Origin: an uncultured Lachnospiraceae bacterium
Lineage (GTDB): Bacteria > Bacillota > Clostridia > Lachnospirales > Lachnospiraceae
Direction of reading: 5' to 3'
Length of the DNA stretch: 32,000 nt
Assembly (NCBI GenBank): GCA_902779395.1
Contig: CACZBK010000004.1
Coordinates: forward strand, 88,043 to 120,042
Notes under the pieces: generated by a model
What the model saw: the letters and a program-made list of their open reading frames with translations, nothing else
What the model was told of the DNA's origin: nothing
Database searches by the model: none
Shown: positions 1 through 32,000 of the stretch, piece after piece
Layout: each line of letters starts with the position of its first letter
Numbering within the stretch: position 1 is the stretch's first letter
Position numbers and translations under genes: made by a program

Positions 1-1809
1 GCAATAATCCAGGAACACATGGTATCTGACCACGAGCTTGATACGCTCTTCCTCCCATGCGGTCGCCGGATCTTTTAAGCGCTCTATCACGGAACTGTCA
101 TGCAGCCTTGCTTCGGCATCTACCGTTTGTTTCCGTCTGCCTATTCCCGTTTCATAGGTTTTACAGCCGGTCCCATAGAGCATCCATCCCAGGTCCGCTC
201 CTTCCTGAGGCTGAAGAGACCTTATATCCAATACCTGCAGTCCCTCACAGCCCTGGAACATCTGACTGAAATCCGTAACGGTCTTTCCGTCAAAAAGAGA
301 GAGGTCGATCTTCGTAAGTCTGTTCATCCCCCAGAACAGCTGCTTGAAACTACTGATCTTTCCGTGATATTTACTGTATACGGAATCCGGATTAGGAAGC
401 GTACCTCCGCCTTTTATGGAAAACAGGTCAAAAGGTATCGACAAATTTAAATTATAGTAATAATCCTTAAGTCTGTCCGACAGCTTAAGACGGTATGTTC
501 CGTCTTCCAGAAGCTCATAAACATAAACTTTTTCCAGGAATTCATCGTCCAGTGCATTTAAGTCAAATACCACCGTCTCCATCGTTTCGGCGTTGAATTC
601 TGTATCATTATTCTCATCCGTGATAAAAGCTGCGGCCTCTTCATCACGCACATAGATCTTAAGCCCTCCGCCCCCCGTTTTATGAAAAACATCATCCGCC
701 CCTGCCACAGAGTAACCGGTGGCTTTGCTGATGTTTGAGAAATCAAAAGATGACAGGTTCAGCCGCCTGAGCTTCGGGCATTCGCTAAAGGCACTTTCTA
801 TCCTTTCCACTCCGCTTATACCAAAGTTATCGAGATTGATGACCTCAAGGACCTTGCAATGGTAAAACATGTAAGTCATATTTTTCAGTGACCTTGTATC
901 GAAGTGATAGAGGTCGACGTTTTTAAGGCTGAAGCAGGAGCGGAACATGCTGGCCATTTCAGTGACTGAAGACGTTTCCAGCAAAGGCGCTGCCGCCTCA
1001 AGCGCAACACAGTCGCAAAACATACTGTTCAGTTTTTCAAGCTGCGGCGTATTCAGTTCCAGATAATAGACACACTTAAGCGATCTGCAATTTTGGAACA
1101 TACTGCTCATATCCCTGTACGGACGCTCTATGGTATGGTCCCAATCCTTCAGGCTTATGCTATTTACCTTTTCCAGGTTCCTGAAAAGGCCGGTCAGCTC
1201 CACGATCTTGTAGGTTTTATGATCCGTAACATATTCCACACCGGGATCCGGCACCGGATCCCCGGGGTTCCAGGTATAAGAGCCTGCAGTGAGGCTGCCG
1301 TCGTTATCCAGTGCTTTTTTAAACTCCGTGGTCAGGGAGACCTTTACTCCGTCTTCATCGAGCTCACTGCTTTCAAATTTATAGAATACCTCCAGCTGTT
1401 CCTTAGTGAGCATAGCTGCTGCCGTATCATCCCCTTCTTCGGCTTCTTTATCATCACCGCTGCTGTTCTCACTCAGCGTTTTTTCTTCATCAGTATCTGC
1501 CGCATCTTCATTTACCGGAACTGCTGCGGGATCTTCTTCATCTCCTGCTGCTTTGTTCTCACTTGCCGGCTCAGCCGCTTCATTTCCGCTGTGCTCACCG
1601 CCGTCTGCCGGCGCAGCTTCGTTCCCGCTGATATCATCAGCCTTATCTTCGCTGAGCTCATCGCTGCTTACGTTTTCTTCCTCCTCACCGGCAGCATAAA
1701 CCTTATCAGCCAAAAAACTTATCCCGCTATCCTGCAGGATACTGCCTCCTAACATGTTCATGGTACAGAATAATGCTACTGCCCTTTGAAACAATCTCTT
1801 TTTCTTCAC
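1..1809 (-). CDS. BspA-type leucine-rich-repeat (DUF285-like) secreted surface protein; 3' end runs off the window
   Basis: The minus-strand frame is open from a GTG at 1809 (GGGGGA Shine-Dalgarno about 6-11 nt upstream) to position 1. The N-terminus VKKKRLFQRAVALFCTMNMLGG looks like a signal peptide. An acidic D/E/A-rich linker follows. After that come repeated units of the type xMFxxCxxLxxvxL (SSMFQNCRSLK, NSMFCDCVALE, ASMFRSCFSLKNVDLYHFDTRSLKNMTYMFYHCKVLEVINL, FSQMFQGCEGLQVLDI), typical of the DUF285/BspA 26-residue repeat. It is missing from the ORF track only because it has no stop inside the window. Confidence 0.7.
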   Translation of the reverse strand, partial: MKKKRLFQRAVALFCTMNMLGGSILQDSGISFLADKVYAAGEEEENVSSDELSEDKADDISGNEAAPADGGEHSGNEAAEPASENKAAGDEEDPAAVPVNEDAADTDEEKTLSENSSGDDKEAEEGDDTAAAMLTKEQLEVFYKFESSELDEDGVKVSLTTEFKKALDNDGSLTAGSYTWNPGDPVPDPGVEYVTDHKTYKIVELTGLFRNLEKVNSISLKDWDHTIERPYRDMSSMFQNCRSLKCVYYLELNTPQLEKLNSMFCDCVALEAAAPLLETSSVTEMASMFRSCFSLKNVDLYHFDTRSLKNMTYMFYHCKVLEVINLDNFGISGVERIESAFSECPKLRRLNLSSFDFSNISKATGYSVAGADDVFHKTGGGGLKIYVRDEEAAAFITDENNDTEFNAETMETVVFDLNALDDEFLEKVYVYELLEDGTYRLKLSDRLKDYYYNLNLSIPFDLFSIKGGGTLPNPDSVYSKYHGKISSFKQLFWGMNRLTKIDLSLFDGKTVTDFSQMFQGCEGLQVLDIRSLQPQEGADLGWMLYGTGCKTYETGIGRRKQTVDAEARLHDSSVIERLKDPATAWEEERIKLVVRYHVFLDYC

Positions 1810-1894
1810 AGGAAATCCCCCCTTTATTAAATAAACATCATACTATGTTTCATACGGATCGCTGCGTACTGCGCACTATAAAAAAGTGTAACAT

Positions 1895-1920
1895 AAAAAC
1901 GGCATTTATACAAATGCCGT
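1895..1920 (-). terminator. Rho-independent terminator downstream of the tRNA-Arg/tRNA-His unit
   Basis: Minus-sense ACGGCATTT-GTATA-AATGCCGT hairpin (9-bp stem) followed by a run of four T. Confidence 0.7.
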
Positions 1921-1949
1921 CTCCGTAAATAAATATTCATATTTAAGCG

Positions 1950-2024
1950 GGTGGATAGAGGGACTCGAACCCTCGATCTCCAGAACCACAATCTGGCGCG
2001 TTAACCAACTACGCTATATCCACC
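1950..2024 (-). tRNA. tRNA-His (anticodon GTG)
   Basis: The reverse complement folds as a cloverleaf. The acceptor is GTGGATA/TATCCAC with the extra 5' G(-1) opposite discriminator C that is diagnostic of tRNA-His. The anticodon stem CCAGA/TCTGG carries loop TTGTGGT. The T arm is GAGGG-TTCGAGT-CCCTC. No CCA is encoded. Confidence 0.9.
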
Positions 2025-2049
2025 ATATAATGCCGGCCTTCCCGGCGAA

Positions 2050-2123
<74 letters not shown>

Positions 2124-2163
2124 ACTCCAAAACTTATCGGGGTTTAAAACCCGCAACTCGTGT

Positions 2164-2192
2164 ATTATCTCAAACTCCACAGCAAATGTCAA
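2164..2192 (-). promoter_or_regulatory. sigma-A type promoter for the tRNA-Arg/His unit
   Basis: Minus-sense TTGACA (2187-2192), 17-nt spacer, GATAAT (2164-2169), about 40 nt upstream of the tRNA-Arg 5' end. Confidence 0.6.
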
Positions 2193-2256
2193 GAGAATTT
2201 TATCGTTATATCAAAGCCCATTACTGCCACAGCCTGATGGCCGTGGTAGTAACAAT

Positions 2257-5049
2257 TTATCTCATACTGTATCCGCCGGTACTGCCTTTAACAAAGCGGG
2301 ACAGCCACTTCTTAGCTTTTTCGTCCCCATGGTTCGCCGCCTTTGAGAAATGTCCGGCTGCTTTGTTAAGATCCGGTCCGTCTTCAAAAGGTAGAGTATG
2401 ATAATATCCAAGAATAAACTCTGCCTTTTTCTCACCTTCATCAACCGCCTTCTGAGCAAACATGCACGCTTCCTTCATCTCTTCTTCTGTAGGCTGTTTT
2501 GAACCGTACTCTCTGTCGGGATCAGCCAGGCAATAAGCTATACGATACATAGCGAATCTGTCATTGGCAACGATCTCAAGAAGTTTCTTATACCAGAACA
2601 CTGCTCTTGATGCATCCTTCTTCACTCCGGTACCGAAATCATAGGCTATGGCTACATTTCGTATACCCTTCTCCTGACCAAGCTCAGCAGCTTTACTGCT
2701 CCATTCAAATGCAGCCTTCGCATTCTTAGCCACACCGTCCCCATAGAGATAAAACTGACCTACTAAAGCCATGGATCTGGGATCACCGAACTCAGCACAC
2801 TTCATATAATATCTGAATGCTTCTGCAAGGTTTTTATCGATGTTAATACCTTCCTCATACATGCGGCCTATCGTGAAAAGGCAGCGTATAGTCTCATCTT
2901 TTCTTGAAGAGACCTCTTCGTCCTCCAGCGCTGCATCCAGCATCTCCTTAAGAGCCCCCTGCTTTTCAGGGATTTCCGAACGGTTTCTGAGAAGCCATTC
3001 AACATAATAAACTACAGCTCTGTTCTTTCCGTAAAGAGCCGCTTCCTTAACAAGGGGCTGTGCAAGCTTAAACGCATGCTCCTTGTAGTACATAACGCCC
3101 AGACGCTCTGCAATGATATAATACTGATCCTTTGAATCGCATTCCTCTGCAGTGATCTGCGCTTTTCTGAAATATTCATTATATTTATCAAGAGCAGCTT
3201 CAAGTTCATTGCGTCCGTTTTCAATAACCGGATCACTCTTCTTTATTGCTTTCTTTGCATATATAGACACCTCGTCCCGGAGTGCCTTGACCTGCTTAGC
3301 CCTCTCTTCGGCAGCTTTACGTGCGGCCTCTTCATCAGCCTTACGCTTCGCCTCTTCTTCCGCCTTGCGCTTAGCCTCTTCTTCTGCCTTGCGCTTAGCT
3401 TCCTCTTCGGCACGCTTCTTTTCTTCTTCAGCTTTACGTCTCGCTTCTTCCTCTGCGCGCTTCCTCTCTTCTTCTGCCTTACGCGCTGCCTCTTCTGCTG
3501 CTTTTCGCTCTTCTTCTGCCTTGCGTTTAGCTTCCTCTTCAGCGCGCTTCTTTTCTTCCTCGGCCTTACGTGCCGCCTCTTCAGCTGCACGTTTCTTTTC
3601 TTCTTCTGCCTTACGCGCTGCCTCTTCTGCTGCTTTCCGCTCTTCTTCTGCCTTACGTGCTGCTTCAGCAGCCGCTCTCTTTTCTTCCTCGGCCTTACGT
3701 GCCGCTTCCTCAGCACGTTTCTTTTCTTCTTCTATTCTTTTAGCTGCTTCTTCGGCACGCTTTTTCTCTTCCTCTGCCTTGCGGGCTGCCTCTATCTCCG
3801 CATGACGCTTTTCTTCCTCTTCTCTGCGCTTCCGCTGCTCTTCCGCAAGTTTGGCCGCCTGCTCCTCGGCACGCTTTTTCTGTTCCTCAAGCTTCTGCTC
3901 TGCTTCTTCTCTTGTAAGTCCGACAGGTACCTGTACCGTGGACATAGCTACCTGCTGCTCTTTACTTATCGCAGGAATGGGCGCAGATGCCGTAGTGTCT
4001 TTATTAGCCTCCTGAGCTGCCTTTGCCTGAAGGGCCATAGCTGCTGCCACAGCAGGTGAAGGACCTCCGTTGGCCTCTGCCTCTTTAATATCAACATTCT
4101 GCTCTGTCTGCGGCTTGGTCTGTACCGGCTGTGCGGGTGCTACTCCCGCCTGTGCTGCCTGTTGAGCCTGAAGTGCTATAGCCGCCTGTACGGCAGGTGA
4201 TGCACTGTTAGATGCCGAAGCAGACTGGAGAGCCTGTGCCGCCTGTGCTGCCTGTGCCGCATGCATAGCCTGGGCAGCTCTGGCAACCTGTGCCGCCTGG
4301 GCTATCTGTGCAGCCTGGGCTACATTAGGAGTCTGTTTTGCCTGAAGAGCCATAGCTGCTGCCACAGCAGGTGAAGGTGCCCCGTGAGATGAACTGCCGC
4401 CCTGAGGAGCAGCCTTTGCCTGAGGCTTAACCTGAGGCTGAACCTGCTGCTGGGCCTGTATAGCCTGTGCTGCCGCAACGGCAGGCGAAGGTCCTGCATT
4501 ACGTATAGGAGCCGGCTGGACAGTCGGGATCGTCTGTGCGGGAACAGGTGCCGGCGCAACATTGGAAACCCCTGCCGTTACATGTGCAGGTGCCGGTGCA
4601 GGTGCTGCCTGAGCCGATGATGGAGCTGCCAGCATGGGATTGTTAGGTGCAGACTGCACCTCCTTTTCTTTATGTACATTATTGACTTTCTGTTCAGATA
4701 CAAATGTGGGAGCCTTCGGCCCGGGTTCCTGCTTAACAGGAGCACCAAGTCCTGCCGAAAAATCATCGGCACTCTTTAAGAAATCCAGCTCCGGAGCTGC
4801 GGGTGCAGGCTCCTCCTTTTTCTCATCCAGAAATGAAAGGGAAATACTTCCGTCACAGGGTTTTCCGCAGGACCAGCAGAACCTTGCCTTCAGATCAAGA
4901 GCAGAACCGCAATAGATACAATTCCTTCCCTTTGAAGTAACATTGGCAAAAAGATTGGTCTTTGTCTCGGTGAATTCCGCGCAGCCGCATTTCTTGCATA
5001 CGCGGTCCATCATCCCCAGTTTATTTCCGCATTGTGCACAAACCTTCAT
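2257..5049 (-). CDS. Large modular protein with N-terminal double zinc ribbon, Ala/Gln/Pro-rich region, ER/K charged helix and C-terminal Sel1-like repeats
   Basis: 930-aa ORF. There are two CxxC...CxxC zinc-ribbon units (CAQCGN..CKKCGC and CIYCGS..CWSCGKPC). The motif SPAVAAAxAxQAxx occurs four times in an A/Q/P-rich segment. About 200 aa are a pure E/K/R/A repeat (AEEEKKRAEEEAKRK...). The C-terminal ~330 aa carry Sel1/TPR-like signatures (GDGVAKNAKAAFEWSSKAAELG, GTGVKKDASRAVFWYKKL). A good promoter lies upstream. Confidence 0.85.
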   Translation of the reverse strand: MKVCAQCGNKLGMMDRVCKKCGCAEFTETKTNLFANVTSKGRNCIYCGSALDLKARFCWSCGKPCDGSISLSFLDEKKEEPAPAAPELDFLKSADDFSAGLGAPVKQEPGPKAPTFVSEQKVNNVHKEKEVQSAPNNPMLAAPSSAQAAPAPAPAHVTAGVSNVAPAPVPAQTIPTVQPAPIRNAGPSPAVAAAQAIQAQQQVQPQVKPQAKAAPQGGSSSHGAPSPAVAAAMALQAKQTPNVAQAAQIAQAAQVARAAQAMHAAQAAQAAQALQSASASNSASPAVQAAIALQAQQAAQAGVAPAQPVQTKPQTEQNVDIKEAEANGGPSPAVAAAMALQAKAAQEANKDTTASAPIPAISKEQQVAMSTVQVPVGLTREEAEQKLEEQKKRAEEQAAKLAEEQRKRREEEEKRHAEIEAARKAEEEKKRAEEAAKRIEEEKKRAEEAARKAEEEKRAAAEAARKAEEERKAAEEAARKAEEEKKRAAEEAARKAEEEKKRAEEEAKRKAEEERKAAEEAARKAEEERKRAEEEARRKAEEEKKRAEEEAKRKAEEEAKRKAEEEAKRKADEEAARKAAEERAKQVKALRDEVSIYAKKAIKKSDPVIENGRNELEAALDKYNEYFRKAQITAEECDSKDQYYIIAERLGVMYYKEHAFKLAQPLVKEAALYGKNRAVVYYVEWLLRNRSEIPEKQGALKEMLDAALEDEEVSSRKDETIRCLFTIGRMYEEGINIDKNLAEAFRYYMKCAEFGDPRSMALVGQFYLYGDGVAKNAKAAFEWSSKAAELGQEKGIRNVAIAYDFGTGVKKDASRAVFWYKKLLEIVANDRFAMYRIAYCLADPDREYGSKQPTEEEMKEACMFAQKAVDEGEKKAEFILGYYHTLPFEDGPDLNKAAGHFSKAANHGDEKAKKWLSRFVKGSTGGYSMR

Positions 5050-5133
5050 GTTAACCTCATTTCTGACGGATATAAAAAGAAAAGATCCGTCCCACCCCCG
5101 TGGTCTTTAATATGTGCAGTGACCTGCTAAACC

Positions 5134-5162
5134 ATTATATTATATTGTATAAGAATATTCAA
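5134..5162 (-). promoter_or_regulatory. sigma-A type promoter of the zinc-ribbon/Sel1 gene
   Basis: Minus-sense TTGAAT (5157-5162), 17-nt spacer, TATAAT (5134-5139), about 85 nt upstream of the ATG at 5049. Confidence 0.65.
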
Positions 5163-5229
5163 GAAAATATGACTTAATTTCTTTATATAAAAACAGAAAT
5201 TTTTATACAAATTTAACGGACTTGCCAGC

Positions 5230-6525
5230 TCAGTTAGAGCCTATGGTAACATACAACTGCCTTCTTCCGAACCGTATCGCATCCTCATGATTTTCGAAAT
5301 AAATATCTATATGATTACCGTTTACACCGCCTCCGCAGTCTTCGGCAATGTACTCACCCATACCCTCAATAAACACATGAGTACCATAAGGGATAACCCT
5401 CGGATCCACTGCAATGGTCCTTCCCTCTTCAGGTACCGTTCCGGTAGCAGTATGAGGCTCCCTGCCCGTAACTTCAGGGCTGAACGACCCGCAGCACAAA
5501 CGGCAGGAGCAATAACTGGTGCAGGTAAAGAGCACGGCTTCACCATTCAGGCGCGCATACTCAACGGAATTCATAAGATCATCACCCAGGACATATCCAA
5601 CCATACCATCATACTGTACCATGGCATAACCGTCACGTTCTCCAAGAAGAAGAACATCGGTCCCGGCCGGAAGAGTAGCCAGCAGGTCATCCGATTCCCC
5701 GGGCATATTCCTCATGGATGTTTTAACACCTATCTGATAACTAATCTGTTTCTCGTTTTTCTCTGCACGGGGACTGCTTTTCTTTTCAAGCTTCATTGCA
5801 GTGCTTGCTGTAGCGGTAACGGTCTGGCTTCCCTGAATACCCTCGCCGCCTATCAGTGCGACCTGTTTCATGGGAACAGCTGAATTGCTGTCATTGAAAG
5901 CACGTCCTGCAGGGTTTACATCAGTATTTTCAAGACAGCTGGCAAGAGCATAGCCTTCCACTCCGTTAAACCTGACATGAAGAAAGCCATTTTCACCGCC
6001 GTCAAGATACTCTACAACATCCCCGTTCTTAAGCAGATCGATCCTGGAGCTTGATGCTGAAGCTTCCTCGCGGAAATTAACTCCGGCTGCAACCCTGATC
6101 ATCACAGCCTGCTTACCTGCTGCCATCTCAAGTGCGATGGCTCTGGCCTGTTCTTCCCTCTTTGCCGCAGCCTCTTTCGCTGTCTCCATAGCCTCCTGCG
6201 CAGTGATCACATTCGTAACTTCAGGCACGGAAAGCTTTTCCGAAACGATCCCGTCGGAGTATATCTGATCAACAGCCACATATCCCTTGGTCCCGTCATA
6301 TTCCACAAGAGTATAGCCATCCTTCTCCCCGCCTATAAGACGAACCTGTGCCCCTTCGGGAAGGGTCATGATCCAGGTCCCTTCTACCGAAGGTGCCTTA
6401 CGGAGATTGGATCGCTCCATAACTGTATAATAATTGTCTTCACCTGCTGCCGTGCAATTGAATGCCGCTTTTCCCATTCCCAAAACCATAAGCAGGGAAG
6501 CAAGTATCAATGCTCTCTTTTTCAT
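5230..6525 (-). CDS. Secreted cell-wall protein with three bacterial SH3 (SH3b) domains and a C-terminal 3D (YocH/YabE/MltA-like) domain
   Basis: The track ORF is 5230..6600. I place the start at the internal ATG at 6525 (MKKRALILASLLMVLG signal peptide, GGGAG Shine-Dalgarno about 5 nt upstream). SH3b-like units occur three times (..LRKAPSVEG..GYTLVEYDGTKGYV.., ..FREEASASS..GFLHVRFNGVEGYA.., ..MRNMPGESD..GYAMVQYDGMVGYV..). The C-terminus TATGTVPEEGRTIAVDPRVIPYGTHVFIEGMGEYIAEDCGGGVNGNHIDIYF matches the 3D domain. Confidence 0.85.
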   Translation of the reverse strand: MKKRALILASLLMVLGMGKAAFNCTAAGEDNYYTVMERSNLRKAPSVEGTWIMTLPEGAQVRLIGGEKDGYTLVEYDGTKGYVAVDQIYSDGIVSEKLSVPEVTNVITAQEAMETAKEAAAKREEQARAIALEMAAGKQAVMIRVAAGVNFREEASASSSRIDLLKNGDVVEYLDGGENGFLHVRFNGVEGYALASCLENTDVNPAGRAFNDSNSAVPMKQVALIGGEGIQGSQTVTATASTAMKLEKKSSPRAEKNEKQISYQIGVKTSMRNMPGESDDLLATLPAGTDVLLLGERDGYAMVQYDGMVGYVLGDDLMNSVEYARLNGEAVLFTCTSYCSCRLCCGSFSPEVTGREPHTATGTVPEEGRTIAVDPRVIPYGTHVFIEGMGEYIAEDCGGGVNGNHIDIYFENHEDAIRFGRRQLYVTIGSN

Positions 6526-6570
6526 TTTACTCCCATAGCCGGAACTCAAGCAAGTCCGCGTCAACTTATT

Positions 6571-6598
6571 TGTAACATTTCTGTAACTTTTTTGTAAC
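6571..6598. promoter_or_regulatory. Three perfect TGTAAC hexamers separated by 5-nt spacers (WalR-box-like direct repeats)
   Basis: The plus strand reads TGTAAC-ATTTC-TGTAAC-TTTTT-TGTAAC (6571-6576, 6582-6587, 6593-6598). This fits the WalR/YycF consensus TGTWAH-N5-TGTWAH. The repeats lie between the predicted -10 and the start codon of the 3D-domain gene. Confidence 0.5.
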
Positions 6599-6602
6599 AA
6601 TC

Positions 6603-6631
6603 ATAATACTTTCTTAACGGCCTAATGTCAA
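6603..6631 (-). promoter_or_regulatory. sigma-A type promoter of the SH3b/3D-domain gene
   Basis: Minus-sense TTGACA (6626-6631), 17-nt spacer, TATTAT (6603-6608). Confidence 0.6.
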
Positions 6632-6656
6632 GCGCCAGATGTAGCAAAATAAACAC

Positions 6657-6684
6657 AAAAAAAAGCCACATATTGTGGCTTTTT
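6657..6684. terminator. Bidirectional Rho-independent terminator (ends the HPr-like gene transcript)
   Basis: AAAAAAA-AGCCACA-TAT-TGTGGCT-TTTT: a 7-bp stem flanked by an A run and a T run. Confidence 0.7.
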
Positions 6685-6711
6685 CCGACCTTTTTCTGCA
6701 CTTACCTAAAA

Positions 6712-6966
6712 TCACTGAAAACAGGCAGATATTTCCTTAACAGCCATCTGTTCATCATCCCCTTCAGCGATCAGGTCAAAACTTGTACCTCTTGTCAGCC
6801 GCAGAATTGTCATCCCCATAATGCTCTTCATGTTGATGTTCTTTTCCTCTGACTCAATGTGCAGCGAACAGTCATAATGGCAGGCCGACTGCACAAGATA
6901 GGGAATGATATCGGTTCCGAATTCCTTTTCGACATTGATAGTCTGTTTGATCATCCTTCTTCTCAT
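6712..6966 (-). CDS. HPr-family (PTS phosphocarrier-like) protein lacking the His15 site, Crh-like
   Basis: 84-aa ORF; the start could instead be the MIKQ Met four codons downstream. The Ser46 region NMKSIMGM and the C-terminal AEGDDEQMAVKEI are HPr-like. The position of GIHARPA reads GTDIIPY, with no His. Confidence 0.7.
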   Translation of the reverse strand: MRRRMIKQTINVEKEFGTDIIPYLVQSACHYDCSLHIESEEKNINMKSIMGMTILRLTRGTSFDLIAEGDDEQMAVKEISACFQ

Positions 6967-7030
6967 CCTTTTCGATTAGTTAACCCCACAACCCCAAAAG
7001 AACGATGATCCTTCTCTGCATGTCTGCATA

Positions 7031-7058
7031 AAAAAATGCTGAACCCCTCAGCATTTTT
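7031..7058. terminator. Bidirectional hairpin terminator downstream of tRNA-Gly
   Basis: AAAAA-ATGCTGA-ACCCC-TCAGCAT-TTTT. Confidence 0.65.
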
Positions 7059-7062
7059 CAAG

Positions 7063-7135
7063 AGCGATAGACGGGACTCGAACCCGCGAGCTCAACCTTG
7101 GCAAGGTCGTGTGCTACCAACTGCACCACTATCGC
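7063..7135 (-). tRNA. tRNA-Gly (anticodon GCC)
   Basis: In the reverse complement the acceptor is GCGATAG/CTATCGC. The anticodon stem CGACC/GGTTG carries loop TTGCCAA. The T arm is GCGGG-TTCGAGT-CCCGT. No CCA is encoded. Confidence 0.9.
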
Positions 7136-7158
7136 ATCTGCCCTAACGGACAATGAGT

Positions 7159-7187
7159 ATTCTATCTCGGTCATTATAATTTGTCAA
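7159..7187 (-). promoter_or_regulatory. sigma-A type promoter of tRNA-Gly
   Basis: Minus-sense TTGACA (7182-7187), 17-nt spacer, TAGAAT (7159-7164), about 24 nt upstream of the tRNA 5' end. Confidence 0.6.
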
Positions 7188-7196
7188 GGACTTTTT

Positions 7197-8573
7197 TTAT
7201 AAATTTGATTCCATCATGTAGATACGTTTAAGAGCTGTATTTACAAGCTCCTCAGAGATCGTACCATCCTCTATCGCACCAAGCATCGCATCACGCGCTT
7301 CATTAAACGCTATACTGCTGCGAACATAGATAAGATCAGTGCCGGCAATGAAAGATTTGATCGCGGCAGCACCGGGTGTAACAGATGAAGTACATGCCGG
7401 CTGATCGAGAGGAGCGCTTACGATCACCCCTTCAAACCCCAGTTCATTTCGCAGTACATTGGTGATGATCTCCTCCGACATAGAACAGGAATCCTCACCT
7501 GAACCGGCATTTGAAGCTACTATATTGCTTATCATGATCATATCCGCTCCGGCTTCTATCCCCGAAATAAACGGCTTATATTCGCACTCTGCAAGCTCTT
7601 CCTGATTCTTTTCGGTATTTATACCCACTACATCAGGATTATTGACAGTACCGCCCTCTCCGGGAAAAGCTGCAAGACAGCTTAATATCCCGCCTTTATC
7701 AAGTCCCTCTACAGCCGCTGCTGTCATAGATGCAGCTATATCCGCATCATCAGAAAAAACCCTGTCAGCAAGGAAGGCATTTTCCACGGTTTTCACCGCA
7801 GCCTGGGGAGCGATATTAACATCAATGCCGTATTCCTTAAGATAAGATGCTATAGCCTCATAACTCTCTGTCACATTATCACGGTTCCCGGTCTCCGCCA
7901 GCTCACGTGCGCTTGGCTGCACGTCCACCTCTTCAATATGACCGCCCAGAGTGGCAAACCCGCCTTCTTCATCTACCAGCGCGAGCATATCATGATTATA
8001 GATCTCCCTGTACATGCTCTTAGTTGTTGATACCAGATCCTTAAACTGTTCCGATGCCACCACATTCTTAGCTGAATAGACCACGCCGGCTACAGCATAT
8101 TGATTAAGAGCCTCTCGCGTGCCGTCTCCTGCCATTGTAGCAGTTGCAACACCGGTTATTGCTTCGGGGCTTACTATAAACAGCCCGTCGACTTTCTGTT
8201 CTATGCTCATCCCTTCCAGACGATCCAGTATCTCCTGTTCTTCTTCGGGGACCTCTTCCGTTATCTGCTCACCGGTCTCTTCGATGATCTCATCTATGGG
8301 ATCAGGAGCCGCGATAACACCTCCGTTTTCACTGACCTGCGCTTCATCCTCGGTTTCATCCGCGGATACCGTCCCCTGCCCATCCTGAGTATTGTTTCCT
8401 GTCCCGGCTGCCGATGCCGATAGTTTTCTTCCAAGTGTATCTGCTATAGCATATGATCCCAGACCAAGTATAGCTATCATGATAACAAGACCTACCCAGC
8501 AGAGTATCTGATTCCTGACCCTGCGCATATGTCTTATCTGTCTTCTGTCTAAACTGTTCTTATCCATGACCAC
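7197..8573 (-). CDS. Membrane-anchored glycoside hydrolase family 3 protein (beta-N-acetylhexosaminidase/NagZ-like)
   Basis: 458 aa. It has an N-terminal transmembrane segment (ILCWVGLVIMIAILGLGSYAI), then an acidic linker, then the GH3 N-terminal domain signatures (LALVDEEGGFATL resembling DQEGG, and AFPGEGG resembling KHFPGHG). Confidence 0.8.
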   Translation of the reverse strand: MVMDKNSLDRRQIRHMRRVRNQILCWVGLVIMIAILGLGSYAIADTLGRKLSASAAGTGNNTQDGQGTVSADETEDEAQVSENGGVIAAPDPIDEIIEETGEQITEEVPEEEQEILDRLEGMSIEQKVDGLFIVSPEAITGVATATMAGDGTREALNQYAVAGVVYSAKNVVASEQFKDLVSTTKSMYREIYNHDMLALVDEEGGFATLGGHIEEVDVQPSARELAETGNRDNVTESYEAIASYLKEYGIDVNIAPQAAVKTVENAFLADRVFSDDADIAASMTAAAVEGLDKGGILSCLAAFPGEGGTVNNPDVVGINTEKNQEELAECEYKPFISGIEAGADMIMISNIVASNAGSGEDSCSMSEEIITNVLRNELGFEGVIVSAPLDQPACTSSVTPGAAAIKSFIAGTDLIYVRSSIAFNEARDAMLGAIEDGTISEELVNTALKRIYMMESNL

Positions 8574-8597
8574 CCTCCACGTTATGTAAACGCGAAT

Positions 8598-8626
8598 ATA
8601 ATAACACGATATGGTGATCTTTGCAA
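8598..8626 (-). promoter_or_regulatory. sigma-A type promoter (extended -10) of the GH3 gene
   Basis: Minus-sense TTGCAA (8621-8626), 17-nt spacer ending in TGT, TATTAT (8598-8603). It sits about 25 nt upstream of the GGAGGGTGG Shine-Dalgarno and the ATG at 8573. Confidence 0.55.
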
Positions 8627-8669
8627 GCCAACATTAAAAGGAGCATACAAAATGTTGCGCACACATGAT

Positions 8670-9145
8670 GAATGCCCTTGCAGATATTGTATCTTTCTGC
8701 AAGGGCATTCATACTGATTCACTCTCCAATGGACCATACCTCCTTAACACTTAGTCCGATCATCAAGCTGTGTCCGTGATCCGGTTTTACGGCGGACGTT
8801 CCATATTCTGTTGACCTGCTTCCCGATCATCCCTGCCTATCATCCTCCATCTCTGCACTTATGCTGCGACGGTTGAAATATGTTCCTCGCCGCTTTCCTT
8901 TCGATGAAACCTAAATAAGCTGTCTGATCCGGTTCTCCTGTACCCTGCCTGCTTCCTGCGGATGATATGATCAAATAATTAAATCTCATCCTGCTCCTGC
9001 GCAGTTCCTAGAGTACTTCAATTAAGTGTCGGGTGGACTGTACCTCTCTTTCCAACCTGGCGGGATACTCATTTCTGCTCTTCTGATTATTTGCAGTTCC
9101 TGTATCCCTTATCTATGTTATCAACAAGTTCTTTCTTGTTGTTAT
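8670..9145 (-). ncRNA. Candidate unclassified structured noncoding transcript (or long independent leader), about 480 nt
   Basis: It lies between a near-consensus promoter (9152-9179) and a 15-bp hairpin (8670-8710). There is no ORF of 60 aa or more on either strand. The sense strand is purine-rich. Several local stems are visible (CAACAAG/CTTGTTG, GGGATAC/GTATCCC, GCGGCG/CGTCGC). A possible long-range pairing is ACACTTA/TAAGTGT. An internal duplicated module is present. The 5' end is inferred from the promoter and the 3' end from the hairpin. Confidence 0.4.
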
Positions 9146-9151
9146 GTGTAT

Positions 9152-9179
9152 ATCTTACCATAATATTTTAAAATGTCAA
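9152..9179 (-). promoter_or_regulatory. Strong sigma-A promoter with extended -10 and no downstream CDS
   Basis: Minus-sense TTGACA (9174-9179), 16-nt spacer ending in TGG, TAAGAT (9152-9157), preceded by an AT-rich UP-like tract (AAAAATTTTTAAAAAAATTACGAAAAAGTA). Confidence 0.6.
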
Positions 9180-9228
9180 TACTTTTTCGTAATTTTTTTA
9201 AAAATTTTTTATACATCTCAAAACAGGC

Positions 9229-9260
9229 AAAAAAAGCGGGAAAACAGGACGTTTTCCCGC
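9229..9260 (-). terminator. Rho-independent terminator of the hom/aspartate-kinase operon
   Basis: Minus-sense GCGGGAAAAC-GTCCT-GTTTTCCCGC (10-bp stem) followed by TTTTTTT, about 100 nt after the aspartate kinase stop codon. Confidence 0.85.
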
Positions 9261-9360
9261 TAAGAAGCTTCCGCCTCATTAAGTACTCACTTAAGCTCCT
9301 CGGGTAAGTTCGCACTAAATTCGGACTGCGCCTCCGGCTTGTCCTCACTAAGTGCTCTAC

Positions 9361-10569
9361 TTATTCCTCCAGGCCGAAAATATCATGGGCAGCATTCATG
9401 GCCTTTTCCACTTCCTTCTCGTCGATCAGTACCGTAACGCGGATCTCGGAAGTAGAGATCATCTTTATATTGATATTTGAATTGTAGAGACATTCGAACA
9501 TCTTTGCCGCAACACCGGGGTTGCTCATCATGCCGGCACCTACAACAGAAACCTTGGCAACACCCTTTTCACATTCAAGCTTCTCATATTTAAGTCTTGC
9601 CTTGTTAGCCTCTATCACCTTGATAGCATCATCAGCATAATCGCCCGTTACGGTAAATGCTATATCCTGGGTTCCGTCACGGCCTACAGACTGCAGGATC
9701 ATATCCACATTGATCTTTTCCTGAGCCAGGGCATCAAAGAGCCTGAAAGCCGAACCGGGCTTATCACTCAGACCTACAACCGAGATCTTAGCGCAATTTT
9801 TATCGGATGCTACACCGCTTACCAACATTCTTTCCACTTTTACTTCCTCCTTCACAACTGTGCCTTCTTCATTTGTAAGACTTGATCTTACCACCAGCGC
9901 CACGCCGTATTTCTTTGCCAGCTCTACCGAACGGTTATGCAGGACACCTGCACCAAGAGTAGCCAGATCCAGCATTTCATCATATGTTATCTCGTCAAGC
10001 TTGCGGGCTTTTTTAACGATCCTGGGATCGGCCGTATAAACGCCGTCCACATCGGTATATATCTCACAGGCATCAGCCTTGAGTGCCGCTGCCAATGCCA
10101 CAGCCGTGGTATCCGATCCGCCGCGTCCAAGCGTAGTGTAATCACCATACTTATTGATGCCCTGGAACCCGGTCACCAGTACGATCTTCTTCTGATCCAG
10201 CTCATGACGTATGCGCTCTGTATCGATACGCTTTAAACGTGCATTGCTGTATGTTGACGTAGTATGCATAGCCACCTGAAAAGCGTTCAGTGAGATCGCG
10301 GGAATGCCGAGCGTAGCAAAAGCCATTGCCGCAAGTGACACCGAAGTCTGTTCGCCTGTAGTCAGAAGCATGTCCATCTCTCTTCGCGACGGTTCGGGAT
10401 TGATATTCTTCGCCATCTCGATAAGCTCATCGGTCATTTTTCCCATGGCCGAAAGCACCACCACCACATCATTTCCTTTTTTGTATTCGTCGGCACAGCG
10501 CCTGCAAACATTAAGGATACGCTCCTTATTTGCTACGGAAGTACCGCCGAACTTCTTAACGATAAGCAT
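9361..10569 (-). CDS. Aspartate kinase (monofunctional, with C-terminal ACT domains)
   Basis: 402 aa. The N-terminus MLIVKKFGGTSV carries the KFGGTS motif, and GRGGSDTTAVALAAAL is present. The C-terminal ACT-like repeats end in TSEIRVTVLID. Confidence 0.9.
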   Translation of the reverse strand: MLIVKKFGGTSVANKERILNVCRRCADEYKKGNDVVVVLSAMGKMTDELIEMAKNINPEPSRREMDMLLTTGEQTSVSLAAMAFATLGIPAISLNAFQVAMHTTSTYSNARLKRIDTERIRHELDQKKIVLVTGFQGINKYGDYTTLGRGGSDTTAVALAAALKADACEIYTDVDGVYTADPRIVKKARKLDEITYDEMLDLATLGAGVLHNRSVELAKKYGVALVVRSSLTNEEGTVVKEEVKVERMLVSGVASDKNCAKISVVGLSDKPGSAFRLFDALAQEKINVDMILQSVGRDGTQDIAFTVTGDYADDAIKVIEANKARLKYEKLECEKGVAKVSVVGAGMMSNPGVAAKMFECLYNSNINIKMISTSEIRVTVLIDEKEVEKAMNAAHDIFGLEE

Positions 10570-10582
10570 AATCTCCTCCCTT

Positions 10583-11782
10583 TTACATCCTTATATATCC
10601 GATCACGCCGTCTAAACCGGCGATCGCTTTCTTAAATCCGCCTTCTGTCATCACTTCGGTGAAATAGCCTTTCTCACCTGCAGCAATTCCCTCAATCACT
10701 TTATCTTTTGTTTTCACCGCCGCTTTAAAAGCCCCGGCGGCTTCGTCCTTGACTCTTACAAAATAGCTCTGTTCAAGCCCTTCGATATCCGCAAGTTTTG
10801 CTTCCTCTTCCGCCCAGCCGCAGCTGACGGTCTTGCCGATATTATTTGCACATTCCACCGCATCACCCACTACCGCTGATGCGGTGGCAAGCTTTCCGGC
10901 ACCACGGCCATAATACATGGAATCATCAAGCATGTCCGAATGGATCAGCACTCCGTTAAACACATCCTTAACAACCGACAGAGGATTTGAGCTGTCCAAA
11001 AGCCTGGGGCTTACCATGCAGCAGCATCCGCCATCCTTAAACTCACTCATTGCTATCAGCTTTATGCACATGCCTGCAGCTTTTGCATATTCGATATCTT
11101 TTATGCTCAGATCCTTGATACCTTCCATAAGTATCTTTGTATAATCAACTTTTTTACCCGTAACCAGAGATGCCAGGATCGCTATCTTCCGGCAGGGATC
11201 ATGCCCCTCTATATCAGCCGTAGGATCTTTTTCCGCATATCCGAATTCCTGCGCTTCACAAAGAGCAGCCTTAAAATCCAGCCCGGCCGTTTCCATGCGA
11301 TGCAGTATATAATTCGTTGTACCGTTAAGAATACCGTAGATACGCTCTATCTTCTCTGCCGTAAGGGCTTCGTTTATCGTACGTATCAAAGGGATGCCTC
11401 CGCCTACGGATGCCTCAAAAAGATAACTGCAGGAATGCTCTCTCGCAATACGTGAAAGCTCGGCTCCGTATTTTTCAACAAGCTCTTTATTGGAAGTACA
11501 GACACTCTTTCCGGCCTCCAGCGCCTGTTTTGTATAATCATACGCAAAAGTGGCTCCACCCATGGTCTCACATACTATCTTTACCTCAGGATCATTCATG
11601 ATGATACCGGCATCTTTTACCAGCCTGTCCTCAAAAGGATCACCCGGAAAATCCCTGAGATCAAGTATATACTTAACATGCAGACCTTCACAGCGCATTG
11701 AGATCACATCGCGGTTCTTTTCAATAACCTCAACCACTCCGCTACCTACCGTGCCGTAGCCCATTACAGCAACTTCTGCCAT
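10583..11782 (-). CDS. hom: Homoserine dehydrogenase
   Basis: 399 aa. It has the N-terminal Rossmann motif VAVMGYGTVGSGV, the central catalytic region (GILNGTTNYIL, YAEKDPTADIEGHD) and a C-terminal regulatory domain. It lies immediately upstream of aspartate kinase in the same operon. Confidence 0.9.
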   Translation of the reverse strand: MAEVAVMGYGTVGSGVVEVIEKNRDVISMRCEGLHVKYILDLRDFPGDPFEDRLVKDAGIIMNDPEVKIVCETMGGATFAYDYTKQALEAGKSVCTSNKELVEKYGAELSRIAREHSCSYLFEASVGGGIPLIRTINEALTAEKIERIYGILNGTTNYILHRMETAGLDFKAALCEAQEFGYAEKDPTADIEGHDPCRKIAILASLVTGKKVDYTKILMEGIKDLSIKDIEYAKAAGMCIKLIAMSEFKDGGCCCMVSPRLLDSSNPLSVVKDVFNGVLIHSDMLDDSMYYGRGAGKLATASAVVGDAVECANNIGKTVSCGWAEEEAKLADIEGLEQSYFVRVKDEAAGAFKAAVKTKDKVIEGIAAGEKGYFTEVMTEGGFKKAIAGLDGVIGYIRM

Positions 11783-11890
11783 TTGTTATCCCTCTTTTCT
11801 ATAATAAAATAAAAAGATCATTTGCTTTATTTTGGATGCCGGCATATTTATGTTGCGTCATGATCACTGCATCAAAAAAAGCTGTCAAAC

Positions 11891-11919
11891 ATACTACCAC
11901 AATTATCATCCCGTGGCAA
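11891..11919 (-). promoter_or_regulatory. sigma-A type promoter (extended -10) of the hom/aspartate-kinase operon
   Basis: Minus-sense TTGCCA (11914-11919), 17-nt spacer ending in TGG, TAGTAT (11891-11896). Confidence 0.5.
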
Positions 11920-11927
11920 TCGTTTTT

Positions 11928-12524
11928 TTACAACAGCTTTTCCATGGCAGAAAGATGTTTTTTCACTTCCATGAGATATCGTTCCGGTGCGAAAACCGGC
12001 GATCTGTATGAATCGTTCATAAGAGCTTCTATTGTATAATCGAGCATATCGGTAAGAAGAAGATAATCCTCATGATCACGTAAAGCAGAATAATCAGCCT
12101 GCAGCATTATCTTCGAAAGAGCTTCCGCATATTTCTGCCGCGGCTCTTTTATCAGCTCGGAAACATCAGGATCTTCTTCCCTTAAGATACTGTATAAAAA
12201 CAGCGGCAGGTAAGGATATTTTTCCATCATGACCATCTTACACTCTTCTATCGAATAACGTACAGAGAAATAATCCGTACCGTTCTTTATCTGGTGCATC
12301 GACAGCTCCAGCATGGCATATTTAAGTCCGTAACTTGCCACAAAGGAATACAGACCGGGTTTGTTTTCAAAATAATGAAACCAAAGGCCTTTGCTCACAC
12401 CGCACACCCTGACCATTTCATCAGTGGAAGCATGACGATATCCGTAACGGGCAAATATCTGCATCGCACCGTTTATCATCTTATCCTGTTTTTCTTTTTT
12501 CAGGGAATAAAATTTTTCGTTCAT
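11928..12524 (-). CDS. TetR/AcrR family transcriptional regulator
   Basis: 198 aa. The N-terminal helix-turn-helix is INGAMQIFARYGYRHASTDEMVRVCGVSKGLWFHYFENK. Confidence 0.85.
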   Translation of the reverse strand: MNEKFYSLKKEKQDKMINGAMQIFARYGYRHASTDEMVRVCGVSKGLWFHYFENKPGLYSFVASYGLKYAMLELSMHQIKNGTDYFSVRYSIEECKMVMMEKYPYLPLFLYSILREEDPDVSELIKEPRQKYAEALSKIMLQADYSALRDHEDYLLLTDMLDYTIEALMNDSYRSPVFAPERYLMEVKKHLSAMEKLL

Positions 12525-12661
12525 AAGCCCTCTTGGTTGACCGTTTTAGTCTATCGGATATATTATCATATTTTCATGATTTTTCAACTCTATCCCTTTT
12601 CTTTTTTGTACTTTTGTATTAAAATATAGAAAATCTTATTTTTGAAAGGAGAATTGGGATC

Positions 12662-13063
12662 ATGAAAAAAATCGGAGGCTTATTTGTTTTCGCACTTGCT
12701 GCCGGTGCTGCTGCCGCAGGAGTATATCATTATCTCCAGACCAGAGAAAAGGAACTTGCTGACATTGATGATTTCGATGATCTGGACAATATGGAAGATG
12801 ATTCTTCAAACCGCAGCTATGTAAATCTCGACAATGTAAAGAAATTTGCCGGTGACGCTGTAGAAAAAGCTAAGGAAGTTGCAAAAGGTGCGGTAGAGAC
12901 TGTTTCAAAGACCGTAGCAGATCTCAGAAAAGACGACGATGAAAAGGATGACTCAGCGGATGTTGAAGTTGTAAAGGACGAAGAAGGCGATAAGACAGAT
13001 AGCGCCAAGGAATCGGATGACAGCGAAGATTTCTTTGATGACAACACAAACGACGAAGATTAA
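12662..13063 (+). CDS. Small membrane-anchored, highly acidic protein (YtxH-like N-terminus), function unknown
   Basis: 133 aa. A GGAGAATTGGGATC Shine-Dalgarno region precedes the ATG. It has an N-terminal hydrophobic helix (GGLFVFALAAGAAAAGVYHYL), a D/E-rich tail and a strong terminator downstream. This is the only plus-strand gene in the window. Confidence 0.65.
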   Translation: MKKIGGLFVFALAAGAAAAGVYHYLQTREKELADIDDFDDLDNMEDDSSNRSYVNLDNVKKFAGDAVEKAKEVAKGAVETVSKTVADLRKDDDEKDDSADVEVVKDEEGDKTDSAKESDDSEDFFDDNTNDED

Positions 13064-13077
13064 CATTTGAAGCTAAA

Positions 13078-13110
13078 ATCCCCCGTGCAGATGCGCGGGG
13101 GATATTTTAT
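13078..13110. terminator. Bidirectional Rho-independent terminator between convergent genes
   Basis: ATCCCCCGTGC-AGAT-GCGCGGGGGAT followed by ATTTTATT. An AAAA run sits on the other side, serving the histidine kinase transcript. Confidence 0.8.
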
Positions 13111-13132
13111 TACCGGCACACGCCGGTCATTT

Positions 13133-14440
13133 CTATACCTTTCTTATCATCAGCTCCACAACAAAACCGTTATCGTTATAATACTCCATTCCGCCGCCCA
13201 TCTTGTTCATATAGCACTTGACCAGATAAAGCCCCAGGCCATAGCCGTTATTTTCCTTGGCATTCTTTCCGCGGTAATACTTCTCGGCTATCAGCGGCAG
13301 ATCCTCTTCGGATACGCCCGGTCCGCTGTCACTTATCCTTATGCAGATGAAGCTTCCTTCTTTGCCGTCCGCCATCAGTATACTGTCCATCTGCTCAAAG
13401 CTCACTTTTATCTCCGTGCCGGCATACTTATGGCTGTTGCCTATGACATTATCGATGACCTGTTCCATCCTGAGCCTGTCCATCAAAACCAGACACGGCG
13501 GTATATGGTCTTCTATCGTGATCTTTCCGTAACCGTCCAGCTTTCTGATAAACTCTTCTATCTCGGTCGAGTTTTCTTCCTCTGCCTTAACCTCTATAAG
13601 CTCCAGCTCTTCCATATTGGCGTGCATCATCTCGCTCATTAGCAGACCGATGGTATCAGCCTTGGACGTTATAACAGAAGTAAGCCCCAGCACCTCCTGT
13701 GCCCTTTTATCTGTTTCCTCCGCTGTTTGTACTTCCTTCATAGCTTCCAGCTTAAGATCCAGTACCTCGGTCGTAGCCTTTATGACGGAAAGCGGCGTCT
13801 TGATATCATGGCTTAAGGACGCCACCAGCTCCTTCCTGGCTATCTCCGCTTCTATCTCACGCGCTCTGGCAGCCTTTAACTCTTCGCGCATGATATCAAA
13901 AGCCTCAGTAAAGCTGCCGAATATATTTACCCTGTGTCTGGGCAGTCTGATATCCAGATTTCCCTTAGCTATCTCACGTGAGAAATTCTCCAGCTGATGC
14001 AGCGGTCTTGCATAAAAAAGCCAGATCAGAAACAGCAGAAGATATCCGCTGCAGAGTACTATCCCCCAGAGTATCAGGGAGGCTTTCAGAAAATCCGCTT
14101 TCGTCTGTTCAAATCTGTTGAGCTCGTCCTTCCAGGCGATCTTTCCCAGGTATTCGCCGCCCGGAGCAAAATCCAGCACAAAAGCATACGAACTGTACAG
14201 TTCAGCCAGCTCAGGATCATCCAGCTCCTTCGACATAATAATATAGCAGCCGTATCTGGCTTCCAGTCCTTCTTCCGACATTCCCTGTAAAAAGTCCTCT
14301 TCCGCCTTATACAGCTGATCGTTGTAATAAACGATATCACGTTTGGTATATGTGTATTTCCCGCTCACGTTAAAGAAGATAAGTGCCGCTCCCAGCATGA
14401 ACAGGGTAAAGAATACTGCCAGATTCCTTATTGCATTCAT
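13133..14440 (-). CDS. Sensor histidine kinase (two transmembrane segments, HAMP, HisKA, HATPase_c)
   Basis: 435 aa. The H-box is SLSHDIKTPLSVIKA and the G-box is NGYGLGLYLVK. Two hydrophobic segments flank an extracytoplasmic region of about 100 aa. Its start overlaps the response regulator stop (ATGA). Confidence 0.9.
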   Translation of the reverse strand: MNAIRNLAVFFTLFMLGAALIFFNVSGKYTYTKRDIVYYNDQLYKAEEDFLQGMSEEGLEARYGCYIIMSKELDDPELAELYSSYAFVLDFAPGGEYLGKIAWKDELNRFEQTKADFLKASLILWGIVLCSGYLLLFLIWLFYARPLHQLENFSREIAKGNLDIRLPRHRVNIFGSFTEAFDIMREELKAARAREIEAEIARKELVASLSHDIKTPLSVIKATTEVLDLKLEAMKEVQTAEETDKRAQEVLGLTSVITSKADTIGLLMSEMMHANMEELELIEVKAEEENSTEIEEFIRKLDGYGKITIEDHIPPCLVLMDRLRMEQVIDNVIGNSHKYAGTEIKVSFEQMDSILMADGKEGSFICIRISDSGPGVSEEDLPLIAEKYYRGKNAKENNGYGLGLYLVKCYMNKMGGGMEYYNDNGFVVELMIRKV

Positions 14441-15144
14441 AGCTTAAGATAATACCCCGTTCCCCAGACCGTCTTTATATATTTCGGATTCTTGGGATCC
14501 TCTTCTATCTTTTCCCTTAACCTTCTGATATGCACATTTAATGTAGAATCGCTGAAGAAGGTATCTCCCCACACTTCATCGAAAAGATCTTCTTTCTTTA
14601 CTATCGCATTCCTGTGCCTGTAAAGGCAGTCAAGCAGCGCATATTCCTTGGCTTTCAGTTCAACCCGCCTGCCTTCTGCCACGACCGACATCGTCGCCGG
14701 TTCGAGCTTAAGTACCTCCGAAGCATCGCCATCCGTGTCAGATGCAGGTGAAGCAGCCGTTGCCGAAGACTGTTTCATCTGTTCCATTCTCTTTAACAGG
14801 ATCTTTACCTTTGCCAGCAGCACTGAAAGGCTGTAGGGCTTTTTAACATAATCATCCCCGCCGATGGTCAGGGCGATGAGTACATCATCATCACTCTGTC
14901 TGGCGCTTATGAACAGTATGGGAAGCTGCATATCCTCGCGGAGCTTTTTGCAGACATCGAAGCCAGAACCGTCTCCCAGATTGATATCCAGAAGTATCAG
15001 ATCCGCAGTGTTTTCTTCAAAGAATGCAAAACAGCTTTCCTTACCGTCCACATATTCGCAGCTTAAGCCGAAGGCCTTAAAATATTCGGCCGTCATGCGT
15101 GCCAGATCGGTCTCATCATCAACTATCAGACAATTATAATGCAT
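14437..15144 (-). CDS. OmpR/PhoB-family response regulator
   Basis: 235 aa. The receiver domain reads CLIVDDE...LILLDINLGDGSG...KP. The winged-helix output domain reads TLNVHIRRLREKIE..YIKTVWGTGY. A Ser/Ala/Asp-rich linker joins them. Confidence 0.9.
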   Translation of the reverse strand: MHYNCLIVDDETDLARMTAEYFKAFGLSCEYVDGKESCFAFFEENTADLILLDINLGDGSGFDVCKKLREDMQLPILFISARQSDDDVLIALTIGGDDYVKKPYSLSVLLAKVKILLKRMEQMKQSSATAASPASDTDGDASEVLKLEPATMSVVAEGRRVELKAKEYALLDCLYRHRNAIVKKEDLFDEVWGDTFFSDSTLNVHIRRLREKIEEDPKNPKYIKTVWGTGYYLKL

Positions 15145-15149
15145 ATCCC

Positions 15150-17534
15150 TTACTCTTCCGTTATCATCTTTACTGGCTCAAGCTTCTTTATCCTTCTTCC
15201 CGCAAAAGCAGCTGTCCCCATGGCCACTCCGATTATTATGACCGTAGCTAATATATAAGATCCCGGCAATATTGTAAAGTCCATTTTCTTAAAGCCGCAG
15301 ATGGATAGCAGAAGCGCCACTATCTTTCTGCTGAAAAATCCGCCGCTTAAAAGCCCCAAAGCTGTTCCGGTCAAAAGTGCCGGGATATTTGAAAGCATGA
15401 CCTGTATTATCAGCTGGCCGGAAGTATAACCTAATGCCTTGCTCACTCCCAGGTCACGCCAGCTTTTGGTTATCTGAGTCCTTACAACCAAAGCTTCTAC
15501 AAAGGCCACGATGATAACTGTCAGTACGCCTATCAATAACGCTACCACACTGACGCCCGTCATCACCATACCGATCGACGCGTATACTTCCGCCATGAAA
15601 TCATATACCTCAATATCGGGATATATCTTACCGAAAGCCTCCTTAAAATCATCCAGAGTATATCCATCCTTAAGCTTGACCAGCCAGTTGTGGCCATCCA
15701 GATGTCCTGTCATCCTCTCCAGCCCCCCGATAGACATATAACTCATCATTCCCATATTATTAAGGGTCTGGACTATGCCTGTCACGATATAGTTTTCTTC
15801 ATTCAGGCCGACTTTTGCCGTTACCACATCACCTACGGATACCTTCATACGATCAGCCGCGTTTGTAGCAAAGATCATCTCGTTATCATGAATGGGCATC
15901 CTTCCTTCCACCAGCATAAGTCCCGAAGGCGTATCCGTGGTTATACCCTTGCAGCTTATGACCTGTTCCTTGCGGACTTTCCCTGAAGTATAGGAAACAC
16001 TTTCCCAGCATTCCCCACACATATACTCTACCATGCCCATGCTCCTGATATACTGCTCCGTAGCTTCATCTACATATAAGTCTGCATCGGCTGCAGCATA
16101 GCCGGCCATCCCCATAAGATACAGTTCATCGGTAAAACTGTCACGCATGCCAAAGCCTATTATCGATGCTACAGTCAGCACAAAGGCAATGAATACTATA
16201 CCCAGCTGCGAGCGGAATTTACCGAAGGTTTCCTTAAGCGCTATAACAAAAGGTACAGGAAGCGCAGTCTTTTCAAAGGAGAAAAGGTTTTTCTTGAAAT
16301 TATGGGTATTTATACCGCCGCGAAGCGCATCCAGCACAGTGGTCTTATGATAATCCCTGCCGATCACCAGCGTCATCAGGATAACTGTCAGGCACATGAA
16401 TACCAGGACCATTATCGCGACCATGATATCAGCAGGCTGGTTCCAGTTAAGTCCCAGTGTTGCCAGTATCGCAAACCCAAGCTTATCAAGCGAAAACATG
16501 CCAAGCGCCGTTCCCAGAAGACCGCCCGCAAATACGACTGTCAGAAGCTGTATAAGGAGTATGATCACCATCTCTTTTACCGTATACCCGGATGCTTCCA
16601 TGATGGCAGTATTTCGCATATTTGTCATGATAAAGTTTTTGATACTGAAATGAGTCAGTACCAGCGCTACGGCAAATATGATAAGCGCAAAAAGAAGTAT
16701 TATAGCTATGAATATCATGGGCAGTATCATTGCGCTGACCTTGAGCATGACATAGGGCAGGGCATTGCTCAGAACTCCTTTAAACTCCGGATGCTCCGGC
16801 GAATACTTAAGATACCATTCCATATACTCATTATATATATCCTCATCCAGCCCCGCTTCTTCAAGATGTTTTTTGAAAACAAGATCGGAATATTTAATGT
16901 TATACCGCTGTATCTCAAAATCCGCCACAGGATTATCAAAGGAAATCTGCTGATACATCTTATCCGATACATATATAAGATATGCCCCCACATTCAGCGG
17001 CGAGCAAAAGAAAGTGTCCTCGGCAAAGCCCGCAACTTTAAGCTCATAGGTATTATCGCCGATCTTGATCTCCAGGATATCGCCCCTTTCAAATTCCATC
17101 GACATCCTTGCCGGCAGGACCGCTTCATTGCCCCGCATCTTAGCTGTATCAATGCTTATCTTCTGTATGCTTCTTTCCTGTTCGTAGGATTCAAAATACA
17201 TGGAATAATCCGTCCAGGCCTTATCACCCTTATGCCTGAACTTAGAAGCAGAAAGAGGCAGGAGCTTGTGTTTTTCAAATCCTTTAACATATTCATTTCC
17301 CGTAAGCATCTCTTCAAGCTTGGCCTCACCGACTTTATCCTCTGTCATGAGCATCACCAGATCCGCGCCGTTTATCTGATCATATACCGTATCCAGAACA
17401 CTGCCCGTACCCAGGAGGAAACTTAAACTGATGAAAATAAGAAAGGATGCTATCAGTGTCATCAGCAGGAAGGTGATCATATCCTTCTTCTGCTTTTTTA
17501 TATTATTCTTAGCGATAAATAAATATCTGAACAT
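15150..17534 (-). CDS. ABC transporter permease, FtsX/MacB-type (two FtsX domains)
   Basis: The track ORF is 15150..17543 and begins with GTG. An ATG at 17534 has a GGGGTGG Shine-Dalgarno 5 nt upstream. The protein has about 10 hydrophobic helices with large extracytoplasmic loops after TM1 and in the second half. Confidence 0.85.
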   Translation of the reverse strand: MFRYLFIAKNNIKKQKKDMITFLLMTLIASFLIFISLSFLLGTGSVLDTVYDQINGADLVMLMTEDKVGEAKLEEMLTGNEYVKGFEKHKLLPLSASKFRHKGDKAWTDYSMYFESYEQERSIQKISIDTAKMRGNEAVLPARMSMEFERGDILEIKIGDNTYELKVAGFAEDTFFCSPLNVGAYLIYVSDKMYQQISFDNPVADFEIQRYNIKYSDLVFKKHLEEAGLDEDIYNEYMEWYLKYSPEHPEFKGVLSNALPYVMLKVSAMILPMIFIAIILLFALIIFAVALVLTHFSIKNFIMTNMRNTAIMEASGYTVKEMVIILLIQLLTVVFAGGLLGTALGMFSLDKLGFAILATLGLNWNQPADIMVAIMVLVFMCLTVILMTLVIGRDYHKTTVLDALRGGINTHNFKKNLFSFEKTALPVPFVIALKETFGKFRSQLGIVFIAFVLTVASIIGFGMRDSFTDELYLMGMAGYAAADADLYVDEATEQYIRSMGMVEYMCGECWESVSYTSGKVRKEQVISCKGITTDTPSGLMLVEGRMPIHDNEMIFATNAADRMKVSVGDVVTAKVGLNEENYIVTGIVQTLNNMGMMSYMSIGGLERMTGHLDGHNWLVKLKDGYTLDDFKEAFGKIYPDIEVYDFMAEVYASIGMVMTGVSVVALLIGVLTVIIVAFVEALVVRTQITKSWRDLGVSKALGYTSGQLIIQVMLSNIPALLTGTALGLLSGGFFSRKIVALLLSICGFKKMDFTILPGSYILATVIIIGVAMGTAAFAGRRIKKLEPVKMITEE

Positions 17535-17536
17535 TC

Positions 17537-18361
17537 TTACCACCCCATGTCCTGAAGGAAGTTCTTAAGCTTTTCGTGTCTCTCCTTCGCCTTCTCTATA
17601 TGCGGATTGCTCTCATCTTTATAATCCCCGGCATATTCTCCCAGCTCTATCTCATCCGATATAACGCCGTCTGCAAGATAGATGATCCTGCTGCCTCGCT
17701 CAGCGGCCTTTATGGTATGCGTGACCATCACTATGCTCTGTCCTTCATCATTAAGACCCGATAAGATATTGAGCACGTTTTCCGTATTCTGTGAGTTTAA
17801 GGCGCCGGTAGGCTCGTCTGCAAAGAGCACTTCGGGGCTGTTGATAACACCGCGCACCACTGCCACTCTCTGCTGCTGTCCACCGCTCATCTGGGTCGGG
17901 AATTTATCCCAGTCAGCTTCCCCGATCTCGACCCTCTCAAGCAGTTTCTTTGCCTTTTGGGCCAGTTCCTTTCTGTTGCTGTGCTTTAAGAGACCGCAGA
18001 CCATTATATTATCCAGGGCACTCATACTGTCGTTTAAGTAGTTCTGCTGGAACACAAAGCCCACATGGTTGCGGCGGAACAGTGCCAGCTTGTCATTGTT
18101 GAATTTAGATATCTCGGTCTCTTTAGTCTTATCCCCGTCAGCGGTATAATAAGTAACCGTTCCAAGGCTGGGTCTGTCCATGCCTGATACCGAATACAGC
18201 AGTGTTGATTTACCTGAACCGGAGTTTCCCATTATGACCGTGAAATCACCTTTGTATATTGACAGGTTCAGGTTCCTTAACACATGCTGCTGCACGCTCC
18301 CGTTAGAGAAAGTTTTTGAAAGATCCTTTACCTGTATTACTGTTTTCTTATCCATTATCAT
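17537..18361 (-). CDS. ABC transporter ATP-binding protein (MacB-like)
   Basis: 274 aa. Walker A is GNSGSGKST, the signature is MSGGQQQRV and Walker B is VLFADEPT. Confidence 0.9.
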   Translation of the reverse strand: MIMDKKTVIQVKDLSKTFSNGSVQQHVLRNLNLSIYKGDFTVIMGNSGSGKSTLLYSVSGMDRPSLGTVTYYTADGDKTKETEISKFNNDKLALFRRNHVGFVFQQNYLNDSMSALDNIMVCGLLKHSNRKELAQKAKKLLERVEIGEADWDKFPTQMSGGQQQRVAVVRGVINSPEVLFADEPTGALNSQNTENVLNILSGLNDEGQSIVMVTHTIKAAERGSRIIYLADGVISDEIELGEYAGDYKDESNPHIEKAKERHEKLKNFLQDMGW

Positions 18362-18370
18362 ATTCTCCCG

Positions 18371-19741
18371 TCAGTCAACCTTGATGTTCACGCCTTCGCT
18401 CAGCTCCTGGGTGTCGTTCCAGATCACGCAGTCGCCTGCATTAAGACCGCTCAATACTTCTATCATATCATCATTCTGCATTCCGGTCTCGATATATTTC
18501 TTAACCGCTTTCTTATCGCCGGCTATATATACGTAATCGCCCTTTTCATCGTAGTTGAGCGCGTCCATAGGAATCCGGATCGCATCGTTTACGGACGCAG
18601 TATTCACTTTTGCCTTTGCCTCAAGCCCTATGATGATATCGTCATCAGGCTGATCCAGCTTTATCTCAACATCTACGCCTATATCATTTGCCGCTGTCTT
18701 ATTTGATATACGCTCTACCCTGCCGCTGTAATCCTTACCTTTGATGCTTACGCAAGCGCTCTGTTCGGGGTGCAGGTTTACTATATCATATTTGTTGACA
18801 TTCAGTTTGACCATTATGTTTTCGGTTGAATCTATCGTAAGTAATAGACCGCCTTTTCCCACATAAGAATCTTCCGTTACGTTTACTGCGCTTACCACGC
18901 CGTCAAAATCCGCTCTTATGCCTTTCTTAGCTTCTTCAAGCTCTGCGATCTTTTTCTGCGCCTCAAACTCATTCAAAGCTTTGACTGCTTCCAGCTTATC
19001 CTTATCCGCTGCTGTCATGGAGGCGGTTACGGTCGAAGCTTTCTGGCTGGTCATCTCTGCCTTGTATTCCCTGCAGGCTGCCAGATGAGCGCTCAGTTCA
19101 TTAAGCTGCTTCTGCATCTCGATCACTTCGTAGTTTGACTGCATCTCTGCCGTGTTGGAAGCTATCTGCTTCTGAAGCTCCTCATATTCCTCCGAATCCG
19201 GCTTGTCCGACCATTCGATAAGCGATATCTGAAGCGCTGCTCCGTGATCGGCTATCTGAGCTCTCTTATATGCTATATCGCTTTCAAGCTGTGTAATGGC
19301 TGCCTGGTAATCATTTATCTGTGTATCCAGTACCTTAAGATTTCGCTTCGCCTCCGCATTAAGGCCTGCAATCCTTGAATCTGCCTGCACTGCGCTGTTG
19401 TAGTTTTCCTGATCTACTGCTGCCGACATGTTCGTAAGCTCGATAAGCTCGTCGATCTTTGCATTATCATAAGCTACCAGCAGATCACCCTTCTTAACCC
19501 TGTCGCCTTCCTTAACACATACCGTTGCGATCCTTCCATCTAAGTCCGCATAGAAGCTTTTGCTGTTTTCACTTTCCACATTGCCGTTGATCTCAAGCGT
19601 TCTTACTATCTCGCCGCGGTCTGCTACATATGATGTTACGGACATAGCCGCATTTGAATACATCTTAAGTCCGCCGCCTGCCAATACCGCTGCAGTTGCC
19701 ACTCCCAGTATAGTCATCGTTACTTTTTTCTTTATAGCCAT
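18371..19741 (-). CDS. HlyD/MacA-family periplasmic adaptor (membrane fusion protein)
   Basis: 456 aa. It has an N-terminal anchor (ILGVATAAVLAGGG), a lipoyl-like hairpin (KEGDRVKKGDLLV), a long coiled coil and a C-terminal beta-barrel. It is the first gene of the ABC/two-component operon. Confidence 0.85.
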   Translation of the reverse strand: MAIKKKVTMTILGVATAAVLAGGGLKMYSNAAMSVTSYVADRGEIVRTLEINGNVESENSKSFYADLDGRIATVCVKEGDRVKKGDLLVAYDNAKIDELIELTNMSAAVDQENYNSAVQADSRIAGLNAEAKRNLKVLDTQINDYQAAITQLESDIAYKRAQIADHGAALQISLIEWSDKPDSEEYEELQKQIASNTAEMQSNYEVIEMQKQLNELSAHLAACREYKAEMTSQKASTVTASMTAADKDKLEAVKALNEFEAQKKIAELEEAKKGIRADFDGVVSAVNVTEDSYVGKGGLLLTIDSTENIMVKLNVNKYDIVNLHPEQSACVSIKGKDYSGRVERISNKTAANDIGVDVEIKLDQPDDDIIIGLEAKAKVNTASVNDAIRIPMDALNYDEKGDYVYIAGDKKAVKKYIETGMQNDDMIEVLSGLNAGDCVIWNDTQELSEGVNIKVD

Positions 19742-19765
19742 TTCTTTTTCCTCCTCGTTATATAT

Positions 19766-19823
19766 GAAAAAACTTCCGTATCGCTTTTGCTGATACTAAT
19801 GTATCGCAAAGTGATACGGAAGT
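19766..19823 (-). terminator. Long imperfect hairpin plus T run between the GT2 gene and the ABC operon (terminator or attenuator)
   Basis: Minus-sense ACTTCCGTATC ... GATACGGAAGT (11-bp outer stem, with inner TTGC-GATAC/GTATC-GCAA pairing) followed by TTTTT. It ends about 25 nt before the adaptor gene ATG. Confidence 0.6.
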
Positions 19824-19869
19824 CTTGACATGATCCTTGCACGATCATGAAATGATCCTTTCTTAATTC

Positions 19870-20676
19870 TTAACTGTTTCTTACTCGGCTGCTGACTGCG
19901 TCCTTAAGGTATCTCACGGTTGCTTTACTAAGGCCAGCGGGTTCCTTCAGCAGCTTCTCCTGCATAAGCTCCAGATCTTTTAAGATGAGCGGGTTTATAT
20001 TTTCCCCGGTAGATACTCCGCTGCCCATTTCATGGTTCAGAAAAATCTCTTTGGTAAAGGCTATCCTGCACCCCCTCTGTAAAAGGCTCACAATAAAAGG
20101 GAAATCATCCAGCAGGCGGTAATCCTCATCCAGAATGCCATACTTTTCGAACAGGCCCTTGCTGTATGCGGTGCAGCATGAGCTGATCAGATTGTGCCTG
20201 CGTATCATATAATTCATCAAAATAAGCGGACAGAACTTAAGGCCAAGGGCGGTAAGTAAGCCCGGCCTGATCTTTGAATGACCGGCATAGCAGTCACAGC
20301 GCCTGCCTGTAAGTATCAGCGCACCGCTGTTATCAAATTCTTTGATTATCCGGGATATTGCAGATGCATTCGGGAAACTGTCCCCAGGGCTGCAGAATAT
20401 TATATACTTACCGCGTACCATTGAAAAAAGCTTATTCAGATGCGCTACAGACCCCATGTTTACTTCATTGGTGTTGATCCTCACATCTGCAAAATTGTGT
20501 GATAAGCGTTCCTTAAGCCCCTGCAGCATGGAAGTATCATATGACTTCGAACAGTCATCACTGATGATAAGTTCAACGGAAGAACAGTCAAACTGTTCTT
20601 CAAGAGACCGTACTGTCGGCTCCGCTTTATCAAAATTGTTATACAGTACAAAAAGCACTGTTGCTTTAATATCCAT
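19870..20676 (-). CDS. Glycosyltransferase family 2
   Basis: 268 aa. The N-terminus has the GT-A fold signature VLYNNFDKAEPTVRSLEEQ...ELIISDDCS (DxD-like). Confidence 0.8.
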   Translation of the reverse strand: MDIKATVLFVLYNNFDKAEPTVRSLEEQFDCSSVELIISDDCSKSYDTSMLQGLKERLSHNFADVRINTNEVNMGSVAHLNKLFSMVRGKYIIFCSPGDSFPNASAISRIIKEFDNSGALILTGRRCDCYAGHSKIRPGLLTALGLKFCPLILMNYMIRRHNLISSCCTAYSKGLFEKYGILDEDYRLLDDFPFIVSLLQRGCRIAFTKEIFLNHEMGSGVSTGENINPLILKDLELMQEKLLKEPAGLSKATVRYLKDAVSSRVRNS

Positions 20677-20825
20677 CAGTTTTCAGACTCCGATATCATT
20701 AAGAAGATCGGGTGTATATAGAAAGGGAGTTATCTGCCTCTTGGATCAAGACATCCCACTCCCCTTTTCACTCATGTACCTATAGTAAGCGCGATAGATC
20801 ATTGCGCTTACTATAACGCTCCGCT

Positions 20826-21821
20826 TCACTCTTTATTGCTTACTACCACTATGCCAACCGGCTTATTCTTATCGCTGTTGACGACCCCGTCAGGAAAGAT
20901 CTCATCATAATGAACCAGATCATCCAGAAGCATAGGGATATTGACATCCATGGTCTCATTTGTAAACTGGCATGTACCTACTTTTCTGTGTCCGCCGCCG
21001 CCGTATTTAAGCATTAACGCACCGACATCCACATGACTGCTCTTGTTAAGGATACTGTAACCTGTAGCACATGAGCATCCCTGACCGCCCTTACCGCTCA
21101 CTATCCATACGGAGATATTCTGCTCGGGATACATACTGTAGATCATGAATCTGTTTCCGGAATAGATGGGATCTACTCCGCGCAGATCGGAGATTATAAC
21201 ATCCCCTTCTACTCTTGTATGTGCCTTAACCATCTCTTTAAACTTTGCAGCCTGCTCACGGTATACTTCTATACGCTCGACTACATCGGGAAGTGCAAGC
21301 ACTTCTTCGGTACTCATGGTGCGGATAGCCTCCATAAGCACCTCCATAAGGCGGTAATTTGGTATGGTGAAATTACGCCATCTTCCCAGTCCTGTACGGG
21401 GATCCATTAAAAGCCCCACCAGTATCCAGCCCTCGGGATTCTGTATCTCTTCGATGGTAAGATTACCCGAATCAACCTTGTCCACCGCTACCATCATATC
21501 ATCAAAGTGCGAGAATCTCTCTTCCCCACCGTAATATTCGTAAATGATACGGGCACAGGAAGGTGTTATCCTGCTTTCTCCTTTATACTTTCCGGCCAGC
21601 TCATTACGTTCAAACTCACTTGAATGATGGTCAAACCAAAGGCCGCATCCCTCCACATAAGGAACATTCGCAAGGCAGTCATTCTCATCTATCTCAATGA
21701 GTCCATCCTGCAGATCCTTAGGATGAACAAATTTCCAATGATCGATAACCCCGGCCTCCAGAAGCAGTGTTCCACACGCAAGCCCGTCAAAATCAGATCT
21801 TGTGATAAGTCTCATTGCCAT
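20826..21821 (-). CDS. DHH/DHHA1-family phosphoesterase (NrnB/exopolyphosphatase-related)
   Basis: 331 aa. The motifs are SDFDGL (DxD), WFDHHSSE (DHH) and C-terminal KYGGGGHRKVG (GGGH of DHHA1). Confidence 0.75.
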   Translation of the reverse strand: MAMRLITRSDFDGLACGTLLLEAGVIDHWKFVHPKDLQDGLIEIDENDCLANVPYVEGCGLWFDHHSSEFERNELAGKYKGESRITPSCARIIYEYYGGEERFSHFDDMMVAVDKVDSGNLTIEEIQNPEGWILVGLLMDPRTGLGRWRNFTIPNYRLMEVLMEAIRTMSTEEVLALPDVVERIEVYREQAAKFKEMVKAHTRVEGDVIISDLRGVDPIYSGNRFMIYSMYPEQNISVWIVSGKGGQGCSCATGYSILNKSSHVDVGALMLKYGGGGHRKVGTCQFTNETMDVNIPMLLDDLVHYDEIFPDGVVNSDKNKPVGIVVVSNKE

Positions 21822-21866
21822 AAGCCAATACCCTCACTTATTTTTTTTGCATGATACGCCAAACAT

Positions 21867-21894
21867 ATTATATAATAATTTAGGATTTTTTCAA
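21867..21894 (-). promoter_or_regulatory. sigma-A type promoter of the DHH gene
   Basis: Minus-sense TTGAAA (21889-21894), 16-nt spacer, TATAAT (21867-21872). Confidence 0.55.
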
Positions 21895-21895
21895 G

Positions 21896-23878
21896 CTATT
21901 CTTTATCAAACTGCCACTCCGGCTTTTTAAAGAAATCAACTCTGGGCTCCAGGAATTTAAGTTCATGCTTTTTAAGATCCGGAATATATGCACTGAGAGG
22001 CTCAAGTATAAGATCCCAGCTCCACAGCTCTTCACCGATATTCAGATAATCCCTGAACATTTCGCAGCCATCGGGTGCTATAGGATGGAAAAGAACCGCC
22101 ATGACCTTGCATGAATACCAGGCATCAGTTAACAGCTGCTTCTTAAGTTCTGTATCATCATTCTTATCTGCCTCACGGCTGGTCGCAACCCAGTACTTAT
22201 TAACCTCACGTATATATTCATCCAGTGTATATGAAATACGATGAAAATCGTGGTTATACATATGCCTTTCATATTCAGCCACATTTTTTTCGGCCAGGGC
22301 ACGGATCCTTTCGGAAACGACTCCCTCAGGGATGATGCCGTCAAAGGCATTCTGTGTTGTATAAAAACATGAACGGATAAGACGGTTATATACATTGGTC
22401 AGAAGATTTCCTTCCTTTACCACCATATCAGCTCCTTCACGCTCATTCTCAGGCATATACACCTGCGGCTTAAATCCGGTACTCTTATTTGAAAGTCCCA
22501 GGCTCATAAAATGCATACGCAGCTGTTCCACCGAATAATGATCCAGCAATTCTTCAGCCATGGGCGGCTTGATATCAGACGAACTGCTGGCCTTGGTATC
22601 CATAAAAAGAACATGCCTGTTCGGGATTATATGCGGCAGTCTTACGTTACCAAGAGCATGGAAAAGCCCCATCTCCGCTATTGAATAGAAATAGATATTA
22701 TCCTCTCCGATGAACTGATATACCATGGAATCTTCATCATTCCACCACTTCTGCCACTCATCCTCAGGCGCTCCCTTAGACTCAAGGTAAGTTCTTGTAA
22801 AGGAAATGGGTGCCCATAAGGATTCCGGCCATACCCAGAATGTCAGATCCTTTTCGCCTTCTTTTTCCGGAACGGGAACACCCCATTCAACATTTCCGGA
22901 AAGCCTGAAAGGTACTAAGGTCTTGCCGGCCGTATAGTGAACCCCGGCTTCTTCAAGTACTTTTCTGGCAATATCCCTGTCGTCAAGGCTTTTAAATATG
23001 CAAAGCAATGACTTGCGCTTCTCTTCATCAACCAGCTCATGCCCTGGGAATTTCGCCAGAAGCGCATCCGTATCGATATCCTCAAGATATTTCTTAGGGA
23101 TATGTACCGCAGGCTTATTAAGGAATTCATCAATAACAAGCAGCTCATACTTACGTCTGTTTGAATTCTTGCGCAGCTCGTCATTATATTCCTTAAGATA
23201 ATCTATATCATCTTCCAGTTTGTAATACCAGTTTGTAACATCAACAAACACAGGCTTTTTGCCTGAAAGCACGCTTACCGGATCGATAAGTTCACTGGGC
23301 ATGTACTGGTGTCCCAGCGAGCATTCATCGGCGTATGCTTTCTCACTGCAGCAGCCTTCTATCGGGCAGCGCCCTACAACCTGGCGTCCGTTCAAGAACA
23401 CGCCCAGTTCCTCATCAAAAAACTGAGGGGTTGAGAGCTTTTCCAGACAGCCTTTTTCATAAAGCGTATTAAAGATCTCGGCGGAAGTCTTTGTATGCAT
23501 CTTCGCCGTTTCTCCCAGTCCGGAGGCTCCGAAAAGATTCAGGCTGATACGGTATTTATCCAGTGTCTCTTTCTGCTTTACATGATTGGAATTAACGTAA
23601 TCCTGTATGCTCTTATCATAACCTGACTCCTTGAGCTTACGGTAGCTTTCCAGGGCCGGAGAACCGTAACAATCCGTTCCGGATACAAAAATAACATTCT
23701 CCTTTCCGATACGGTCGCGCATGAAACGCGCAAATATATCGGCATGGATGAACATTCCTCCCACATGTCCGAAATGAAGCTCCTTATTTCCGTAAGGCAT
23801 TCCTCCGGTTATCACACATCGTTTCGGAAATACCGGCTTCTCGTCCGGTCTGAGCCTTTTATCATACATATCAAACAC
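21896..23878 (-). CDS. metG: Methionyl-tRNA synthetase-like class I aminoacyl-tRNA ligase (divergent KMSKS)
   Basis: 660 aa. It has PYGNKELHFGHVGG (HIGH motif), a MetRS-type zinc knuckle (GRCPIEGCCSEKAYADECSLGHQY), SELIDPVSVLSGKKPVF and QFIGEDNIYFYS. The KMSKS position reads TKASSSS. Its start overlaps the engB stop by 8 nt. Confidence 0.7.
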   Translation of the reverse strand: MFDMYDKRLRPDEKPVFPKRCVITGGMPYGNKELHFGHVGGMFIHADIFARFMRDRIGKENVIFVSGTDCYGSPALESYRKLKESGYDKSIQDYVNSNHVKQKETLDKYRISLNLFGASGLGETAKMHTKTSAEIFNTLYEKGCLEKLSTPQFFDEELGVFLNGRQVVGRCPIEGCCSEKAYADECSLGHQYMPSELIDPVSVLSGKKPVFVDVTNWYYKLEDDIDYLKEYNDELRKNSNRRKYELLVIDEFLNKPAVHIPKKYLEDIDTDALLAKFPGHELVDEEKRKSLLCIFKSLDDRDIARKVLEEAGVHYTAGKTLVPFRLSGNVEWGVPVPEKEGEKDLTFWVWPESLWAPISFTRTYLESKGAPEDEWQKWWNDEDSMVYQFIGEDNIYFYSIAEMGLFHALGNVRLPHIIPNRHVLFMDTKASSSSDIKPPMAEELLDHYSVEQLRMHFMSLGLSNKSTGFKPQVYMPENEREGADMVVKEGNLLTNVYNRLIRSCFYTTQNAFDGIIPEGVVSERIRALAEKNVAEYERHMYNHDFHRISYTLDEYIREVNKYWVATSREADKNDDTELKKQLLTDAWYSCKVMAVLFHPIAPDGCEMFRDYLNIGEELWSWDLILEPLSAYIPDLKKHELKFLEPRVDFFKKPEWQFDKE

Positions 23879-24485
23879 CCTCCTCTGGATCTTCCTCTAT
23901 AGCATCCTTTCCGTTAAGCAGCTCATAGATCTCGTCCCTTCCCTGCTTACTCTCTGCCGAAAAAGCGATAAGGACACCGTTTTTCGACATTCCCAGTCCT
24001 TCACGGACCGCCTTCTTCTGTTTTTCCAGCTGGCTGCGTTTTATCTTATCAGCCTTTGTGGCGATTATAAGCGGCTCATATCCCTGCGCCACTATCCATT
24101 CATACATCTGTTTATCATTTGCGGAGGGATCATGTCGTATATCTATCAGCAGGAAAACATTTTTCAGCTGTTTAGACGAATGCAGATAGCGTTCAACCAT
24201 TTTCCCCCACTTTGCTGATACTTCCGCTCCGGCCTTTGCATAACCGTATCCCGGAAGGTCCACAAGGTAAAATGCGTCATTCACATTAAAAAAATTTATG
24301 GTCTGTGTCTTTCCCGGCTGCGAAGAAGTACGTGCAAGACTTTTTCTCTGCATAAGTGCATTGATGAGTGATGACTTTCCCACATTACTCTTCCCCGCAA
24401 ATGCGAATTCCGGCAGCGAATTTTCGGGCAGCCTGCTCGTTATACCGCATACGGTCTCAAGCTCTGCCTTTACTATCTTCATCAC
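23871..24485 (-). CDS. engB: Ribosome-biogenesis GTPase YihA/YsxC (EngB)
   Basis: 204 aa. G1 is GKSNVGKSSLINAL, G3 is DLPGYG and G4 is TKADK. It sits in the conserved position after lon. Confidence 0.9.
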   Translation of the reverse strand: MMKIVKAELETVCGITSRLPENSLPEFAFAGKSNVGKSSLINALMQRKSLARTSSQPGKTQTINFFNVNDAFYLVDLPGYGYAKAGAEVSAKWGKMVERYLHSSKQLKNVFLLIDIRHDPSANDKQMYEWIVAQGYEPLIIATKADKIKRSQLEKQKKAVREGLGMSKNGVLIAFSAESKQGRDEIYELLNGKDAIEEDPEEGV

Positions 24486-26866
24486 TTGCGCTTTTTCCTC
24501 TCATAAAAAGCCTGTGCGACCACTTCCTCCATATCTTTCATATAGAGTATCTCAAGGCCTCCGGTGATCTCACTGTCTATCTCTTCCACATCACGTTTAT
24601 TCTCAAACGGTACAAGGACCGTTTTTATTCCAAGCATCTTAGCCGCAAGGATCTTCTCCTTAAGGCCGCCCACAGGCATGACTTTACCGCGCAGGGATAT
24701 CTCACCGGTCATTGCAAGATCCCTTCTCACCTTCTTTCCCGTAATCGCAGAAAGCACTGCTGTAGCCATGGTGATACCTGCACTGGGTCCATCCTTCGGA
24801 ACAGCTCCCTCAGGGATATGTATATGGATATCATGTTCCTGGAAATAGGAAGCCTGCACTCCGTAATCAGGCGCAACGCTGCGAACATAGGATAATCCGG
24901 CCATAGCCGATTCCTTCATAACATCCCCCAGCTGTCCCGTCAGTGAAAGTTCTCCTTTTCCCGGCATGATATTGACTTCTATCTGCAGAGTATCGCCGCC
25001 CACGCTGGTCCATGCCAGTCCGCGAACGATACCGATCTCATTCTTTCCGTTTAAGTGATCCTTGGGGAAACGTATCTTTCCAAGATACTCTTCCAGGTTC
25101 TGATCATTAACCCTAAGAGGTCCCCTGTCTTTTTTAGGTCCTCTTTTTCCTTTTTGTTCAAGGATCTTTACAGCAGCCTTTCTGCAAAGCTTATCCAGCT
25201 CACGCTCCAGCTCCCTGACTCCGGCTTCCCGGCAGTAACACTCTATGATCTTTCTTATGGCACCGTCACCCACCCTTAAGGAAGAGCTGTCGATACCGTT
25301 TCTTTCATATACTTTCTTAAGCAGATGTTCTTTTGCTATATGGAACTTTTCATTTGCCGTATAGCCGGCGATCTCGATTATCTCCATACGGTCCAGCAGA
25401 GGTCTGGGTATGGTAGACTCATCATTTGCCGTTGCTATAAAGAGTACCTTGGAAAGATCCATAGGAAGCTCTACATAATGATCCCTGAAATTCTTATTCT
25501 GCTCGGAATCCAGCACTTCCAGCATGGCCGATGCCGTATCTCCGTGGTAATCAGCACTCATCTTATCTATCTCATCCAGAAGCATGAGCGGATCCTTTAC
25601 GCCCGCCTGTTTAAGTCCGGTGGTAATACGTCCGGGCATGGCACCCACATAAGTCTTTCTGTGTCCGCGGATCTCTGCTTCATCCCTTACACCGCCGAGA
25701 CAGATACGCACATAAGGCCGGTTCGTTGCCTCTGCGATCGATCGTGCCACAGATGTTTTTCCTGTACCGGGAGGTCCTACAAGACAAAGTATGGGACTTT
25801 CTCCCTTTCTGGTCAGGCTACGCACAGCCAGGTATTCCAGGACTCTTTCTTTTACTTCCTTAAGACCGTAATGATCACGGTCAAGTATCATCCTGGCATT
25901 ACGGATATCCACTTCTTTCTCAAAATCGTCCGTGGTCTTATCCCAGGGAAGCTCAAGAAGTGTTTCGATATATGAACGTGTGGTGGCATTTTCAGGATTT
26001 GAAAAGCCTGCCAGTTCCATATGCCTTATCTCTTTTGCCAGCTTATCCTTTACTTCCTGAGGCGCCTTAAGCTCTTCGGCAGCCTTTCTGTACTGCTCGG
26101 TCTCGGAAGCCTCATCATTATCTTCATCCAGTTCACTCTGTATATATGCCATCTGCTCGCGCAGGATGTATTCACGCTGATGAGCATCCACCTGGCGGCT
26201 TATCTCTTCGCTTATCTCCTTGCGCTGCTTTACTATCACCAGCTCCTTAGCCAGTGATCTCAACAGTTCGGTACTGCGTTCATCAACATTTACCGTATCG
26301 AGTATACGCTGTCTGTCTTCATCTTCCAGAGGCAGATTGGCACTGATACGGTCTGCCAGCGTTCCCAGATCCTTTATCTTTCCCAGTCCCAGCAAAAACC
26401 TTGGATCTATCCCGCCAAGTTCAGCCGCATAGTCTGATAAAGCAGCGATAAGTTCCCTTCTCACTGCCTCTTTGCGTTCAGCTTTATCAAAGCCCGTGTC
26501 TTTCACGGGAGCTATGTCAGCCGTGACATAAGCAGCAGAATCCCTGTCGATATTTCCGATGCTTCCCCTGCATTCTCCCATAAGAAGAACGCGGATCCCG
26601 TTTCCGGTCTTTAAGACCTGCTGTACCGCAGCTACTGTTCCTATGTCGGCCAGTTTTTCAGTTCCTTCATCCTTGGAAACATCCCGTACCAGAAAAACTT
26701 TCTGATCCGATATAAGAGCCGCTTCCACTGCCTTAACGGCTGCTTTCTTATCCAGTTCAAACTGCAAGCTCATACCGGGAAACAGAGTGAGGTCTTTTAT
26801 CACTACCACCGGCATAGAGCTTGCAGCATTCTGGTTTTTTATATTCTTATCGTTTTTCTTTCTCAT
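24482..26866 (-). CDS. lon: ATP-dependent Lon protease (LonA)
   Basis: 794 aa. It has a Lon N-terminal domain, an AAA+ Walker A (GPPGTGKTS) and the protease Ser motif ([12 protein letters not shown]). Confidence 0.95.
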
Positions 26867-26872
26867 AAAACG

Positions 26873-28204
26873 TTAAGCGTGTTTTCTCCTGTCTAAAAGC
26901 TTATCAAGCTTATTATCTTTCTTATCGGGTTTGTCCGGTTTTTTCCCTTCCCGATGTTCTATCAGCGGTTTCTCACCGTCTGTCACCGAAGCTTTGGTGA
27001 TGGTACACTTTCCTATAGTATCATCGGAAGGTATCTCATACATCACATCCATCATCGTACTCTCCAGGATGGATCTTAAGCCTCTGGCGCCGATCTTTCT
27101 CTCTATCGCCTTATCCGCTATGGCTTCAAGCGCATCCTTTTCAAATTCAAGATCCACTTCATCCATCTCGAACAGACGCTTATACTGCTTGGTCAGAGCA
27201 TTCTTAGGCTCGGTCAGTATCCTTATCATTGCATCCCTGTCAAGTCCGTCAAGAGTTACCCCCACCGGAAGACGTCCTACAAATTCAGGTATGAGTCCGA
27301 ACTTGATAAGGTCCTGAGGAGTTACGGAATGAAGGAGTTTGGATATATCTTCTTCCTTCTTTGACTGCAGTTCCGCCTTAAAGCCTATCGCTTTCTTATT
27401 AAGCCTGTCTCCGATGATCTTCTCGAGTCCGTCAAATGCGCCGCCGCAGATGAAAAGGATATTTGTGGTATCTATCTGGAGCAGCTCCTGCTGGGGATGC
27501 TTTCTGCCTCCCTGGGGAGGAACGCTGGCAAGCGTACCTTCAACTATCTTCAGTAATGCCTGCTGCACGCCTTCACCGGATACATCTCTTGTGATCGATA
27601 CGTTTTCACCTTTCTTGGTTATCTTATCGATCTCATCTATATATACTATGCCGTACTGTGCCTTCTCGATATCATCGTCAGCTGCCTGGATAAGCTTAAG
27701 GAGGATATTTTCAACATCCTCACCTACATATCCCGCTTCGGTCAGCGTAGTGGCATCTGCAATGGCAAAAGGTACGCCAAGTATCCTGGCCAGTGACTGT
27801 GCCAGATAGGTCTTACCCGAACCCGTAGGGCCTACCATGATTATATTCGACTTCTGAAGCTCTACATCATCTTTCTTCTTGGGAGACATGATACGCTTAT
27901 AATGGTTGTAAACAGCCACCGAGAGTACCTTTTTTGCCTCATCCTGTCCTATGACATAACCGTCAAGAAATTCCTTTATCTGAGCCGGTTTTAACAGATT
28001 GATCTCAGGAACGACCTTGTTTGCCGCATCCTCTTCATCATAAGGAAATTCTTCCTCCTCGGCTATTATATCCGAGCATATGCCTACGCATTCATCACAG
28101 ATATAAATACCTTCGGGCCCGGATATCATGCGATGCACCATATCCGGAGTCCTGCCGCAGAAGGAACATTTTGCCTTTCTTGGATCTATGATCTTACCTG
28201 CCAT
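26873..28204 (-). CDS. clpX: ATP-dependent Clp protease ATP-binding subunit ClpX
   Basis: 443 aa. It has an N-terminal C4 zinc finger (CSFCG...CDEC), Walker A (GPTGSGKT), the IYIDEIDK motif and the LIPEFVGR motif. Confidence 0.95.
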
Positions 28205-28206
28205 TA

Positions 28207-28833
28207 TTATTTATCCTTCTTTTCTTTATCATCAGGTCTCTTATAAATGACCTCATCTATAAGACCGTAAGCCTTAGCCTCTTCGGCTGTCTTCCAGTTA
28301 TCACGGTCGGTATCGGCTGCCACCACGTCATAGGGCTGACCGCAGTTTTCTGCCAGTATACGGTTTAACTTTTCCTTGGTCTGCAGGATGTGCTTTGCAG
28401 CTATCTCGATCTCCGTAGCCTGACCCTTTGCCCCGCCAAGAGGCTGATGGATCATTATCTCCGCATTGGGAAGCGCATAACGCTTGCCCTTTGTCCCGCC
28501 TGCCAGAAGAAATGCTCCCATGCTGGCTGCCATACCAATGCAGTTTGTTGATACATCACATTTGATGAACTGCATCGTATCATATATAGCCATGCCGGCA
28601 GTTACCGAACCACCGGGTGAATTGATGTAAAGCTGTATATCCTTCTCCGGATCCTCTGCCTCCAGGAAAAGAAGCTGAGCCACTACCAGGCTTGCGGTAA
28701 CTTCCGTAACTTCATTTCCAAGGAATATGATCCTGTCCTTTAACAGTCTTGAATAGATATCATAAGTACGCTCGCCGCGGCTTGTCTGCTCTACGACATA
28801 AGGTACCAGATCGTTATATATAGTATGTTCCAT
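28207..28833 (-). CDS. clpP: ATP-dependent Clp protease proteolytic subunit ClpP
   Basis: 208 aa. It has [16 protein letters not shown], the catalytic region [11 protein letters not shown] and the segment MIHQP containing the catalytic His. Confidence 0.95.
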
Positions 28834-28855
28834 TATAACCCTCCGTATTTACTGC

Positions 28856-30136
28856 TTATTTTTCTTTTGCCTTATCAACCACGAAGTCAAGAGCCTTTCT
28901 GATACGGATATCCTTCTTAACGAGCTCAACTTCCTTCTCGCCCATCATCTCTTTGAGTTTATCTACTTCCATTCTGTACTGCTCTGCCATATCGGCAAGC
29001 TCCTTATCCACATCTTCCTGCTCTGCTTCGATCTTCTCCGCCTCAGCTACAGCCTCAAGAGCGATCCTGCCTTTGATACGCTTCTCGATACCGGGTCTGG
29101 ACTGCTCCATGAGCTTCTCCATGGTAAGCCCGGTAAACATGAAATACTGCTCAAGTGAAAGCCCCTGATATCTTAACTGCTGTGCATATTCATCAACCGA
29201 TCTCTTTGTCTCGGTATTGATCATAGCCTCGGGCACGTCCATCTCAGCCTGCTCTACGAGCTTCTCCATAACGGCTTCTTCCTTCTTGTTACGTGCCTCT
29301 TTTGCCTTGCGCTCCTCAAGTTTCTTACGAAGATCAGACTTGTATTCGTCAACACTGTCAAAGCCTTTCTCATCAGCAAAGTCTTCATCAAGTGAAGGAA
29401 GCTGTCTTTCCTTTACTTCATGTATCCTGCATTTAAATACCGCAGCTTTGCCTTTAAGATCATCCGCATGATAATCCTCGGGGAAAGTAACGTTAACTTC
29501 GCACTCCTCTTCAGCCTTCCTGCCGATAAGCTGCTCTTCAAAACCGGGAATAAAAGTATTTGAACCGATAGTAAGAGGATGATTTTCTCCCTTGCCGCCT
29601 TCAAATGCCACACCGTCAACAAAGCCCTCATAATCAAGTATAACCTGATCGCCATCCTTAGCTTCACGGTCAACGCTTACCATTCTGGCCTGTGCTTCGA
29701 GCTCTTTTTTGATCTCAGCTTCTACATCCTCATCAGTAATCTCGCTGTCAAACTTCTCAACCTGAAGTCCCTTATACTTTTTAAGAGTTGCCTTGGGATT
29801 AAGAGCAACCTTAGCGGTAAATACAAAAGGCTTTCCCGCTTCAAGTGTTACCACATCTATCTCAGGAGAAGAAACGATCTCTTCCTCACATTCATCATAA
29901 GCATTCTCCCATGCTTCGGGGATGATGATATTTGCTGCATCACCATAGAAGAAATCCTTCCCGTACATCTTCTCTATGACCGCACGTGCTACCTTGCCCC
30001 TGCGGAAGCCGGGAATATTGATCTTATTCTTATTCTGCTTGTAGGCTCTCTCTACCGCATTCTCAAAGTCCTCATCGGGCACTTCGATGGTCAGCAACGC
30101 CATATTGTGTTCCAACTTTTCCAACTGTACGCTCAT
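28856..30136 (-). CDS. tig: Trigger factor
   Basis: The track ORF extends to 30181. I prefer the ATG at 30136 (MSVQLEKLEHN), which has AGGAGG 8 nt upstream. It carries the ribosome-binding motif GFRRGKV and a central FKBP-type PPIase domain. Confidence 0.9.
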   Translation of the reverse strand: MSVQLEKLEHNMALLTIEVPDEDFENAVERAYKQNKNKINIPGFRRGKVARAVIEKMYGKDFFYGDAANIIIPEAWENAYDECEEEIVSSPEIDVVTLEAGKPFVFTAKVALNPKATLKKYKGLQVEKFDSEITDEDVEAEIKKELEAQARMVSVDREAKDGDQVILDYEGFVDGVAFEGGKGENHPLTIGSNTFIPGFEEQLIGRKAEEECEVNVTFPEDYHADDLKGKAAVFKCRIHEVKERQLPSLDEDFADEKGFDSVDEYKSDLRKKLEERKAKEARNKKEEAVMEKLVEQAEMDVPEAMINTETKRSVDEYAQQLRYQGLSLEQYFMFTGLTMEKLMEQSRPGIEKRIKGRIALEAVAEAEKIEAEQEDVDKELADMAEQYRMEVDKLKEMMGEKEVELVKKDIRIRKALDFVVDKAKEK

Positions 30137-30191
30137 TACGTATTCCTCCTGATATAAAACTATCCTGCCGTTTAACGGCACACACTACGGG

Positions 30192-30200
30192 ATTATATCA
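30192..30200 (-). promoter_or_regulatory. Extended -10 element (TGATATAAT) upstream of tig
   Basis: Minus-sense TGATATAAT lies about 55 nt upstream of the tig ATG. The -35 region is weak (GGACTA). A small hairpin GCCGT-TAA-ACGGC sits in the leader. Confidence 0.45.
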
Positions 30201-30261
30201 TATAAACAGTTCATTAGTCCAGCAAAAATATCACATGGCCATATATTTTCACCGAAAGTTC

Positions 30262-30293
30262 AAAAAAAGAAGAGCCTTCTCCCCGGAAGGCTC
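30262..30293 (-). terminator. Rho-independent terminator of the bactofilin gene
   Basis: Minus-sense GAGCCTTC-CGGGGA-GAAGGCTC followed by TTCTTTTTTT. Confidence 0.8.
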
Positions 30294-30298
30294 CTTTC

Positions 30299-30769
30299 TC
30301 ACTCTTCTGCTTTACCTCTTAAGTATTCGTCAAAAAATGCCGCTGCCCTGTGGTCCGATGAAGCATGCTTAAGATTCACATCACATACCGCCCCCAGATC
30401 CACATTGATATTCTTGCAGGAAACCTCGCCTTCCACCACAGCCGTCGATCCCACTGCCAGATTCTCCGCCACGTCGATATTGCCCCTGACTGCTCCGTTT
30501 ACGACTGCATCGCCGGCCTTTATGTTGCCGATGACCGTCACTCCGTTTCCTATACCGATATGTTCACGGCACTCAATGTTACTCTGTATCGTGCCTTCCG
30601 TAAGCTCAACGCTGCCGACTTTTATATTCTCACCCTTAACGGAACCGTTCAGTTCCAGGGTACCTTCTATACTTACATTCCCGTTTACTTCCCCCGCTAT
30701 CTGCAGGTCACCGTCACTCGCAACATCGCCGGTAACCTTCATACCTCTGGGGATATAAGATTTTTCCAT
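30299..30769 (-). CDS. Bactofilin-family polymer-forming cytoskeletal protein
   Basis: 156 aa of repetitive beta-helix-type sequence (GDLQIAGEVNGNVSIEGTLELNGSVKGENIKVGSVEL...GNIKAGDAVVNGAVRGNIDV) typical of DUF583/bactofilin. A GAGGTGA Shine-Dalgarno lies upstream. Confidence 0.8.
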   Translation of the reverse strand: MEKSYIPRGMKVTGDVASDGDLQIAGEVNGNVSIEGTLELNGSVKGENIKVGSVELTEGTIQSNIECREHIGIGNGVTVIGNIKAGDAVVNGAVRGNIDVAENLAVGSTAVVEGEVSCKNINVDLGAVCDVNLKHASSDHRAAAFFDEYLRGKAEE

Positions 30770-30790
30770 TCTTTCTCACCTCGCCGCTAC

Positions 30791-30819
30791 ATTCTAACAC
30801 AAGCAGCCGCGCTTGTCTA
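30791..30819 (-). promoter_or_regulatory. Candidate sigma-A promoter (extended -10) of the bactofilin gene
   Basis: Minus-sense TAGACA (30814-30819), 17-nt spacer ending in TGT, TAGAAT (30791-30796). Confidence 0.4.
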
Positions 30820-30956
30820 CCGCACCATCACCTGCGTTCGGTGCAGGATCGGCCCGGCAGCTGATATCCCTCAGGCTGCTTCCTTACGCCAGACTAAAGG
30901 GCCCGGAACGCAGTAAACGCTCCGGGCTCTTCTGTCAGGGGAGAAAGTTATATGCA

Positions 30957-31199
30957 TTAAATAGCTTCGTGGAATGTCCTGCTTATTACATCTGCCTGCT
31001 GTTCGGGGGTCAGCTTTATAAAGTTAACGGCATAACCGGAAACCCTTATCGTAAGCTGGGGATAGTTCTCCGGATGTGCCTGCGCATCCAGCAGTGTATC
31101 GCGGTTAAGTACGTTTACGTTTAAGTGATGGCCGCCCTTGCTTGCGTAACCATCCAAAAGTGATACAAGATTGTTTACCTGAGAGCTTGCTGCTTCCAT
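30957..31199 (-). CDS. grcA: Autonomous glycyl-radical cofactor (GrcA/YfiD-like, short form)
   Basis: The track ORF extends to 31241. The ATG at 31199 has AAGGAGGAG 7 nt upstream. The sequence [56 protein letters not shown] matches the C-terminal glycyl-radical domain of pyruvate formate-lyase (RVSGYAV). Confidence 0.85.
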
Positions 31200-31257
31200 T
31201 TTTATCTCCTCCTTTTTATCTGATATACTGTTGAGTAACATCTTTGTTTATGGCCTT

Positions 31258-31304
31258 ATCATATTCCGGCGCATAAAAAAAGTATGTAACAATTGTTACA
31301 TACT
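31258..31304 (-). promoter_or_regulatory. Perfect 24-bp palindrome (TGTAA-N6-TTACA core) plus a -10 TATGAT. It is a candidate class II Crp/Fnr-dependent promoter of the grcA-like gene and also the terminator of the Crp/Fnr gene
   Basis: AGTATGTAACAA|TTGTTACATACT spans 31281-31304 and is followed on the minus strand by TTTTTTT. TATGAT at 31258-31263 begins 30 nt downstream of the dyad centre. Confidence 0.5.
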
Positions 31305-31329
31305 CAAAATTTTTTATGTTACTCTCAGA

Positions 31330-31980
31330 TCAATAAAAACTTTCTATCTCCGCCCTGTTCAATATACGGATCTCTTCCTTGTCGACCTCTATAAGCCCTT
31401 CCTTCTGCATGTTCATAAGTTCTCTTGAAAGCGAAGGCCTTGCCACTCCCAGAAAATCCGCAAAGTTTTCCCTGTTCATCGACAGCTTTACATATCCGTC
31501 TTTATCGGTATTCTCCAGAAAATAAATAGCCAGCTTTTCCTTAAGAGAGGTAGAACTAAGCAGATGGAGCTTTTTCGTCATGGAAAAATTCCGTCCCGCA
31601 AGGATCTCGAGGAGATTCCTTGTTATCATCTGATGATGACCACAGGCATTTTCGCAGAAACCGTAAAAGAATTTCCATGGTATCTGCAATACCGCACTCT
31701 CTTCCAAAGCGACCGCATCGTACCAGTAATGGGACTGTCCCGCAAAGAGAAATGCCTCCCCGAACACATCCCCCGGCTTAACGGTATAGAGCAGGTTGCG
31801 TTTCCCGGATGCAAAATCCTTTACCAGCGCCATTTCTCCGCTTTGAAGCAAAAATATCATCTGCGGTACCTCCCCCTGACGGAAGATATATTCCCCTGCA
31901 GACAATCTCCTGCTTACCGCTCTGGAACATTTCAGCATTTTATCTATTTCTGACTGAGCTATATCCGAAAACAGATCCAT
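31330..31980 (-). CDS. Crp/Fnr-family transcriptional regulator
   Basis: It has a cNMP-binding-type beta-barrel (GEYIFRQGEVPQMIFLLQSGEM...GDVFGE) and a C-terminal helix-turn-helix (ENFADFLGVARPSLSRELMNMQKEGLI). I prefer the ATG at 31980, with GTGAGG 6 nt upstream. The track uses a GTG at 31992. Confidence 0.85.
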   Translation of the reverse strand: MDLFSDIAQSEIDKMLKCSRAVSRRLSAGEYIFRQGEVPQMIFLLQSGEMALVKDFASGKRNLLYTVKPGDVFGEAFLFAGQSHYWYDAVALEESAVLQIPWKFFYGFCENACGHHQMITRNLLEILAGRNFSMTKKLHLLSSTSLKEKLAIYFLENTDKDGYVKLSMNRENFADFLGVARPSLSRELMNMQKEGLIEVDKEEIRILNRAEIESFY

Positions 31981-32000
31981 CAGGCGCCTCACTCATCCAT

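Follow-up and report, generated by a model that had tools for sequence, protein, structure and literature searches.

An uncatalogued structured RNA family of Lachnospiraceae whose 3′ end is predicted to engage the ribosome

The intergenic gap upstream of a glycoside hydrolase family 3 (GH3) gene is the source of a predicted RNA of ~480 nt, running from ~9146 to 8668 on the minus strand of the window, the 32,000-nucleotide stretch of Lachnospiraceae DNA analysed here. By comparison of related sequences, this gap holds a real, strongly conserved structured RNA with its own promoter, in no catalogued family. At roughly even odds (probability about 0.5), we read the RNA as the long form (~480 nt) of an uncatalogued Lachnospiraceae family of structured small RNAs, in which the 3′ end would engage the ribosome and ribosome occupancy would govern the fate of the RNA. 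The commonest predicted members of this wider family are only ~200–230 nt long. A preliminary description, made from the letters of the window, had proposed a separate unit for an unclassified large structured RNA. That proposal is supported with two amendments, namely the coding layout of the 3′ end and the membership in a wider family. The features of the locus are as follows.

9235–9261, minus strand: intrinsic terminator of the homoserine dehydrogenase/aspartate kinase operon, a 12-bp stem and then TTTTTTT (upstream genes assigned by Pfam)
9152–9222, minus strand: promoter P1, with an A/T-rich UP-like tract, −35 TTGACA (9174–9179) and extended −10 TGgTAAGAT (9152–9160)
9122–9141, minus strand: 5′-terminal hairpin CAACAAG/CTTGTTG (9135–9141 with 9122–9128), six pairs invariant
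9062–9108, minus strand: variable hairpin GGGATAC...GTATCCC (9102–9108 with 9062–9068), from comparison of relatives
9032–9048, minus strand: 5′ module GAGAGGUACAGUCCACC, a copy of the ribosome-binding region with CCN in place of the UUG of the 3′ module
8940–9016, minus strand: helix 3, GTACTCT (9010–9016) with A-GGGTAC (8940–8946), 97% of cells paired, 2 compensatory pairs
8825–8929, minus strand: central multi-helix domain (helices 4–8), 12 of 25 pairs compensatory, 89–100% of cells paired
8772–8797, minus strand: hairpin GTCCG...CGGAC (8793–8797 with 8772–8776) with an inner CCG/CGG extension, 100% of cells paired
8725–8744, minus strand: putative translation-initiation region AGGAGGU (8738–8744)-AUGGUCCA-UUG (8727–8729)-GA, from sequence conservation
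8709–8729, minus strand: predicted mini-ORF UUG GAG AGU GAA UCA GUA UGA (MESESV, then stop), with the stop position conserved at the stem base
8668–8712, minus strand: terminal hairpin, perfect 17 bp (8696–8712 with 8668–8684), 16 pairs scored, 4 compensatory, 99% of cells paired
8598–8626, minus strand: promoter P2 of the GH3 gene, TTGCAA-17-TGtTATTAT
7197–8567, minus strand: GH3 (NagZ-like) glycoside hydrolase gene (Pfam PF00933, E = 1.9e-41; synteny)

The operon terminator forms the upstream boundary and lies outside the RNA. It had been placed at 9229–9260; the terminator is present but the coordinates were shifted, with the stem at 9235–9261 and the T run after it. The near-consensus minus-strand promoter of the preliminary description was present, with TTGACA, 16 nt between it and the hexamer TAAGAT, and the A/T-rich tract upstream. 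P1 is a strong promoter of the sigma-A type; it was the top site of the region and matched the consensus at 10 of 12 positions in addition to the TG, and transcription is predicted to start near 9145–9147. Its elements AAAAGTATTGACA and TGnTAAGAT were kept in all relatives in the alignments. A second promoter, TTGCAA-17-TATTAT, was found at 8598–8626 as claimed, also with a TG; P2 is part of the neighbouring gene and outside the RNA. Its elements CTTGCAAA and TGnTATTAT were kept in the aligned closer relatives, and no such elements were evident before the GH3 genes of the most distant homologues (L062 and L063). In relatives, conserved synteny placed the GH3 gene downstream of the long form. 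The N-terminus of the GH3 protein was variable. The spacer between the terminal hairpin and GH3 varied in both length and sequence, and in L062 it held another terminator-like hairpin.

The RNA was kept across species well beyond the conservation of the flanking gene. Among GH3-linked relatives its nucleotide identity was 67–83%, compared with 55–70% for the GH3 coding DNA and 44–68% for the GH3 protein, and the element DNA was 10–18 points more conserved than the coding DNA. Lineages whose GH3 proteins share only 33–69% identity carry the long form upstream of the gene, and it was retained where the upstream gene differs (L007 and L008). One locus, L061, has the GH3 gene and no element. A protein-like pattern of conservation had been named as the sign of a decayed gene; the mean variability of the RNA body by phase was 0.203, 0.201 and 0.226, with no 3-nt periodicity. 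The same 3′ module ended shorter stand-alone RNAs (~200–230 nt) in Acetatifactor and other Lachnospiraceae. The contexts of stand-alone relatives were unrelated: upstream of a moxR operon, upstream of a tRNA-Gly gene that has a separate promoter, or facing a convergent gene. Neighbouring genes of family members were GH3, HPr, SH3/3D, hsp20/dnaJ or moxR. A phage origin found no support, as the search pattern had no match in viral contigs. The conserved promoter, the U-run terminator in several relatives and the stand-alone related RNAs together support the earlier claim of a separate transcription unit.

The sense strand is purine-rich, and the minimum-free-energy fold of the 487-nt strand had −145.1 kcal/mol compared with −113.1 ± 5.9 kcal/mol for shuffled sequences (z = −5.5), with none of 100 shuffles as stable. 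In the consensus fold, 98.1% of cells were paired overall. Covariation, which had been proposed as a check, was found: 21 of 71 pairs showed compensatory changes compared with 11.2 ± 1.7 in shuffles, of which 0 of 500 reached 21, and slid controls gave at most 5 such pairs. All four local stems of the preliminary description (CAACAAG/CTTGTTG, GGGATAC/GTATCCC, GCGGCG/CGTCGC and GTCCG/CGGAC) were located. The closing pair of the 5′-terminal hairpin was G-C in 10 sequences and C-G in 8. In relatives, the hairpin at 9062–9108 was swapped for other hairpins (GGGAC...GTCCC) or missing (L007, L010 and L030). Helix 3 encloses a variable insert. The central domain at 8825–8929, which was conserved and limited to the long form, comprises GCTTATT/GATAGGC, TTCATC/GATGGA, GCGGCG/CGTCGC (8888–8893 with 8866–8871) and GCA/TGC. 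The inner CCG/CGG pairs of the GTCCG hairpin were replaced by CAC/GTG or CATG/CATG in relatives.

Long-range pairing was less uniform. The pairing of ACACTTA with TAAGTGT was in the minimum-free-energy fold as had been suggested, but the positions were off by ~2–3 nt (9023–9029 with 8747–8753). It was rejected as a family feature, being 8 bp in the window and 0–5 bp in most relatives, and appears lineage-specific. The outer part (UAC with GUG) of a long-range helix predicted by RNAalifold was likewise rejected since it is broken in L063; only the GUCCA:UGGAC core of this helix remains, and it is invariant. Base pairing between the 5′ module and the 3′ arm of the GTCCG hairpin was good in the window's group, but it was rejected for lack of covariation in the L009 group. 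The closing helix adjoins the initiation region, varies between lineages and is missing in some. The terminal hairpin was perfect and had no U tract after it, as described earlier, but it has 17 bp (8668–8712) rather than 15 bp. A U run followed it in L008, L013, L045, L056 and L062, where it is a canonical terminator. Most copies, including that of the window, had no U tract, so that the terminal hairpin may not be a terminator in them.

The earlier by-eye conclusion that none of the known signatures fits was borne out by cmscan, with no Rfam 15 family at gathering score or at E ≤ 10. Across the whole window, Rfam 15 at gathering score returned three tRNAs only, and a search of 8500–9400 on both strands at E ≤ 10 gave only chance hairpin-driven matches to miRNA and sRNA models. 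The covariance models of OLE, ROOL, GOLLD, raiA and HEARO had no match in the window. RNase P, tmRNA, SRP RNA and 6S RNA gave no Rfam model match, and tmRNA was also negative by ARAGORN. None of the riboswitch and T-box models of Rfam 15 matched the window or 17 short-form loci. By eye, GAGGUAcaGUCCA is like the RNase P element CR-I (GAGGAAAGUCC) and ACAGAAUAUGG recalls CR-IV; RNase P was rejected in both cases, as no model matched. A T-box or other link to tRNA-Gly was prompted by UGGA/UCCA motifs and a syntenic tRNA-Gly(GCC) gene. Because no T-box model matched and no tRNA lies close to the Acetatifactor copies, we took the tRNA-Gly association as synteny only. Binding sites for PyrR, ANTAR and RAT were dismissed because the motif order or the loops misfit, or because the matching stretch was unconserved in relatives. 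The PyrR site is an Rfam family, and it gave no model match either (cmscan, E ≤ 10). A description of this RNA was not found in the literature searched.

The RNA cannot be called purely non-coding in layout, as a putative ribosome-binding site, a mini-ORF and a hairpin that holds the stop codon make up its final 60 nt. The preliminary description had found no credible ORF in the gap. That statement held for two ORFs of 50 and 51 aa (8560–8712 and 8582–8737), whose ATG is gone in relatives and which had no Pfam match, but not for the conserved six-codon frame at 8709–8729 with its perfect Shine-Dalgarno sequence. The AGGAGGU is separated from the UUG by 8 nt. This initiation region was invariant in all seven GH3-linked copies, which were located through protein homologues, ahead of any search by DNA pattern, and nearly invariant in L056, L062 and L063, which were found by a different pattern or through distant GH3 homologues. 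The pattern used for the genome scan required the initiation region, which partly accounts for its near invariance elsewhere; this near invariance also means that covariation cannot test its gating. In thermodynamic folds, the partners of the initiation region differed among homologues.

The position of the stop codon relative to the terminal stem was conserved. Counted from the first base of the stem, the start of the in-frame stop fell between −1 and +3 nt in 42 of 44 distinct relatives, and this rule spanned at least 6 unrelated hairpin sequences. It was also obeyed in L056, L062 and L063, copies found independently of the search pattern. The mini-ORF has six sense codons in the window and mostly 5–6 elsewhere; its length was 5, 6 or 10 codons and changed by whole codons only. 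The stop interchanged among UGA, UAA and UAG, each with a matching change in its stem partner. The terminal stem started 15–18 nt past the start codon. The predicted peptides showed no conservation beyond position 2, which is itself fixed by the search pattern; their C-termini were variable, and acidic residues were enriched at positions 2–4.

The 5′ module repeats the ribosome-binding sequence without a start codon. The window contains two GAGGTANNGTCCA sites only, namely the 5′ module and the putative true ribosome-binding site. The 5′ module was present in 30 loci, and its CCN was never a start codon. The duplicated part is 13 nt, and nothing in the RNA is complementary to its GAGGUA half. 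Three such modules were present in L024, and L062 showed a concerted A-to-G change in both modules. An in-frame UAA was found 9 nt past the CCN in 24 of 26 sequences. An ORF through the 5′ module was nevertheless rejected: an upstream start is lacking in most species, the module of L030 is interrupted by an in-frame stop, and L062 is an exception to the UAA rule.

By analogy with the mccA transcript, ribosome occupancy probably controls hairpin formation, 3′-end formation or RNA stability. A ribosome would bind the 3′ site and translate the mini-ORF. While initiating it would abut the terminal stem, and termination would require it to open the lower half of that stem, so that ribosome occupancy would decide whether the hairpin forms. 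Hairpin formation would in turn set the transcript end and transcript stability and, in the window where the U tract is lacking, also the amount of transcription continuing towards GH3. Since P2 is conserved between the hairpin and GH3, such read-through may be irrelevant. Because the peptide is unconserved, it would be the act of translation that matters rather than the product. More speculatively, the structured body could gate access of the ribosome to the start site, or carry a cargo function such as protein or ligand binding. This idea stems from the start-less copy of the ribosome-binding sequence and from the closing helix beside the initiation region.

One alternative is a leader acting in cis on the GH3 (NagZ-like) gene, either a riboswitch or a leader-peptide attenuator, in which the body would sense a signal and translation of the mini-ORF would melt the hairpin, so that transcription from P1 enters GH3. 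The association of the long form with divergent GH3 genes, even behind a different upstream gene, and the window hairpin without a U tract are consistent with it, and the stop codon within the stem is the geometry expected of ribosome-mediated antitermination. We consider this reading unlikely because in the window and closer relatives P2 separates the hairpin from GH3, the spacer between the two is variable and has an extra terminator-like hairpin in L062, and a conserved antiterminator alternative to the hairpin was not found. In addition, RNAs with the same modules precede the tRNA-Gly gene with its own promoter or the moxR operon, or face a convergent gene, and L061 has GH3 without the element. 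Slightly more doubtful is a titrating (sponge) RNA, whose two GAGGUAyrGUCCA modules and many GGA motifs would bind a protein (e.g. of CsrA type) or idle 30S subunits, with the stop codon only sparing accidental ribosomes from stalling at the 3′ end. The purine-rich sense strand, the duplicated 13-nt module with its unpaired GAGGUA half, the three modules of L024, the concerted change in L062 and the strong, constitutive-looking promoter would suit such a role. However, GGA positions outside the modules were unconserved between lineages, and a safety stop would be free to sit anywhere before the 3′ end, yet it was found at the stem base in 42 of 44 relatives.

The peptide itself could be the product, in which case the locus would be a very small gene encoding a formylated peptide of five or six residues (M-D/E-x-E-x-x), like the microcin C precursor, and the body only a long 5′ UTR. 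The strong Shine-Dalgarno sequence, the conserved frame and length, and the acidic residues at positions 2–4 would be expected of such a gene. We regard it as very improbable, as neither the residues past the pattern-fixed position 2 nor the C-terminal residue was conserved, no conserved modification or export gene was found nearby, and the 370-nt upstream body was better conserved than the peptide. A decayed gene or an idle spacer with chance promoter-like and hairpin-like sequences is hardly credible. Stop-free runs of 56–94 codons, mostly on the antisense strand, could suggest one, but they differ in frame and place among species and have no starts. The antisense runs follow from the pyrimidine-rich composition of that strand, and with their frame unconserved an antisense ORF was rejected. 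The absence of 3-nt periodicity, the covariation-backed fold and conservation above that of the neighbouring coding DNA also argue against decay.

The reading of an RNA with a ribosome-controlled fate has its closest parallel in mccA, where a ribosome bound to a 7-codon ORF causes transcription to terminate at the neighbouring hairpin and makes the resulting short RNA very stable, and where the shortness of the ORF is itself conserved (PMC4231749; PMC6495379). The two RNAs are short and have in common a very strong Shine-Dalgarno sequence, an ORF of a few codons and a hairpin directly after it. They differ in that the predicted peptides here have 5–6 residues and no conserved C-terminal Asn, whereas mccA-type peptides have seven residues ending in Asn, and no mccB-like (adenylyltransferase) gene lies near family members. 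Moreover, the stop codon here is inside the stem, the module ends a conserved structured body of 150–400 nt, and most copies have no U tract.

In leader-peptide transcription attenuators, e.g. in pyrBI-type coupling, the position of a ribosome on a small translated frame determines whether the terminator hairpin forms. The AGGAGGU-N8-UUG frame, whose stop falls within the base of the stem in 42 of 44 relatives, resembles such attenuators, with translation inferred here. In contrast to them, the present RNA has no run of regulatory codons and a large conserved structured domain upstream of the frame, and no single regulated operon lies downstream, P2 intervening in the window and closer relatives. 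As for a mutually exclusive antiterminator, neither strand of the hairpin had a conserved alternative partner, and the predicted partners differed among homologues. A terminated attenuator leader can persist as a small RNA, as in trpL/rnTrpL (PMC6614838).

The RNA is like OLE, ROOL, GOLLD, raiA/ModT and HEARO in being several hundred nt long, highly conserved and covariation-supported, with its own predicted promoter, in Bacillota or gut/rumen organisms and of unknown biochemical function; it differs in matching none of their covariance models. To our knowledge, none of these large orphan RNAs has been described with a ribosome-binding site, a mini-ORF and a stop-holding hairpin at its end. 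Dual-function sRNAs (SR1/SR1P, SgrS/SgrT and RNAIII/hld) encode conserved active peptides of ~15–50 residues (reviewed in PMC12310071). The present RNA also bears a frame, with translation predicted, and sequence comparison shows a promoter of its own, a mini-ORF whose frame is preserved and, in some lineages, a terminator. Unlike in those sRNAs, the frame has 5–6 codons and the peptide is unconserved, the conserved feature being where the stop lies with respect to the hairpin. Protein-titrating RNAs of the CsrB/RsmZ type display numerous GGA motifs in the loops of conserved hairpins. GGA motifs are frequent here; outside the two modules they are neither position-conserved nor confined to loops of covariation-supported helices.

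We tentatively raise the possibility, which we think may well prove wrong, of a new class in which a conserved RNA domain (150–400 nt) would be read out not by a downstream gene but by a ribosome on a frame of 5–6 codons whose stop forms part of the terminal hairpin of the same RNA. Translation would then act as a switch on what becomes of the RNA (its 3′ end, its stability or exposure of the invariant hairpin strands), or the ribosome would be held as part of the function, and the start-less 5′ duplicate would be integral to the switch. Because Acetatifactor aquisgranensis DSM 110981, which carries the short form at locus L041 on NZ_CALPDH010000004.1, is cultured, these predictions are directly testable, and the 3′ module offers a concrete handle, with a frame whose length is conserved and whose sequence is not, and a stop fixed at the hairpin base. 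Confirmation would add an uncatalogued, covariation-supported family to the few large orphan RNAs known from bacteria. Its carriers are Lachnospiraceae of gut and rumen, a group in which hardly any regulatory RNA has been studied experimentally. The 3′ module further suggests that ribosome-controlled RNA fate, known mainly from mccA, may be more widespread and could be coupled to a large structured domain.

The aspartate kinase and GH3 genes are separated on the minus strand by a gap of 790 bp, and the features of the locus are as follows (P1 is the promoter of the element, P2 that between the terminal hairpin and GH3).

9361-10569, minus: aspartate kinase gene (Pfam)
9235-9261, minus: upstream operon terminator
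9174-9179 and 9152-9160, minus: P1, TTGACA and TGgTAAGAT, the region's top consensus match
9122-9141, minus: 5′ hairpin
9010-9016 with 8940-8946, minus: helix 3
8825-8929, minus: central multi-helix domain
8772-8797, minus: GTCCG/CGGAC hairpin
8668-8712, minus: terminal hairpin, perfect over 17 bp, with no U tract behind it
8598-8626, minus: P2, a second promoter-like site
7197-8567, minus: GH3 glycoside hydrolase gene (Pfam)

The operon terminator, the near-consensus promoter, all the local stems and the promoter before GH3 that the preliminary description had listed were recovered, as was its perfect terminal hairpin without a U tract, which had been given as 15 bp at 8670-8710. The proposed ACACTTA/TAAGTGT pair also exists, but at 9023-9029 and 8747-8753, 2-3 nt from where it had been placed. 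An A/T-rich tract lies between the operon terminator and P1 on the minus strand, and the fold of the 487-nt strand was more stable than those of dinucleotide shuffles by 5.5 standard deviations. P1 and P2 share ACATAAC near their predicted starts (9143-9149 and 8583-8589, minus strand). Just past the stop codon of the aspartate kinase gene, contigs that encode identical aspartate kinase differ by a 57-nt indel (9262-9365, minus strand), present in the window and in contig L001 and absent from L002; the insert partly duplicates its flank (GAGCACTTAGTGAG / GAGGAGCTTAAGTGAG).

The RNA had been called unclassified, and this held when the window was scanned with all 4227 Rfam 15 models: at the gathering score cmscan returned three tRNAs only, and in 8500-9400 (both strands, E ≤ 10) only chance matches that the hairpins produce with miRNA and sRNA models. 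ARAGORN found no tmRNA, the 17 loci with related shorter RNAs matched no Rfam family, and a literature search found no published description of the element.

A nearly identical element was present on contigs encoding an identical aspartate kinase, and contigs of other species, mostly from metagenome-assembled genomes, were reached through homologues of the GH3 protein. The first of these to be examined all had a gap of 670-1000 nt upstream of GH3 that held the element including its promoter. Because the upstream genes differ in contigs L007 and L008, the element is linked to the GH3 side; the GH3 homologue in L061 lacked it. Identity to the window was 67-83% for the RNA (as DNA), 55-70% for GH3 coding DNA and 44-68% for GH3 protein, so that the element is kept in other species beyond the GH3 coding DNA. 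The three-nucleotide pattern expected of a protein was absent, column variability in the body being equal across all phases (0.203, 0.201 and 0.226). The ATGs of two ORFs of ~50 aa were not kept in relatives, and stop-free stretches of 56-94 codons differed in frame and place and were mostly antisense, on the strand rich in pyrimidines. Judged by sequence comparison, the element is more strongly conserved than its neighbours, and not as protein. In most non-Acetatifactor loci examined, the tRNA-Gly(GCC) gene (7062-7135, minus strand) is syntenic with it, in the order element, GH3, tRNA-Gly, HPr and SH3/3D protein.

With 19 distinct copies of the long form aligned (A4), the RNAalifold consensus comprised 11 helices and 71 pairs. 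By an independent count, standard pairs occupied 98.1% of the cells of this consensus compared with 93.4% in shuffles. Covariation, proposed earlier as a check, was evident: compensatory changes occurred in 21 pairs compared with 11.2 ± 1.7 in shuffles (21 was reached in 0 of 500), and sliding the partners by 1-3 columns left at most 5 such pairs. The 5′ hairpin, helix 3, the GTCCG/CGGAC hairpin and the terminal hairpin were among the best-supported helices, and 12 of the 25 pairs in the central domain had compensatory changes. GGGATAC/GTATCCC forms a variable hairpin insert, which relatives replace or lack. In every family member the upper stem of the terminal hairpin (8668-8712 in the window) has a sequence fixed for its lineage, GCCCUUGCAG in long forms and GCGUAUUGAUUG in Acetatifactor, and only the lower pairs covary; this sequence conservation exceeds the needs of a terminator.

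Upstream of the terminal hairpin, AGGAGGUAnGGUCCAUUGGA was invariant in all seven aligned GH3-linked copies, which had been found by protein homology without a DNA pattern. It corresponds to a perfect Shine-Dalgarno sequence separated by an 8-nt spacer from a UUG, a putative initiation region. Scanning one genome per GTDB species with a 19-base pattern, which fixed the initiation sequence and thus biased the sample to invariant copies, gave 44 loci, all but one in Lachnospiraceae and many in Acetatifactor including the cultured A. aquisgranensis; viral contigs gave no match. The UUG-opened frame was short in every distinct sequence: 40 of 44 had 5 or 6 codons (the window has six), one lineage had 10, and L047, a doubtful case, had 3. 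In 42 of the 44 the stop starts -1 to +3 nt from the first base of the terminal stem, which is 13-22 bp long in relatives. One exception, L024, was a stem-calling artefact and conforms by eye. The other, L047, is the sole non-Lachnospiraceae match and probably a chance one, since about four were estimated for the pattern in 596 Gb. Besides the 19-nt pattern, that locus (5400-5419, in a MAG labelled Gammaproteobacteria) has a promoter and an upstream GGTCCACCC, but its frame has 3 codons and it lacks a hairpin.

This stop-in-stem rule spans at least six unrelated hairpin sequences. The UUG-to-stem distance varies by multiples of three only, and UGA, UAA and UAG interchange with co-changing pairing partners, while the peptides are not conserved (MESESV, MDNESV, MDEEF, MDSEQT and others). 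The rule also holds in L056, found by a central-domain pattern (MDSEAQ*), and in L062 (MDCEQF*, with a U-run terminator) and L063 (MDYESE*), both reached via distant GH3 homologues. Together, these sequence patterns mark a frame that is read: its length and the position of its stop count, but its product does not.

At 9032-9048 the long form carries a start-less 5′ module, GAGAGGUAyrGUCCA-CCN, which repeats 13 nt of the initiation region with CCN at the UUG position. The two are the only such sites in the 32-kb window, and the module was found in 30 loci. The short form at L024:3850-4060 has three tandem GAGGUACAgUCCACC-nrAAC-rUAA modules before the true initiation region, which suggests that the family grew by internal duplication. 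In L062 (1950-2250) the same A-to-G change occurs in the 5′ module (GGTCCGCC), which has a perfect 6-bp partner (AGGCGG), and in the initiation region (AGTCCGTTGGAC), hinting at a shared partner or gene conversion. An in-frame UAA lies 9 nt past the CCN in 24 of 26 sequences; in the other two the distance is 6 and 15 nt. We rejected this as a reading frame: in most species no start codon precedes it, the module of L030 is itself interrupted by an in-frame stop, and L062 is an exception to the rule. The UAA (9020-9033, minus strand, in the window) probably recurs only because the GUAAGUAAU block is conserved.

In short forms, GUCCA or its equivalent (UCUUCCAU) is predicted to pair 20-33 nt upstream of the Shine-Dalgarno sequence with segments such as AUGGAAGA and GUGGA (AGGCGG in L062), at energies clearly better than in shuffled controls; this pairing would close the body beside the initiation region. 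The closing helix of long forms is lineage-dependent: the 8-bp ACACUUA:UAAGUGU in the window, GAAAC:GUUUC in L004 and GAAAG:CUUUC in L044, with none evident in L005, L007, L008 and L010. RNAalifold pairs the 5′ GUCCA with the start-codon UUGGA; neither side varies, and L063 breaks the outer pairs. Because the initiation region is predicted to be of intermediate accessibility, with partners that do not agree among homologues, gating by the body is no more than plausible.

Long forms (420-510 nt) lie upstream of GH3, and short forms (~200-230 nt, to ~280 nt in L018 and L032) end in the same 3′ module and have their own TTGACA/TATAAT promoters. Short forms occur directly upstream of a tRNA-Gly(GCC) gene with its own promoter (L012, L023 and L043, where GH3 is missing), in Acetatifactor behind an hsp20-dnaJ pair facing a convergent GGDEF response-regulator gene, and upstream of a moxR-DUF58-transglutaminase operon. 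L017 has two in tandem on the minus strand; the upstream one, ~500 nt ahead of the pattern match, differs in its initiation region (AAGGAGGGACAGTCCATTGGAC), and its frame reads MDSEQS*. With a U run behind it, the hairpin is a canonical intrinsic terminator in several short forms and in L008, L013, L045, L056 and L062; the window and most Acetatifactor copies have no such run.

Comparative and computational evidence, on which all statements about the element rest, establishes its promoter, fold, initiation region, frame rule and family. We propose that a ribosome would bind and translate the mini-ORF. At the UUG it would extend ~15 nt downstream, exactly to the stem start, and at the stop it would have to open the lower stem; for these reasons ribosome occupancy may control hairpin formation and through it 3′-end formation and stability, and in the window also read-through towards GH3. 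That the element is instead a cis leader or attenuator of GH3 is doubtful, weakened as it is by P2 and by the stand-alone relatives, and an RNA that titrates a protein or the 30S subunit appears unlikely. A peptide gene is very improbable given frames whose products vary, and a decayed gene, with variability equal in all phases, is scarcely credible.

For ribosome-controlled hairpin formation the closest precedent, by analogy, is the mccA RNA, in which a ribosome on a 7-codon frame induces termination at the adjoining hairpin, yielding a very stable short RNA, and the short frame makes it easier for one ribosome to translate it repeatedly (PMC4231749, PMC6495379). If the proposed mechanism is right, the element's nearest functional counterparts are the mccA transcript and leader-peptide attenuators. 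It falls outside both groups, however, because no C-terminal Asn is conserved in its peptide and no mccB gene is near, and because it has neither a regulated operon in the same transcription unit nor a conserved antiterminator. OLE, ROOL, GOLLD and raiA resemble it only as large, conserved, orphan RNAs. We therefore file the element as a structured small RNA with a putatively ribosome-controlled terminal hairpin, and tentatively, with a probability of about 0.3, suggest that it may represent a new class of ribosome-engaging RNA.
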